Assembly: GCA_963804645.1 (NCBI GenBank)
Contig: CAWDRG010000001.1
Coordinates: 64,001 to 128,000, forward strand
Direction: 5' to 3'
Length of the DNA stretch: 64,000 bases
From: an uncultured Bacillota bacterium
GTDB lineage: Bacteria > Sysuimicrobiota > Sysuimicrobiia > Sysuimicrobiales > Segetimicrobiaceae
This document shows positions 1 to 64,000 of the stretch, piece after piece (the first letter of the stretch is position 1; the number at the start of each line of letters is the position of its first letter). The notes under the pieces were generated by a model, which was not told where the DNA came from, ran no database searches, and worked only from the letters and a program-made list of their open reading frames with translations. Made by a program: the position numbers and the translations under genes.

Positions 1-429
1 CACGACGCCGCGGGCGACCAGCGCGTCCGTGACCGCGACGCCGAGCCGCCCCGCGAGGTGGTCGTAGCAGACGCGCGCCTCCCTCAGCCGCTCCATCGCG
101 AGGCTCTGGCTGAGGGCGGCGATCCGCGGCGGGGCGGCGATCACCAGCAGCGCTTCGATCGCCCGCGCGACCTCGCGGGTGGCGAGCCGGTACAGCCGGT
201 GGCGGCCCGACACGCGCACCGTCAGGAGCCCCCCATCGACGAGCCTCCGCAGATGGGCGCTCGCGGCCTGGGGAGACGCGCCGCCCCGGCGGGCGAGTTC
301 CGCGGCCGGCAGCGCGCGGCCGTCGAGGAGGGCGACGAGCACCGCCGCGCGGGCGGGATGGCCGATGAGCGCGGCCGCGTCGGCGACGTTCGGATCGGAC
401 GGATGGCGGGGCGAGCGATGACTCACCAT
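1..429 (-). CDS. ArsR/SmtB-family winged-HTH regulator (3' end truncated by window edge)
   Basis: Manual translation MVSHRSPRHPSDPNVADAAALIGHPARAAVLVALLDGRALPAAELARRGGASPQAASAHLRRLVDGGLL...CYDHLAGRLGVAV; absent from the ORF track because it has no stop in the window. Confidence 0.85.
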   Translation of the reverse strand, partial: MVSHRSPRHPSDPNVADAAALIGHPARAAVLVALLDGRALPAAELARRGGASPQAASAHLRRLVDGGLLTVRVSGRHRLYRLATREVARAIEALLVIAAPPRIAALSQSLAMERLREARVCYDHLAGRLGVAVTDALVARGVV

Positions 430-507
430 GGCCCTATTCTACGCCACCAACAGTTCACGGGACCGTGTACGATGCGTGCGCGCCGGCACGCCGCCCGGCG
501 TCCGGCG

Positions 508-1512
508 CTACCGCAGCAGAAATCCGTCGGCCAGCGGATCGTCCTCGTCCAGCACGAACGTGTGATAGCCGGTCACAAACGCGCGTCCGGTGACCTCGGG
601 TACGACCGCGGGATAGGCGCCGACGGCGGCCGCCTCGACCAGGCGCCCCGTGAACCGCGTCCCGACCAGGCTCTCGTTCACGAACGGCTGTCCGAGCGGG
701 AGCACGCCGGCCGCGTGGTGCACGGCCATCAGCGCGGACGTGCAGGTCCCGCACGGCGACCGGTCGACTTCGCGCTCGGCGAAGACGGTCAGGCTCGTCT
801 GATCCGCGCCGGGACGATGCGGGGGCCAGTAGGTGACGACGCCGTAGAGTCCCCGGATCTCCGGCTCGAAGGGGTGCACGACGTCGATCGCGGACTCGGT
901 CGCGGCTTGAATCGCGGCGCTCGCGTCGACGAGGGCCCGCAGCGGCCCGGGGCGATTGCCGAGACCCGCGGCGGGGGCATCCACCAGCGCGTAAAACGCG
1001 CCGCCCCACCCCACCGTCACGCCGATCGTGCCGTAGCCCGGCACGACGACCGCGCGGGCGGCGTAGACGAAGCTCGGCACGTTCTGCATCGTCACGTCGA
1101 GCACGCGTCCGCGGGCGACGCGCGCGCGGGCGCGCACCAGCCCGGCCGGGGTATCGAGCGCGACGCGCGTCTCCGGCTCCGTCGCGGCAATCTGCCCGGT
1201 CTCGATCAACACGGTGACCAGCCCGATCACGCCGTGGCCGCACATCGTGCTGTATCCCTCGTTGTGCATGAACAGCACCCCGTACTGCGCGTCCGGGGTC
1301 ACGGGCGGGGTCACGACGCAGCCGTACATGTCCTGGTGACCGCGGGGCTCCCACATCAAAAACCGGCGGAGACCGTCGAGATGCTCGCGCATGTAGCGCC
1401 GGCGCGCCAGGATCGTGTCCCCCGGAAGGCGCGGCATGCCCCCCGTCACGATGCGGAGCGGTTCCCCGGCGGCGTGGCAGTCGATCGTCTGCATCACCCG
1501 GGTCTGGCTCAT
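508..1512 (-). CDS. Proline racemase / hydroxyproline epimerase family protein
   Basis: Motifs IDCHAAGEPLRIV, EPRGH, MCGH and DRSPCGT; likely start MSQTRV at 1512. Confidence 0.9.
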   Translation of the reverse strand: MSQTRVMQTIDCHAAGEPLRIVTGGMPRLPGDTILARRRYMREHLDGLRRFLMWEPRGHQDMYGCVVTPPVTPDAQYGVLFMHNEGYSTMCGHGVIGLVTVLIETGQIAATEPETRVALDTPAGLVRARARVARGRVLDVTMQNVPSFVYAARAVVVPGYGTIGVTVGWGGAFYALVDAPAAGLGNRPGPLRALVDASAAIQAATESAIDVVHPFEPEIRGLYGVVTYWPPHRPGADQTSLTVFAEREVDRSPCGTCTSALMAVHHAAGVLPLGQPFVNESLVGTRFTGRLVEAAAVGAYPAVVPEVTGRAFVTGYHTFVLDEDDPLADGFLLR

Positions 1513-1588
1513 GCCGGGGCATTCGCCCTCCGGCCGCGCGTCTCCCGCGGGCAGGGACGTGCGGTGCCGACCGCCAACACACAGCGTC

Positions 1589-1960
1589 ATGACGCGCAAG
1601 TTCCTGACGCCCGACGAAGTCGCCCAACAGTTGCGGGTCCAGCCGGACGTGATCCGGCGGCTGCTGCGGCGCAGGGAACTGCCCGCGATCCGCGTCGGTC
1701 GCGCCTGGCGCGTGGAGGAGACCGAGTTCCAGCGCTGGATCACCCGCCGCCTCGTCCGCCCGACCGCCGGCGCGAACCGCGGCGATCCGTGCCTCTGCGG
1801 ATGCGAACAGCCGACGATGACGCGGGAGGCGCGGTTCCTCCCCGGCCATGACGGCAAGCTGATCCACCGACTCATGACCAAGGACGGGCTCACCTTCGAT
1901 GCGGCGCGCGCAAAGGTTCGGCGCCTGCAGCGGCCGCGGCAGCAGGTCGGCCTGTTCTAA
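1589..1960 (+). CDS. Excisionase-type (HTH_17/MerR-like) DNA-binding protein with C-terminal CxCGC...PGHD domain
   Basis: MTRKFLTPDEVAQQLRV...LPAIRVGRAWRV followed by CLCGC...FLPGHDGK. Confidence 0.8.
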   Translation: MTRKFLTPDEVAQQLRVQPDVIRRLLRRRELPAIRVGRAWRVEETEFQRWITRRLVRPTAGANRGDPCLCGCEQPTMTREARFLPGHDGKLIHRLMTKDGLTFDAARAKVRRLQRPRQQVGLF

Positions 1961-1963
1961 CGA

Positions 1964-1992
1964 TTGCACTTTCGCCGCGCGCAGAGTATCCT
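1964..1992 (+). promoter_or_regulatory. Putative sigma70 promoter of the XRE gene
   Basis: TTGCAC-17 bp-TATCCT. Confidence 0.5.
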
Positions 1993-2078
1993 CGAAGCAG
2001 CGGCGGCCGCGTAAGCGGCCGTCGCTCGCCACCCAGAAGCCAAGGAGGACACCGCGTCGACTCGCGCGGTTAACGTCA

Positions 2079-2654
2079 ATGGAGAGACGATCGGTTGCTG
2101 ATCTACGGCGCGCGTTCGGGAAGCGGGTGCAGGAAGCCCGCCACGCGGCGCGGCTCAGTCAATCGCAGCTGGCTCGGCAGCTGGGCCTGCGCAGCGGCGT
2201 CGCCGTGGGCGACTGGGAACGCGGCAAGGCGCTGCCCAAGTTCGAGACGTTTCTCCGGATGTGCGACGCGCTCAACCAACCGCCGGCGTTCTTCGTCGAA
2301 GGGTATCGCGAGCGCCCGCACAAGGATCCGATGCAGGCGCTCCATCTCGCGCTCGAAGCCGGCGAGGCGAAGCACGCGCAGCGGCACCTCGAGGTCCTGC
2401 ACCGCCTCGAACATCTGCCGGTCGAGGTGGGGCGCAGCATCGCGCCCGAGGAACTCCGGTCCGCGCTCGAGCGGATGCGGTTCGAGGACGCGGTGCCCGT
2501 GGCCGAGGCCCGCCTGCGCGCGGCGCTGGGGCACCGACGCGGCGGCGGGGAGGACGTCGAGCGGACGGTGGCGCGCGAGGCGATCCGGCAGGGCTGGGAT
2601 GCCGCGCGCGAAGCCCTGCGCGACTGGCTTCAGCAGCGCGGACGGGTGGTGTGA
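2079..2654 (+). CDS. XRE/Cro-CI family HTH regulator
   Basis: FGKRVQEARHAARLSQSQLARQLGL...VGDWERGKALP. Confidence 0.85.
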   Translation: MERRSVADLRRAFGKRVQEARHAARLSQSQLARQLGLRSGVAVGDWERGKALPKFETFLRMCDALNQPPAFFVEGYRERPHKDPMQALHLALEAGEAKHAQRHLEVLHRLEHLPVEVGRSIAPEELRSALERMRFEDAVPVAEARLRAALGHRRGGGEDVERTVAREAIRQGWDAAREALRDWLQQRGRVV

Positions 2655-3049
2655 CCCGGCGGGTCACCACCCTGTTCGTGTACGGCACGCTCCAAGACGA
2701 CGCGCGGGTCCGCCGCATCGTCGGACGCCGGCTCGCGTGGCGGCCGGCGGAGCTTCGCGGTTACTACCGCACCCTCGACCCCACGATCGGCTATCCGGTG
2801 GTCCGCCGGCGCGCAGGCGCCCGCGTGCGGGGCCGGCTGCTCCTTGAGGTGACCGCCCGGACGCTCGCGGCCCTCGACGCCTACGAAGGCGACGCGTACC
2901 GCCGGGTGCGGGCGCGGGTCCGCCTGTCCGACGGGACGGCGGTGGAAACGCGCGTGTATGTGCCGGTCCGGTCCCCGCGGAGGGCCGGCGCGCGGATTAT
3001 GCGCCGCCGCCCCGGCCGTAGCGCTCGAGCGCCCCGCCGATCCGGGTGA
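2651..3049 (+). CDS. Gamma-glutamylcyclotransferase (AIG2-like) family protein
   Basis: LFVYGTL and LDAYEG motifs; GTGA overlap with the XRE stop codon. Confidence 0.8.
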   Translation: MTRRVTTLFVYGTLQDDARVRRIVGRRLAWRPAELRGYYRTLDPTIGYPVVRRRAGARVRGRLLLEVTARTLAALDAYEGDAYRRVRARVRLSDGTAVETRVYVPVRSPRRAGARIMRRRPGRSARAPRRSG

Positions 3050-4205
3050 GCGCTTCCTCGATCGCCTCGACCGAGTTCGCATAGCTCAACCGCAAGAACC
3101 CCCGTCCCTCCGCGCCGAACGCGGTCCCCGAGAGCACGGCGACGCCCGCCTCGCGCAGCAGGTAGTCCTGCAACCGGTCGGAGTCCGGATCGACCGCCCG
3201 CACGTTGGGGAACGCGTAGAAGGCGCCGTGGGGCTGCAGGCACGTGACGCCGGGCAGGCGGTTCAGGCCGGCGACGATCACGTCCCGGCGCCGCCGGAAC
3301 TCCGCGACCATCCGGTCGACGCAGTCCTGCGGCCCGCGCAGCGCGGCGATGCCCGCCATCTGCGTGAACGCGGCCGTGCACGAGTTGGAGTTGACCATCA
3401 GCTGCGCGACGCCCGCGGCCAGCTCCGGATCCATCACCCCGTACCCGAGCCGCCAGCCGGTCATCGCGTACGTCTTGCTGAAGCCGTCGAGTATCACCGT
3501 CTGCGCCGCCATCCCCGGCACCGACGCGATGCTCGCGAACGTCCGGTCGTACAGGATCCGTCCGTAGATCTCGTCGGAGAGCACGGTGATCGGCCGCCCG
3601 CGCACCATCTCCGCGATCGCCTCGACGTCCTGGCGCGAGAGCACGCCGGCCGTCGGATTGTGCGGGGAGTTCAGGATCACGAGCCGCGTCCGCGGCGACA
3701 GCAGCCGCCGCAGCTCCTCCGGATCGGCGCGGAACCCCCGCCCCTCGCGCAGCGCCCACGGCACGAGCCGCGCCCCGGCGAACCGCGCCACGGATTCGTA
3801 GATCGGGAACCCGGGATCCGGATAGATGACCTCGTCTCCGTGATCGACCAGGGCCAGGATCACGTAGAACATGATCGGCTTGCCCCCGGGCGTGATCACG
3901 ACCTGGTCCGCTCCCACCTCGATGCCGCGGGTGCGCCCGACGTACTCGGCGACCGCCTCGCGGGCCTCGAGGATCCCCGCCGTGGGCGTATAGTGCGTGT
4001 AGCCGTCCCGCAGCGCCCGGACCGCCGCCTCCTTGATGTGCGCCGGGGTGTCGAAGTCCGGTTCACCAATCTCGAGGTGCACGATCGACCGGCCCTGGGC
4101 CTCGAGCGCCTTCGCGCGCGCCAGCACCTCGAACGCCGTCTCGGTCCCGAGCAGCGACATCCGGCTGGCGAACTTGAGCCGTTCCGCGGGCACCCCGGCG
4201 CTCAC
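2997..4205 (-). CDS. Class I/II PLP-dependent aminotransferase (aspartate aminotransferase-like)
   Basis: [34 protein letters not shown] start overlaps the ahcY stop. Confidence 0.92.
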
Positions 4206-5458
4206 GTCCCGACCTCCCACGATCCGAGGTACCGCTCCTGTTCCGGGGTCAGCGTGTCGATCCGCACGCCCGACGCCTCGAGTTTGACCTGGGCCACCTG
4301 CTGGTCGATCACCGCCGGCACGGAGTAGACCGCGGGCGGAAGCGACCGGCCCTCGCGCGCCAGATACTCCATCGTGAGCGCCTGATTGGCGAAGCTCATA
4401 TCCATCACCGCGGCCGGGTGCCCCTCGGCGGCGGCGAGGTTCACGAGGCGCCCCTCGGCGAGCACGTAGATCCGCCGGCCGTCCCGCAGACGAAACTCCT
4501 CGACGTTCGGCCGCACGGTCCGCCGGTCCTCGGCCAGGTCCGCGAGCGCCGATAGGTCCAGCTCGACGTCGAAGTGCCCCGAGTTGGCGACGAGCGCCCG
4601 GTCCTTCATCGCCTCGAAGTGCTCGCGCCGGACCACCGACGTATTCCCGGTGACGGTGATCACGATATCCGAGACCCGCGCGGCCTCCATCATCGGCATC
4701 ACCTGGTAGCCGTCCATGAGCGCCTCGAGCGCCCGCGTCGGGTCGACCTCGGTCACGATGACGTGTGCCCCCATCCCGTCCGCGCGCATCGCGAGCCCTC
4801 GGCCGCAGTTCCCGTAGCCGCAGACCGTGACCGTCCGCCCGGCCAGCAGGATGTTCGTGGCGCGGATCACCCCGTCCAGCGTGGACTGCCCGGTCCCGTA
4901 CCGGTTGTCGAAGAGATGCTTCGTCAGGGCGTCGTTCACGGCCACGATCGGATACTTGAGCACCCCGGCCTTGGCCATGCTGCGCAGCCGGATCACCCCC
5001 GTCGTCGTCTCCTCGCTCCCGGCCACGACGCCGCTCAGCAAGTCGGTGCGGTCGTGATGAATCGTGGAGACCAGGTCTGCGCCGTCGTCCATCGTCAGGT
5101 GGGGCTTCGTGTCGAGCGCCTGATGGATGTGGCGGTAATAGGTGTCGCGATCCTCACCCCGGCGCGCGAACACCGGCAGCCGCCACTCGGCGACGAGCGC
5201 CGCCGCGACGTCGTCCTGCGTGGACAGCGGGTTGCTGGCGCACAGCGCAACCTGGGCGCCGCCGTCCCGCAGGGCGCGCATCAGGTTCGCGGTCTCCGCG
5301 GTCACGTGCAGGCACGCCGCGATGCGAATCCCCGCGAGGGGTTTGTCCCGTGTAAAGCGCTCTCGGATCGCCCGCAGCACCGGCATCTCGCCGTCCGCCC
5401 ACGTGATCCGGTCGCACCCCGCAAGTGCCAAATCCATGTTCTGCACGTCGCTGGCCAC
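4202..5458 (-). CDS. ahcY: Adenosylhomocysteinase
   Basis: [56 protein letters not shown] before the GTG start. Confidence 0.97.
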
Positions 5459-5671
5459 CCATCCACCTCCGTGAAGCCGCTGGCGCCCCGTCCTGCCGCG
5501 CCGTCCTGATCGGTGCCTTCGTATCATGTCATTCTTGGCGGCATCCGACCAGTCCCCCCGGCGGGGCCCGCCCGGCGGGCCGCCCGGCCCGATGAAATAA
5601 CGGACGGCCCGAAACGCGTTGTAGATGTATGCGGCGCAGAAGCGCCGCGACCACGATGGGAGAGACAGTCG

Positions 5672-6712
5672 ATGACAGAGCTCATGCAGTTGCTCCACCC
5701 CAACGAAGACCGAGACACGTCACGCGTGCCCGAGACGGCCCCGATCGATGAAGCGGCCGCGCTGGACGCGTACTCGCAGACGGTCACCAGGGCGGTCGAC
5801 CAGCTCGGGCCGGCGGTGGTCAGCCTGGGGGTCGCGCGCCACGCGCCCGAGCGGCTCCGGCGGCGCGGCCTGCCGGAACTTCGGGGCAGCGGGAGCGGGG
5901 TCGTGATCGCGCCCGACGGGTACATCCTGACCAACAGCCACGTCGTGCACGAGGCGCACCGCGTCGAGGCGCGCCTGCCCGACGGCCGCACGCTGCGGGG
6001 CGACGTCGTGGGGGACGATCCGGCGAGCGACCTGGCCCTCGTGCGGGTGGCGGACGGCCACCTTGCGACCGCCACGCTCGGCGACTCGTCCCGGCTCCGG
6101 GTCGGCCAACTGGTCGTGGCCGTGGGCAATCCGCTCGGCTTTCAGGCGACCGTGACCGCGGGCGTGATCAGCGCGCTCGGCCGCACGCTGCGTGCGGAGA
6201 GCGGGCGTCTGATCGACAACGTGATTCAGACCGACGCCGCCCTAAACCCCGGGAACTCCGGCGGCCCGCTCGCGGACGCGCGGGGGCTCGTGATCGGTAT
6301 CAACACTGCGATCATCGCCGGATCCCAGGGGCTGTGCTTCGCCGTCCCGGTAAACACCGCGATCTGGGTCGCCTCGCAGCTGATCCAGCGCGGGCGGGTG
6401 GAGCGGGGCTATCTCGGCGTCTCGGCCGAGACGTTCAAGCTCGACCGGCGCATCGCGGTCGCGTCCCGGATCGAGGCCCCCACGGCGGTCCGACTGACCG
6501 AGGTGCAGCCCGGCAGCGCCGCGGCGGCGGCGGGACTCCGCGTCGGGGACCTCGTGGTGCGCGCCAACGACCGGCCGATCGCGACGATGGACGACCTCCT
6601 GCTCGCCCTCGGCGGGCACCCGGCGGGCGCCGTCCTCACGGTGGAAGTGCTTCGCGGCGACGGCCGCCACGCGATCGAGACCCATCCGACCGCGATGCCG
6701 ACGGCCTCCTAA
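5672..6712 (+). CDS. HtrA/S1C trypsin-like serine protease with PDZ domain
   Basis: [34 protein letters not shown]-terminal PDZ. Confidence 0.93.
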
Positions 6713-7944
6713 CGGCGGCCGCCGGCGAGGCGGACCGCCTCCGGCATCGCGCGCAGGCGCAGCATCGACACCACCCCGAAGAGGGGGCCGGCGGCCAGCA
6801 CCGCGAACGCGCCCGACCATCCGATCTGACGCTCCACGAACGGCAGCAGTTGAATGCTCGCGGCGGTCAGCAGAAACCCGAGTGACGTCTGGAGCGCCAG
6901 CGCGCTGCCGACCCGATCGGGCTCGGCGAGCTCACTGACGGCCGCGGAGAATTGAGCCGAGTCGGCGATCACGGTGATGCCCCACACGATCGCCACCGCC
7001 AGCATCAGCGCCGGCGCGTGGCCGAAGAGCGCCCCGGTGGCGATGGCGCTTGCGCCGCTGAGCGCCATCGCGCCGGCGGTCGTCAGCGTCCGCCCCGCGC
7101 GGTCGGCCGCCCAGCCGGCCGCGAGACACCCCAGCGCACCCGCCCCGATCACCGCGGCGGCCCACAGGTGGGCCGCCCGCGTCACCCCATCCGGATCGGC
7201 GCCGCCGGATGAGGCGCGGAGGCTCGCGAGCAGGAACACCGGCACCCAGGTCCACATCGCGTACAGCTCCCACATGTGCCCGAAGTATCCGAAGTTCGCC
7301 AGCCGGATCGCGCGCGGATGGAGCGAACGCAGCGCCCACCCGAGATCGAGACGTGCGGCGGGGGCTTCGAACGGGCCCGCCCGGACGCAGGCGGCGACCA
7401 GCACCGCAGACGCCAGCGCCCCGACGCTGGTCGCCATGATCACGGCCTGCCACGGGAGCCTCGCCGCGGGCAGGGCGCCCGCGATCAGGTGGGGCAGCGC
7501 GGCACCGAGCGTGAGCGCGCCGACCAGCGTCCCGATCGCGAACCCCCGCCCCTCACGGAACCATCCGGCCATGAGCTTCATACCGGTCGGATAGACGCCG
7601 GCCAGGACGAACCCGAGCCCGACCCGCACCGCGACGGCGGCCCGCAGGTCGCCGTGGGTGCCGAGCAGCAGCGCGTTGATCCCCGCGGCCAGGACGGCGG
7701 CGACGATGAACACTCGCCGCGTCGAGAAGACGTCCGCGGCGCCGCTGACGGCGAGGACGAGCGCGCCGACCACGAAGCCGAGCTGCACCCCGACCGTCAA
7801 GAGCCCGATTTCAGGCGCCGACAGCCTCCAGACGAGCGCGAGCGCCGGCGCGACGGCGGCGGCGCTGAACCAGGTGCTCATCGCGCCGATCTGCGCAACA
7901 GCAATCAGCGCGAGCGCGGCCCAGCGGCCGGGCGGAGATGTCAT
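6709..7944 (-). CDS. MFS transporter
   Basis: About 12 hydrophobic segments; GWAADRAGR motif; GHMWELYAMW. Confidence 0.9.
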   Translation of the reverse strand: MTSPPGRWAALALIAVAQIGAMSTWFSAAAVAPALALVWRLSAPEIGLLTVGVQLGFVVGALVLAVSGAADVFSTRRVFIVAAVLAAGINALLLGTHGDLRAAVAVRVGLGFVLAGVYPTGMKLMAGWFREGRGFAIGTLVGALTLGAALPHLIAGALPAARLPWQAVIMATSVGALASAVLVAACVRAGPFEAPAARLDLGWALRSLHPRAIRLANFGYFGHMWELYAMWTWVPVFLLASLRASSGGADPDGVTRAAHLWAAAVIGAGALGCLAAGWAADRAGRTLTTAGAMALSGASAIATGALFGHAPALMLAVAIVWGITVIADSAQFSAAVSELAEPDRVGSALALQTSLGFLLTAASIQLLPFVERQIGWSGAFAVLAAGPLFGVVSMLRLRAMPEAVRLAGGRR

Positions 7945-8207
7945 TCGCGAACGATTCGCCGGCGCCGGGGCGGCATCCCGCGTGCTCGACGGATGGGGAC
8001 GCTCAGCGGCTCCGGGCGACCGCCCAGGACGCACCCCGAGTCGCCGGGCCGTGCGGGTGCAGCGTGCCACCGCGCCCCGCCGAGGCGAGCCCGGGCGCGC
8101 CGGCGGCCCCGTGTGAACCAATCGTGACAAACGCGCATGTAGAATATACCTGCAGGACGGACGAGAGAGCCTGTCGCGTCGTCCGGAGACGCTGTGGAGG
8201 TGTGTCC

Positions 8208-8813
8208 ATGACGCGTCGCAATTTCGTTCTCGCGGTGTCGGTCGTGATGGCCGGCGCGATGCTCGCCGCGACGGCTCCGGTCGGCGCCGCGCCCGCCGCT
8301 CCGATCACAGGCACGATCGTGTCGGCGACACCGGACACGATCGTGCTGAACACCGCTCAGGGGAACAAGACGATCAAGACGACCGCGAAGACGACGGTCA
8401 TCGAGCAGAGCCCCGCCAAGCTGTCCGACATCAAGAAGGGCGAGTGGCTCGGCGTGGACGCCAAGAAGAGCGCGACCGGCACGCTGACCGCGGTGTCGAT
8501 CCACATCTTCCCGGCGCAATCGACGGGCAAGTTCCGGACCGGGCAGTGGACAATGACGAGCGGCGACACGATGACCAACGCCCAGGTGACGCAGACCGTC
8601 AGCCAGGTCTCCGGGCACACCATCTCCCTCGCGTACGAGGGCGGCATGGCGAAGATTCTCGTCCCGTCGAGCGCCAAGATCTACCGCCTCGTCCGCAGCT
8701 CGGTCACCGCGCTGAAGCCGCAGATGCACGCGATGGTGCGTGGCCAGCCCAACGCGGACGGCACCGTCACGGCGGCGGCGATCACCGTCGAGACCATGAC
8801 CGCGATGCACTAA
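8208..8813 (+). CDS. Exported protein with two beta-rich repeats (DUF5666-like)
   Basis: GGAGG RBS; TRRNFV plus hydrophobic signal peptide; repeated G(T/L)xTAxxI motif. Confidence 0.7.
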   Translation: MTRRNFVLAVSVVMAGAMLAATAPVGAAPAAPITGTIVSATPDTIVLNTAQGNKTIKTTAKTTVIEQSPAKLSDIKKGEWLGVDAKKSATGTLTAVSIHIFPAQSTGKFRTGQWTMTSGDTMTNAQVTQTVSQVSGHTISLAYEGGMAKILVPSSAKIYRLVRSSVTALKPQMHAMVRGQPNADGTVTAAAITVETMTAMH

Positions 8814-8971
8814 GCGACGCTCCCGCGCATGTGGGGCCGGGTGCCACGCGGTGCCCGGCCCCCGTCGTTTAACGTCGCAGGAGGCCCCGAAGACCGGCCA
8901 GAAACCACCGCTGGTTCTTCCCCCGGCGCGGTGCCGACGCGTCGGCATCGCGCATCACCACGGAGGCACGC

Positions 8972-10165
8972 ATGCCGCAGACGCGCAAGCCCACGCTGAC
9001 GCCCGACGAAGCCCGCGCGCTCCACCGGGAGGCGCTCGTGATCGACAGCCAGCAGCCGCCGATCGCGAGCGGCGCGGTGTTCACGCCGAGGATGAAGCAG
9101 GCGATCGAGGAGGCGATCCGGCAGGGCGCAACCGCCCGCGACGAGTTGGGGCCCCGGATGGCGTCGTTGACGGCGACCGAGCTGATGACGTCGGCCGACG
9201 CGCAGCAACAGTACCTCGATCTCTGGAACCGGTCCGGCGTCACGATCGCGTGCGGCACGTTCTCGGGGACACATAAGTACACGGGCGCCTTCGAGCGCGC
9301 GAACGAACTGATCGGCCGCGCGTACGGGATCGTGGAGGCGCTCGGCGGTGGCGTCGAGATCGTGCGCTCCGCCGACGATATCGAGCGGGTCCACCGGGAG
9401 CGCAAGCACGGGATTCTCCTCGACTTCCAGAACACAACGCCGATCGGCGACGATCTCGACCGCATCCAGCATTTCTACAACCTGGGTGTCCGGATGGTCC
9501 AGCTGACCTACAACCTCCGCAACATCGTGGGCGACGGCTGCACCGAGGCCAACCCGAGCGGCCTCTCGTACTTCGGCCGTGAGGTCGTCCGCCGACTGAA
9601 CGAGACGAAGATCCTCGTGGACGTGAGCCACCCGAGCGAACCGGTCGGCTGGGACGCGCTCAAGTTCTCCACGGCGCCGGTGATCGTGTCCCACTCCTCG
9701 AGCAAGGCGGTCTGCTATCACGACCGCGGCAAGACGGACGAGCTGGCGAAGGCGGTCGCCGAGCGCGGCGGGTACTTCGGTGTCGTCGTGATCGCCGGGT
9801 TCATCTCCGACAAGCACGAGGTGACCCTCGACGCCTTCGTCGACCACGTGGAGCACCTCGTCGACGTGTGCGGCATCGACCACGTCGGGATCGGGACGGA
9901 CAAGATGGGGCCCGGGCCCGGCACCGAATCGATGGTCCAGTATCCGGAGTCGATGCCCCGGCACAGCTCGGGGTCGTTTGACTGGGCCGGGTTCCGGCTG
10001 AAGGAGCACCGGCTGCTCGGCGACTACGTCCTGCGGGGGTACGAGAACTTCGGCGACTGGCCGAACCTCACCGTCGCACTGGCGAAGCGCGGATTCAATG
10101 AAGCGGAGCTGCGCAAGCTCCTCGGCCTGAACTACCTCCGGGTGCTCCGAGACGTCTGCGGCTAG
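8972..10165 (+). CDS. Membrane dipeptidase (peptidase M19, amidohydrolase fold), divergent
   Basis: GVRMVQLTYN, GLSYFGREVVRRLN, VDVSH, GIDHVGIGTD, KLLGLNYLRV. Confidence 0.88.
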   Translation: MPQTRKPTLTPDEARALHREALVIDSQQPPIASGAVFTPRMKQAIEEAIRQGATARDELGPRMASLTATELMTSADAQQQYLDLWNRSGVTIACGTFSGTHKYTGAFERANELIGRAYGIVEALGGGVEIVRSADDIERVHRERKHGILLDFQNTTPIGDDLDRIQHFYNLGVRMVQLTYNLRNIVGDGCTEANPSGLSYFGREVVRRLNETKILVDVSHPSEPVGWDALKFSTAPVIVSHSSSKAVCYHDRGKTDELAKAVAERGGYFGVVVIAGFISDKHEVTLDAFVDHVEHLVDVCGIDHVGIGTDKMGPGPGTESMVQYPESMPRHSSGSFDWAGFRLKEHRLLGDYVLRGYENFGDWPNLTVALAKRGFNEAELRKLLGLNYLRVLRDVCG

Positions 10166-10195
10166 TCCGGCGCCGCGCGGAGGGCCGCCGGCGCC

Positions 10196-11287
10196 CTACT
10201 CCGCGGCGCGGGGTGACGCGACCGGCTCCGGAAGGTCGCGCGGCGGGAGGCCGGCGGCCAGCGCGGTCTCGTAGATCTCCCGCCACGTCGACTCGGCAAG
10301 ATCGATGCCGGCCCCGGATCGCTCTCGCCGCGTGATCGCCTCCGGCTGTCCCGGGGTCAGCACCCGGTCGAAGCCGGGTGCCGGCGGCACGTCACGCATC
10401 CGGTTGAGGATGTCACGAGCGGTGGACTTCGCCTCGTTGGCGGGACGGAACGCCCCGACGACGACCGCGCAGAAGAGCGCCCCGGATCGGCGTTGGTCGG
10501 ACGTCTCGTCCCGCTCGAGGGTCGGCGCCGGCGGACGGTCTGCCCCCGTCAGAGCCTGGCCCAGCAGATCGATCATGACCGACAGCGCGTAGCCTTTGTG
10601 CTCGCCGAACGGCAGCAGCGCGCCGCCGTGGTACAACGCTTCGGGATCCGTCGTAGGGCGCCCCTCAGGATCCACCAGCCGTCCGGGCGCCACCGCGCGC
10701 TTCGCGGCCCGGGCGGCGGCGATCTTGCCCGCCGCCACCACCGTGGTGGCGAAGTCGAGCACGACGGGATCCGCCTCGGCCGACGGAAAGCCGATCGCCA
10801 TCGGATTAGTCCCGAGCGCCCGCCGGCTGCCGCGGTAGGGGACCGCGATGGGGTTGAGGCCGCCGAGCCACACCATCCCCACGCACCCGTCGGCCGCCGC
10901 CCGTTCCACAAATTCTCCGAGGCGGCCGAGGTGCGCGCACCGGACCGCGGCGACCATGCCCACGCCGTGCTCGCCGGCGAGTCGAACGGCCTCGTCCATC
11001 CCCGCGCGTCCCGTGAGCTGCCCAAACGCCCAGTCTCCGCTGACGAGCGCGGTGGCCCCCCGCACCGACACGACCCGTGGCCGCGCGGTGGCATCGACCC
11101 CGCCCTGCCGTACCGCCCGGACGTACTGCGGGAGCCGGAGCATGCCGTGCGAATCGTGCCCCATCAGATTGGCCGTGACCAGATCGCCGGCGACGATGCG
11201 GGCCGTCTCCGCGGGCGCGCCGATCGCGGAGAAAATTCGCGCCCCGACCTGCCGCAGGACATCGGCCTGGAACCGCACGTATGCCAT
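10196..11287 (-). CDS. Ldh_2 (malate/L-lactate dehydrogenase-like) family oxidoreductase
   Basis: GHDSHG, GTNPMA, LDFATT, LLPFGEHKGYAL. Confidence 0.9.
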   Translation of the reverse strand: MAYVRFQADVLRQVGARIFSAIGAPAETARIVAGDLVTANLMGHDSHGMLRLPQYVRAVRQGGVDATARPRVVSVRGATALVSGDWAFGQLTGRAGMDEAVRLAGEHGVGMVAAVRCAHLGRLGEFVERAAADGCVGMVWLGGLNPIAVPYRGSRRALGTNPMAIGFPSAEADPVVLDFATTVVAAGKIAAARAAKRAVAPGRLVDPEGRPTTDPEALYHGGALLPFGEHKGYALSVMIDLLGQALTGADRPPAPTLERDETSDQRRSGALFCAVVVGAFRPANEAKSTARDILNRMRDVPPAPGFDRVLTPGQPEAITRRERSGAGIDLAESTWREIYETALAAGLPPRDLPEPVASPRAAE

Positions 11288-11301
11288 GCCACGGCCTCCT
11301 T

Positions 11302-11730
11302 CTAGCGAAACGCGGAGCCGCCAACCCGAGCCGGCCTCGGGCGGCGCGGGACCGTCAGCACGAGCACCGCGCAGAGGACGGCGTACACGAGCGGCACTTC
11401 AATGCCGCCCCGCGTCCAGAAAAACCCGCGCGGCAGATTCGAGGTGACGCCGGCGACCACCATCTCGATCATGATCAGGAGCGCGGCGATCCGGGTGGCG
11501 ACGCCGAAGAACAGGCACACGCCCCCGAGGAACTCGACCAGGGTGACCACCCACGCCCAGAAGAGCGCCGGGACCCACCCGTGCTGTGCGAGCGAACTCG
11601 AAAGCGCGTGGAGCGAGGGATCGTGCACCGCGGCGATCATCCTGGCGGACCCGTGCACGAGGAAGATCGCGCCGACAAGGACGCGCGCGATCCACAACCC
11701 CCACTCGTCCCGCAGGAACCGTGCCTGCAT
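11302..11730 (-). CDS. DoxX family membrane protein
   Basis: ARVLVGAIFLVHG, EFLGG...G..TRIAA, GGIE. Confidence 0.85.
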   Translation of the reverse strand: MQARFLRDEWGLWIARVLVGAIFLVHGSARMIAAVHDPSLHALSSSLAQHGWVPALFWAWVVTLVEFLGGVCLFFGVATRIAALLIMIEMVVAGVTSNLPRGFFWTRGGIEVPLVYAVLCAVLVLTVPRRPRPARVGGSAFR

Positions 11731-11825
11731 CTCCGCCCCCCGTGCGCGCCGCCGCCCGGGGAAGGTTGGACGGCGGCCCGCGCGGTTCCTGGAGCGGCGC
11801 GCCAGCGCGCCGGCCCAAGACGCGC

Positions 11826-11854
11826 GTTCCCGGCCGCCGCGGGCGGCCGGGAAC
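11826..11854. terminator. Hairpin downstream of rpoD
   Basis: 13-bp perfect stem gttcccggccgcc / ggcggccgggaac with a 3-nt loop. Confidence 0.55.
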
Positions 11855-11883
11855 CGGAACAGTGCGGGCGCCTCAGGAACGGT

Positions 11884-13032
11884 TTAGTCGATGAAATCCT
11901 TCAGCCGCTTGCTCCGACTCGGATGCCGCAGCTTCCGGAGCGCCTTCGCTTCGATCTGCCGAATCCGCTCGCGGGTGACGCCGAACTCCCGGCCCACTTC
12001 CTCGAGCGTCCGGGGCCGGCCGTCGTCGAGCCCGAACCGGAGCCGGAGCACCTTGCGCTCCCGCGGCGTGAGGGTCTCGAGGACCCCTTCCAGCTGCTCC
12101 TTGAGCATCGTGAACGACGCCGCCTCCGCCGGGGCCAGCGCGTCCTGGTCTTCAATGAAATCTCCGAGATGGCTGTCCTCTTCCTCGCCGATCGGCGTTT
12201 CGAGCGAGATCGGCTCCTGGGCGATCTTGATGATCTCGCGGACGCGCTCGGTCGGCATCTTCATGACGTGGCCGATCTCTTCCGGCATCGGCTCGCGGCC
12301 GAGTTCCTGCAGCAGCTGCCGGGACACCCGGATCAGCTTGTTGATCGTCTCCACCATATGGACCGGGATCCGGATCGTCCGCGCCTGATCGGCGAGCGCG
12401 CGGGTGATCGCCTGGCGGATCCACCACGTCGCATACGTGCTGAACTTGTACCCCTTGCGCCAGTCGAACTTCTCGACCGCGCGGATCAGCCCGAGGTTGC
12501 CCTCCTGAATCAGATCGAGAAACAGCATGCCCCGGCCGACGTACTTCTTCGCGATGCTCACGACGAGGCGCAGGTTCGCTTCGATCAGCCGCCGCTTGGC
12601 CTCCTCGTCGCCCCGCTCCATCCGCTTGGCGAGCTTGATCTCGTCGGCGGAGTTGAGGAGCGGCACCTTGCCGATCTCCTTGAGGTACATCCGGACGGGG
12701 TCGTCGATGCTGACGCCCTCGAGCGGCTCCAGCTCGACGGGCTCGGCCTCTTCCTCGTCCTCCTTCTTCTCGGCCTCTTTGGGGTCGTCCACGACCTTGA
12801 TCTCGAGATCCACGAGCAGGCCGTAGATCTTGTCGTACTCGTCGACGTTGTGCTCGACCTCCGGGACGGCCTGGATCTCGTCATAGGTGACATAACCCCG
12901 CTGGCGGCCCTGCTCCACGAGCTGCCGCAGGTCCGGTGCCAGCGTGGCGATCGCCTTCTCGGCCTCGAGCTTGCGCTTCGACGCCGAAACGTCCGCCTCT
13001 GTAGTTGCGTGTGCTCTCCGAGTCCTAGACAC
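11884..13032 (-). CDS. rpoD: RNA polymerase primary sigma factor
   Basis: [63 protein letters not shown]. Confidence 0.98.
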
Positions 13033-14818
13033 TTACCTTCAACTCCCTGAGTCGTTCCTTTTCGTTCTGTGCTTCCGTCAGTTCAACGGCGATGCGGTCC
13101 CGACTGGCATCGTCACGCGCCCGCACCGCCACGCCGTGGGCGTCCATCAGGTGAACGATTCGCTCTTCCACATCGCTCAGCCTCAACCGCTGCACGCATC
13201 CTCCCGCCACTTTGTACGGGTCCGCCTTGACCGGTGGTTCGGCAATCAAAAATCGGCTCAGGAGCGAGACTGCCGTCTCGTCCCGCAGCCGTTCGCGCAT
13301 CCTGCCCACATCGTCCCCCGCCGCCTCGGACGCGAGCAGCACCTCCGCCAACTCGCGGTGCCCAGGCTCGCGAAACATCTCCGGCACCACCAACCGCCGC
13401 ACCGACGCCCGCACGCCCGCGTCGGCCACGAGCAGGTGCAGCAGCAGCCGCTCGGCCGCCGCCCGTCCCGTCGCCTCCGGGACCGGCGCCGCCGCGGGGA
13501 CCCGGGCCGGCCGTCGTGCCTCCTGACGGTGCCCCAGCCGACGAAACTCGTCCCGTATCGCGTCTTCTCGCACGCCCAACCGTTCCGCCAAGAGGCGCAC
13601 GTACTCCCCCTGCCGGACCGGATTGGCTGCTGTAGTGATTAACCGACTCATTTCGTCAACAATTCCAACCTTTCCTTCCACCGTCCGGGGGTCGTGGCGC
13701 TGCAGCGCGGCCGCCATCCGGTACTCGAAGATCGGGAGCGCCTGCGCCAGCAGCTCCGCAAACGCCGGCTGCCCGCGCGCGCGCAGGAACGAATCCGGAT
13801 CGGTGCCGCTCGGGAGCACCGCCACCCGCACCGGCAGCTCGGCCTGGTCGAAGAGCTCCAGGCCGCGCACCGACGCGTCCGCGCCGGCCGCGTCCGCGTC
13901 GTACACGAGCACGGCGCGGGACGCGAAGCGCTTGAGCACCAAGACTTGGTCGAGGGTGAGCGCCGTGCCGAGCGACGCCACGGCCCCGCCGAACCCGAAC
14001 TGATGGCAGGTCACCGCGTCCATATACCCTTCGACCACGACGGCCTCGCCGGATTCCCGGATCGACGACCGCGCGACGTCGAGCGCGTACACGGTCTTCC
14101 CCTTCGAAAACAGCGGGGTCTCCCGGGAGTTCAGGTACTTCGGCACCGCGTCGGCGTCCAGCGCCCGGCCGCCGAACGCGATCGGACGCCCCTGCAGATC
14201 GCGAATCGGAAACACGACCCGGTTCCGCAGCGCGTCGTAGTGACCGGCACTGCCCTGCCGCTCAACGGCCAGCCCCGCCTGCTCGAGCACCGCCGCGTCG
14301 AAGCCGCGGCCGCGCAGCGCCCGCAGCAACTGATCCCACCCGGCGGGCGCATACCCGAGGCCAAACGTCTCGACCACCGCCGGCGTGACCCCGCGCGAGT
14401 CGAGATACTCCCGAGCGCGACGTCCGCCCTCGGCCGCGAGTTCGGCCCGAAAGAAGCTCGCGGCCTCCGCCACCGCGCGCAGCAGCCGCTCCCGCTCCCC
14501 CGCGTGGCGCTCGGCCTCGGGACTCGCCTCGAGCTGCACCCCCGCCCGCTCCGCCAGTTCCTTGCGGGCCTCGCCGAACGACAGCCCGTCGGCCCGCTGG
14601 ACGAAGTCGAACACGTCCCCGCCGGCGTGGCACCCGAAACAGTAGAAAAATCCGCGTTCCGGATCGACCGTGAAGGACGGGGTCTTCTCTGAATGGAAGG
14701 GACACAACCCCTTGTAGCTGCGGCCGGCCCGGCGCAGCGTGACGTGTGACGAAATCACCTCCAGAATATTGATCCGGCGGCGAATCTCGTCCGTCACGTC
14801 TCGTGCTTGCCCTGCCAT
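13025..14818 (-). CDS. dnaG: DNA primase
   Basis: [11 protein letters not shown] zinc finger, [27 protein letters not shown] motif. Confidence 0.97.
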
Positions 14819-15062
14819 CACCCGGTCCGCACCCGCGAAAAAAGAGCCTCATCGTGAACTCGACAAGGCCCGACCCTATGCACCCATCTAATATTCTCCC
14901 CGCCATCGGCACGATCCTCTCGCCGGCGCCACCCGCGCCGGCTGGAGCGACCCGGACCTCATCTCGAGCGGCGCCTCTCGGAGGCCGATCCGTACGCCGA
15001 ACCGAAAGGGATCGGGGACTCCGGGGGGAAGCGTCCATCCCGAGCGCAACATCGCCATAGGG

Positions 15063-15959
15063 ATGGACGAGCAACCGAGGGCCGTGGCACGCGCGACGGT
15101 CCGCGGACACGCGTGTTCTGGAGGACAGCCGGGGATGGAGCAGCCGGGCCGGGTGGTTGACGAACGACGCGCGGGACGATGGATGTCCGCGCTCATCATG
15201 TTTATCCTGGTCGCGGGCGTGCTGTCGTTCGTCTGGTCGAGCAAGGACTACTGGCTGCTCCCGCTGGCCTCGACGCAGGGGCTCACGCTGGACAACCTGT
15301 TCTACGCGATCCTCATCTTGACCGCGATCCCGTTCGTGCTCGTCCACCTGTTTATCGGGCTCTCCCTGTGGCGGTTCCCGGCGCGCGGCACGGAGCGCGC
15401 CGCGCACTGGCACGAGCACCTGGGCGCGGAGCTGACCTGGACGATTGTCCCGACCATCGCGTTCATCGTGCTCGGCATCTACGGTGAGATCGTCTGGGCG
15501 CACATCTACAGCGCGCCACCGGCGAACGCCCTGCAGGTGCAGGTGGTCGGGCGCCAGTTTGAATGGGAGTTTCGCTACCCTGGACCGGATGGCAAGTTCG
15601 GGCGCACCGCGCCGAAGTTCGTCACCTCGGGCGACCCGTTCGGCATGGACCCGAGCGACCCCGAGAACCAGCAGAACATCGTCACCGTGAACGAGATGCA
15701 CGTGGTCCTCAACCGGCCGGTGTCGGTGCGGATCACCGCGATCGACGTGATCCACAGCTTCTCGCTGCCGAACTTCCGCATGAAGCAGGACGCCGTGCCG
15801 GGCCGCGACGTGAGCATCTGGTTTACGCCGAACAAAGCCGGCACGTACCAGATCGTGTGCGCGCAGCTGTGCGGCGTCGGGCATTACACGATGCGGGGCA
15901 ATATCACGGTAGAGTCGCAGAGCGCGTTCGACCAGTGGCTCGGATCGCAAGGACATTGA
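15063..15959 (+). CDS. coxB: Cytochrome c oxidase subunit II (start uncertain: 15063, 15135 or 15183)
   Basis: Two TM helices, ELTWTIVP, QFEWEF, DVIHSF, CuA motif CAQLCGVGHYTM. Confidence 0.93.
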   Translation: MDEQPRAVARATVRGHACSGGQPGMEQPGRVVDERRAGRWMSALIMFILVAGVLSFVWSSKDYWLLPLASTQGLTLDNLFYAILILTAIPFVLVHLFIGLSLWRFPARGTERAAHWHEHLGAELTWTIVPTIAFIVLGIYGEIVWAHIYSAPPANALQVQVVGRQFEWEFRYPGPDGKFGRTAPKFVTSGDPFGMDPSDPENQQNIVTVNEMHVVLNRPVSVRITAIDVIHSFSLPNFRMKQDAVPGRDVSIWFTPNKAGTYQIVCAQLCGVGHYTMRGNITVESQSAFDQWLGSQGH

Positions 15960-16000
15960 GCGCCGGTCGACGCTCGGATCGCTGAGGCAAAGGAGACGCC

Positions 16001-17755
16001 ATGGACGCCGTCGCCGTACACGAAGCCGGGGCCGCCCACGAGACCCATGCCAAGGAAACGTTCTTCCGGCACTACATCTTCAGCACCGATCACAAGATGA
16101 TCGGCAAGCAGTACTTCCTCACCACGATGTTCATGGCGCTCGTGGGCGGCGGGATGGCGATGCTGATGCGCGACCACCTCGCCTGGCCGAACAACGGGGT
16201 GCTGACCCCGGAGCAATACCTGCAGGCCGTGACGATGCACGGGACGATCATGATCTTCTTCTTCCTGACGGTCATGCTGACCGGCGGCTTCGGCAACCTC
16301 CTGATCCCGCTGATGATCGGCGCGCGGGACATGGCGTTCCCCGTCCTGAACATGATCTCGTACTGGACCTTCGTCCCGGGCGTCATCACGATCCTCGCCT
16401 CGTTCTTCGTGCCGGGCGGTCCCGCCGGCAACGGCTGGACGGCGTACGCGCCGCTCTCCGCGATCCCGGCGGCGGAAGGCGGGGCCGGGTTGGGACAAAC
16501 GCTGTGGCTGGTCGCGCTCCTGTTCGTCGTGATCTCGTCCCTCTTCGGGTCCCTCAACTTCCTCACGACGATCCTGAACATGCGCACCCGCGGCCTGTCG
16601 ATGGGCCGGCTGCCCCTCACGATCTGGGGCATCTTCATCACGGCGGTGCTGGCGCTGCTCTCGTTTCCGGTGCTCATGGCGGGGCTCGGGCTGCTGCTGC
16701 TCGACCGGGTGGCCGGCACGAGCTTCTTCGAGCCCACGAACCTGCTGGTCGGCGGGCAGATCTCGACGCACGCGGGCGGGGACGCGCTCCTGTGGCAGCA
16801 TCTGTTCTGGTTCTTCGGACACCCGGAAGTGTACATCCTGATCCTGACGCCGATGGGCATCGTCTCGGAGATCATCTCCACGTTCTCCCGCAAGCCGATC
16901 TTCGGGTACAAAGCGATGATCCTGTCGCTCTCGGCGATCGGGTTCTTGAGCTTCCTCGTGTGGGGCCACCACATGTTCGTCAGCGGGATGCACCCGCTGC
17001 TCGGCGCCGCGTTCATGGGCTCGACGATCATCATCGCGGTCCCGTCGGCGATCAAGACCTTCAACTGGTGCGCGACGCTGTGGGGGGGCCGGATCCACTT
17101 CACGACCGCGATGCTGTTCGCGATCGGGTTTGTGTCGGTGTTTGTCACCGGCGGCCTGAGCGGCATCTTCCTCGCGATCGCGCCGGTCGACATCTATCTG
17201 CACGACACGTACTTCGTCATCGCGCATTTCCACTTCGTGATGGCCAGCGCCTCGCTGTTCGCGATCCTCGCCGGCACGTACTTCTGGTTCCCGAAGTTCT
17301 TCGGGCGGTTGATGAACGAAACGCTCGGGAAGATCCACTTCGCCCTCACGTTCCTGGGCATCTACGGCACGTTCTACCCGATGCACTTCATCGGGCTGCA
17401 CTCGAACGACCGCCGGCTCTACGACAACGCGGCATACCCGTTCCTCGCGCACACGGGCCCGATCGACGTGTTCATCAGCCTCAGCGCCTTCTTGCTCGGC
17501 GCGGCGCAGCTCATCTTCCTCTTCAACTTCTTCTACAGTCTGAAGTACGGGCCGGTCGCCGACACGAACCCGTGGCGCGCGAACTCGCTGGACTGGCAGA
17601 CGCCCACCCCGCCGCCGCACGGCAACTGGGGAGACGAACTCCCGACGGTGTACCGCTGGCCGTATGACTACAGCGTGCCGGGGGCCAAGGACGATTACAT
17701 CCCGCAGACGGTCCAAGCGGCGCCGGTTGCCGCGGGCGCTGGCGGCGAGGCGTAG
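16001..17755 (+). CDS. coxA: Cytochrome c oxidase subunit I (A1-type heme-copper oxidase)
   Basis: STDHKMIG, MHGTIM, GARDMAFP, WFFGHPEVY, WGHHMF, HDTYFVIAHFH. Confidence 0.97.
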   Translation: MDAVAVHEAGAAHETHAKETFFRHYIFSTDHKMIGKQYFLTTMFMALVGGGMAMLMRDHLAWPNNGVLTPEQYLQAVTMHGTIMIFFFLTVMLTGGFGNLLIPLMIGARDMAFPVLNMISYWTFVPGVITILASFFVPGGPAGNGWTAYAPLSAIPAAEGGAGLGQTLWLVALLFVVISSLFGSLNFLTTILNMRTRGLSMGRLPLTIWGIFITAVLALLSFPVLMAGLGLLLLDRVAGTSFFEPTNLLVGGQISTHAGGDALLWQHLFWFFGHPEVYILILTPMGIVSEIISTFSRKPIFGYKAMILSLSAIGFLSFLVWGHHMFVSGMHPLLGAAFMGSTIIIAVPSAIKTFNWCATLWGGRIHFTTAMLFAIGFVSVFVTGGLSGIFLAIAPVDIYLHDTYFVIAHFHFVMASASLFAILAGTYFWFPKFFGRLMNETLGKIHFALTFLGIYGTFYPMHFIGLHSNDRRLYDNAAYPFLAHTGPIDVFISLSAFLLGAAQLIFLFNFFYSLKYGPVADTNPWRANSLDWQTPTPPPHGNWGDELPTVYRWPYDYSVPGAKDDYIPQTVQAAPVAAGAGGEA

Positions 17756-17805
17756 AGCGCGACGCGCGCCGGCGTCCGCCTCCGGATACGGCCCACGAAG
17801 GAACG

Positions 17806-18456
17806 ATGACGGGAATGCCGACGCAACTGGTTGAACGAGCCCGCCCAGGCGCCCTCCGCGGCGTGGGCGGACGCGGCTTCGGGCCGTCCGACGGCGGCGC
17901 GCTGCCGTCGCGGGAGCCCGCCCCGGTCAGCAACGGGCTCCTCGGCGTGGCGGCGCTCCTGACCGCGGTCATCATCCTGTTCCTCGCGCTCACAAGCGCG
18001 TACCTGTACCGGCGCCAGGAGGCCGGATGGTCGACGCTCGCGGTGCCGGCCGTGCTCTGGTTCAACACGCTCGTGCTGCTCGCCAGCAGCGGGACCTTGG
18101 AGTGGGCACGCCGGCGGATCCGGCTCGGGGACACGGCGGGGCTGCGCCGCGGCGTCGAGGCGACCGGCGGCCTCGGGCTCGTCTTCGTGATCGGCCAGAT
18201 CGTCGCGTGGCGGCAGCTCGCCGCGCAGGGGATCTTCCTGACCACCAACCCCCACAGTTCCTTTTTCTATGTCCTGACCGCGACGCACGGACTGCACCTG
18301 CTCGGCGGGCTCGCCGCGCTCGCGATCGTCACCGTGCGGGCCTGGCAGGGCCGGTATACCGCGGCGCACCACGGCGGCATCGTCAACTGCGCGGTGTACT
18401 GGCACTTCCTGGATCTGCTGTGGGTCTACCTGTTCGTCCTGCTGTTCTGGGCCTGA
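17806..18456 (+). CDS. Cytochrome c oxidase subunit III-like protein (first copy)
   Basis: NTLVLLASS, FFYVLTATHGLHLLGG, YWHFLDLLW. Confidence 0.88.
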   Translation: MTGMPTQLVERARPGALRGVGGRGFGPSDGGALPSREPAPVSNGLLGVAALLTAVIILFLALTSAYLYRRQEAGWSTLAVPAVLWFNTLVLLASSGTLEWARRRIRLGDTAGLRRGVEATGGLGLVFVIGQIVAWRQLAAQGIFLTTNPHSSFFYVLTATHGLHLLGGLAALAIVTVRAWQGRYTAAHHGGIVNCAVYWHFLDLLWVYLFVLLFWA

Positions 18457-18496
18457 CGCGCGACCGGCGGGACCCGCCGAGGCAAGGGAGGCGATA

Positions 18497-19120
18497 ATGG
18501 GGGCGGTCAATACTTCCGAGCAGAACGCGACGATGGGCTCGCGCTGGGCCGGCGGGCGGTCCCCCTTCGACGTCGGCTGGGGCAAGCTCATGATGTGGCT
18601 GTTCCTGATGTCGGACGCCCTGACGTTCTCGGGCATGCTGATCGGCCTGTGGACGCTGCGGCTCGGCAGCCCGTCGTGGCCCGACCGCTCGCAGATCATG
18701 AACATTCGGCTCGTCGGCATCATGACGGTCATCCTGATCTGCAGCAGCACGACGATGGCGCTGTCCGTGTACGAGGCGCGGCGCGGGCAGCGCCGCCGGG
18801 CCGTGTGGTTTCTCGCCGCGACGATCATCGCCGGGTTCACCTTTGCCGGCCTGCAGGCGACCGAGTGGACGCACTTCATCCAGGACGGCGCGAGGCTCAA
18901 CGGAAACCCGTGGGGCGTCCCGCCGTTCAGCTTCACCTTCTTCATCATCACCGGGTACCACGGCCTTCACGTCATCGCCGGCTGCTTCTACCTGTGGGTG
19001 ATGGCGGTCCGGATCGCCAAGGGCCAATCCGGCGTCGGAGGCCTCGAGGTCGCGGGCCTGTATTGGGGCTTCGTCGACCTGGTCTGGGTCTTCATCTGGC
19101 CGTCGATCTACCTCTTATAG
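18497..19120 (+). CDS. Cytochrome c oxidase subunit III-like protein (second copy)
   Basis: KLMMWLFLMSDALTF, FFIITGYHGLHV, GLYWGFVDLVW. Confidence 0.88.
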   Translation: MGAVNTSEQNATMGSRWAGGRSPFDVGWGKLMMWLFLMSDALTFSGMLIGLWTLRLGSPSWPDRSQIMNIRLVGIMTVILICSSTTMALSVYEARRGQRRRAVWFLAATIIAGFTFAGLQATEWTHFIQDGARLNGNPWGVPPFSFTFFIITGYHGLHVIAGCFYLWVMAVRIAKGQSGVGGLEVAGLYWGFVDLVWVFIWPSIYLL

Positions 19121-19159
19121 CCGATGGCGGCGGATCCGCACGCGAGGAGGGAACCTCCG

Positions 19160-19483
19160 ATGCACCAGCACGACCCGCAGGTGATGGAAAATGAGGCGAT
19201 GGCGCCGCCGCAGACGTTCCTCATCGCGGCCCTCGTCCTCTTCCTGCTCACCGGAGTGGAAGTCAGCGTGGTGCTCGTGTTCACGCTGCCCACCGCCGTG
19301 CGCGTCACCATTCTGCTGATCACGGCGTGTCTCAAGGCGTCCCTGATCGGCGCGTACTACATGAACCTCAAATTCGAGCGGCTGGCGATGATGTATCTGG
19401 TCATCATCCCGCTCGTTGCACTCGCCCTCGTCCTGTTTTGGGGCGTCGTCCCGGACGCGGCCCGTCTCTTCGGGCTGCACTGA
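19160..19483 (+). CDS. Cytochrome c oxidase subunit IV family protein
   Basis: Three TM helices, LTGVEV, KASLIGAYYMNLKFE; last gene of the cox operon. Confidence 0.82.
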   Translation: MHQHDPQVMENEAMAPPQTFLIAALVLFLLTGVEVSVVLVFTLPTAVRVTILLITACLKASLIGAYYMNLKFERLAMMYLVIIPLVALALVLFWGVVPDAARLFGLH

Positions 19484-19507
19484 CCCGACGGCGGACCCAC
19501 CGCGCAC

Positions 19508-19541
19508 GGCAAAGGCGGCGCCCCACGGCGCCGCCTTTGCC
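19508..19541. terminator. Hairpin between the convergent cox operon and AKR gene
   Basis: 15-bp perfect stem ggcaaaggcggcgcc-ccac-ggcgccgcctttgcc. Confidence 0.7.
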
Positions 19542-19555
19542 ACGTCCGCGCGGAA

Positions 19556-20506
19556 TCAGGCGCTCGCCTGATCGAGCCGCTCGATCGCCTCCCGGTCCAG
19601 CACCAACCGCGTCGCCGCCACCAGTTCGTTCAGCTGCTCGGTGTTGGTGGCGCTCGCGATCGGGGATGTCACGCTCGGGCGCGCGATCAGCCAGGCGAGC
19701 GCGACCGCCCCGGGCGTGCTCGCGCAGCGCTTCGCGACCTCGTCGAGCGCGGCCAGGATCCGGAACCCGCGGTCGTTGAAGTAGCGCTTTTGGACGCCCT
19801 GCCCGCGGGGACTCTTGCCGAGATCCGCCTCCGACCGGTACTTGCCGGTGAGAAATCCGCTGCCGAGCGACGAGTACCCGATCACGCCGATGTGCTCCTT
19901 GAGACACAGCGGTTCGAGGGCGCTTTCATACCCCGCGCGCTCGAACAGATTGTATAGCGGCTGGAGGCTCTGGTACCGGGGAAACCCGTGCTGCGCGCTG
20001 AACGCAAGCGCCTGCGCGAGCCGCTCCGCCGTGAAGTTCGACGCGCCGATCGCCCGCACTTTCCCCTGCTTGATCAGGTCGGCGTAGGCGCCGAGTGTCT
20101 CCTCCATCGGCGTGTCCGGATCGTCCACGTGCGACTGGTAGAGGTCGATGTGATCGGTCTGAAGGCGCCGCAGCGAATCCTCAACCTCCCGCACGATGTA
20201 TGCTCTCGACAGGCCCTTCGTGCCGGACCCCATCTCCGCCCCCACCTTAGTGGCGATGAGGACCTGGCTGCGGTTCCGGCGGCTCGCCACCCAGCGCCCC
20301 ACGATCGTCTCCGATTCGCCGCCCGAGTGACCGGGCACCCACTTCGAGTACACGTCGGCGGTGTCGATGAAGTTGCCGCCGGCGGCGAGAAACGCGTCCA
20401 GCACCTTGAAGGACGCGGCCTCATCCGCCGTCCACCCAAATACATTGCCGCCGAGCGTCACGACCGAGACCGTCAATCCAGACTTTCCAAGCTCACGCGT
20501 GTTCAT
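19556..20506 (-). CDS. Aldo/keto reductase
   Basis: GGNFIDTADVY, IATKVG, SLRRLQTDHIDLY, GKVRAIGASN. Confidence 0.95.
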   Translation of the reverse strand: MNTRELGKSGLTVSVVTLGGNVFGWTADEAASFKVLDAFLAAGGNFIDTADVYSKWVPGHSGGESETIVGRWVASRRNRSQVLIATKVGAEMGSGTKGLSRAYIVREVEDSLRRLQTDHIDLYQSHVDDPDTPMEETLGAYADLIKQGKVRAIGASNFTAERLAQALAFSAQHGFPRYQSLQPLYNLFERAGYESALEPLCLKEHIGVIGYSSLGSGFLTGKYRSEADLGKSPRGQGVQKRYFNDRGFRILAALDEVAKRCASTPGAVALAWLIARPSVTSPIASATNTEQLNELVAATRLVLDREAIERLDQASA

Positions 20507-20749
20507 GCCCGCCTCCCCGCGTTCGAATCTGCGCCGCGGACGTCAGGCCCGGTGCCGAGGGCATCGGCCCAGACGTCCCCACACCAAAACCCATTCGATC
20601 CGTGCGCGCCCGACTCCCGGGTGCGGCACGGCAGGCGCCGGCGTGTCCGACGGCCTCATGCGGGGGGATGCTGCACGGTGCTCAGGCGAGATTGATCAAC
20701 ACACGGCGGCGCGCCGGCAACCGGCGCGGACGAGCGGCGGGGACCGGAA

Positions 20750-21739
20750 CTACTCGGTGACGACCGCCGCCGTGTACCCGAGGGTGCGGACGCGAGTCGC
20801 CAGCGCCTGCGCCTCGGCGTTTGAGCTGAACCCCCCATAGTAGACCGCGGCCCGCGTCGCCGAGAGCGGCATCACGCGCGGCGTTTCCGTCAGCCCGCTG
20901 GCGACGAGCGCGCCCACGCGGCGCACCGCCACCGCGCGGGGCAGCGATCCCGAGACGACGACGAATCGGGGCGATGGACGGACCGGGATGGCGCGCGACA
21001 GCGCGACCGCGGACGGTACGCGCGCCGGCGCGGACACGCGCGCAGCCTCGCGGCTCGGATGGGGCGCCGGCACGGCCGGCTGCACGCGGGCACGAATCGC
21101 CGCCGGCACATTCGCCGGGGACTTCAGGGACACCGGCGGCTCCGCTTGGGGGCGCGCTCCCGGCACGGCACGTCCGATCAACCAAGGAGTCGAGACGATC
21201 GCCGCGGTCAGCCCGACGGCCAGCACGACCAACGACGCGGCCAGCACCGCGGGTAGCCCGAGAAACTGTCGTCCGGTGATCACCGGCGCGCGCGGTCGTA
21301 CGTCGCGGCGCACCTGCAGGTCGGACAGCGCGGAGGGTCCGAGCACGGCCGCCTTCGTCACGTCGGGCGCGGGCGCCGTGGGCGCCGAGACCGGCGCGGC
21401 GTGCACAGGCTCCGGCTCGCCGGACAGCCGCGCCATAATCGCGCCGTACGCGGACTGCGCCATCGCCTGGGACATCACGAACCGCGGCTGACCGCTGTGC
21501 AGGAAATAGAGCAGATCGTCGTGGGCCCGCACTTCCCATCCGGAGGACCGTCGCGCCGGCCCAGGGATCGCCGAGCTCCGCGCCGTCGACTCCCGGCGCG
21601 TCCACCCCCGCAGCGCCCGGGGCACGCCGCCGAACGGGGACCGAAACTCGTATCGACGCCGACGCGTGCTGAGTTCGCCGCCGAACTCCGCGACGTCGAC
21701 CACGCACGATCGGTCTGGCCACCATCGGTTAACGCGCAT
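20750..21739 (-). CDS. Hypothetical single-pass membrane protein with C-terminal SPOR-like domain
   Basis: Central TM segment (VLAASLVVLAVGLTAAIV), Pro/Ala linker, C-terminal VYYGGFSSNAEAQALATRVRTLGY. Confidence 0.55.
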   Translation of the reverse strand: MRVNRWWPDRSCVVDVAEFGGELSTRRRRYEFRSPFGGVPRALRGWTRRESTARSSAIPGPARRSSGWEVRAHDDLLYFLHSGQPRFVMSQAMAQSAYGAIMARLSGEPEPVHAAPVSAPTAPAPDVTKAAVLGPSALSDLQVRRDVRPRAPVITGRQFLGLPAVLAASLVVLAVGLTAAIVSTPWLIGRAVPGARPQAEPPVSLKSPANVPAAIRARVQPAVPAPHPSREAARVSAPARVPSAVALSRAIPVRPSPRFVVVSGSLPRAVAVRRVGALVASGLTETPRVMPLSATRAAVYYGGFSSNAEAQALATRVRTLGYTAAVVTE

Positions 21740-21979
21740 GCACTTCCACCCCGATGCCGACGTAGCCGCCCTTGCCGAACGCGCTCCTCTGCGTGCGGCG
21801 AAGCCGGCCTCTTATCTCCCCCCGTTATCGGTATTATCTCCAGGTGCCTGGCAGATCACGCATGAATTGCGTGCGCGTGGTACCAAAGTACCAGCCCCTA
21901 ATGATTTTGCTCGGTTCCCGCGGAAGAAATTGGGCGGCAGCGCGGTCCCGGCCCCCGACACGCGTTTGACGTGCGCGCG

Positions 21980-23125
21980 TTATCGCGCCGACGGCGCGGA
22001 TCCTGGATCTGTCCCCGCATCGGGAGCATGCGCGGCGGAGAGAATCAACCACAGCAAATGCCCGATCTGCCGCGTGCTTGGCCCCGGCGCGCTGCGGCTG
22101 AGATTGACGAGGATCAGATCGTCCGAGGGCACCACAAGGGCATACTGGCCCAAGTCGCCCCACGCCCAAAAACCCCCGGCAGGCAGACCGATCGCGGGAA
22201 CACCGCGGTCCGCGGGGCCGGTCCACCAGAGATACCCGTAGCCGAAGCCGCGTTCATCGACCGAATAGGCGGTCGCGCTGGCGTCGATCCAGCCGGCCGG
22301 AACGATGCTGCGGCCCCGCCACACGCCGTGGCGCAGGTAGAGGAGCGCAAATCTCGCCAAGTCCCGGGCGCTCATCCGGAAGGGATAGGCGGGGTAATCG
22401 GACGCCGCTCCGGTCACGTAGCGTCCGTCGAGCGGGGTATAGTCCTGCATGCCGATCGGCGCGGCGATCCGCACGGCGAAGGCGTTGAAGATCGTTGCGC
22501 CCGCGGCGCGCTCATAGATGGTGCCGAGCACGTTGAAGTCCCAGTTGTTGTAATACCAGAAGGTCCCGGGGGGGTGGCTCCCGCGCGGCGGCCGGCTGGC
22601 CGCCATGTCAGCCGTCTCGTAGAGGGCCGCGTGATACACACCCGAACGGGCTTCGAGCAGGTCCGCGATCGTCGCCTGCTTCTCCGCCGCGGTCAGCGAC
22701 GGGGGCGTGTCGTCGATCCCGAGCCGCGCGAGCGTATCGGTCAGGGTGATCTCATGACCCCGGACCGCGATCCCGATCAGGGCGTTGAGCAGGCTTTTGC
22801 GAATTGAATGCAGGTCGAGTTTGTCCGAGACGGAGCCCCACGACGCCACCACCAGGCCGTGCTGCACGACCATGACCGCCGTCGATCCGACGCGCGCGGA
22901 CCACGCCTGCGCCTCCGCCACCGTCTCGGCGGACCACCCCGCTTCCTCGGGTGTCACGCGGCCCCACTGCGCGGCGGGATAGAGGTTCGACCCACGCGCG
23001 GCGTCGCCCGCCGCCTGCCCGCCGTCGGCGCACATCCACACGACGAGGCCGACGCACAGGAACGTCCAGACCCGCCGTCCCGTCACGAGCCGCCTCCACG
23101 TACCCGCCGCCGCACGGTGCCCCAC
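21980..23125 (-). CDS. Serine hydrolase, beta-lactamase/AmpC-like family, exported
   Basis: SxxK (SIRK), YxN (YYNN), MSARDLARFALLYL, YGYLWW. Confidence 0.88.
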   Translation of the reverse strand: MGHRAAAGTWRRLVTGRRVWTFLCVGLVVWMCADGGQAAGDAARGSNLYPAAQWGRVTPEEAGWSAETVAEAQAWSARVGSTAVMVVQHGLVVASWGSVSDKLDLHSIRKSLLNALIGIAVRGHEITLTDTLARLGIDDTPPSLTAAEKQATIADLLEARSGVYHAALYETADMAASRPPRGSHPPGTFWYYNNWDFNVLGTIYERAAGATIFNAFAVRIAAPIGMQDYTPLDGRYVTGAASDYPAYPFRMSARDLARFALLYLRHGVWRGRSIVPAGWIDASATAYSVDERGFGYGYLWWTGPADRGVPAIGLPAGGFWAWGDLGQYALVVPSDDLILVNLSRSAPGPSTRQIGHLLWLILSAAHAPDAGTDPGSAPSAR

Positions 23126-23176
23126 CCCCCACCCGTGCGGGCCGCCCCGCGCCGGGCGGGGGCGCCTACGAAGCGG

Positions 23177-24508
23177 TCAACCCGCGTTGAGGTCGGCCTG
23201 CCACTTCTGCGTGAGGGAACTGATCGCGGCGCTCGCCGGCATCTGTTTCCCCCAGACCTGATCCATCGTCTTTGCCGCCAGCCCGGTCGACGTGTAGACC
23301 GTAAAGTCTGTCGCCGACACGAGGGGTATATCCGTAACCTGTGCGTCAGCCAGCCCCTCGATAAACCCCGCCTTGTACGCGTTCGGCCACCCGCCGTTGC
23401 GAAACGCGCTACTCGCCCGGATCGACTTGCGCGGAGAATCGACGCGCCCGGTGGTGACCCACGGCACACTGTTGTCCGACAGCCACTTGATGGCCTGCGC
23501 GGTGGCCTTATACCGCCCGGTGTCCTTCTGGACGTACATCTCGACGCCGTCGGCCGAATAAAACGTCGCCCGCTCGTTGCCGATCTTCGGCATGGGAAAC
23601 GAAAGGAAGTCCAGCTTCGCGCTCGCGTATCCGCTGATCGTCCACGGACCGGTGAAAAACATCGCCGCTTCGCCGGCCCCGAACGCCCGGTATCGATCGG
23701 CGTCGGCGACCGCCCGGGTGGACACCATGTACTTGTCAAACATGTCGAGCACCCACTGCGCCGCCTGTGCGCCTGCCTCTGGATTCACGCCAGCCTTCTT
23801 CAAGTCCGGGCTGGCACGGCGAAAGCCCATCTGATACGCGACCACGCTCCAGATGACCAGCGGCAGGGCGCCGGAACCGGTCATCATCCATCCCGACCGG
23901 GAGACGGTGCTCCCCTGACGGACGGTCATCTTCTGCGCCCATTCCAGAAGTTCGGCGCCGGTTTGTGGCGGCTTGCTGACATCGAGCCCGGCGGCGCGCG
24001 CGTACGCCACGTTGAGCAGCACCGCCATACTCGAGACGTCCATCGGCAGCATCTGCAGACTTCCGTAATACGTGCACACGTCCAGGTACCGCTGGTCGAA
24101 ATCGGACAGATCCAGCCCCGCCTGTTTGAGCGGCTCCTCGATCGGCACCGTCACGCCCTGCTTGGCCCACTGCGCGGTCAGTCCGTTCTCCGCGGTGCCG
24201 AAGTCGGGCGCATTCCCGGTGGCCGCTGCCGCCAACAGCTTCGTGCCGTACGTGTCGAGCGGCACGAACTCTTGTCGAATCTGCACGCCCTGACTCTTGT
24301 GCGCGTCGTTGAAGCTCGCGATCAGTTTGCCCCAGTCCGCGTTGTCAGATGCCGAATACCAGCTCCAATGCACGAGCTCGGTCGGACTCGACTGCGCGTA
24401 CCCGCGGGTTGGCGTCAGGAGATTACGCGACACCCACGCGCCGCCCGCGGCCGCGCCTGCCAGCGTCAACACCTTGCGGCGAGAGTATCGTGCCGACACT
24501 CGGACCAC
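23177..24508 (-). CDS. ABC transporter sugar-type substrate-binding protein with Tat signal
   Basis: SRRKVL twin-arginine motif, APD, FGAGEAAMFFTGPW. Confidence 0.85.
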   Translation of the reverse strand: MVRVSARYSRRKVLTLAGAAAGGAWVSRNLLTPTRGYAQSSPTELVHWSWYSASDNADWGKLIASFNDAHKSQGVQIRQEFVPLDTYGTKLLAAAATGNAPDFGTAENGLTAQWAKQGVTVPIEEPLKQAGLDLSDFDQRYLDVCTYYGSLQMLPMDVSSMAVLLNVAYARAAGLDVSKPPQTGAELLEWAQKMTVRQGSTVSRSGWMMTGSGALPLVIWSVVAYQMGFRRASPDLKKAGVNPEAGAQAAQWVLDMFDKYMVSTRAVADADRYRAFGAGEAAMFFTGPWTISGYASAKLDFLSFPMPKIGNERATFYSADGVEMYVQKDTGRYKATAQAIKWLSDNSVPWVTTGRVDSPRKSIRASSAFRNGGWPNAYKAGFIEGLADAQVTDIPLVSATDFTVYTSTGLAAKTMDQVWGKQMPASAAISSLTQKWQADLNAG

Positions 24509-24720
24509 CTCCTCCGAAACGTTCGGTGTGGGATCCTCCGGCGCCGTCCCCGACGCCGTGCACCCCGACGGTGCTCTCCCAAAACCAGCGAGCGCCCGCC
24601 CGGCGACGCTGCGTCGGCCGCGCGCTCGTCGCGCCGGTCAGCCCGACCGCGCCCGCCTCGCCGGTGCGGGATGTTTCGCGGCGGCCCCTCCTCTGCCGCC
24701 CACTCCCGGAGACGTCATTG

Positions 24721-25803
24721 CTAACCACTCCACGCGCGCGGCACGAACAGCCGCTCGCGCGTGCGGATCGCGAACCGGTCGGTCATACCGGCGAGGAAGT
24801 CGCACACGGTGCGGTGGACCGACTCGCGCCCTTCATCGAGGAGCCGGCGGGAGTCCGCCGTGACCTCTTCGGGATGCGCGACAAAATGCTCGAACAGATC
24901 CGCGATGAGGCGCTGCGCCTTCCCGACCTCCGCTTTCGCCGCGGACCCCTGGTACACCACCACGAACAGAAACTCCTTAAGTTCGTTCATCGCGACCCGC
25001 ACCGGCTCGCTCATGCCGAGGCGCGGCGTCCCGGTCGACTGCTGGACGATATCGACCACTGTCGCGTTGATCCACTGGCCGCGCGTCTCCCCGAGGATGC
25101 GGCGGACCCCGATGGGTACGTCGCGCTCGTCGATCAATCCGGCGCGAATCGCGTCGTCCGTATCGTGGTGCACGTACGCGACGCGGTCGGCCACGCGCGC
25201 GAGCTGCCCCTCGACCGTGTCCGGGATCGCCTCGGGCAGCGCCTCCTCGATCGCCGGCAGCACCTCAAGATCGCGCCGCCCCTTGGAGTGGCCGCCGATG
25301 CCGTCGCGGACCTCCCACGTCAGATTGAGGCCGTCCTCGTAGGTTCCGGCCTGCGTGCGCCGATGCTCGAGCAGTTCCACGATCCGGAGGCTCTGCACGT
25401 CGTGGCGGAACCCGCCGTAACCGGCCATCAGCCGGTCCAGCTCCTCCTCCCCCGCGTGCCCGAACGGCGGATGGCCAAGGTCGTGCGCCAGCACGATCGC
25501 CTCCGTGAGGTCTTCGTTGATCCGAATCGCGCGTGCGATCGTGCGCGCGATCTGTGCGACCTCCAGCGTGTGCGTCAGCCGGGTGCGGTAGTGGTCGCCT
25601 TCCGGAGCGAGAAAGACCTGGGTCTTGTGCATCAACCGGCGAAACGCCTTGGAGTGCAGCACCCGATCGCGGTCGCGCTGAAAGGCGGTCCGGAGCAGAT
25701 CCGGCGCTTCGGGGCGCACGCGCCCGCGCGACCGCGCGCTCCGCGCGCCCCACGGCGACAGCGTCTGGTCCTCCAGCGCCTCGGTCACTTCGCGCGGCGT
25801 CAT
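24721..25803 (-). CDS. dgt: dGTP triphosphohydrolase-like HD protein
   Basis: FQRDRDRVLHSKAFRRL, RTRLTHTLEVAQ, HDLGHPPFGHAGE, DFLAGMTD. Confidence 0.93.
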   Translation of the reverse strand: MTPREVTEALEDQTLSPWGARSARSRGRVRPEAPDLLRTAFQRDRDRVLHSKAFRRLMHKTQVFLAPEGDHYRTRLTHTLEVAQIARTIARAIRINEDLTEAIVLAHDLGHPPFGHAGEEELDRLMAGYGGFRHDVQSLRIVELLEHRRTQAGTYEDGLNLTWEVRDGIGGHSKGRRDLEVLPAIEEALPEAIPDTVEGQLARVADRVAYVHHDTDDAIRAGLIDERDVPIGVRRILGETRGQWINATVVDIVQQSTGTPRLGMSEPVRVAMNELKEFLFVVVYQGSAAKAEVGKAQRLIADLFEHFVAHPEEVTADSRRLLDEGRESVHRTVCDFLAGMTDRFAIRTRERLFVPRAWSG

Positions 25804-25849
25804 CGGCCCTCGTCCCCCCGTGCCGCGGCCCGCGGCCGTAACGGTCTTG

Positions 25850-28627
25850 CTACTTGTCGCGGGCGGCGCGCGTCTTCTTCTCCTTGAGGACCGCCTGGGC
25901 GGCCGCCAACCGGGCCGTCGGCACGCGGTACGGCGAGCAGCTGACGTAGCTGAGCCCCGCCCGGTGACAAAACTCCACGCTCGCGGGATCCCCACCGTGC
26001 TCCCCGCAGATGCCGAGCTCCAGATCCGAGCGCGTCCCGCGCCCGAGCCGGACCGCGAGATCGATCATCGCCCCGACACCCTTCACATCAAGCACCTGGA
26101 ACGGGTTCTCGGGCAGGATCTTCTGGGTGACGTACTGGAGGAGGAACTTGCCCTCCGCGTCGTCCCGGCTGAAGCCGAAGATGAGCTGCGTCAGGTCGTT
26201 GCTGCCGAACGAGAAGAACTCCGCGACCTGCGCGATCTCGTCGGCCACGATGCACGCGCGCGGGATCTCGATCATCGTGCCAAACTTGTACTTAACCCGC
26301 ACGCCCTGCTCGGCCATCACCTTGTCCGCCAGCGGGCGCACCCGGTCCTCGACGAGCTTCAACTCGTTCACGTGGCCCACCAGCGGCACCATGATCTCGG
26401 GGTGCGTGCGGACCCCCTCCTTGGCCAGCGCGCACGCCGCCTCGAGGATCGCCCGCACCTGCATGTCGATGATCCCTGGGAACAGGATCCCGAGCCGGAT
26501 CCCACGGAGGCCGAGCATCGGGTTCTGCTCGCGCATCTTGCCGACCTCGCGCAGGAGACGCTCCTTCTCCGCCAGCTTCGCCGGGTCGTTCCCGCGGACC
26601 CGCAGCTCGGTCACCTCGACCAGCAGGTCGTCGTACTGCGGGAGAAACTCATGCAGCGGCGGATCGATCAGGCGAATCACGACGGTCTTTCCGCGCATCG
26701 CCCGCAGGATGCCGACAAAATCCTTCCGCTGGATCGGCAGCAGCTCGTCCAGCGCCTGCTGCCGCTCGGCATCGGTCTCCGCGAGGATCATCCGGTGGAC
26801 GATCGGAAGCCGGTCCTCCTCGAAGAACATGTGCTCCGTCCGGCACAGCCCGACCCCTTCCGCCCCGAACGCGAGGGCCCGCTCCGCGTCCCGAGGGTAG
26901 TCCGCGTTCGCCCACACCCCGAGCCGCCGCGTCTTGTCCGCCCACCCGAGCAGGGTCTGCAGGTCGCGGTCCTTGCTCACGTCCGGGTCGATCGTCCGGA
27001 TCGCGCGCCCGAACACCTCGCCCGTGGTGCCGTCGATCGAGATCGCATCACCCTGGTGCACCACCTGGCCATTGACGCTGAACTGGCCGGCCTGCGGGTC
27101 CACGCGAATCGCCTCTGCGCCGGCGACGCACGGCTTCCCCAGCCCCCGCGCGACCACCGCGGCGTGACTGGTGGCGCCGCCGCGCGCGGTCAGAATCCCG
27201 CGGGCGACGAGCATCCCGTGCACGTCGTCGGGGTTCGTCTCGGGCCGGACGAGGATGACCGCCTTCCCATGCTGCCCGATCTCCACCGCCGCGTCCGGAT
27301 CGAACACCGCGACGCCGGTCGCGGCCCCCGGCGAGGCGTTGAGCCCTTTCGTCAGCAGCTTGCCCTCGCGCTCGGCGGCGGATTTGTCCTCGGGATCAAA
27401 GCGCGGCAGCAGCAGCTGGTAGATCTGGTCCGGCTCGACGCGGAGCAGCGCCTCGTCCTTGGAGATCAGCTTCTCCCGCACCATGTCGACCGCGATTTTG
27501 ACCGCGGCCTGGGCCGTCCGCTTCCCGCTGCGGGTCTGCAGCATCCACAGCTTTCCGCGTTCAACGGTGAACTCGAGGTCCTGCACGTCCTTGTAGTGCC
27601 GCTCAAGCATCTCGGCGACCTTTTGAAACTGCGCATAGACGCTCGGCATCTCGGTCCGCATCTGCGAGATCGGGTGCGGCGTCCGGGTCCCGGCGACCAC
27701 GTCCTCGCCCTGGGCGTTCGGCAGGTACTCGCCATACAGCACCCGCTCGCCGGTCGCGGGATTGCGGGTGAACGCGACGCCGGTCGCGCTGTTGTCGCCC
27801 ATGTTCCCGAACACCATCGCCTGCACGTTCACGGCGGTGCCCAGGTCGTGCGGGATCTTGTTGTAATTGCGGTAGTCGACCGCGCGCTTCCCCATCCAGG
27901 AATCGAACACCGCGCGGATCGCCATCTCGAGCTGGGCCCAGGGGTCCGTCGGGAACTCGACCGACCGCTCGCGGCGGATCAGCTCGACGAACGCCCGCGC
28001 GATCTCGCGCAGGTCCTGGGCGCTGAGGTCCGTGTCCACGTGCGCGCCGACGCGCCGCTTGTGCGCCTCGATGATCGCCTCGAACTTCTCACCGGGGATG
28101 TCGAGCACGATCTTCCCGAACATCTGGACGAACCGCCGGTGCGCGTCCTGCGCAAAGCGCTCGTCGCCGGTGAGGGCGGCGAGGCCCCGCAGTGTCTCCT
28201 CGTTGAGGCCGAGGTTCAGCACGGTGTCCATCATGCCCGGCATCGAGAACTGCGCCCCGGAGCGGACGGAGACCAGCAGGGGGTTCGCCGGATCGCCGAA
28301 CCGCTTCCCCATCTTCTTCTCCACCACCCCGAGCGCCCGGCGGACGTCGTCCATCAGCCCCGGCGGGAACTTACGGCCCTGCGCGTTGTAGAGGTTGCAG
28401 ACTTCGGTCGTGATCGTGAACCCGGGCGGCACGGGAAGCCCGACCCGGCTCATCTCGGCGAGACCCGCGCCCTTGCCGCCGAGCAGCTCGCGCATGGACG
28501 CGTTGCCTGCCGTGAATACCCAAATCGCTTTGTGCGCCAGGCCCTTCGGCCGTGCCGCGGCTTTACCGCCGCCCCGCACCGCCGGTGCGCGACGCCGGGT
28601 GGTCTTCACCCGAGTACCAACTGCCAT
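25850..28627 (-). CDS. ppdK: Pyruvate, phosphate dikinase
   Basis: LLGGKGAGLAEM, SVRSGA, GGATSHAAVVAR, GLCRTEHMF, GICGEHGGDP. Confidence 0.97.
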   Translation of the reverse strand: MAVGTRVKTTRRRAPAVRGGGKAAARPKGLAHKAIWVFTAGNASMRELLGGKGAGLAEMSRVGLPVPPGFTITTEVCNLYNAQGRKFPPGLMDDVRRALGVVEKKMGKRFGDPANPLLVSVRSGAQFSMPGMMDTVLNLGLNEETLRGLAALTGDERFAQDAHRRFVQMFGKIVLDIPGEKFEAIIEAHKRRVGAHVDTDLSAQDLREIARAFVELIRRERSVEFPTDPWAQLEMAIRAVFDSWMGKRAVDYRNYNKIPHDLGTAVNVQAMVFGNMGDNSATGVAFTRNPATGERVLYGEYLPNAQGEDVVAGTRTPHPISQMRTEMPSVYAQFQKVAEMLERHYKDVQDLEFTVERGKLWMLQTRSGKRTAQAAVKIAVDMVREKLISKDEALLRVEPDQIYQLLLPRFDPEDKSAAEREGKLLTKGLNASPGAATGVAVFDPDAAVEIGQHGKAVILVRPETNPDDVHGMLVARGILTARGGATSHAAVVARGLGKPCVAGAEAIRVDPQAGQFSVNGQVVHQGDAISIDGTTGEVFGRAIRTIDPDVSKDRDLQTLLGWADKTRRLGVWANADYPRDAERALAFGAEGVGLCRTEHMFFEEDRLPIVHRMILAETDAERQQALDELLPIQRKDFVGILRAMRGKTVVIRLIDPPLHEFLPQYDDLLVEVTELRVRGNDPAKLAEKERLLREVGKMREQNPMLGLRGIRLGILFPGIIDMQVRAILEAACALAKEGVRTHPEIMVPLVGHVNELKLVEDRVRPLADKVMAEQGVRVKYKFGTMIEIPRACIVADEIAQVAEFFSFGSNDLTQLIFGFSRDDAEGKFLLQYVTQKILPENPFQVLDVKGVGAMIDLAVRLGRGTRSDLELGICGEHGGDPASVEFCHRAGLSYVSCSPYRVPTARLAAAQAVLKEKKTRAARDK

Positions 28628-28752
28628 GATGGAGTCACCTCTCCCGTGGAAAATCTCAGTCTCCTAGTGGTGCGAGTCCTTGTTCCAGCGATACCGCCTC
28701 GCCGGCCCCGCGTCGTGCAGGCACGCGCACAGGACACGACCTTGTGTCACAC

Positions 28753-28781
28753 ACTATAGACTCGTACCACTAGTAGTCTAA
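28753..28781 (-). promoter_or_regulatory. Putative ppdK promoter with overlapping inverted-repeat operator
   Basis: Minus-strand TATAGT at 28753-28758; inverted repeat TAGACT-N12-AGTCTA at 28757-28780. Confidence 0.45.
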
Positions 28782-28790
28782 CAGACGGGG

Positions 28791-30980
28791 TTAGGCAGAT
28801 GTGGCGGGTTTGGCGTCCCCGACGACCACACGGGTCAGGTCCGCGTAGGGACGGACGAGGTCGACCACCTCGGCAAGCAGCGCGAGCCGGTTCCGGCGCA
28901 CCGCCTCATCGGGGTCCATGACCAGCACGTCGGTGAAGAACCGATCGACGGCGGGGGCCGCGCCGGAAAGCCTCGCGAGCGTCGCCTCATACCGCCCAGA
29001 CAGCGCGTCCGCGTCCTCACCGGAGGCGGCCGACGCGCCACCCCGCTGCCAGATGGCGCCGAGCGCGTGCCCGATCGAGTGGACCGCCTCGCGCAGTCCC
29101 TGCTCCGCAGGTACGCGGATCAACTCCGCCTGCGGCTCCCCCACAAATCCCTTCGGCACGATGCGGGATGCGCGGTCGAACGCGGCGTACAGGCCGGCAA
29201 ACTCCGGCCGCCTCCGAAACGCCGCGAGCGCCCGCGCCCGCGCGGCGGCCGCCACGGCGTCCTGCGGGTCGATCGGAGCCGGCGCGAACGGGCCGCTCGC
29301 GCTCGCCTCGAGCGCCGCGTCTACCACGTCGTAACTGATCCCCTCTTCGATCAGCACGGTCCGCAGCCGCTGCCGAAGAAAGACCAGCGTCTCCGTCTCG
29401 ACGTGGGCCTGCCGCGCCGCGTCGGTGACCCCGTACGCCGCGAGCGCGGCCCGGCACATGACGGCCAGGCTGAGGCGGATGTTTTGCGCGAGCACGATCG
29501 CGATGATGCCGTTGGCCGCGCGCCTGAGCCCGTAGGGATCCTGGGACCCGGTCGGCACGAGACCGACCGACAGCGCCCCGACGAGCGTGTCGAGCTTGTC
29601 CAAGAGCGCGAGCGACGCGCCGGCGGCCGTGCGGGGCAGGTCCGCCCCCCGCGGCAGGTATTGGTCCCGAATCGCGTCCCCGACCCCCTCGGGCTCCCCG
29701 TCGAGCCGGGCGTAGATGCCGCCCATGATCCCCTGCAGCTCGGGCAGTTCCCGCACCATTTGGGTGACCAGGTCCGCTTTGCTGAGGTGCGCGGCTCGGG
29801 TGAGGATCGCGACGGCCGCGCTGTCGAGTCCGAGACGCGGTCCGAGCGCGCGTGCCAGCTCCGCGAGCCGGTTGGTCTTCTCCGCCATCGTGCCCAGCTT
29901 CTCGAGAAATACCAGACCGGCGAGGCTCGCCACGCGATCCGCGAGCGTCCGCTTGCGGTCGTCCTCGAAGAAAAAGCGCGCGTCGGCCAGGCGCGCCCGC
30001 AGCACCCACTCGTTGCCCTCGCGCACGATCTCGAGCCCGCGCGCGTCACCGTTGCGCACGGCGAGAAACGCGGGCATCAGCGTGTGGTGCGCGTCCTCGA
30101 TCGCGAAGTATTTTTGGTGATGCTGCATCACCGTGATCAGCACTTCGCGCGGGAGCTCGAGGAAGTCGTCCGCAAACCGACCGGCAAACACCATGGGCAG
30201 CTCGACGAGCTGCACAGTCTCGTGCAGCAGCTCCTCGTCCAGCACCGGGTGCCCCCCGACGGCCGCGGCCTCGTCGCGGGCGGCCTTCACGATGCGCTCC
30301 CGCCGCTCGGAAGGGTCCAGCAGGACCGACCCGCCGCGCAGCGCATCGTCGTAGGCGGCGGCGTCCGGGACGCTGATCGGCCTCGGGTGCAGGCTGCGAT
30401 GGCCGCGCGTCTTGCGTCCCGCGCGCACCCCGGCGAATTCGCACGCCACGACCTGCCGGCCGAACAGCGCCACGAGCCACCGGACCGGCCGCGCGAACCG
30501 GACGGTCCCCGTCCCCCAGCGCATCGGCTTCGAGAACGACAGCCCGCCCGCGAGCTTCGGCAGCAGCTCGGCGAGCACGGCGACCGTCGGCGCGCCGGGC
30601 TCCCGGCGAACGGCGTAGACGTACTCGCCCTGGGGGGTTGCGCGGCGCTCGAGCGCGCCGGCACCCACCCCCTGCGCGCGCGCAAATCCCTCGGCGGCCG
30701 GGGACGGGCGTCCGTCGGGCGTGAACGCGACCTTGACGGCGGGACCGCGGACCTCGCGGACCAGATCCGCCTGACGCGCCGCCACCCCTTCGGCGATGAG
30801 CACGAGCCGCCGAGGAGTCGAGTACGCCGTGACGTTCCCCGTCGCGATCCGCGCCGACCTGAGCTCGGCCTCGGCCGCATCCCGCAGTTGACGGGCGCCG
30901 TCCCACGCGGCCTGCGGCGGCAGCTCTTCCGTGCCGATCTCAAACACGAGCCGCCGCGCGGCGCGCGCCTCAGGCGACAT
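28791..30980 (-). CDS. glyS: Glycine--tRNA ligase beta subunit
   Basis: [49 protein letters not shown]. Confidence 0.96.
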
Positions 30981-31854
30981 GGTGGGGAGTGCCGAGGAGC
31001 GGCCAGCCGAGCTCCTCCCGGCGGGCGAGGTAGCGCTCGGCGCAGCCGCGGGCGAGCGTCCGGCACCGCGCCATCAGGCTGGCCCGCTCAGCGACGCCGA
31101 CGGCGCCGCGTGCGTCGAGCAGATTGAACGTGTGCGAGCAGCGCAGCACGTGCTCGTATGCCGGAACGACCAGGCCCTGTCCAAGCAGCCGGGCAGCCTC
31201 GCGCTCGCTCGCGTCGAACTCCTGGCGCAGGGTGGCGACGTCGGCGGCTTCGAACGCGTACGTGGAGTGCTGGAACTCGTCGTCGCGCCGAATCTCTCCG
31301 TACGTGACGCCCGGCGCCCACTCGAGATCGAAGATGCTGGCCTTCCGCTGCTCAAACTGCGCGATGCGCTCCAACCCGTAGGTCAGCTCGACCGGCACGA
31401 CCGGGAGCTCGAGGCCGCCGGCCTGCTGGAAATACGTAAACTGGCTGATTTCCTGCCCATCGAGAAACACTTGCCACCCCACCCCGGCCGCTCCCAGGGT
31501 CTGATCGGCCCAGTCGTCCTCGAGAAACCGGAGATCGTGGTCGCGCAGCGCAAGCCCGAGCGCGGCGAGGCTGCCAAGGTACAGGTCTTGGGGGTCGTCG
31601 GGAGACGGCTTGAGCACGACCTGGTACTGGTGATGGAGAAACAGACGATTCGGATTCTGCCCGTACCGGCCGTCGGCCGGCCGGCGGCTCGGCTGCACGT
31701 ACGCGGCCTTCCACGGCTCCGGGCCGAGCACGCGCAAGAATGTCGCCGGGTGCATCGTGCCGGCGCCGACCTCGACGTCGTACGGCTGCGCGATGACACA
31801 TCCCTGAGCGGCCCAATACCGCTCCAGGGCCAGAATGAGGTCCTGAAAAGTCAT
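30970..31854 (-). CDS. glyQ: Glycine--tRNA ligase alpha subunit
   Basis: [52 protein letters not shown]. Confidence 0.97.
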
Positions 31855-31922
31855 GAGGGCCTCCTGCGGCTGTCCGGGTCCCCGCGCGGAGGCACCGCGG
31901 AACGGGGGTGGGTCGAGATGCC

Positions 31923-32213
31923 CTAGCCGATCCCGATCGGCTCTTCCTCTCGCTCGCGCCGCAGCGGCAGCGAACTCAGCATCGTGGCGATCGCAAACGC
32001 CGCGAGGCCGGCCACGGCCCAGGTCAGGGGCAGTTCGATGACCCGATCGTCGGTGTGAATGCGCACGGCGCCCGACGGTCCCGGACGCACGATTTTCTGC
32101 GCTTCCTCCATCGCGGCGCCGAAGTGCCCGAGAGCCCGCTGGACTCGCTCGATGTCGATCTCCAAAGAAACCACCTCCAGCGACTGGCCGCCGTTTGGAG
32201 CGGGATCGGTCAC
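31923..32213 (-). CDS. Small membrane-associated hypothetical protein (possibly DUF4342-like)
   Basis: [20 protein letters not shown] plus a hydrophobic segment; sits immediately upstream of glyQ. Confidence 0.5.
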
Positions 32214-32444
32214 TCCCAAACGGTCCGCGTCTACAAGATTACCCCGACGGCACGGCTCCGGCAACAGGCAACGTCGGCCTGGCGCCAACGGCACCGTGAT
32301 CGGCCTCGACGGCCGCAGACCGGTGCAGCGCCGCGATCGCCCATGGCGTCAAGGGTGACGGGCGCTGGAGATTGACCGTCTCTGCGCACCCCGCCGTGCG
32401 GACCCGTCGCGACACCCGCTCGGTTGTCATCTCGCGCTGCTGTC

Positions 32445-33738
32445 GGTAGTGTCAAGTGTTTTGTGTAAATTCCCGTGAGAGAGAGCGCCTCGCCTGCCGG
32501 ACATTCAGAGCCTGAACGATCGCATAGATAATCCGATCACAGCTGGCCACGTTCGTGAAGCACGTCATGGGGCGCGTGCGCCGGCGGACTTCGCGAAACA
32601 CCCGTTCAATCGCGTTCGTCGTGCGCACCCGGCGCCAGTCCGCCTCGTTGACGGCATAGAAGCTGAGCAGAGCGTCCTCCTCGCGCGTCAGACAGGCGAC
32701 CGCCGCGGGGGCGGTGGCCTGCCAGGCCTGGACCCACTGGCGCAGGAGGCGGCGCGCGGCGTGGGCGGTCGGCGCCTGATAGATTCGGCGCGCCATGCGC
32801 AGACACGCGTCCCGGTCCTTGACCCGCAGCCGATTGGCCACGTTGCGGAGGACATGGACCCAGCACGCTTGGCGCGGGACGTCCGAATAGACCAAATCGA
32901 GGGCGGCATGGAGGCCCCGCTGGCCGTCCGTCGTAATCAGCTGCAACTGCTTCCCGACTAACCCGCGGCAGGCCAGCGTCGTGAGAAAGGCTTCCCAGGT
33001 GGTTTGGGTCTCGTAGCGGGCCAGCCGGAAGTCGATCAGGTCCCGCTGCCCGGTCGGCCGAATGCCGTAGGCCACGAGAATCAAGCGGCGCTTGCTCCCC
33101 GCGAGCCCTTTCACCCGGAGGCTGACGGCGTCGAGGAACAGATACTGATAGTGATCGTCCAGCGTCCGGTGGTGGAAGGCCGCCGCGGCTTGATCCAAGG
33201 CCCGGGTGATCGTCGAGACGGTCGTGGGGCTCACGACATCGTCGAGGAGCTTGGCGAGGACGGGCCCGACCTGGCGGGTGGAGAGGCCGCCGAGGAAGAC
33301 CGCGCGGACGAGCGCGTTGACGTCACTGGTGCGGCGCTGATAGCGGCCGAGCACCGAGGGCTGGAACCCACTCTGGCGGGCCCGGGGAATATGGAGATCG
33401 GGGATGGTGCCCCACGTCGTCACCAAGCGGCGGCGGTAGACGCCATTCCGATACCCCTGCCGGTCCGGATTCCGAGTGTACCGGCCGGCATTCAGATGGT
33501 TGATCAACTCGTCATGCATCCGGTTCTCCAGCAAGAGCTTGACCGTGCGGAGCGTCTCTCGGGAGACATCCCCCCACAGGGTCGCTTCATCCTTGACCTC
33601 CTTCCAGAGATCGGCTACGGTGAGATCGGTCAGTGGTCGCACACTGGCCATGGGCGTATCCCTCCTTATGGTTGGTCAGGTCGGGGTACGCCCTCTCTTT
33701 TCGGGCTCCTGCTTTTACACACAATACCGTACACTACC
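32445..33738 (-). mobile_element. IS256-family insertion sequence (about 1294 bp)
   Basis: Imperfect terminal IRs GGTAGTGTcaagtgtTtTGTGTAAA / GGTAGTGTacggtatTgTGTGTAAA; flanks ctgctgtc (32437-32444) and atgctgtc (33739-33746). Confidence 0.9.
32452..33651 (-). CDS. IS256/Mutator-family DDE transposase
   Basis: GYRNG, GLSTR, YLFLDA, ITTDG, QACWVH, RTTNAIERVFREVRRR. Confidence 0.95.
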   Translation of the reverse strand: MASVRPLTDLTVADLWKEVKDEATLWGDVSRETLRTVKLLLENRMHDELINHLNAGRYTRNPDRQGYRNGVYRRRLVTTWGTIPDLHIPRARQSGFQPSVLGRYQRRTSDVNALVRAVFLGGLSTRQVGPVLAKLLDDVVSPTTVSTITRALDQAAAAFHHRTLDDHYQYLFLDAVSLRVKGLAGSKRRLILVAYGIRPTGQRDLIDFRLARYETQTTWEAFLTTLACRGLVGKQLQLITTDGQRGLHAALDLVYSDVPRQACWVHVLRNVANRLRVKDRDACLRMARRIYQAPTAHAARRLLRQWVQAWQATAPAAVACLTREEDALLSFYAVNEADWRRVRTTNAIERVFREVRRRTRPMTCFTNVASCDRIIYAIVQALNVRQARRSLSREFTQNT

Positions 33739-33843
33739 ATGCTGTCCGAACGGTCGCCGAGAGATGGTATATGGTATATGATAGAAGAGGCGCCACGACA
33801 GAGGGGCGCCCCGCACCCATGTCCTCACACCAGAGGTCGCGAC

Positions 33844-34524
33844 ATGGCCAGCGCTACGGCACCTGCGTTCGATCTCAGACCATTTCTCGCAAAGACCGGA
33901 CCCGGACGAACCGTGGTCACGTTCCGAAAGGGAGATACGCTGTTCTCGCAAGGAGAACCGGCCGCCACCGTGTTCTACCTGCTCAGCGGCAAGGTCAAGC
34001 TGATGGTGGTCTCCCAGCAGGGAAAGGAAGCCGTGATCGCGATGCTGGGGCCCGACGACTTCCTCGGCGAGGGCACCCTCGCGGGCCAGCCCCTTCGTAT
34101 GGCGACGGCCACCGCGATGAGCGATGGCTCCGTGTTGAAAATCGAGAAGAAGACGATCGTCCGCCTGTTACATGAGCAGCCCAAATTCTCAGAACTGTTT
34201 ATGGCGTATCTGCTGGCCCGCAATGTTCGGATTGAGGAGGACTTGGTCGACCAGCTCTTCAATTCGAGTGAAAAGCGCTTGGCGCGGATTCTCCTGCTGC
34301 TCTCGCGCGTCGCCACCGTTGACAGCACGACGATGCCCGTACCCAAGATCAGTCAAGAAACGCTGGCGGAGATGATCGGCACCACTCGAGAACGCGTGAA
34401 TTTCTTCATGAACAAGTTCAGAAAACTCGGGTTCATCAAGTATAACGGTGGGCTGAGCGTCCACAGTTCGCTCGTCAATGTCGTGCTCTACGACAAGTTC
34501 CCCAAACCTCGTTTACGCGAGTAG
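33844..34524 (+). CDS. Crp/Fnr family transcriptional regulator
   Basis: LFSQGEPA, GKEAVIAMLGPDDFLGE, SQETLAEMIGTTRERV HTH. Confidence 0.93.
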   Translation: MASATAPAFDLRPFLAKTGPGRTVVTFRKGDTLFSQGEPAATVFYLLSGKVKLMVVSQQGKEAVIAMLGPDDFLGEGTLAGQPLRMATATAMSDGSVLKIEKKTIVRLLHEQPKFSELFMAYLLARNVRIEEDLVDQLFNSSEKRLARILLLLSRVATVDSTTMPVPKISQETLAEMIGTTRERVNFFMNKFRKLGFIKYNGGLSVHSSLVNVVLYDKFPKPRLRE

Positions 34525-34663
34525 GGCGCGGCACTACGACGGACCGTCATCGGCGCGGTGCCGCTGGCGGCCTGTATCATTTCGCACAGTCCTCGTGCCC
34601 GGGCTGTGCTACGCTTTTGTGAAGGATCGTTCGTACAAGTCTCGCGACGAGGAGGACAACCCA

Positions 34664-34900
34664 ATGAGATTCTTGCGGAAGACGACGGTCGTGATGCTCG
34701 GTGCCCTGATGATCTCGGCAGCCTGCATGGGGGCGGCGTCGGCCCAGCAGTATGCAAACGTCACGAACCTGACTCCGTTTACGGCACAGGCGGACTTCAT
34801 GTCGCTGGCCGGTTATCTGCGGTACGTCTCGTACGAGCAGACCAATCTCTGGATCACTCACACCGAAGCCCTACGGATCGTCCAACAGGAAGGCAAGTAA
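34664..34900 (+). CDS. Small secreted hypothetical protein (78 aa)
   Basis: GGAGGA RBS; Sec-type signal ending ASA|Q; mature part ...PFTAQADFMSLAGYLRY... Confidence 0.7.
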   Translation: MRFLRKTTVVMLGALMISAACMGAASAQQYANVTNLTPFTAQADFMSLAGYLRYVSYEQTNLWITHTEALRIVQQEGK

Positions 34901-34913
34901 CCGCAGGATGGCA

Positions 34914-34951
34914 CAGACTAGGCTTCGCGGCATGACGCGGAGCCTAGTCTG
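34914..34951. terminator. Hairpin after the small secreted protein gene
   Basis: cagactaggcttcgcg-gcatga-cgcggagcctagtctg, about 16-bp stem. Confidence 0.6.
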
Positions 34952-35267
34952 CGGACCCACTCCCCCCCTACGCCACCCGGTCGAGCCTTCGCGCGATTGC
35001 GCCGTCAGACCATCCGGTGGCGCACGGGTAGCTTCCCAAGCGCTCCGCTCGCGATTCAGCCGTGTTCCGCGCCGCCTCCGGGGACAACCCGCCGGAACGA
35101 CCCATCCCCGCCGCGCCTCATGCGCAGCCGGAAACGTCCGTGTGGGCCCGGAATGACGAGACCGGGGCGGCGTGCCGGACGCCGCCCCGATGCTTACGGT
35201 CACCGACCAATGCGCACAAGAGGTCTCGAAGTTAGCTTCGCGGTGCGAACTGATCGCTGCCGGAGTA

Positions 35268-35537
35268 CTAGATCACTCCGCCGTACCGCCTCCCGCCGAT
35301 CTGTCGTGCCAACCAGAGCACGACCACGGCGCCGACAAACGCCACGATGATGGACCCGAGATTCACGCCCGTGACGCCGGCGTGTCCAAAGTAGCCGAAG
35401 AACCAGCCGCCCACAATCGCGCCGACAATACCAATCAGCATATCGCCAAGCAACCCCGCGGGACCCGCACCCGGAATCATCATTTTCGCCAGCCAGCCCG
35501 CGACCACTCCAACCACAATCCATGACAGGATAGTCAT
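35268..35537 (-). CDS. GlsB/YeaQ/YmgE (transglycosylase-associated) membrane protein
   Basis: ILSWIVVGVVAGWLAK...IGIVGAIVGG...IVAFVGAVVVL. Confidence 0.9.
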   Translation of the reverse strand: MTILSWIVVGVVAGWLAKMMIPGAGPAGLLGDMLIGIVGAIVGGWFFGYFGHAGVTGVNLGSIIVAFVGAVVVLWLARQIGGRRYGGVI

Positions 35538-36263
35538 CGCCCGATCTCCTCTCTGCGCTCGGTGCGCGCGTGCCACCGATGCGTTGACACGTCGATCGTG
35601 GAATCGCTCGCGTCGTCCCGCGCGTCCACCAGTGCACACGCCGAGTCCGCGCGCGCATCACTCACACGTCCCGTTGCGTCCGCGTTCAATTCGGTGCTGA
35701 CTGAGCGTATCAGGACGCGGGCGTCGGGACTGTGCCATTCGTCACACCGTCACCGACGTACGGATGCCGTGGTGCCGTGCGCGTGCGGGTCACCGAGGGC
35801 GTGCGGCCGATGCCGATGATCGCGCATCACGTGAGCGCGGAGATATGCCGAGCATCGCGGCACGTGCGACAACACTCCACGATGGGGACGAGCGAGATGT
35901 ACCAAATTGCACTGTATCGTCGCGGTGTCCATGACATAATGCAAGTGTGCGGAAGCGATGTTCTGCGGAACAACGGGATGCAGCAACCCTCGCCAGCGTG
36001 AAGCGAGAAATGGCGGAACCTCGTATGTCCCTCTCTGCCCGAATGGAGCCGGCCGCCGAGCGGGCGGCCACCCTCGGTAGTCTGGGGCGTCTCGGCACAC
36101 CACTTCTCGACCCTGCGTCCGCTCGAGTGGGCCGCCCCCGTCTTCGTGCCGACCGTGCGCGGCGGAAGAGTACTCGAGTCGCGAGGCATCGGTAAGCGTC
36201 ACTCCGCGGGTCGATCAAACCTGCGCCGCGGCCGAAGCGCCGACTGAACCCGACGGGCGACCG

Positions 36264-37040
36264 CTACAGAGGCTCACGCAAACGACCGATCACCAACGGG
36301 GCCTTCAGCTTCGCGTCCAGATGGTACTCGAGATGCGTCTGGACAAGGCGCGACACGTCACGCCGCGACGTCAACGGGAGGCGCAGACGCGCGGCCTGCC
36401 CGGTCGCGGTCCGCAGGAGGAACCCGCAGGTCGCGAGCACACCGGGCGTGACGCGAGACGCGGCCGCATCACCGGCCGCGCACTCTGGGCACAGGGCACC
36501 GCCGAGCGCCGGATTGAAGCCCCACGCGCGGACCGGTCCAGCAGCATCTTGGGGCAGCGCGCGCCCGCACGCAACGCACGCCTCCACCTCGGGCCGGTAG
36601 CCAAGATCCGAGGCCAGCCGCAGCGCGAACCACAGCGTCTGGACTTCCACCTCATCCTCTCCAGAGTGTTCCAGCGCGCCAAGGACGTCGAGGATCAGCG
36701 CGAAGACGTCGTCCTGCCGGTCGCGTTCAGGCAGAAACCGGTCCACGAGCTCGGCGACGTAGGACGCGTACGCCGACCGGAGGAGCTCGCTGCGCAGCCC
36801 GGAGAACGACCGGATCACTTCGACCTGGGCGATCACATCGAGCGAGCGCCCCCGCGCGAGCAGAAACCGCGCGTAGGTAAACGGCTCGACCCGGCCGCCG
36901 AGCCGGCTCGCGGTCCGGCGCGTTCCGCGGGCGACCGCCCGGAGTTTTCCGTACTCGCGGGTGAACAGCGTGATCGTCCGGTCCGCCTCGCCGATCGCGT
37001 AGCGGCGCAACACGATTCCCTCGGCCTTATAGACCGGCAC
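36264..37040 (-). CDS. recO: DNA repair protein RecO
   Basis: GIVLRR..GEADRTITLFTREYGKLRAVARG; CxxC...CxxC zinc site. Confidence 0.93.
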   Translation of the reverse strand: MPVYKAEGIVLRRYAIGEADRTITLFTREYGKLRAVARGTRRTASRLGGRVEPFTYARFLLARGRSLDVIAQVEVIRSFSGLRSELLRSAYASYVAELVDRFLPERDRQDDVFALILDVLGALEHSGEDEVEVQTLWFALRLASDLGYRPEVEACVACGRALPQDAAGPVRAWGFNPALGGALCPECAAGDAAASRVTPGVLATCGFLLRTATGQAARLRLPLTSRRDVSRLVQTHLEYHLDAKLKAPLVIGRLREPL

Positions 37041-37485
37041 GCCGAGCCTTCCGGGCGCGCTCGCGACGCGCGCGCGTCATGAACGGGCGCGGGAGGAGCT
37101 CCCGCAGGGCCACGGACTCCGGAGCCGCGCCCGACGCGGCCAAGATCACCGTCTCCACCCCGAACTCGTCCATCACCTGCCGGCACGCCCCGCACGGGGT
37201 GATGCCGGATGGTCCGGCGACCGCCAGCGCCCGGAGCCGGCGGCGGCCGGCGGCCACCGCCGCGTGGACCGCGACGCGCTCGGCGCACACGGTCAAGCCG
37301 TACGACGCGTTCTCCACGTTGCACCCGGCATAGATCGTCCCGTCCGTGGCCAGCACCGCCGCCCCGACGGCAAACCGGGAGTACGGAGCGTACGCGCGCC
37401 GCCGGGCGGCGCGCGCCGCGCGCACGAGGCGCGCCCGGGCGAGCTCTGTGACACCGGTCGAGACGCCGTTCATGCTCCTCACCAT
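37027..37485 (-). CDS. cdd: Cytidine deaminase
   Basis: AYAPYSRFAVGAA, NVENASYGLTVCAER, PCGACRQ. Confidence 0.95.
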   Translation of the reverse strand: MVRSMNGVSTGVTELARARLVRAARAARRRAYAPYSRFAVGAAVLATDGTIYAGCNVENASYGLTVCAERVAVHAAVAAGRRRLRALAVAGPSGITPCGACRQVMDEFGVETVILAASGAAPESVALRELLPRPFMTRARRERARKARRAGL

Positions 37486-37520
37486 CCCCCTCTCCCGCGA
37501 CCCTCGTCGACGCGCCCGCA

Positions 37521-38102
37521 CTAGGACGAACCGGCGCCGCGTGCCTCGACCAAGCGGTGGACATCCGCCACCTGCGCTTGGATCTGCTGAAGCGTCTCGT
37601 GAAGATGGCGCATCCGCTCCTCCGCGGTCGTGCTCGGCACCACGCTGATCACGCCACCCGTTTCCAGCACCGCTTCCGCCACCTGCCCCACCGTGGCCAG
37701 CCCCTGCTTGCGAACCGCCTCCATCAGCTGCCCCTCGCTGATCGCTTCTTTGGCGAGGTTCCGTCGGAGCACCTTGCCGTCCTTGATCAGCAGGGTCGGC
37801 CCGCCCTCTACCAACCGGTCAAGCCGGGGACGGACGTACAGCAAGCGTACCACGACGTAGTTCACGAGCAGGAGGGCGCTGACGCCGATGAGGCCGCCGA
37901 CCAGCGAGTTATCGTTCCCGATCGTCGCGTTTTGGACGGTATTCGCCAGCATCATGAGCACGACAAGATCGAACGAGTTGAGCTGGGCGAGCTCCCGCCG
38001 GCCCGCCAGACGCAGGACCAAGACCAGGAAGAGGTACACCAGGATCGGCCGAATAATCTTCTCGGCCACCGAAAGTTCCGGAACGAACATGTTATGCCAC
38101 AC
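37521..38102 (-). CDS. DUF421/YetF-domain membrane protein
   Basis: RLAGRRELAQLNSFDLV, EGGPTLLIKDG, AVLETGGVISV. Confidence 0.85.
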   Translation of the reverse strand: MWHNMFVPELSVAEKIIRPILVYLFLVLVLRLAGRRELAQLNSFDLVVLMMLANTVQNATIGNDNSLVGGLIGVSALLLVNYVVVRLLYVRPRLDRLVEGGPTLLIKDGKVLRRNLAKEAISEGQLMEAVRKQGLATVGQVAEAVLETGGVISVVPSTTAEERMRHLHETLQQIQAQVADVHRLVEARGAGSS

Positions 38103-38302
38103 GTGACGCCCCCTCCCTAATGAGGACTGACTCGGGAGCGCGAGCGTGCGGCTCCCCCGACGTGCTTTCCCCGAACGCGTTCCCCCCGCACGATAAACGC
38201 CCGGCTTCCGGCGTCCGTACCCGCCGCGGGAACCTCTCACGACGGGCGCGAACGCCTTCGAGAGACGCCCGAGACCCCGCGGGCAGTCTGGAGGCATCCA
38301 CG

Positions 38303-39394
38303 ATGAGCATAGACGCCGGTCCACGAACCGGCCACCCGTATTTCATGCACGATGCGATCCTCGGACAGCCCGAGGCGTTCGCGCGCGTCATCGACCGCGT
38401 CGAGGCCTCCGCGGATGCGATCACGGAGCGGCTGGCCGGGGCCGCGCGGGTGTTCCTCGTCGGAATCGGAACGTCCTATCACGCCGCGCAGATCGGCGAG
38501 TATCTCATGCGGGCCTATGCGGGAGGCGTTCCGGTTCAAGCGATCCATGCGTTCGAGTTCGCGCTGTACGGGCCGCCGATCGGCCCACGGGACGCGGTCG
38601 TCGGCGTGAGCCACCGGGGCACCAAACGCTACACCGGCGCCGCGCTCGCGCGCGCCCGCGAGGCGGGATGCGCCACCGCGCTGATCACCGGCGAGGCCGG
38701 CACCGCGGCCGTCCCCGAGGTGGACCAGCTCCTGCGCACCGTACCGCAGGAGCGGTCGTCCGCGCACACGATCAGCTACACGGGCTCCGTGGCGGCGCTT
38801 GCGGCGCTCGCGGACCGGGTCGGCGGACGCCGCCAGGGCCGCCGACCGCTCGGGCCCGCATACCTTCGAACTGACATCCCCACCGCCTTGCGCGCGGCGC
38901 TCGCCACGGAGCCCGGCGTCGAGGCACTCGCGCGGACGCTCGCCGGGCGCCGACGCGTCTGGTTGGTCGGCGGAGGGCCGGGCGCGGTCGTCGCCAGCGA
39001 GATCGCGCTCAAGATCAAGGAGACCTCGTACCTGCAGGCCGAGGGGCTGAGCGTCGAAGCGATGTTGCACGGACCGTTCCAGTGTGTCGATCCCGAGGAC
39101 CTCTTCGTCTTGATCGCCCAAGAGGGCCCGTCCGCGGGGCGCGTCGCCGAACTCGCGGCCCAGGTGCGGACGATCGGCGCGGGGCTGCTCGTCGTCGGCG
39201 ACGACACCGCGCGGCGGATCGACGATGCCGCGTGCCTCGTCCCTCACGTGCCCGAACCGTTCGCCGGGCTCACGTGTGCGGTGCCACTGCAGCTGTTTGC
39301 GTATCATCTGGCGCTCGTGCGCGGCACGAACCCCGACGGCTTTCGGCTCGACGACCCGCGCTTCGCGCGCGCGTACAAACAGGCCACCCTGTAG
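38303..39394 (+). CDS. Double-SIS domain sugar-phosphate isomerase/deglycase (GlmS C-terminal-like)
   Basis: GIGTSYHA, VSHRG, EIALKIKE, HGP, PLQLFAY..A..RG.NPD; no glutaminase domain. Confidence 0.87.
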   Translation: MSIDAGPRTGHPYFMHDAILGQPEAFARVIDRVEASADAITERLAGAARVFLVGIGTSYHAAQIGEYLMRAYAGGVPVQAIHAFEFALYGPPIGPRDAVVGVSHRGTKRYTGAALARAREAGCATALITGEAGTAAVPEVDQLLRTVPQERSSAHTISYTGSVAALAALADRVGGRRQGRRPLGPAYLRTDIPTALRAALATEPGVEALARTLAGRRRVWLVGGGPGAVVASEIALKIKETSYLQAEGLSVEAMLHGPFQCVDPEDLFVLIAQEGPSAGRVAELAAQVRTIGAGLLVVGDDTARRIDDAACLVPHVPEPFAGLTCAVPLQLFAYHLALVRGTNPDGFRLDDPRFARAYKQATL

Positions 39395-39440
39395 CGCCCG
39401 CGTGCCGCACCCCCGCGCCGACCCGCCGCGTGGACAGCCC

Positions 39441-40682
39441 GTGCGCCGGACGCACGGACAGGGCGCCGGCCCAACGCGTACGCGCGGTTCCCGCGCGGCC
39501 CGGGCACCCGTCGGCGCGCCGTCGGATCGAGCGGACGACCGGCACACGCGCGAGCTGCGCATTCTGAACGCGATCGCCGAAGCCCTCAACAGCGCTCCCG
39601 ACGTCCAGCGCGCGCTCGAGCGCACACTCGCGATGGTGGCGGAGCTTCTCGGACTGCGCACGGGGTGGGTCTGGCTCCGAGACCCCGACTCCGGACGCTT
39701 CTACAACGCGGCGGCGCAGGATCTGCCGCCGTACCTGCAGGCGCCCGTGCGGATGACGGGACGCTCGTGCTGGTGCCTCGACGAGTTCCAGGCGGGCGAA
39801 CTCGCCCCGCAAAACATCGATGTGATGGAGTGCAGCCGTCTGCGGCCAGCGGTGAAGCGCCAGGCCATCGAACTGACCCAAGGCCTCGCGTACCACGCGA
39901 GCATTCCGCTGTATTTCCGCGACACCCCGCTCGGCGTCATGAACGTGACGGGACCGTCGTGGCGGCAGCTGACCGCGGACGAGCTGCGGCTGCTCTCGAC
40001 GATCGCCTACCAGGTGGGCATCGCGATCGAGCGCGCGCGCCTCGCCGAGGAAACGGCCCGCCTGGCGCGGGCCGAGGAGCGCGCGCGCCTCGCCCGGGAA
40101 ATTCACGACACGCTTGCGCAGGCGCTCACCGCGATTGCGCTCCACCTGGAAGCGGCTGTCGGCCAGCTCGAACGCGATCCGGCGCGCAGCCGCCAGCGGA
40201 TCCTGCGGGCGCTGGACGTCACCCGCGCCAGCCTGGAGGAGGCCCGGGGCTCCGTGCTGAATCTGCGCGCCTCCCCGCTTGCCGGACGGCCGCTGCCGGA
40301 AGCACTCGCCGCGCTGGCCCGGACGGTGACCGCGGAAAGCGGGATCCGCGTGCGGGTCGACGCGTCCGGCGTCCCGCGGCTCCCCGCGCGAACCGAGTCC
40401 GAGCTGTTCCGCATCGCGCAGGAGGCCCTCACCAATGTGCGCCGGCACGCGGAGGCGACCGAGGCGACGATCACGCTCGGGGCGAGCGCGTGCCGCGTCC
40501 GCCTGATCGTCCGCGACAACGGCCGCGGCTTCGCACCCGGCCGCATCGGGGAAGGCCATCTTGGGCTCGTGGGGATGCGCGAGCGGGCCCAGCTCCTGCG
40601 AGGCACGCTGCGGGTACGCAGCACCCCGGGCCGCGGGACAGTCATCACCGCGTCGTGCCCGCACGCCGACGCGTCCCGATGA
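39441..40682 (+). CDS. Soluble GAF-domain sensor histidine kinase (HisKA_3 type; start uncertain)
   Basis: GAF region, EERARLAREIHDTLAQ, QEALTNVRRH, DNGRGF, GLVGMRERA. Confidence 0.9.
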   Translation: MRRTHGQGAGPTRTRGSRAARAPVGAPSDRADDRHTRELRILNAIAEALNSAPDVQRALERTLAMVAELLGLRTGWVWLRDPDSGRFYNAAAQDLPPYLQAPVRMTGRSCWCLDEFQAGELAPQNIDVMECSRLRPAVKRQAIELTQGLAYHASIPLYFRDTPLGVMNVTGPSWRQLTADELRLLSTIAYQVGIAIERARLAEETARLARAEERARLAREIHDTLAQALTAIALHLEAAVGQLERDPARSRQRILRALDVTRASLEEARGSVLNLRASPLAGRPLPEALAALARTVTAESGIRVRVDASGVPRLPARTESELFRIAQEALTNVRRHAEATEATITLGASACRVRLIVRDNGRGFAPGRIGEGHLGLVGMRERAQLLRGTLRVRSTPGRGTVITASCPHADASR

Positions 40683-41299
40683 TCCGCATTCTCGTCGTCG
40701 ACGATCATCCCGTGGTCCGCGAAGGCCTCGTCGCGATCCTCGAGGACGAGCGGGACTTTCAGGTCATGGCGGCCGTGGGGTCCGCCGAAGCGGCGGTCGA
40801 AGCGGCCGGGCGCGGCCGGCCCGACATCATCCTCCTCGACCTCGAACTCCCGCACGTCGACGGCGTCGACGCGATCCCCCGCCTCGCCGCGGTCTCCCCA
40901 GGCGCGCGCGTCGTCGTGCTCACCGCGTACGACACGGAAGAGCGCGTCCTCGGCGCGCTCCGCGCCGGGGCCTGCGGCTACCTCTTGAAGGGCGCCACCG
41001 CTGAGGAGATCGGACGGGCGATTCGGGCGGTCCACGCCGGGGGGTCATACCTGAGCGCGCGGATCGCCGCGACGGTGCTGACGCAGGTGCGCGATCCGGC
41101 GCGCACCACGGTGCTCACCCGGCGAGAACGGATGGTGCTGCGCCTCGTCGCCGACGGGTTGTCGAGCAAAGCGATCGCCCGGCGGCTCGAGATCACGGAG
41201 CGGACGGTGAAGTTCCACGTCGGCTCGATCCTAAACAAGCTCGGCGCTGGCACCCGCGCGCAGGCCGTCGCGGAGGCCGCGCGGCGCGGACTGCTCTAG
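40679..41299 (+). CDS. NarL/LuxR-family response regulator
   Basis: ILVVDDHPVVREGL, LLDL, GYLLK, LTRRE..VL...TVKFHV; ATGA overlap with the kinase. Confidence 0.95.
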   Translation: MIRILVVDDHPVVREGLVAILEDERDFQVMAAVGSAEAAVEAAGRGRPDIILLDLELPHVDGVDAIPRLAAVSPGARVVVLTAYDTEERVLGALRAGACGYLLKGATAEEIGRAIRAVHAGGSYLSARIAATVLTQVRDPARTTVLTRRERMVLRLVADGLSSKAIARRLEITERTVKFHVGSILNKLGAGTRAQAVAEAARRGLL

Positions 41300-41564
41300 C
41301 ACCGACTCGGGCCCCCGCTACCTCCCGCGATCCCGCGTCAGCGCCTCCGGGAACCTGTGGTACAACATACGTTCGTGTAGGCCGATCCGTCTGGGCCTCA
41401 CCCATACGGGGCACACCACAAGCGGGCGTGGTTGCGTTCGGCACTGACGCACCCGCCGGAGTCTGGCGATCAAGATGCAGCCACACACTGCGGTCCGGCG
41501 TCGCGTCGGGCCGACGCTGGACCTGACCCGCCGATCATGACGCGGTCCCCCCGGTGATCGCCCC

Positions 41565-42518
41565 ATGATCCACGCGTTTCTCCTCGCCGCCATAGAGTTC
41601 GCGCGGAACTTTGCGGAAGTCGCACTCGTCGGATTTTTTCTGGCCGGCGTGCTCAACGCCGTGGTCAACAAGCCGGCGCTCGCCCGTCACCTCGGCGGCA
41701 GTGTCGTGCGTGCCAACGCCGTCGCCTCGACCTGGGGGTTTCTGACGCCGCTCTGCTGCTGCTCGGGTGTGCCCACCGCGGTTACCCTCTACCGGTCCGG
41801 CAGCCGTCGGGGACCGGCCTGCGCGTTCCTGATCGCGGTCCCCTGGTTCAATTGGTACGGTCTTACGGCGCTGGTCATCTTCCTGGGCTGGCGCGCGGGG
41901 CTCGCGGTGTCGCTGTCAGCCGTGGGCGTCGCGTTCATCACGGGCGCGGTCATCGATACGCTCGATGCGCGCTGGCCGGCGCCCGTTCGCACGCTCGCGC
42001 CCCACGGACACCACCCGCTGCACGGCGCGGCCCTGGCACATCGCTGCGGCGGTGAGCCGGACCCCGCCCTCGATCCGGGCGGCCCGCTGCTCGACCTCTC
42101 GAACCCGTGGGAGAAAGCGGTCGCAGGTGTCCGATTCGCACTGCAATTGGCCGCAGAGATCGCGCCCTGGATCGCGGCCGGCATCCTGCTCGGCGCGGCC
42201 GCGGAAACGTTCATTCCGTCCGGCTTTCTCTCCGGGCCGCTCGGGAAGACCAGCGTCGCGGGGCTGCTCGTCGCGGTCGCGGTGGCCGGCGTGTCGTACA
42301 CGGAAAGCCTGGCCTCCCTGCCTTGGGTGCGCGCCCTGCTCAATAAGGGCGCCGGCATCGGCAGCGGAATGGTGCTGCTCGTGGGAGGCGTGGCCACCAA
42401 TCTGTCAACGCTCGGGCCGATCGCCCGCGTGATGGGCGCGCGCACGGCCATCGTCTACGCGACGAGCGTCGTCCTTCTTGCCACCGCGCTCGGGTACTGG
42501 CTGAACCAATTCCTGTAA
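41565..42518 (+). CDS. Predicted permease (DUF318/ArsP_1-like) with Cys and His motifs
   Basis: TPLCCCSGVP, AFLIAVP, His-rich loop PHGHHPLHG, multiple TM helices. Confidence 0.8.
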   Translation: MIHAFLLAAIEFARNFAEVALVGFFLAGVLNAVVNKPALARHLGGSVVRANAVASTWGFLTPLCCCSGVPTAVTLYRSGSRRGPACAFLIAVPWFNWYGLTALVIFLGWRAGLAVSLSAVGVAFITGAVIDTLDARWPAPVRTLAPHGHHPLHGAALAHRCGGEPDPALDPGGPLLDLSNPWEKAVAGVRFALQLAAEIAPWIAAGILLGAAAETFIPSGFLSGPLGKTSVAGLLVAVAVAGVSYTESLASLPWVRALLNKGAGIGSGMVLLVGGVATNLSTLGPIARVMGARTAIVYATSVVLLATALGYWLNQFL

Positions 42519-42652
42519 GATCCGCCGTCCCGTAACCCGCACGCCACCCCGCACACCCCAGGACCTACAGGCATCATCGGCCCGACAGGGGCCTCGCGCC
42601 GCCCACACCCGGGGCTCGCGCACCAATGCGCACGGGTTTAACGCGCCGTTGC

Positions 42653-42715
42653 TTGACAATCCCCTCCGGAGCATGCTAGCGTAACGAACTAGTAGTTGTA
42701 AGTAATTTACAATTA
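42653..42715 (+). promoter_or_regulatory. Sigma70 promoter plus Fur/Zur-like palindromic operator
   Basis: TTGACA (42653) - 18 bp - TAGCGT with upstream TG; 23-bp imperfect palindrome TAGTTGTAAGTAATTTACAATTA at 42693-42715. Confidence 0.7.
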
Positions 42716-42781
42716 GAGATCGCTGTCGTCTAAGGCGCTGTGTGCAATCATCCTGGCGATGAGTGGACGGGGGGGCGCTTG

Positions 42782-44731
42782 GTGAGGGCATGCGTTCGAT
42801 GGATCGTGCTCGGGCTACTTCTGATTGCGTGGAACGTCCCGGCGATTGCGCAGCCATTTAGGGACTCGTCCGCCGTGCCGGCATGGGCCTACGCCGCCGT
42901 GGAGGAGCTCGCGGCGGCGGGCTTGGTGCAGGGCTATCCCGATGGGACGTTTCGCGGCGACCGCGCGATGACCAGGGACGAAATGGCCGTGATCGTGGCC
43001 CGCGTCCTCGCAAAAGTCGAGACCATCGAAAGTCAATTGCCCGCCCCGCAGCGCCCGCAGGCGGGGCCCCGTGCGGGGACGCCGCCCCCTCCCCCGGGGC
43101 CGCAGGTGACGCAGGCGGATATCGACCTGCTCCTCCGGCTAGTCAACGAACTGCAGGATGAACTCGCGGACCTTGCCATACGCGTGCCCGCGGCCGAACA
43201 GGAACTACGGGCCATCGCACCGAGCATCGACCACGTACGGGTAACGGGCACGATGCGATTCCGTGAAAGCGTGGCCCGGAGCACCCAGGGCGCGGTGGGC
43301 GCGGGCAGCCCCACGGGCATAAACGGCAATCCCTTGACCACCGACCAGAGCTCCGAGACCGCCCCACTCGTGAACGGCACGCAGTACGAGTTCAAGCTCA
43401 ACTTCGACGGCGCCGTGGTGGCCCAAACCGGGCCGATCACCGTCGCCACCGGATTACCATTTATCGCCAACAATCTGCACTTCATCGCGGCAGTCATGAC
43501 GCAAGGGGACAACTTGCAGGTCTTCAACAGCGGCAACAGCGGCACCGCGACCAACCCGCCCGCGTTCGGCAGCCAACCCGCCAACGCCGCGTTCGGGAAC
43601 GGCGCGTTCGGCAGCCTCGACAGCGCGTTCCTCGACTGGACGCGCCAGTGGGGCACCTCGGTCGCGCCGAAGACGCTCGAGACGTGGCTCGGACGGTTCG
43701 GCGCCAACCCGCAGCCCAACTGCATGGCCGACTGCTACCCGGTCCAGTTCGGCCCCTTCGGGCTGTTGATGAACGACACCGGGGCCACCTGGAGCGACTC
43801 CACCGCCGACAGCGGCGTAAACGTCATGGACGGCCTGCGGGTCGCCCTGCATCTGCCCGACGCGCTGGACCTGCAAGCCCAGGCCCTGATCACGCGCGTG
43901 CAAGGAGCCACCGGGAGTACCACCGACGAGCCCGGCGTGCCCCTCCCGAGCGACGCGTATATCTTTGGGGAAGACGCCTACGGCTTCGACGTCAACATCC
44001 AGGCCAACTACTGGACCCGGATCGGCGTCTACTACGTGGGGAACACGATCACGGCCGCGAACAGCACTCCCGGGCCCGGGGGCTTCGGCAACGCCGGGCA
44101 GTGGCACGTGTACGGACCGGGCGGCGGCTCGATGAACCCCGGCAACCTGAACACGCTCACCTCCGGGAGCTACCACTGCGCCTCGGTGGCGGGCACGGGG
44201 ATCACGTGCCCGGCGGCCGGGAACGGCTGGGGCGCGTACCTCGACTCGGATATCCTCCGCTACGTCCACCTGGACGGGGAGTATGCGGAGTGGAACGACG
44301 CGGTGTTCGGCACGAGCGACAGCGGCTATCAGCTCAACGTGATCTGGGACCTCGGAGACATGACGAAAATCAATCCTCCAGACAACTACAACTGGAGCCT
44401 GCAGACAGGCTACCTGAACTACGGGCAGAACTTCTACCCGCCGTACGGCTCGGCCGAGGCCGACGCGCCGATGAACGACACGATTTACCCGGGGAACGCC
44501 CAAGGGATCACGGCGACCATGAGTATCCAACCCACGCAGAAGCTGACGTTGTACGCGACCTACTTCGGCGGCGAGAACCAGTCCAACGGCCAGCCGATCG
44601 CCGAGGGGGAGATCGGCTTCCAGTACGCCTTCTCCACCCAAGCGCAGTTTTGGGTCCTCGCGCGGTCGCTCAACATCAATGGGGTCAACCAGCTGCAGTT
44701 GTACCGCGCGCAGATCGACTACTACTTCTGA
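42782..44731 (+). CDS. SLH-domain outer-membrane beta-barrel protein (OmpM/cyanobacterial porin-like)
   Basis: Signal peptide; SLH WAYAAVEELAAAGLVQGYPDGTFRGDRAMTRDEMA; coiled coil LLRLVNELQDEL; amphipathic beta-strands ending QIDYYF. Confidence 0.8.
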   Translation: MRACVRWIVLGLLLIAWNVPAIAQPFRDSSAVPAWAYAAVEELAAAGLVQGYPDGTFRGDRAMTRDEMAVIVARVLAKVETIESQLPAPQRPQAGPRAGTPPPPPGPQVTQADIDLLLRLVNELQDELADLAIRVPAAEQELRAIAPSIDHVRVTGTMRFRESVARSTQGAVGAGSPTGINGNPLTTDQSSETAPLVNGTQYEFKLNFDGAVVAQTGPITVATGLPFIANNLHFIAAVMTQGDNLQVFNSGNSGTATNPPAFGSQPANAAFGNGAFGSLDSAFLDWTRQWGTSVAPKTLETWLGRFGANPQPNCMADCYPVQFGPFGLLMNDTGATWSDSTADSGVNVMDGLRVALHLPDALDLQAQALITRVQGATGSTTDEPGVPLPSDAYIFGEDAYGFDVNIQANYWTRIGVYYVGNTITAANSTPGPGGFGNAGQWHVYGPGGGSMNPGNLNTLTSGSYHCASVAGTGITCPAAGNGWGAYLDSDILRYVHLDGEYAEWNDAVFGTSDSGYQLNVIWDLGDMTKINPPDNYNWSLQTGYLNYGQNFYPPYGSAEADAPMNDTIYPGNAQGITATMSIQPTQKLTLYATYFGGENQSNGQPIAEGEIGFQYAFSTQAQFWVLARSLNINGVNQLQLYRAQIDYYF

Positions 44732-44794
44732 ACGACCGGGCGGCCAGCCCCGCACCGCGCCGTACGCGGCGCGAGAGAGGGAGCGTGATCGACG

Positions 44795-45709
44795 ATGAGA
44801 GGACGAACACAGACGACCGCGATCATCGTGGCGGCGTTCGTAGCCGTGTGGCTGGCGTCCGCGGGGGTCCGCGGCGGCGCGGCCGCGGCCGCGCCGCCCG
44901 CCGCCAAGCCGGTCATCGTCGCGGGGGAAAACTTCTACGGCGACGTGACGTCCCAGATCGCCGGAAACCACGTGACGGTCATCAGCATCATCAGCGACCC
45001 GAACGCCGACCCGCACGAGTACGAGAGTAGCGCGAACGACGCGGGGGAAATCGCGCGCGCCAGCCTGGTGATCATGAACGGCCTGGGGTATGATGACTTC
45101 GTGCCGCGGATGATGAACGCCTCGCCGAATCCGACCCGGAAGGTCATCAACGTCCAGTTGCTGATGGGGCACAAGACCGGCGACAACGTGCACCTCTGGT
45201 ACGATCCGGCGACGATGCCCAAGGTGGCGCAGACGATCACCGACGATCTGGTCCAGATCGATCCGGCCAACGCGCAGTACTACCACGACTGGCTCGGTCA
45301 GTTCCTGACGTCGCTCGGCCCGCTGCATCAGAAGATCGCGGAGATGCACGCCAAGTACGGGGGGGTGCCGGTCGCGTTCACGGAGCCCGTCTTTGGCTAC
45401 ATGGCCGAGGCAATCGGGTTCAACGTGCTCACGCCGGAACCATTTGTCAAAGCGATCGAAGACGGCACCGAGCCGCCGGCCTCGGCGATCGCGCAGAACG
45501 ATGATCAGTACCGGACCCACCAGATCAAGATCCTGCTCTACAACGTGCAGACCGTCACCCCGATCACGACGAACGTGCAGAAGCGCGCCAAGGAGCTCGG
45601 CATCCCGGTGGTCGGGGTCTCGGAAACCGAGCCGATCGGCCAGAGCTTCCAGCAGTGGCAGCTCACCCAGCTGAACGAGATCGACGCGGCGCTCAGCGGA
45701 GTGAAGTGA
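44795..45709 (+). CDS. znuA: Zinc/manganese ABC transporter substrate-binding protein
   Basis: DPHEYE, NGLGYD, NVHLWYDP, TEPVFGY. Confidence 0.88.
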   Translation: MRGRTQTTAIIVAAFVAVWLASAGVRGGAAAAAPPAAKPVIVAGENFYGDVTSQIAGNHVTVISIISDPNADPHEYESSANDAGEIARASLVIMNGLGYDDFVPRMMNASPNPTRKVINVQLLMGHKTGDNVHLWYDPATMPKVAQTITDDLVQIDPANAQYYHDWLGQFLTSLGPLHQKIAEMHAKYGGVPVAFTEPVFGYMAEAIGFNVLTPEPFVKAIEDGTEPPASAIAQNDDQYRTHQIKILLYNVQTVTPITTNVQKRAKELGIPVVGVSETEPIGQSFQQWQLTQLNEIDAALSGVK

Positions 45710-46524
45710 GCGTGGGGCAGACCGCCGCGGTCGGGTTGGAGCACGCGACCGTCCATGCCGGAGGGCGGCCGATCTGGACCGACCTGTCCTTCACGATGAA
45801 CGCCGGCGAGTTCGTCGCGGTGATGGGGCCGAACGGCGCGGGCAAGACGACGCTGCTGCGGGTCCTCCTTGGGCTGCAGCGCCTCGAGTCCGGCACCGCG
45901 CTGGTCTCGGGCCAGCCCCCGCGCCCGGGCAACCCCGCGATCGGCTACGTCCCGCAGCACCGGGGGTTCGATCCGGACCTGGCCGTGCGCGCCCGGGACC
46001 TCGTTGCGTGGGGGCTCGACGGCCACCGCTGGGGTGTCGCACTGCGGCGCGGCGCGACAACGCGGCGGGTCGATGAGATGCTGGACCTCGTCGGAGCCCG
46101 CACGTATGCCGATGCGCCCGTCGGCCAGTTGTCGGGAGGAGAGCAGCAGCGGGTCCGGGTCGCCCAGGCGCTGATCGGCGACCCCGATCTGCTGCTGTGC
46201 GACGAGCCGCTCCACAGCCTCGATCTCCACTATCAGCAGCGGATCGTCGAGCTGATCGCCGACTGGAACCGCCGGCGGGGCGCCACCGTACTGTTCGTCA
46301 CGCACGACATCAACCCGGTCCTCACCGAGGTCAACCGCGTGCTGCTCCTCGCGGGCGCCCGATGGACGGCGGGCACGCCGGCCGAAGTGCTGACCTCGGA
46401 GACGCTGACGCGGCTGTACGGCACGCCGGTCGACGTGCTGCAGCACCGCGGGCGGGTCGTGATTCTGGGGGCCGACTTGGGCAGCCACGCGGCCCTGCCC
46501 GACTACGCGCCGGTGCCCGAATGA
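45706..46524 (+). CDS. znuC: Metal ABC transporter ATP-binding protein
   Basis: GPNGAGKT, GYVPQ, LSGGEQQR, LLCDEP, VTHD. Confidence 0.88.
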   Translation: MSVGQTAAVGLEHATVHAGGRPIWTDLSFTMNAGEFVAVMGPNGAGKTTLLRVLLGLQRLESGTALVSGQPPRPGNPAIGYVPQHRGFDPDLAVRARDLVAWGLDGHRWGVALRRGATTRRVDEMLDLVGARTYADAPVGQLSGGEQQRVRVAQALIGDPDLLLCDEPLHSLDLHYQQRIVELIADWNRRRGATVLFVTHDINPVLTEVNRVLLLAGARWTAGTPAEVLTSETLTRLYGTPVDVLQHRGRVVILGADLGSHAALPDYAPVPE

Positions 46525-47402
46525 ACACGGACCTGTGGCAGTACCCGTTTGTGCACCAGGCCCTCATGGCGGGCGTGATCACCGCGATCATGACGGGCGT
46601 GGTCGGTCCGTTCGTGGTGATGCGCAACATGGGGTTCGCGGTCCACGGGCTCGCGGAAGTCGGGTTCACCGGGGCGGCCGGCGCGGTGCTGGCCGACGCC
46701 TCGCCGGAGGTCGGCGTCCTCGTCGCCGCCCTGGTGACGGCGCTCGCGATCGGCGTCCTCGGCGTGCGCCTGCGTGAGCGCGACATCGCGATCGGAGCGG
46801 TCCTCGCATTCGGGCTCGGGCTCGGCGTCCTGTTCCTGACCCTCTATACCCGGTACGCGACCGAGGCGTTCAGCATCCTGTTCGGGACGATCCTGGCCGT
46901 GAGCCTCGGCGACGTGGTCCGGTCCGCGGTCGTGGCGGTCGTGGCGCTCGCGGCCCTCGCCGTGATCTATCGCCCGCTCAGGTTCGCGAGCGTCGATCCT
47001 GAGGTCGCGGCGGCCCGCGGCGTACCGATCGGCCTCCTGTCGGCCGTGTTTTTGGTGATCCTGGCGCTCGCGGTCACGGAGGCTGTCGAGGTGGTGGGCG
47101 TCCTCCTGATCGTGACGCTCCTGATCACCCCGGCCGGGGCGGCGCAGCGCCTCACCGCCAACCCCGCGGTGGCGACGCTGCTGAGCGTCGTGATCTGCCT
47201 GGTGGTCACGCTCGGCGGCATCACGGCGGCGATTTACACGTCGTGGCCGGTCAGCTTTTTCGTCGCCACCTTCAGCTTTGCGATCTACCTGGGCGCGCGC
47301 CTCGTCGGGCCTCGGCTTCGAGCGCCCAGGGCACTCCCGGCGTCCGCCCCCACCCTGTCGGCGCGCGTGCCAGACCACGACACTGGCGCCCATCGACACT
47401 GA
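46521..47402 (+). CDS. znuB: Metal ABC transporter permease
   Basis: GPFVVMRNMGFAVHG, LFGTIL, SVDPEVA.ARGVP, VGVLL. Confidence 0.88.
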   Translation: MNTDLWQYPFVHQALMAGVITAIMTGVVGPFVVMRNMGFAVHGLAEVGFTGAAGAVLADASPEVGVLVAALVTALAIGVLGVRLRERDIAIGAVLAFGLGLGVLFLTLYTRYATEAFSILFGTILAVSLGDVVRSAVVAVVALAALAVIYRPLRFASVDPEVAAARGVPIGLLSAVFLVILALAVTEAVEVVGVLLIVTLLITPAGAAQRLTANPAVATLLSVVICLVVTLGGITAAIYTSWPVSFFVATFSFAIYLGARLVGPRLRAPRALPASAPTLSARVPDHDTGAHRH

Positions 47403-47410
47403 CGGACCCC

Positions 47411-47866
47411 GTGCCCACGCGCGCCCGCCACGCGGACCCACGGGACGCCAAGCACCTGGCGACGCTGCACCGGAGTACACTGCGCGTCACGCCGCAGCGC
47501 ATCGCCATCCTGCGCGCGCTCGCGGCCGGCCCGCACGTTGCGACCTGCCACGAAATCTGGGAGCGCGCGCGCGCCGGCACGGCGGGGCTTGGACAGGTAA
47601 CGGTGTACCGCATTCTGGAGCGCTTTGAGGCCGCCGGGATCGTCGAGCGCCTCGACGTGAACGGAACCTCCCGGTTCGGCCTTGCCACCCGCCACCACGA
47701 CCACACGATCTGCGAGCAGTGCGGTGCGGTGAACGCCACGGATGCGTGTCTTCTCGAGGCGCTCGCCGGCGTCTCCCGCGGCCCGCAGGGGTTCCTCGTC
47801 AAGCGCCATCGGGTCGACCTCATCGGCCTGTGCGGCGTGTGCCAGCGCGCCGAACGCACCCCGTAG
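47411..47866 (+). CDS. Fur-family regulator (probable Zur; start uncertain)
   Basis: RVTPQRIAIL, TVYRIL, HHDHTICEQCG, GLCGVC; directly follows znuB. Confidence 0.88.
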   Translation: MPTRARHADPRDAKHLATLHRSTLRVTPQRIAILRALAAGPHVATCHEIWERARAGTAGLGQVTVYRILERFEAAGIVERLDVNGTSRFGLATRHHDHTICEQCGAVNATDACLLEALAGVSRGPQGFLVKRHRVDLIGLCGVCQRAERTP

Positions 47867-48026
47867 CGCCGCGAGGATCCGCAGACGGGCAGCGTGAAGT
47901 CCACGGGGGCCCGCGCAACGATTTCACGCTCGTCCGAACGGCAGGCTCGGGTGAACCTGGACCGGTGTCGATCGAGACCGCGGTCCCGGCGCGCTGTGCG
48001 GGCGGCGCACCGAACGGGAGGTGGGC

Positions 48027-48839
48027 ATGGAGCCGACTGAGCGGGGCGGGCCGGACGCGGCGCAACAGGAACGTGTGGTGCCGCCGGCCGTGACACACGA
48101 TTTCCTCAATCCCGCCCGTGAGTGGCGGCGGATCTTCGCGGAAGCCTGGGGCACGTTTCTGCTGGTGCTGGTCGCCGCCGGCGCCCACGTCGTTGCGGCC
48201 GTGAGCGGCGGCCGGGTGACCCTCGGCATGATCGTGGTGGCACCCGGACTCATGGTAATGGCGATCATCTACTTCATGGGTGCCGTGAGCGGAGCGCATT
48301 TGAATCCGGCTGTCACGCTGGCGTTTGCGGTGCGGCGCAACTTCCCTTGGAAGAGAGTCCCGGGCTACATCGTCGGACAAGTGATCGGAGGCATCGGTGC
48401 CGCGCTGTTCCTGCGGAGCATGTTCGGGACGGCCGGCGCGCTCGGTGCGACGGTGCCGGGCGCGGGGTTCACCAGCGGGACGGCCCTGGCGGTGGAGGTG
48501 GTGCTGACGGCGGGGCTGGTCAACACGGTCCTGGGCACGGCCTCCGGCGCGCGGAACATCGGCACAAACGGCGCCATCGCCGTGGGCGGGTATATTGCGC
48601 TGGCAGGACTGTGGGCGGAGCCGGTGAGCGGCGCCTCCATGAACCCCGTGCGTTCGCTCGCGCCGGATCTCGCGCGCGGCGACCTCCAGACGACCTGGAT
48701 CTACGTCGTCGGGCCAGGACTGGGCGCCTTGATCGGCGTGGCCTTCGAGTGGATCCTCAAAGGCAGGCCCACCGCAGCGGGGCGCATCGCCGCGGAGGGA
48801 ACGCTTGATGTTGACGATCAGGCCGCGCCGGATGCGTGA
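48027..48839 (+). CDS. Aquaporin/MIP family channel
   Basis: SGAHLNPAVT and GASMNPVRS (NPA/NPV). Confidence 0.92.
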   Translation: MEPTERGGPDAAQQERVVPPAVTHDFLNPAREWRRIFAEAWGTFLLVLVAAGAHVVAAVSGGRVTLGMIVVAPGLMVMAIIYFMGAVSGAHLNPAVTLAFAVRRNFPWKRVPGYIVGQVIGGIGAALFLRSMFGTAGALGATVPGAGFTSGTALAVEVVLTAGLVNTVLGTASGARNIGTNGAIAVGGYIALAGLWAEPVSGASMNPVRSLAPDLARGDLQTTWIYVVGPGLGALIGVAFEWILKGRPTAAGRIAAEGTLDVDDQAAPDA

Positions 48840-48943
48840 GCCCCGCGACGGGGCCGCGGTCCGGCCAGCCGAGCGGTCGTCGAACCCGCCGAGACGCTCA
48901 GAACCACGGGCACCACAGCGAACGCGGCCCGTACCGCCCTGTC

Positions 48944-48974
48944 CGTCCGGCCAGGACGGCGGCCTGGCCGGACG
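48944..48974. repeat. 12-bp perfect inverted repeat upstream of the SDR/QueA-like pair
   Basis: cgtccggccagg-acggcgg-cctggccggacg. Confidence 0.6.
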
Positions 48975-49066
48975 TCACGTCGGCGCCCCCGTCCTCCGCA
49001 CGGCGCGCGGATCCGCGCAAGACGCGATACTCGATGCGCGGGGAAAGTTCCTGAGGAGGCGCACCA

Positions 49067-49810
49067 ATGCTCTTGCGTGAGTCGGTCGTCCTGATCACCG
49101 GCGCGTCGCGTGGGCTCGGCCTGGAGGTCGCGCGCGCCTACGCACGGCGCGGGGCCCGCTTGATTATCACGGCGCGCGACCGCGCCGCGCTGACCGGCGC
49201 CGCACGCACGCTCGGTGCGGAGACGGACGCCGGCTCCATCGTCGCACTCCCGGGCAACGTCGCCGATCCCGATCACAGCGCTGCGCTCGTCCGCGCGGGA
49301 GTCGAGCGGTTCGGCCGCATCGACGTCCTCGTCAACAACGCGTCGACCTTGGGGCCGAGCCCGCTTCCGCCTCTCGACGCGCTGTCGACGGATGCGCTGC
49401 TGGACATTCTCCGCACCAACGTCGCGGCGCCGCAGGCGCTGATCCGGGCGGTCCTACCGGGCATGAAGGCGAGGCGGTCCGGCGTCATCATTAACGTGAC
49501 CTCGGACGCCGGCGTCGAGGCGTATCCGACCTGGGGCGGGTACGGCATCAGCAAGGCGGCGCTCGAGCAACTCTCGCGGGTGCTGGCCGCGGAACTTGAG
49601 GGGAGCGGCATCCGCGTCTATGTCGTCGATCCCGGTGACATGCGCACGCGCATGCACGAGGAGGCGGAGCCCGGCGTCGACTTGTCCCACCTCCCTCCGC
49701 CGTCCGTGTCGGCGCCCGCGTTCGTCACCCTGGTCGAGAACGAGACCGCGGCGTTCGGACGGTTTCACGCGCAGCGGATGACCGCCGTAGCCGGGAGCCC
49801 GCGACCGTGA
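49067..49810 (+). CDS. SDR family oxidoreductase
   Basis: TGASRGLG, LVNNA, YGISK, VDPGDMRT. Confidence 0.93.
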   Translation: MLLRESVVLITGASRGLGLEVARAYARRGARLIITARDRAALTGAARTLGAETDAGSIVALPGNVADPDHSAALVRAGVERFGRIDVLVNNASTLGPSPLPPLDALSTDALLDILRTNVAAPQALIRAVLPGMKARRSGVIINVTSDAGVEAYPTWGGYGISKAALEQLSRVLAAELEGSGIRVYVVDPGDMRTRMHEEAEPGVDLSHLPPPSVSAPAFVTLVENETAAFGRFHAQRMTAVAGSPRP

Positions 49811-50877
49811 CCGCGACCGCCTCAGCAGTGGCGAGATGCCCGGCGTGTGGGGAGACGCGGCGACGGGTGCCGGCCGGCCCGCTCGAGTTCACGCTGCCGC
49901 CCGAACTGGAGGCGCGCGTCCCGCCGGAGGCCCGCGGCCTGCGACGGGACGAGGTCCGGCTCTTGGTGACCGACCGGGCCACGGACCGGATCGCGCACGC
50001 GACGTTTGCGGCGCTGCCGGAGTTCCTCGCGCCCGACGATCTGCTCGTCGTGAACGACTCCGCAACGCTGCCCGCCGCGCTGTTGGCGCGGCGGACCGCC
50101 GGTCAGGCGGTGCCGCTGCACCTCTCCACCCACCTGCCCAGCGGCCTGTGGGTCGTCGAGCCGCGTGGGATCCGGGTCGAGCCGGACGAGCGTCTGTGGC
50201 TGCCCGCGGGCGGATCCGCCCGGCTCGTGACCGGTTACCGCGGCTCGACACGTCTGTGGATCGCGAGCCTCGACCTGCCCGAGGCGCCGCTTGCGTACCT
50301 GGCGCACCACGGCCGGCCGATCGCCTACCCCTATGCGCGCGGCGAGTGGCCGCTCGAGACGTACCAGACGGTGTACGCGCGGGTCCCGGGGTCGGCCGAG
50401 ATGCCCTCGGCGGGACGGGCGTTCACGGCCGAGGTGCTCGCACGCGCGGCCGCACGCGGGATCGGCTTCGCGCGGCTGACGCTGCATGCCGGGGTGGCCA
50501 GCCCGGAGCGCGACGAGCCCCCGATCGAAGAGTGGTACGGGGTGCCGGCGGACACGGCGCACGCCGTCTCGGCCGCACGCCGCCGGGGCGGCCGGATCGT
50601 CGCGGTCGGCACGACCGTCGTCCGCGCGCTCGAGAGCGCGTGGAATCCGGCGGGCCGGGTGGTCGCCTCCGAGGGCTGGACCGATCTCATCGTCACGCCC
50701 GAGCGTCCCGTCCGGACGGCGGACATGCTGCTGACGGGGTTCCACGAGCCGCGCGCGTCACATCTGGCGCTGTTGGAGGCGTTCGCGGGGCGCCCGCATC
50801 TCGCCCTGGCCTATCGGGCAGCGCTCGACGCCGGCTATCTCTGGCACGAGTTCGGGGACCTGCACCTCATCCGCTGA
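49807..50877 (+). CDS. QueA-like protein (SAM:tRNA ribosyltransferase-isomerase paralog)
   Basis: DLLVVNDS, YQTVYA, GSAEMPSAGRAF, AVGTTVVRALES, TGFHEP, YLWHEFGDLHL; GTGA overlap with the SDR. Confidence 0.85.
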   Translation: MTATASAVARCPACGETRRRVPAGPLEFTLPPELEARVPPEARGLRRDEVRLLVTDRATDRIAHATFAALPEFLAPDDLLVVNDSATLPAALLARRTAGQAVPLHLSTHLPSGLWVVEPRGIRVEPDERLWLPAGGSARLVTGYRGSTRLWIASLDLPEAPLAYLAHHGRPIAYPYARGEWPLETYQTVYARVPGSAEMPSAGRAFTAEVLARAAARGIGFARLTLHAGVASPERDEPPIEEWYGVPADTAHAVSAARRRGGRIVAVGTTVVRALESAWNPAGRVVASEGWTDLIVTPERPVRTADMLLTGFHEPRASHLALLEAFAGRPHLALAYRAALDAGYLWHEFGDLHLIR

Positions 50878-50909
50878 CCGGCGGCGCCCAACGGCTCCGC
50901 GCGCGTCGG

Positions 50910-52199
50910 TTACGAGGTCGCCGCCTGGGTCTTGGGCTCGAGGCGCGAGACGCGGACCTTCACGATGCGCTGGCCGACCGTGCGCTCGACGCGCAGTTCG
51001 ACGCCGTTGACCGTGATGGTCTCGCCCTGCTGCGGCACGCGCCCGAGGTGCTGATAGATCAGTCCGGCCAGCGTGTCGACGTCGACCGCGTCGTCGGGCA
51101 ATGAGAGGTCGAGCGCTTCGTTGACCTCGTGAATGTGGGTCCGGCCGTTGACGACCGCCGTGCGATCGTCGACGATCTGGATCGGCTTCTCCTCGAGGTC
51201 GTGCTCGTCCTGGATCTCGCCGACGATCTCCTCGAGGATGTCTTCCATCGTGACCAGCCCCGCGGTGCCGCCGTACTCGTCCAGCACGATCGCCATCGAG
51301 ACCTTCTTCTGCTGCATCTCCCGGAAGAGCTCGTCGACCTTCTTCGTCTCCGGGACGAAAAACGCCGGGCGCAGGACCTTGAGCACGGGCGTATCGCGCC
51401 GCCCTTCGCGCAGGGCCGGAAGGACATCGCGCACGTACACGACCCCGACGATGTGGTCGACGCTCCCTTCATAGAGGGGCAGCCGCGTATGTCCGTACTC
51501 GATCATGAGTCCGAGCGCCTCGTCGATCGTCGCCGACGACGGCAGCCCGATGATGTCGATGCGCGGCCGCATCACCTCGCGCACGAGCGTGTCCCCCATC
51601 TCGAAGATGGAGTGAATCATCTCGCGCTCTTCCTCTTCGATCACGCCTTCTTCCTCACCGACCTGGACGAGAAAGCGCAGCTGCTCTTCCGTCACGAGCG
51701 GCGGCCGCGTCGTGATCGGCGCGCCGAACGGCCGGATCAACGTGGTCGCGATTAGGGACAGCACACGGATCAGCGGCCCGAGCACCCGCCCGATCGCGCG
51801 GATCGGCTCCGCGACCCGCAGCGCCATGCGATCGGCGCGGCGGGCGGCGAGCGTCTTCGGTGCGATCTCCGAGAAAATCAGCACGACCAGCGTCACGCCG
51901 ACAAACGCCACCCACTCGCCGTGTCCTCGGCCGATCAGCCGAATCGCGATCGACGTCGCGAGCACCGACGCGCCGATATCGGCGATCGTGTTGCCGACGA
52001 GCAGCGTCGTCAACAGTTCCCCGGGGTCTTGAAGCAGTTGGTGCGCCACGCGCGCGCGGCGGTCGCCGTCGTCGCTCAGCCGCCGCAGCGTCAGCCGGTT
52101 GGAGGAGAAGAGCGCGGTTTCCGACGCGCTGAAGAACCCGCCGAGCACGATCAGCGCCGCCAGGACCACAATCCACGGGGCAAGGTCCGACGTGATCAA
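50910..52199 (-). CDS. HlyC/CorC (CNNM-CBS-CorC) family transporter-associated protein
   Basis: [46 protein letters not shown]. Confidence 0.93.
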
Positions 52200-52310
52200 T
52201 CGGGGTCGCCATCCCTTGTCGCGGCGGAACGAGGATCGCGGGCGGTCTCGGTCGTTGCGGTCGTCACGATAGTACTATACCACGCATCGCGTCGGGCTAG
52301 CCGCGCGCGC

Positions 52311-52829
52311 TCAGCGGGCCCGCGCCGCAGCGGCCAGCAGCGCGGCCAGGCAGGCGGCCGCCAGCACGAGCGGCACGGTGCGCGACGCGACGAAAAAATC
52401 GAAGTGCGGGGCGAACACGAATACGGCCACGCACACCGCGAGGACGACGGACACGAGGACCGCGGCGGCCGCGACGTCCTTGACGACCGCCGCGACCGGC
52501 CCCGCGTCCGGATGCACGTAGTCGGTGACGTTCTCCAGCGCCGTGTTCAGCAGTTCCGCGACGAGGACCAGCCCGATCGTCAGCGCGAGCACCGCGAGTT
52601 CCACGCCGCCGAGCCCCGTGAGGCCGCCGGCGATCAGCACCCCCGCGGCGAGCACGAGATGAACCCGCACGTTCCGCTGGGTGCCGACGGCGTAGACCAG
52701 CCCCCGGACCGCGGATCCGAGCGAGGCGGCGAACGAACGGGGACGGCGCGGCCGGGACGGCGTCGCGGGCAGGACGGTGTGCGAGTGGGGCGCCGTGCGC
52801 CCGCTACCGAACGTTCCGGGCCTCCGCAC
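52311..52829 (-). CDS. dgkA: Diacylglycerol/undecaprenol kinase family protein (start uncertain)
   Basis: QRNVRVHL, AELLNTALE...D, VKDVAAAAVL; follows ybeY. Confidence 0.85.
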   Translation of the reverse strand: MRRPGTFGSGRTAPHSHTVLPATPSRPRRPRSFAASLGSAVRGLVYAVGTQRNVRVHLVLAAGVLIAGGLTGLGGVELAVLALTIGLVLVAELLNTALENVTDYVHPDAGPVAAVVKDVAAAAVLVSVVLAVCVAVFVFAPHFDFFVASRTVPLVLAAACLAALLAAAARAR

Positions 52830-53259
52830 CGAGGATCTTCTCGAGCAGCGTTTTCTGCTTCGACCACATCGCCGCCGCGCCCGCGTCGGTCTCATCCTCG
52901 TACCCGAGCAGGTGCAGCAGACCGTGCACCGCAAGGACCGCGACCTCGCGCCGCAGCGGATGCTTGAACTGACGCGCCTGTTCACGCGCGCGTTCGACCG
53001 AGATCACGATGTCGCCGAGCGCCGCGTCCGCGAACGCGCCGTCGTCCGGCTCCATCGGAAACGCCAGCACGTCGGTCGGCTGGTCGATGCCGCGGTACTC
53101 GCGGTTCAGCACTTGGATGTAGGCGTTATCCACGAGGGCGACGCTGACGTCGGGGGCATTCCGGCGTCCTTCGAGGCGCAGCACCTCGACGACGATCTCC
53201 CGGATGAAACTCGACTCGATGGAGACCTTGTTTTGCAGGTTCGTGATCCAGACATCCAT
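52804..53259 (-). CDS. ybeY: rRNA maturation RNase YbeY
   Basis: LNREYRGIDQPTDVLAF, LGDIVIS, HGLLHLLGY. Confidence 0.93.
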   Translation of the reverse strand: MDVWITNLQNKVSIESSFIREIVVEVLRLEGRRNAPDVSVALVDNAYIQVLNREYRGIDQPTDVLAFPMEPDDGAFADAALGDIVISVERAREQARQFKHPLRREVAVLAVHGLLHLLGYEDETDAGAAAMWSKQKTLLEKILGAEARNVR

Positions 53260-53489
53260 GCGCGCTTCGCCTCGTCCCGGTGTCCGAGCGATCGCGTGCG
53301 TCCGACAACTTCGGACGTGCTCCAGGTCTGGGCGGCGACACGCCCCGCACCGACAATGGGGTTCGTCCTCCCGGCGGCGGACCCCTCTTCCGTCTTCGGA
53401 CGCGGGATCGCGAGGCGCGGATGTCATCGGGACCCACGCGAGCGCACGACGCACCGACCCGGCGCGGTGCCGAACGCACGACGGTCGGC

Positions 53490-54467
53490 TCAGGCCGGCG
53501 CGGCGACCCGCGTGATGCAGCGGAATCCGATGTGGCTCATGCCGGTGTCGATCATCTGCGGCTGGCGTGCCGCCGGGCGGTAGCGCAGGCAGTAGTTCGG
53601 CGCGCACAGATGCGAACCGCCCTTCACGACTTTTCGCGGAATGCGCACCTTCGGCTGCCCGGGATCATAACTCTTCTCGGGCGAGAGGATGCGGGGATTC
53701 ACGGCTGGACCGCAGCAGGCCGCGGTGACCTCGTCGGCATGGCGCTGGACGTACCAGTCGCTGGTCCACTCCCAGACGTTGCCCGCCATGTCGTACAAGC
53801 CGTACCCGTTCGGCGGGAACGATCCGACCGGGCACGCGCCCTCAAACCCGTCGAGCAGCAGGTTCTCCCACGGAAACTCGCCCTGCCACGTGTTGGCCGG
53901 CATCGTGCCGCCCGGGAAGTGCTCGTCACCCCAGGTGAACTCGCACCCGTCCAGGCCGCCGCGCGCGGCGAACTCCCACTCCGCTTCGCTCGGCAGCTCC
54001 ATGCCGGCCCACTGCGCGTACGCCGCCGCATCCTCGTAGGCGAGGTGCACGACCGGGTGCCGCTCCATCCCGGCAAGCGAGCTGCTCGGCCCCCGCGGAT
54101 GGCGCCACGAGGTGCCGGGGATCCAGGCCCACCAGTTGGCGTAGTTCCCGAGGTTGACCGGGCCGAGCGTCCGCTGAAACACCAACGCCCCCGGCACCAG
54201 ATTCTCGGGCGGCGCGCCCGGGTAATCCTCGGGGTTCAGCGGCCGCTCGGCGACCGTGAGGTAGCCGGTCGCCTCGACGAACCGCGTGAACATCTCATTG
54301 GTCACGGCGTAGCGGTCCATCCAGAAGCCGGCGACCGTCACCTCGTGCACCGGCCGCTCCTCGGGATAAAACCGCTCCGAGCCCATGCGGAACGTGCCGC
54401 CCGGAATCCACAGCATGTCCGCGGCCGGCTCGCCGGCGCGGATCTCGGACTCCGTCATCTCGTCCAC
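53490..54467 (-). CDS. Formylglycine-generating enzyme (SUMF1) family protein
   Basis: FRMGS, LPSEAEWEFAARGG, NGYGLYDMAGNVWEW, KGGSHLCAPNYCLRYRPAAR, HIGFRC. Confidence 0.93.
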   Translation of the reverse strand: MDEMTESEIRAGEPAADMLWIPGGTFRMGSERFYPEERPVHEVTVAGFWMDRYAVTNEMFTRFVEATGYLTVAERPLNPEDYPGAPPENLVPGALVFQRTLGPVNLGNYANWWAWIPGTSWRHPRGPSSSLAGMERHPVVHLAYEDAAAYAQWAGMELPSEAEWEFAARGGLDGCEFTWGDEHFPGGTMPANTWQGEFPWENLLLDGFEGACPVGSFPPNGYGLYDMAGNVWEWTSDWYVQRHADEVTAACCGPAVNPRILSPEKSYDPGQPKVRIPRKVVKGGSHLCAPNYCLRYRPAARQPQMIDTGMSHIGFRCITRVAAPA

Positions 54468-54479
54468 CCTCCCCTCGCG

Positions 54480-54995
54480 CTACGGCGCGCGCCCTTCCAT
54501 CAAATTGCGCAGCCGACCGAGCACGCGATCGCGCACGGCGCGCCGCCGCGGCACGACGAGGATGGTATCGTCCCCGGCGACCGTGCCGACGACATCGTCC
54601 CACTGCATCTCGTCGATCGCGGCCGCCACCGCGTTCGCCCGGCCGGTGAGCGTGTGGATCACGACGAGCTCCTCCCCCGTGTCCGCCGAGAGCACGTACT
54701 CCGTGGTGGCGTGCTGGAGGCGCCGCAGCACGTCGACCGGCGACGGCTTCTCGGGCGCCACGTAGTGCGACCGCCCGTCCGTCCACGGCACCTTAACCAG
54801 GCCCATACGCTTGATGTCGCGCGACACGGTCGCCTGCGTGACGGCGAGCCCCTGCTCCCGCAGCCGCTCGACCAGATCTTCTTGGGTCTCGACGGGATGG
54901 TGCGCGAGGATCTCCCGAATCCGGCGCTCGCGATCCGCGCGGGTCGACTCGCGTCCCGGAAGCGCGGCGGGCAGGCGCCGCGCGTCGTCGCTCAC
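54480..54995 (-). CDS. argR: Arginine repressor
   Basis: TQEDLV, VTQATVSRDIK, GTVAGDDT. Confidence 0.95.
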   Translation of the reverse strand: MSDDARRLPAALPGRESTRADRERRIREILAHHPVETQEDLVERLREQGLAVTQATVSRDIKRMGLVKVPWTDGRSHYVAPEKPSPVDVLRRLQHATTEYVLSADTGEELVVIHTLTGRANAVAAAIDEMQWDDVVGTVAGDDTILVVPRRRAVRDRVLGRLRNLMEGRAP

Positions 54996-54999
54996 CGAG

Positions 55000-56505
55000 T
55001 CACCGTGGGGCCCCGGGCGCATGCCTCGGCGCCGCGGACGCATTCGCGTCCCGCTCGACCGGGACGGCGGGGAGGGCGGCGAGCCAGGACAGGTGCTCCG
55101 CGATCGCCGCGCGCGCGGTCGCCAGCTGCTCGCGAACGCGCTCGGGGGCGGTCCCGCCGGCCGACCGCTTGCCCGCGACGGCGCCGGCCGGGGTCGTCGC
55201 CTCGAGCGCCGCCGCGTCCAGCAGCGGGGAGAACCGCTGCACCTCGTCGGGCGTGAGCTCCCACAGTTCGCGGCCGTGCTCCTGCGCGTACAGCACGATG
55301 CGGCCGACGAGCTCGTGCGCCTCGCGAAACGGCATGCCGCGCCGGGCGAGCGCGTCGGCCAGTTCGGTCGCGCCCATCAAGCCCCCGCGCAGGTGCGACG
55401 CGATGCGCTCCGTGTTGAGCCGCAGGCCGTCGAGCACGAGCCCCATCGCCTGCAGGCTCGCGTGGGCGGTGTCGACGGCGTCGAACACCGCCTCCTTGTC
55501 CTCCTGCATGTCGCTGTTGTAGGCGAGCGGCAGCCCGCGCAGCATCCCCAACAGGGTGACGAGATCGCCGACCACCCGGGAGGCCTTGCCGCGAATCAAC
55601 TCGGCCGCGTCCGGGTTCTTCTTCTGCGGCATGATGGAGCTGCCGCTGCTGATCGTGTCCGACAGTTCGACGAACCCAAACTCCGCGGTGGCCCAGAGCA
55701 CGATCTCGCCCCCAAGCCGCGACAGGTGGACCATGAGGAGCGCGGCGGCGGCGGTCGTCTCGACGGCGAAGTCGCGGTCGGCCGTGGCGTCCAGGCTGTT
55801 CTCGGCCACGCGCGCGAACCCCAGGAGCGACGCCACGAGCGCGCTGTCGATCGGGTACGAGGTGCCCGCGAGGGCGGCGGCGCCGAGGGGCAGCACGTCG
55901 GCGCGGGCAAACGCGTCGCGAAACCGGCCGACGTCCCGCGCCAGCATCCACAGATACGCGAGCAGGTGGTGCGCGAGCAGCACGGGCTGCGCGCGCTGCA
56001 GGTGCGTGTAGCCCGGGATGATCACCGACGGGTGCGTTTCGGCGAGCGCGAGCAGCACCTGCTCGAGGGCCACGGTCCGTCCCACGATCTTGACGATCTC
56101 GCCCTTCAAATAGTAGCGCAGGTCGGTCGCGACCTGATCGTTGCGGGACCGGGCGGTGTGCAGCCGGCCGGCGGGCTCCCCGATGCGGGCGCGCAGGGCG
56201 GCCTCGACGAACGTGTGGATGTCCTCCGCGCCGGCGATCCGGAGCACCCCGGCGTCGATCTCCGCGAGAATCTCCCGGAGCCCGCGGACCATCTCCACGG
56301 CCTCGGCGGCCGGCACGATCCCGCACCGTCCGAGCATCGTGGCGTGCGCGATGCTGCCCAGGATGTCCGCGCGGTACAGCCGGCGGTCGAACGGCAGCGA
56401 CGTGGTGAACGCCGCGATCGTCGGATCGAGATCGCCGCGAAACCGCCCGCCCCACAGCCGCGCCGCGGCCGGCTCGTCCGGGCGCCCGCGCTTCGCCTCC
56501 GTCAC
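55000..56505 (-). CDS. argH: Argininosuccinate lyase
   Basis: LWGGRF, HTARSRNDQ, PGYTHLQ, SSGSSIMPQKKNPD, PFREAH. Confidence 0.96.
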   Translation of the reverse strand: MTEAKRGRPDEPAAARLWGGRFRGDLDPTIAAFTTSLPFDRRLYRADILGSIAHATMLGRCGIVPAAEAVEMVRGLREILAEIDAGVLRIAGAEDIHTFVEAALRARIGEPAGRLHTARSRNDQVATDLRYYLKGEIVKIVGRTVALEQVLLALAETHPSVIIPGYTHLQRAQPVLLAHHLLAYLWMLARDVGRFRDAFARADVLPLGAAALAGTSYPIDSALVASLLGFARVAENSLDATADRDFAVETTAAAALLMVHLSRLGGEIVLWATAEFGFVELSDTISSGSSIMPQKKNPDAAELIRGKASRVVGDLVTLLGMLRGLPLAYNSDMQEDKEAVFDAVDTAHASLQAMGLVLDGLRLNTERIASHLRGGLMGATELADALARRGMPFREAHELVGRIVLYAQEHGRELWELTPDEVQRFSPLLDAAALEATTPAGAVAGKRSAGGTAPERVREQLATARAAIAEHLSWLAALPAVPVERDANASAAPRHAPGAPR

Positions 56506-56514
56506 GGTCGCGCC

Positions 56515-57785
56515 CTAGCCGCGCGGGGCGCGCGGGCCGACCGGCGCCTGCACCGGCAGGGGCGACGCGTCGCGCGTCAGTTCCGGGTTCACGGCGGCAA
56601 ACACCTTCGTCGGCAGGCCGAACAGCCGGATGAACGCCTCGGAATCCTTGTGGTCGTAGCCCTCGCCGCGCCCAAACGTCGCGAGCCCGGTGTCATACAG
56701 CGACCGGTCGCTCCGGCGGCCGACGACGGTGCACACCCCTTGAACAGCCGCACGCGCACGGCGCCCGTCACCGTCTCCTGCGTGACGGACACGAACGCGT
56801 CGATCGCACGGCGCAGCGGCGAGTACCAGACCCCGTTGTACACGAGCTCGGCGTACCGGACGGCCAGCAGCGCCTTGTAGTGCTGCGTGTCGCGGTCGAG
56901 CGTCAGCGTCTGCAGGTGGTGATGCGCATCCATCAGGACGGTGCCGCCCGGGGTTTCGTACACGCCGCGGCTCTTCATCCCGACGAGGCGGTTCTCGACG
57001 ATATCGACGCGGCCGACCCCGTGCGCGCCGGCGCGGCGGTTCAGCGTTTCCACGAGGGCCACGGGATCGAGGGCGCGCCCGTCGAGCGAGACCGGGACGC
57101 CGCGCTCGAAGCCGAGCTCGAGATACTCGGGCGTGTCGGGCGCCGCCGCGGGGTCCACCGTCAACCGAAACATGTCCGCGGGGGGCTCGGCCCACGGGTC
57201 CTCGAGGATCCCGCTCTCGAAGCTGAGGTGCCAGAGGTTCTGGTCCATGGAATACGGCTTCTCCCGGGTCACCGGCACGGGCACGCCGTGCGCGCGCGCG
57301 TAGTCGATCTCCTCCTCGCGCGACCCGAGCGACCACTCGCGCCACGGCGCGATCACCGCGAGCTGCGGGGCGAGGGCCTGGTAGGCGAGCTCGAACCGCA
57401 CCTGGTCGTTGCCCTTCCCGGTGCAGCCGTGGGCCAGCGCGTCGCAGCCCTCGGCGAGGGCGACCTCCACCTGCACCCGCGCGATCAGCGGGCGCGCGAG
57501 CGCGGTGCCGAGCAGGTAGCGTCCTTCGTAGATCGCGTCCGCCCGCAGCGCGGGATAGAGATACTCCGTGACGAACAGACGGCGGACGTCGACGACGTGC
57601 ACCGCGTCGGCGCCGCTTGCGCGGGCCTTGGCCCGCACCTCGTCAAAATCGTCTCCCTGGCCGACGTCAGCCACGACGGCGACCACGCGCGAGCCGGGGT
57701 ACCGCTCCTTGAGCCACGGGATGATCACGGAGGTGTCGAGCCCTCCGCTGTAGGCCAGGGCAATGTTGCGGGGCTGCTGGGGCAT
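56515..57785 (-). CDS. argG: Argininosuccinate synthase (frameshift at 56736-56739)
   Basis: [34 protein letters not shown]; the C-terminus ([15 protein letters not shown]...AFIRLFGLP) continues in another frame after a G4 run. Confidence 0.92.
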
Positions 57786-57795
57786 CGCGCTCACC

Positions 57796-59031
57796 TCACC
57801 GTCCCGCCGTCTTCGCGGCGGCCTTCGCGGGCGCCTCCGCCAGCACGGTCCCGAGGATCGCGACGGCCTCGTCGACATCGGCGCGGCTGGCGATCAGCGG
57901 CGGCACCAGCCGGATCGCGGTCGGGCGGACGTTGTTCACGAGCAGCCCGTGAGCCAGGCACGACGCCGTCACCGCGTCCGACGGCACCGACAGTTCCACG
58001 GCCAACATCAGCCCGCGCCCGCGGACCTCGGTGATCGCCGGCGTGGTCTTGGCGAGCGCGCGCAGCCGGTCGGCGAGGTACGCCCCGGTGGCCGCCGCGT
58101 TCTCGACGAGGTGTTCGTCTTGGATCACCTTCACCACGGCCGTCGCGGCCGCGCACGCGAGCGGGTTGCCGCCGAACGTGGTGCCGTGGGTCCCGGGCTG
58201 GAACACGGCGGCGATGTGCTTGCGGGCGACGATGGCACCGATCGGGAACCCGCCCCCGAGGCCCTTCGCGAGGGTGACCACGTCGGGGGTGATGCCGGCG
58301 TGCTGATACGCGAACCACTTCCCGGTCCGTCCGAACCCGCATTGAATCTCATCGAGCACGAGCAGCAGCTTCCGCTCGTCACACAGGCGGCGGAGGCCGC
58401 GCAGATACTCGTCGCTCGCCGGGTGAATCCCGCCCTCACCCTGCACGGTTTCGATCATGATCGCCGCCGTCCGGGGCGTCAGCGCGCGCTCCACGGCCCC
58501 GAAATCGTTGAACGGCACCTCGATGAAGCCGGGCACCAGCGGCTCGAACCCCTCGTGGTACTTGGGATTCGTGGTCGCGGAGAGCGCCCCCATCGTGCGG
58601 CCGTGGAAGCTGTGGCTGGCGACGATGATCTCGTAGACGTCCTCATGACGGAGCGCGCGCCCCGCCTTGCGCGCGAGCTTGATCGCCGCCTCGCACGCCT
58701 CGGCGCCGCTGTTCATGAACATCGCGCGGCCGTCCGGGATGCCGGTGACCTCGACCAGGAGGCGTCCGAGCTCCGCCTGCTCTGGGATCTGGAACAGGTT
58801 CGAGACGTGGATGATCCGCGCAGCCTGCTCCTGGATCGCCCGGACGTGCGCGGGGTGGCAGTGCCCGAGGACATCGACGGCGATCCCGGCGAGGAAATCC
58901 AGGTAGGACTTTCCCTCCAAGTCCCAGAGACGCATCCCGCGGCCTTCCCGGAACGCCACCGGGGCCCGCCGGTAGTTCTCCATCAAGTACTGCTCGCTCA
59001 ATGCCACGACCTCACGTGTGGTCACGCTCAC
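57796..59031 (-). CDS. argD: Acetylornithine aminotransferase
   Basis: [56 protein letters not shown]. Confidence 0.93.
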
Positions 59032-59079
59032 GTTCCACCCCCACCCCAGAATCTCGCCGTGCCTCGCCACGGACACGCA

Positions 59080-59954
59080 TCACGGCACCAGCATCGTGCC
59101 GACCCCGCGCTCGGTGAATAACTCGACGAGCAGCCCGCGCGCCACCGTGCCGTCGATGATGTGGGCGCTCGGCACCCCGCCGGCGATCGCCGAGAGACAC
59201 GCCTCCACCTTCGGGATCATGCCGCGGCTGATCGACCCATCCCGGATCATCGCCCGCGCCTCGTCCGCGCGCAGCTCGGAGATCAGCGCGCGGTCCCCGT
59301 GATAGTCGCGGTATACCCCCGCCACGTCGGTCAGCAGAATGAACTTGCTGGCCCCGAGCGCGACCGCGAGCGCGCCGGCCGCGGTGTCGGCGTTCAGATT
59401 GTAGCCCGTCCCGTCCTCACCGATCCCGAGCGACGCGACGACCGGAATGTACCCGTCGGCGCTGAGGCGCTGCAGCAGCTCGGGGTGCACGGCCTCGACT
59501 TCCCCGACCTGGCCGAGATCCACGTCGCCCCGGTACTTGCGGGCGACGAGCGTCCGGCCGTCCACGCCGCTGATCCCGACGGCCTGCCCCCCGCCTGGAG
59601 AATCGAGCCGACGAGGGCCTTGTTGGCCCGGCCGCCGAGGACCATCTCGACGACCTCCATCGTCTCGGGATCGGTGACCCGCAGGCCCTTGACGAAGGTC
59701 GAGGCCTTCCCCATCCGCTCGAGCACGCGCGTGATCTCCGGCCCGCCCCCGTGCACGAGCACCGGGTGCACGCCGGCGCCCTTCAACAGCACGAGGTCCT
59801 GCGCGAGCGTGCCGCCCTGGTTCATCTCGAGCACGCTGCCGCCGAACTTGACGACCGCGGTCTTCCCCTTCCACGCGTTGACGTACCCCAGCCCCCGCGC
59901 AATCACATCGCCCTGGGCCTCGACCGCCGCGAGGTTAGGAGATATATCCGGCAT
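59080..59954 (-). CDS. argB: Acetylglutamate kinase (frameshift at 59587-59592)
   Basis: N-half VVKFGG, VHGGGP, GLRVTD; C-half GISGVDG, YNLNAD, GMIPKV, ELFTERGVGT in another frame after a G6 run. Confidence 0.92.
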
Positions 59955-61152
59955 TTTCCTTCACGTAGTTCTCCGTCAGATCGCAGGTCCACACCGTCGC
60001 CGTCCCCTTGCCGAGCCCGAGGTCGACGACGATCTGCACATCATCCCGGGCAAGATAGCGCACCACCTCGTCGAGGGTGGAGCGGTCGCCGACCGCTCCG
60101 CCCCGCTCCGCGACCAGCACCGGCCCGATGCGCACCATCGCGCGGTCCGGCTGCATCTCCGCGCCGGAGTACCCGACCGCGGCCAAGATCCGTCCCCAGT
60201 TCGGGGAGCGCCCGTAGATCGCGGTCTTGACGAGCGCGGACTGCGCGACCGCCATCGCCGCGCGGGCCGCATCCTCGTCGCTCTGCGCGCCTCGGACGAG
60301 AATCTCGATCAGCTTCGTGGCACCCTCGCCGTCACGCACGATCATCTTCGCCAGCGCCACCGAGACCGCGGTGAGCCCGGCCTGAAACGCGTCGAGCGCC
60401 TCCCCGGGCCCGGTGATCTCCGGGGCCCCCGCCTCACCGTTCGCGAAGAGCAGCATCGTATCGTTGGTGCTCCGGTCGCCGTCGACGGTGATGCGATGAT
60501 ACGACAGGTCCGCCGCCCGCCGCAGCGCCGCCTGCAGCACCGGGGCCGCGACCGTGGCGTCAGTCGTCAGCACGGCGAGCGTCGTGGCCATCTGGGGATG
60601 GATCATCGCGGCCCCTTTCGTCATGCCGCCGATCGTCACGACCTGGCCGCCGACCTCGATCTGCACCGCCGCGGTCTTCGGCACCGTGTCGGTCGTCATG
60701 ATCGCCTCGGCCGCCGCGGCGCCGTCCGGCCCGAGGGCCTTGACCGCCTCCGGGATGCCCCGGCGCAGCGCGTCCATCGGCAGCGGGTGCCCGATCACAC
60801 CGGTGCTGCACACATAGACGAGTTCCTCGGAGATCTCCAGCCCCTGCGCCGCGAGCAGCGCCATCTCGCGCGCGTCGCGCAGCCCCTGCTCACCGGTGCA
60901 CGCGTTGGCGTTGCCGGCGTTCAGCACGACGGCCTGCCCCCGCCCCGACCGGATGCGCTCCATGTCCACGAGCACGGGAGCGGCCTTGACCTTGTTGGTG
61001 GTAAACACCCCCGCCGCCGCCGCCGGCACGCGTGAGAATACAAGCGCGATGTCCTTCTTCTGCGGCTTCACGCCGCCGTGGACACCGGCGGCCAGAAACC
61101 CCTGCGCCGAGGTCACGCCGCCGACGATCAGCTTCGTCACCGGATCCGCCAT
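59935..61152 (-). CDS. argJ: Ornithine acetyltransferase / N-acetylglutamate synthase
   Basis: NAGNANACTG, STGVIG, IMTTDT, KGAAMIHPQMAT, DGEGATK, TCDLT. Confidence 0.95.
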   Translation of the reverse strand: MADPVTKLIVGGVTSAQGFLAAGVHGGVKPQKKDIALVFSRVPAAAAGVFTTNKVKAAPVLVDMERIRSGRGQAVVLNAGNANACTGEQGLRDAREMALLAAQGLEISEELVYVCSTGVIGHPLPMDALRRGIPEAVKALGPDGAAAAEAIMTTDTVPKTAAVQIEVGGQVVTIGGMTKGAAMIHPQMATTLAVLTTDATVAAPVLQAALRRAADLSYHRITVDGDRSTNDTMLLFANGEAGAPEITGPGEALDAFQAGLTAVSVALAKMIVRDGEGATKLIEILVRGAQSDEDAARAAMAVAQSALVKTAIYGRSPNWGRILAAVGYSGAEMQPDRAMVRIGPVLVAERGGAVGDRSTLDEVVRYLARDDVQIVVDLGLGKGTATVWTCDLTENYVKENAGYIS

Positions 61153-61171
61153 CAGGTCCCCCCTCGGTCCG

Positions 61172-62218
61172 CTACGGATACAACCCGGGCGTCCGCAGCC
61201 CGAGCGTCTCCTCCCACCCGCACATCACGTTCAAGTTCTGGACCGCCTGCCCGGCCGCGCCCTTCCCGAGATTGTCGAGCGCGGCGATCGCGATCGCGGT
61301 ACCGGTGCGCGCGTTCACACGCACCGCGACGTCGCAGTAGTTGCTGCCCATCGTGGCCTTCGTATGCGGCAGGGCACCCGCGGGCAGGACCCGCACGAAC
61401 GGCGCCCCCGCGTACGCCTCGGCGTACAGCGAGGCCGCCGCGGCCGGGTCGAGCGAGCGTGCGAGCCGCGCGTATCCCGTCACCAGGATCCCGCGGGTCA
61501 TCGGCACCAGGTGCGGCACGAACGTCACGCGCACGTCGCCGCCCGCCAGCGCCGACAGTTCCTGCTCGATCTCGGCGGTGTGGTTGTGGCTCGGCACGCT
61601 GTACGCGTGCACGTCCTCGTTGGTCTCGGAGTACCCGAACCCCCCGCTCGCCCCGCCGCGACCGGCCCCGGACACCCCTGACTTCGCATCGATGATGATG
61701 CCCTCCCGCGCGACGGCGCCCGCCCGGAGGAGCGGCGCCAGGGCGAGCAGCGCCGCCGCCGGATAGCAGCCGGGGTCGGCGACGAGGCGGGCGCCGCGGA
61801 TTTCGCCGCGGTGCCACTCGGTCAGTCCATACGCCGCCTCGGCCAGATAGCGCGGCGCGCCGTGCTCGAACTTGTACCACACCGGGTACAGCGAGGCATC
61901 CCGCAGGCGAAAGTCGGCTCCGACGTCGATGACGCGCGCCCCCCGCTCAAGCAGCTCCGGCACGAACGCCGCGGACTTGCCGCTCGGAAGGGAGACGATC
62001 ACGACCTCGGAGTCCTTCCCGATCACTCCCGCGTCGGCCGCCTCCGTCTCGAGATCGACGAACCCGCGGAGGTTCGGGTAGAGATCGGCGAGGGCCTGCC
62101 CGCGCTGGGTGTCCGCGGTCACGTGGACCAGCCGCACCTCGGGATGGGTGGCGAGCAGCCGCACCGCCTCCGCGCCGCCGTACCCCGATGCTCCGATCAC
62201 GCTGACCCGAACCGCCAT
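61172..62218 (-). CDS. argC: N-acetyl-gamma-glutamyl-phosphate reductase
   Basis: GASGYGG, ADFRL, PGCYP, SGVSGAGR, DNLGKGAAGQAVQN. Confidence 0.96.
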   Translation of the reverse strand: MAVRVSVIGASGYGGAEAVRLLATHPEVRLVHVTADTQRGQALADLYPNLRGFVDLETEAADAGVIGKDSEVVIVSLPSGKSAAFVPELLERGARVIDVGADFRLRDASLYPVWYKFEHGAPRYLAEAAYGLTEWHRGEIRGARLVADPGCYPAAALLALAPLLRAGAVAREGIIIDAKSGVSGAGRGGASGGFGYSETNEDVHAYSVPSHNHTAEIEQELSALAGGDVRVTFVPHLVPMTRGILVTGYARLARSLDPAAAASLYAEAYAGAPFVRVLPAGALPHTKATMGSNYCDVAVRVNARTGTAIAIAALDNLGKGAAGQAVQNLNVMCGWEETLGLRTPGLYP

Positions 62219-62235
62219 GCCCGCCTCCCTCGCCG

Positions 62236-62273
62236 TGCGAATAATTATACCCAGTGTTGAATAAAGTTGCAAA
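62236..62273 (-). promoter_or_regulatory. arg operon promoter with tandem ARG boxes
   Basis: Minus-strand TTGCAA-17 bp-TATAAT (62272 to 62244), overlapped by two 18-bp ARG-like boxes (cores CGAATAATTATACC and TGAATAAAGTTGCA) 2 bp apart. Confidence 0.8.
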
Positions 62274-62390
62274 TCCTCAGACACCCGGGCACGGGGCCGC
62301 GCGGCGCCCCCGGCACGACGCGTGCTATGATCGACGCAGCATGGGGCGCACGAACGCAGTCCTCGACCGGACGCCCGCGGCCCGGGCGGC

Positions 62391-63251
62391 ATGAACATCG
62401 TCATCGTCGGCGCGGGCGGCCAGCTCGCGAGCGATCTCGTTCCGGCGCTGGCCGGGCACCGTGTCGTCCCGCTGCCCCATGCCGACCTGGACGTCTGCGA
62501 CGCGCCGGCGGTCCGCGCACGGCTCACCCGCGAGCGTCCGGACATCGTAATCAACACCGCCGCGTTCCACCGCGTCGACGAGTGCGAGCGGTCTCCCGAC
62601 GTCCCGTTCCGCGTCAACGCGATCGCCGCGCGCGATCTGGCCCGGGTGTGCGCGGATCTCGATAGCACGCTCGTGTCCTTCAGCACGGACTACGTCTTCG
62701 ACGGCCGGCAGCGCCGGCCGTATACCGAGGACGACGCGCCGAACCCCTTGAACGTCTACGGCGTCACGAAGCTCGCCGGCGAAAGCTTCATCCGGGCGCT
62801 GTGTCCCAAACACTTCGTGGTGCGCACGACCGGGCTGTACGGCGTCACCGGGGCGAGCAAGGACGGCGGCAACTTTGTGGAGACGATGATCCGCCTCGCA
62901 CGGGCCGGCACGCCGATCCGGGTCGTCACCGATCAGATCCTGACGCCGACCTACACGCGGGATGTGGCGCAAACCGTGGCCGAACTGGTGCGGACCGACT
63001 CCTACGGGCTGTACCACGTGACGAACGGCGGCGCGTGCTCGTGGTACGAATTCGCGGACGCCGTCTTCACGGCCCTCCGGCTGACTCCCGACCTGACCCC
63101 GACCACCGCCGCGGCCTACGGCCGCGCCGCCCGGCGTCCCGCCTACTCCGTCCTCGCCCATCACCGGCTGCGCGCGATCGGCCTGGAGGATCTCCGCCCC
63201 TGGACGGACGCGCTGACCGCCTATCTGCGCGAAAAGGGTCATCTGACCTGA
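62391..63251 (+). CDS. rfbD: dTDP-4-dehydrorhamnose reductase
   Basis: GAGGQL, STDYVFDG, PLNVYGVTK, DQILTPTY, RRPAYSVL. Confidence 0.92.
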   Translation: MNIVIVGAGGQLASDLVPALAGHRVVPLPHADLDVCDAPAVRARLTRERPDIVINTAAFHRVDECERSPDVPFRVNAIAARDLARVCADLDSTLVSFSTDYVFDGRQRRPYTEDDAPNPLNVYGVTKLAGESFIRALCPKHFVVRTTGLYGVTGASKDGGNFVETMIRLARAGTPIRVVTDQILTPTYTRDVAQTVAELVRTDSYGLYHVTNGGACSWYEFADAVFTALRLTPDLTPTTAAAYGRAARRPAYSVLAHHRLRAIGLEDLRPWTDALTAYLREKGHLT

Positions 63252-63298
63252 CGGCGCGGCGGGACGACGCGGCTCGCGCCGCGCCGGATGGACGCGAC

Positions 63299-63342
63299 AC
63301 ACGACGCGAAGCGGTGGGGGTTCCCACCGCTTCGCGTCGTGT
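63299..63342. terminator. Hairpin between convergent rfbD and hdeD-like genes
   Basis: 20-bp perfect stem acacgacgcgaagcggtggg-ggtt-cccaccgcttcgcgtcgtgt. Confidence 0.7.
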
Positions 63343-63381
63343 CTCCTGCGTAATCCCGGGTCGAGCGGGTTTTGGGTCCGA

Positions 63382-63957
63382 TCAGGCGTGCGCGGCCCCG
63401 GACGGTCCGGCCACCCGGCCGGCCACGGTCGCGAGCATGATCCACGCCCATCCGCGGAAGATCAGGTTGATCCCGACCGCCAGCCCGATGAAGTACAGTC
63501 CCGAGAACGGCCACTGGTACCACAGCAGAACACCCAGCAGCGCGGTGACGATGCCCGCGAGGATCGGCCACACCATGTGCGGCGGCTTCAGCCGAATCGT
63601 GCCGAAAATCTCAAAGAGCCCCGCCACGAGGAAGAACGCTCCGAGAAAGAGCGTGAGCGAGGCGGCGCCGACCAGGGGATTGGCGAGGAACAGGACGCCG
63701 ACCACAAGGTACAGCAGGGCGGCAAGGAGATGGAGGAAAAACCCGCCCCAGCGGTGTGTTTGGAAGCCGTGCACGATCTCAACCACGCCGGCGATGACCA
63801 GCAGCCATCCGAAGACCAGGACGGACACCACCGTGGTGAAGACGTCGTAACTGATCGCGAGGACCCCAAGAATCAACAGGACGATCCCCAGCACCAAAAA
63901 CCACCCGCGATGCTCCCGCACGGCCTCAGCATTGACCATCCCTAGATTGGAGATCAT
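63382..63957 (-). CDS. HdeD/DUF308 family acid-resistance membrane protein
   Basis: WFLVLGIVLLILG, FGWLLVIAG, NPLVGAASLTL, IGLAVGINLIFRG. Confidence 0.87.
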   Translation of the reverse strand: MISNLGMVNAEAVREHRGWFLVLGIVLLILGVLAISYDVFTTVVSVLVFGWLLVIAGVVEIVHGFQTHRWGGFFLHLLAALLYLVVGVLFLANPLVGAASLTLFLGAFFLVAGLFEIFGTIRLKPPHMVWPILAGIVTALLGVLLWYQWPFSGLYFIGLAVGINLIFRGWAWIMLATVAGRVAGPSGAAHA

Positions 63958-64000
63958 CCCTCACCCCCCGGTCTAATCCGCTGGCCCGGAGCACATCACG

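Follow-up and report, generated by a model that had tools for sequence, protein, structure and literature searches.

To our knowledge, little has been established on how free metal ions pass the outer membrane apart from the TonB-dependent receptors of proteobacteria, and almost nothing in diderm Terrabacteria, in which OmpM-type proteins are the main porins and also the main membrane tethers. Metal-regulated porins are already known, namely MspD of Mycobacterium smegmatis and MnoP of Bradyrhizobium, the latter reportedly regulated by the Fur-family protein Mur. The report on MspD (PMC13098993) describes a porin paralog that is induced by zinc starvation and by Zur deletion and that is accessory to ZnuABC, thus representing a TonB-independent outer-membrane route. 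MspD differs from the porin of our window (the whole 64,000-nucleotide stretch of DNA that was analyzed) in its unrelated fold, an MspA-type octamer in the mycomembrane, in its place outside the znu operon and in the lack of an SLH tether. MnoP is summarized as an outer-membrane channel needed for the uptake of scarce divalent metal (Hohle et al. 2011, cited in PMC9334652). Again unlike the window porin, it is a proteobacterial barrel that lacks an SLH domain and is encoded outside any operon with the importer.

OmpM1 of Veillonella parvula (PDB 8bys/8bym; PMC10628300) shares with the window porin a signal peptide, one SLH domain, a coiled-coil stalk and a C-terminal barrel. In that report the stalk is a triple coiled coil, several paralogs occur per genome, as they do here, and OmpM paralogs figure as general porins and tethers rather than as parts of metal operons. 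The combination of SLH domain, coiled coil and barrel is also common to the window porin and the cyanobacterial SLH porins of the Som/Slr1908 type, some of which respond when Mn, Fe or Zn is depleted or alter metal tolerance (PMC9705863). In that source no Zur regulation was found for the Anabaena porin genes studied, and no porin operon with an ABC importer is described for them. The window porin scored 44.6 bits against the "iron uptake porin" model NF033921 (por_somb), below its cut-off of 100, with a match confined to residues 48-187.

YfeABCD, PsaABC, AztABCD and the actinobacterial znuACB-zur systems all combine a PF01297 binding protein, an ABC-3 permease and an ATPase, as does the window. 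Cluster A-I importers with a Fur-family regulator also share with it a 7-1-7 palindrome at the promoter and the gene order A-C-B-regulator, which agrees with the Streptomyces order znuACB-zur. The window operon differs from these importers in its His-His-Glu-Glu ligand set, in reaching no equivalog cut-off and in having a porin as its first cistron. An OmpM-type paralog in first position under a Fur-family operator offers a compact natural case for asking whether porin paralogs become specialized for metal entry.

Layout of the operon and its presumed operator

The initial annotation had described a near-consensus promoter and a 23-bp palindrome ahead of five closely packed genes, and every one of these elements was located. 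The -35 hexamer, TTGACA (42653..42658, + strand), is a perfect consensus match and is separated by an 18-nt spacer from an extended -10 element on the same strand (42674..42682), which consists of TG (42674-42675), C and TAGCGT (42677-42682); both were read from the sequence. The -10 hexamer is weak, with three of six consensus positions, but it is of the extended TG type; a promoter consensus scan did not call it at 42677-42682. TTGACA was also found at the matching distance from the operator at loci L054, L055, L057, L059, L061 and L034-L036, the extended -10 elements of relatives read TGnTAACGT, TGaTACATA and TGaTAGATA, and the layout TTGACA-N17/18-TGnTAnnnT precedes related porin or binding-protein genes.

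The palindrome (42693..42715) is presumed to be a Fur-family operator, and its arms (42693-42701 and 42707-42715) are 89% complementary. Its 7-1-7 core is TGTAAGTAATTTACA (42697-42711). The motif occurs once in the window, where 0.17 occurrences would be expected by chance, and whole-genome scans with a PWM and with a pattern detected no second strong box in the 5.3-Mb genome. Relatives carry 7-1-7 boxes of related type at the equivalent position. Of the nine loci with a window-type regulator, eight have a box of at least 15 bits, a threshold with a background of 7 matches in 779 kb, ahead of the regulator or binding-protein gene, and such boxes also occur at all four loci of the same genus that have a solo binding-protein gene. 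At L056, whose upstream context differs, the visible DNA held no box (best score 13.5 bits). The window box lies equally close to the classical Fur box and to actinobacterial Zur boxes. A review (PMC6103462) gives Zur boxes as 7-1-7, 9-1-9 or 23-bp palindromes through which the promoter is blocked.

The gaps along the operon are 63 nt, -4 or +2 nt, -4 nt and 8 nt. The 63-nt spacer that follows the porin gene (44732..44794, + strand) carries a GGGAG ribosome-binding site. A site scan found no terminator-like site in 44732-44794, and the fold of the spacer was no more stable than those of shuffled sequences (z 0.24), leaving the region between 44731 and 44795, where a terminator would have spoken against a single operon, clear. 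The promoter, the operator and the genes for the porin, binding protein, ATPase, permease and Fur-family protein are predicted to form one transcription unit, which we regard as probable and which agrees with the earlier view of five genes packed together behind a Fur-type box.

A porin paralog linked to the importer and repeatedly lost

The cell, an uncultured soil bacterium, is diderm, as had been proposed, its genome encoding Omp85/BamA and LpxC. The porin open reading frame spans 42740-44731, with a likely GTG start at 42782 that is preceded by a G-run, giving a protein of 649 residues (42782..44731, + strand). The sequence begins with a signal peptide (42782-42850) with a cleavage site read between AIA and QPF, followed by a single SLH domain (about 42854-42988; PF00395, E 1.2e-14, residues 39-83 of the reading frame) and a Pro-rich linker that leads to a coiled-coil stalk (about 43112-43231), modeled by AlphaFold2 as helices at residues 111-150. 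The remainder (about 43238-44728) matched no Pfam family and was modeled as a beta-barrel of about 18 strands, the protein ending in ...QIDYYF with a final F. The AlphaFold2 model had a pLDDT of 78.4 and a pTM of 0.74, and its 18 long strands, at residues 153-648, mostly had a pLDDT above 85. The top Foldseek match was OmpM1 (8bys_A, E 1e-11). In the VIA comparison, however, the barrel aligned better with the 18-strand OccK/OprD channels (OccK3/OpdO, Z 25.6) than with OmpM1 (Z 18.3). The OmpM1 barrel has 16 strands (PMC10628300), whereas the count of about 18 in the window porin is a prediction; strand number may not define the wider family.

Three copies of residues 24-152 were modeled as a trimer with an ipSAE of 0.61, compared with 0.00 for the best of three controls. 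At least 72% of contacts agreed between runs, the partner pLDDT was at least 68, and the predicted contacts recurred at intervals of 3-4 residues from residue 109 to 145. Twenty of 30 solved pairs attain the ipSAE mark applied, as does 1 of 23 single chains; since a similar complex, the OmpM1 stalk, has been solved, passing this mark shows likeness only. The stalk probably trimerizes, as judged from these models. The predictions bore out the earlier description of an SLH and coiled-coil protein with a barrel ending in F, and barrel, SLH domain and stalk were all recovered.

The survey of homolog neighborhoods and the phylogeny that the initial annotation had suggested both pointed to one specific porin paralog. 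A quick tree with 31 rows placed the importer-linked porins in a separate, long-branched clade (SH-aLRT 100) that excludes the housekeeping copy near lpxC and bamA; the L056 porin grouped inside the linked clade. Eight metagenome contigs carried porins 59-99% identical to that of the window. Two of these end inside the porin gene, and in the six with visible downstream DNA the binding-protein gene came next in every case. The linked arrangement persists down to 59% porin identity, and at 45-47% identity none of four contigs had the binding-protein gene next to the porin. In other lineages, 74 SLH-porin loci were examined, and none had a cluster A-I gene within 6 kb. The link between porin and importer is real and conserved, and it is specific to this clade.

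In four sister species (G065, G066, G067 and G069) the promoter and box were kept and the porin was deleted, with remnants of 17-95 nt from the porin ends followed by the binding-protein gene. The deletion end points were of at least three different kinds across the four. As the promoter and operator persist beside these deletion scars, the porin is ancestral to the operon and has been lost repeatedly, and its absence from these species marks it as an accessory rather than an obligatory part. None of 19 binding-protein loci of species representatives had an intact porin beside the binding-protein gene, indicating that the importer works without it. G077:C34 holds a box-controlled solo binding-protein gene with, downstream of it, a truncated porin gene whose frame is broken and, next, a recombinase gene; the N-terminal part of this porin remnant did not assign it to either of the two porin clades. 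The likeliest history in our estimation is one in which the gene for the housekeeping tether porin was duplicated and this copy diverged, remaining accessory in nature and being lost several times. The clean deletions in sister species are natural knockouts with which the intact operon can be compared.

Ligand set of the binding protein and type of the regulator

The binding protein (44795-45709, + strand) is a cluster A-I protein of family PF01297 whose signal peptide lacks a lipobox Cys. The ATPase (45706..46524, + strand) starts at GTG 45706, in a GTGA overlap, or at GTG 45712, and its stop overlaps the start of the ABC-3 family permease (46521-47402, + strand) in an ATGA. The Pfam E-value for the binding protein was 3.8e-48, followed by 3.1e-41 and 1.5e-30 for the other parts, listed as ABC-3 permease and ABC ATPase.

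The initial annotation had named these genes znu and the system zinc-specific, a designation that several observations do not support. The ligand positions of the binding protein are His, His, Glu and Glu in all 24 orthologs, the Glu at ligand 3 aligning with a His in Synechocystis ZnuA (2ov1), 8svc and 6ru4, and the His-rich loop is absent. Glu at ligand 3 is a hallmark of PsaA/MntC-type sites, as in YfeA. The YfeA site, His-His-Glu-Asp (PMC6719664), is more like that of the window than is the ZnuA site. The best metal-specific NCBIfam scores of all three ABC parts were against models of the Azt zinc system, and all were below cut-off (in bits, with cut-offs in parentheses: AztC 78.8 (350), AztB 128.1 (280) and AztA 140.3 (220)), with ZnuA at 36.6 (268). 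In addition, the genome has a second cluster A-I system on contig C19, with ligands His-His-His-Asp.

The regulator (151 residues; 47411-47866, + strand) begins 8 nt after the permease gene and belongs to PF01475 (E 4.5e-20), with an HHDH motif and, in the alignment, two CxxC pairs that form the structural Cys4 site. The designation zur was likewise not upheld. The closest solved relatives were PerR (2fe3, 7.9e-17) and Fur (9.8e-15), Zur entries being weaker at 7e-11 (2o03) to 1.8e-8, and the Fur model of NCBIfam scored above the Zur model (64.3 and 39.3 bits), both below cut-off. NCBIfam separated Zur from Fur/PerR neither for this regulator nor for a paralog on contig C5. The window pattern, G...RHHDH-TIC, lacks the combination of Cys and HHHH found in the regulators beside the orthologous operon in genus g6 (FCAPGHHHHMIC, i.e., Cys-x4-HHHH-x2-CxxC), which we take to be the Terrabacterial Zur signature. 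A PF01297 gene with a Fur-family gene, then, need not mean znuA-zur, as ligand set and regulator type do not fit that label here. By eye, the neighbors of the C5 paralog were Mrp/ApbC-like, DUF-like and aldolase-like and gave no clue to a metal.

Proposed mechanism and alternative explanations

We favor, as the probable explanation of the locus, a metal-starvation operon in which a porin and an ABC importer are under the control of a Fur-family repressor; repression, the metal and the flux through the pore are the parts that we infer. The metal-loaded repressor would bind the palindrome, which lies shortly after the -10 element, and block transcription, and in a metal shortage it would release the operator. 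The derepressed cell would then make the high-affinity cluster A-I importer together with an extra outer-membrane channel, an OmpM-type, cell-wall-tethered and probably trimeric porin of about 18 strands. This channel may let more of the metal, free or as a small complex, diffuse passively into the periplasm, to be caught there by the soluble binding protein.

Zinc is the most likely metal, at about an even chance, with Mn(II) or Fe(II) as the main alternative. The context, which includes the agreement of the gene order with znuACB-zur of Streptomyces, slightly favors the earlier zinc reading; the terms zinc-specific and zur were not established. The same operon and logic could serve Mn(II) or Fe(II), with a Mnt/Sit/Yfe-like importer, a Mur- or Fur-like sensor and a porin that is a counterpart of MnoP, a possibility that we rate clearly lower. 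The conserved Glu at ligand 3, the missing His-rich loop, the separate His-His-His-Asp system and the HHDH regulator closest to PerR and Fur are all consistent with it, as are boxes such as TGATAATGATTATCG (L042), which nearly equals the classical Fur box. However, YfeA-type sites bind zinc too (PMC6719664), the ABC parts score best against Azt zinc models, and in g6 the operon is paired with a Zur-looking regulator. Moreover, of the three DtxR-family regulators encoded in the genome, two immediately precede NRAMP genes, of which there are seven matches in all, so manganese uptake seemingly has its own sensors; for a global iron Fur numerous boxes would be expected, whereas this genome has a single strong one. 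In five g6 genomes the g6-type palindrome occurred only at binding-protein or regulator loci, and neither this search nor that in the window's own genome names the metal.

Further readings concern the porin of this proposed metal-starvation operon. It is doubtful that it is a dedicated OmpM-derived metal gate, i.e., a wall-tethered 18-strand trimer made only in starvation that would pass an ion, likeliest zinc, to the co-encoded binding protein and so form a TonB-independent route across both membranes. If it were, the repeated deletions would reflect a cost, such as metal poisoning or the entry of phage or toxin. The 30 clade-specific substitutions, five of them in the SLH domain, included no added His or Cys, and the clade lacks two acidic residues, D335 and E338, lost from a loop that bears a short helix; these changes do not favor the metal-selective pore that had been suggested. 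The epithet TonB-independent was itself an inference, and one TonB-dependent receptor gene lies elsewhere in the genome. The lack of ligand gains would also suit a spare general-diffusion or tether paralog with no particular metal role, co-transcribed by historical accident, as would the deletions in sister species, the decay in G077, the 19 species-representative loci where the importer stands without the porin, and the 74 unlinked loci of other lineages. We nevertheless consider such an accident unlikely, given the distinct, long-branched clade of the linked porins and the linkage kept to 59% identity, the position of promoter and operator before the porin and not the binding-protein gene, and the second, differently ordered binding-protein/porin pair that g6 has under a different operator.

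It is highly improbable that the operon porin is instead the main, constitutively made OmpM, replacing a broken housekeeping tether porin, with the palindrome serving another purpose. That reading would draw on the housekeeping paralog on contig C17 (G000:C17:493779-495820), in which two single-base insertions, as compared with G070, spread the coding sequence over three frames. The insertion at place 2790 was, however, absent from contigs 95-99% alike from two public runs, which covered only one of the two frameshift sites, and may be an assembly error or a strain variant. The operator, in turn, is conserved in relatives that have an intact housekeeping copy.

Arrangement and architecture of the porin operon

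Analyses of the operon, whose promoter and genes are on the plus strand, confirmed the elements described in the initial annotation, namely a promoter, a palindrome, a porin gene and a tightly packed metal importer with a Fur-family gene. The promoter was read from the sequence as a -35 element (TTGACA, 42653-42658) and, 18 nt behind it, a TG-extended -10 (TG-C-TAGCGT, 42674-42682). A consensus scan gave no promoter call for the porin gene because the -10 agrees at just three of six positions; this layout of -35, spacer and TG-extended -10 was repeated ahead of related genes. The palindrome (42693-42715, with 89% complementarity between its arms) has a 7-1-7 core, TGTAAGTAATTTACA, at 42697-42711. 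The porin reading frame (42740-44731) has its probable start at GTG 42782, six bases behind a G-run, and the signal peptide ends between AIA and QPF. A spacer of 63 nt (44732-44794) separates it from the binding-protein gene (44795-45709). The ATPase gene starts at GTG 45706, in a GTGA overlap, or at GTG 45712, and runs to 46524; the permease gene (46521-47402) overlaps it by ATGA, and the Fur-family gene (47411-47866) begins 8 nt behind the permease. No terminator-like site was found in 44731-44795, and the fold of the spacer did not exceed its shuffles in stability (z 0.24). The operon is well supported.

On the same strand, 154 nt beyond the Fur-family gene, is a gene for a MIP-family (aquaporin-like) channel (48021-48839), with no terminator predicted between the two. 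The region upstream of the operon (39225-42518) encodes a histidine kinase, a LuxR-type response regulator and an ArsP_1 permease, which reached 132.8 bits with the SO_0444 model of Cu/Zn efflux, short of the cut-off of 300. The order of this permease and the porin was present in metagenome loci L054, L055 and L057 and absent from L059 and L061.

The porin has a single SLH domain and no other Pfam match, and the NCBIfam model for cyanobacterial "iron uptake porin" matched its SLH and coiled-coil part only (44.6 bits, cut-off 100). Only 27 proteins were homologous at E 1e-30 in a search of 1.84 billion representatives, and past those 27 the matches listed mostly covered the SLH and stalk part alone. 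Judged by sequence, the barrel belongs to a small, lineage-restricted family.

Structure prediction supported the proposed barrel. The AlphaFold2 model (58 aligned homologs; mean pLDDT 78.4, pTM 0.74) had an SLH helix bundle, a Pro-rich linker of low confidence, helices at residues 111-150 and, by manual count on the prediction, 18 long strands between 153 and 648. The best Foldseek match in the PDB was Veillonella parvula OmpM1 (8bys_A, E 1.0e-11, TM 0.62 on the target), and VIA ranked the 18-strand OccK/OprD channels first (2y0k, Z 25.6, rmsd 3.0, 314 aligned), with lower values for OmpM1 (Z 18.3, rmsd 4.0, 301 aligned). Three copies of residues 24-152 were predicted to associate (ipSAE 0.61 vs 0.00 in the best of three controls; agreement of the runs 72% or more, partner pLDDT 68 or more), a mark that 20 of 30 solved pairs attained, as did 1 of 23 single chains. 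Contacts ran from 109 to 145, one every 3-4 residues. As the OmpM1 stalk is already solved, this prediction indicates likeness and not binding. Together, the SLH, stalk and barrel results indicated that the porin has the architecture of OmpM, as set out in PMC10628300, with a larger predicted barrel.

Linkage to the importer and loss of the porin

The source genome (G000; 5.3 Mb in 22 contigs, 69% G+C, completeness 96.8%; the window is C1:64001-128000) belongs to a diderm organism, as it encodes Omp85/BamA (C17:511043-511900) and LpxC (C17:506836-507630). It also encodes one TonB-dependent receptor (C9:709351-710562). A second porin copy, of the housekeeping type, lies on the minus strand at C17:493779-495820 (L002), 11-15 kb from lpxC and bamA. 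This copy spans three frames because of two inserted single bases that the intact ortholog in G070 lacks; the insertion at place 2790 of L002 was missing from the contigs of two public runs (95-99% alike), in a comparison that covered this one of the two insertion sites.

The window's porin was matched at E 1e-10 in 74 of the 94 species genomes of the phylum. Full-length barrel matches were confined to family f1, in which all 22 other genomes had a match; the unpublished G025 is counted in these tallies. The best matches within the genus were 46-48% identical over the full length and 50-53% in the barrel segment, and the tree grouped them with the C17 copy rather than the window's gene. Among species representatives, an intact porin adjoined the binding-protein gene at 0 of 19 loci, and the 19 porin loci that are complete or almost so (L005-L023) had no binding-protein gene in flanks of up to 1.5 kb.

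A scan of metagenome contigs identified 12 porin loci, eight of which encoded porins 59-99% identical to that of the window. Two of these contigs (L055 and L056) end within the porin, and in all six others (L054, L057, L058, L059, L060 and L061) the binding-protein gene was directly next; L058/L059 and L060/L061 are near-identical pairs, and the six represent about four distinct sequences. No binding-protein gene was found within 10 kb either side of the four porins of 45-47% identity. A quick IQ-TREE analysis of 31 rows placed the linked porins and L056 in a single clade, separate from the housekeeping paralogs (SH-aLRT 100), within an unresolved group that also held the copy of G063 and the genus's housekeeping clade, including the C17 copy. 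The tree omitted L055 (cut, and 99% identical to the window's porin), L064 (which duplicates L063), the incomplete loci L020 and L024, the matches confined to the SLH part (L025-L033) and genome-contig duplicates. Of 74 SLH-porin loci from other lineages, among them Negativicutes, Vulcanimicrobiota and Rifle-type bacteria, none had a cluster A-I permease or binding protein in flanks of up to 6 kb per side where the contig allowed. The linkage of porin and importer is specific and well supported.

Four species of the same genus share this promoter and have a box of 21.8-27.3 bits, both ahead of a solo binding-protein gene (L034-L036, L048). Read against L061, these loci contained deletion scars. 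G067 retains the promoter, box, leader and first 17 nt of the porin (ATG changed to ACG), followed by the spacer between porin and binding protein; in G069, some 44 nt are left at the porin 5' end and some 42 nt at the 3' end. The last ~95 nt remain in G066 and the last ~60 nt in G065, including a recognisable ...QI(D/V)Y..F-stop. Based on these scars behind a shared promoter and box, the porin was part of the operon in the genus ancestor and was lost through three or more deletions. A second pairing, ordered differently and likewise decayed, is in another genus, g6 (G077:C34; L037 8878-11355), where the gene behind a different palindrome is a solo binding-protein gene, and a porin pseudogene and then a serine-recombinase gene come next. 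Two frame breaks interrupt the pseudogene, which retains the signal peptide, SLH domain, coiled coil and first barrel strands and seems to have been truncated by a mobile element.

The operator, its regulator and the metal

A degenerate box pattern was derived from five related sites; 0.17 matches per window are expected, and the sole match in the window was the porin operator. In the whole genome only the operon's box exceeded 20 bits; the runner-up (19 bits) was in G+C-rich, probably coding sequence. The operon's box exceeds chance. Boxes of at least 15 bits were upstream at 8 of 9 loci whose regulators are 54-60% identical to the window's, compared to a background of 7 such matches per 779 kb; the best box at L041, which has a regulator of the window's type, reached 14.6 bits. 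No box was present in the visible DNA of L056, a linked-clade porin. The box lies 14 nt downstream of the -10 in the window and 2-3 nt downstream in L059, L061 and the solo loci, positions that would suit a block of initiation or early elongation. Zur boxes usually take the form of 7-1-7, 9-1-9 or 23-bp palindromes that block RNA polymerase at the promoter (PMC6103462).

The proposed assignments to zinc and Zur were not supported. The binding protein has a Glu at the third His ligand of Synechocystis ZnuA and two other solved relatives, its ligand columns were His, His, Glu, Glu in 24 of 24 orthologs, and it has no His-rich loop. The ligands of a second cluster A-I system in the genome (ATPase, permease and binding protein; C19:196388-199131, minus strand), beside which neither a Fur-family gene nor a box was found, are His, His, His, Asp, the zinc-type set. 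The regulator is closest to PerR and Fur, with the motif HHDH and a Gly at the place of a Cys in the g6 regulators. These features favor manganese or iron, which we consider a serious possibility of somewhat less than even probability.

Zinc itself has roughly an even chance of being the metal. Regulators of g6 next to the orthologous operon carry FCAPGHHHHMIC-x2-C, which we take to be the Zur pattern of Actinobacteria and Bacillota. Two of the three DtxR-family regulators in the genome are directly ahead of NRAMP genes, and manganese therefore seems to have its own sensors. The window's regulon, being a single operon, differs from that of a global iron Fur. In addition, YfeA, with His-His-Glu-Asp, binds zinc too (PMC6719664). 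The best-scoring models for the three ABC parts were AztC, AztB and AztA, all below cut-off. The genome has seven NRAMP-family matches (C10:98750-100602, C21:18596-20868 and five further places), two of them directly behind the DtxR-family genes.

The common order in the family was regulator-A-C-B (8 loci), and the A-C-B-regulator order of the window was found again in G075. At five g6 loci the divergent regulator was just 34-37% identical to the window's, the 7-1-7 box was absent and the operator was a 26-bp palindrome, GAGAYT..TCGATAC..TCTC; g6 appears to have swapped regulator and operator for the same transporter. The divergent regulators carrying FCAPGHHHHMIC are at L038, L040, L044, L045 and L049, and the g6-type palindrome is also at G077:C34:209904-209929 and G076:C92:3295-3320. 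The genome encodes another regulator of this window's Fur subtype (C4:73236-73637, minus strand; 63% identical). By inspection, its gene stands by itself, with a KdpD-like kinase gene on one side and response-regulator genes on the other, and scans of the rest of the genome gave no box for it.

Pore selectivity and known porins

Thirty porin positions, five of them within the SLH domain, were fixed in the linked clade and rare elsewhere. None was a gain of His or Cys; an Asp was gained at position 130 in the stalk, and D335 and E338 were replaced by Ala and Ser in a loop bearing a short helix (335-340). As the His, Asp and Glu contents of the porin clades also did not differ, there was no sequence sign of pore selectivity, and the suggestion of a metal-selective pore was not supported. 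Co-regulation is the sole argument for selectivity.

OmpM is described as a tether and general porin (PMC10628300). The expression and phenotypes of Anabaena SLH-porin genes are metal-dependent, and the authors of PMC9705863 state that none proved to be Zur-regulated. Metal-starvation-regulated porins are already known: MspD of M. smegmatis is Zur-controlled and induced by zinc starvation (PMC13098993), and MnoP is a Mn channel (cited in PMC9334652). The literature searched, available in part, yielded no description of an SLH-tethered porin within a Fur-family-controlled ABC importer operon; what is unusual here is the OmpM-type architecture of the porin, its position as first cistron and its repeated loss.
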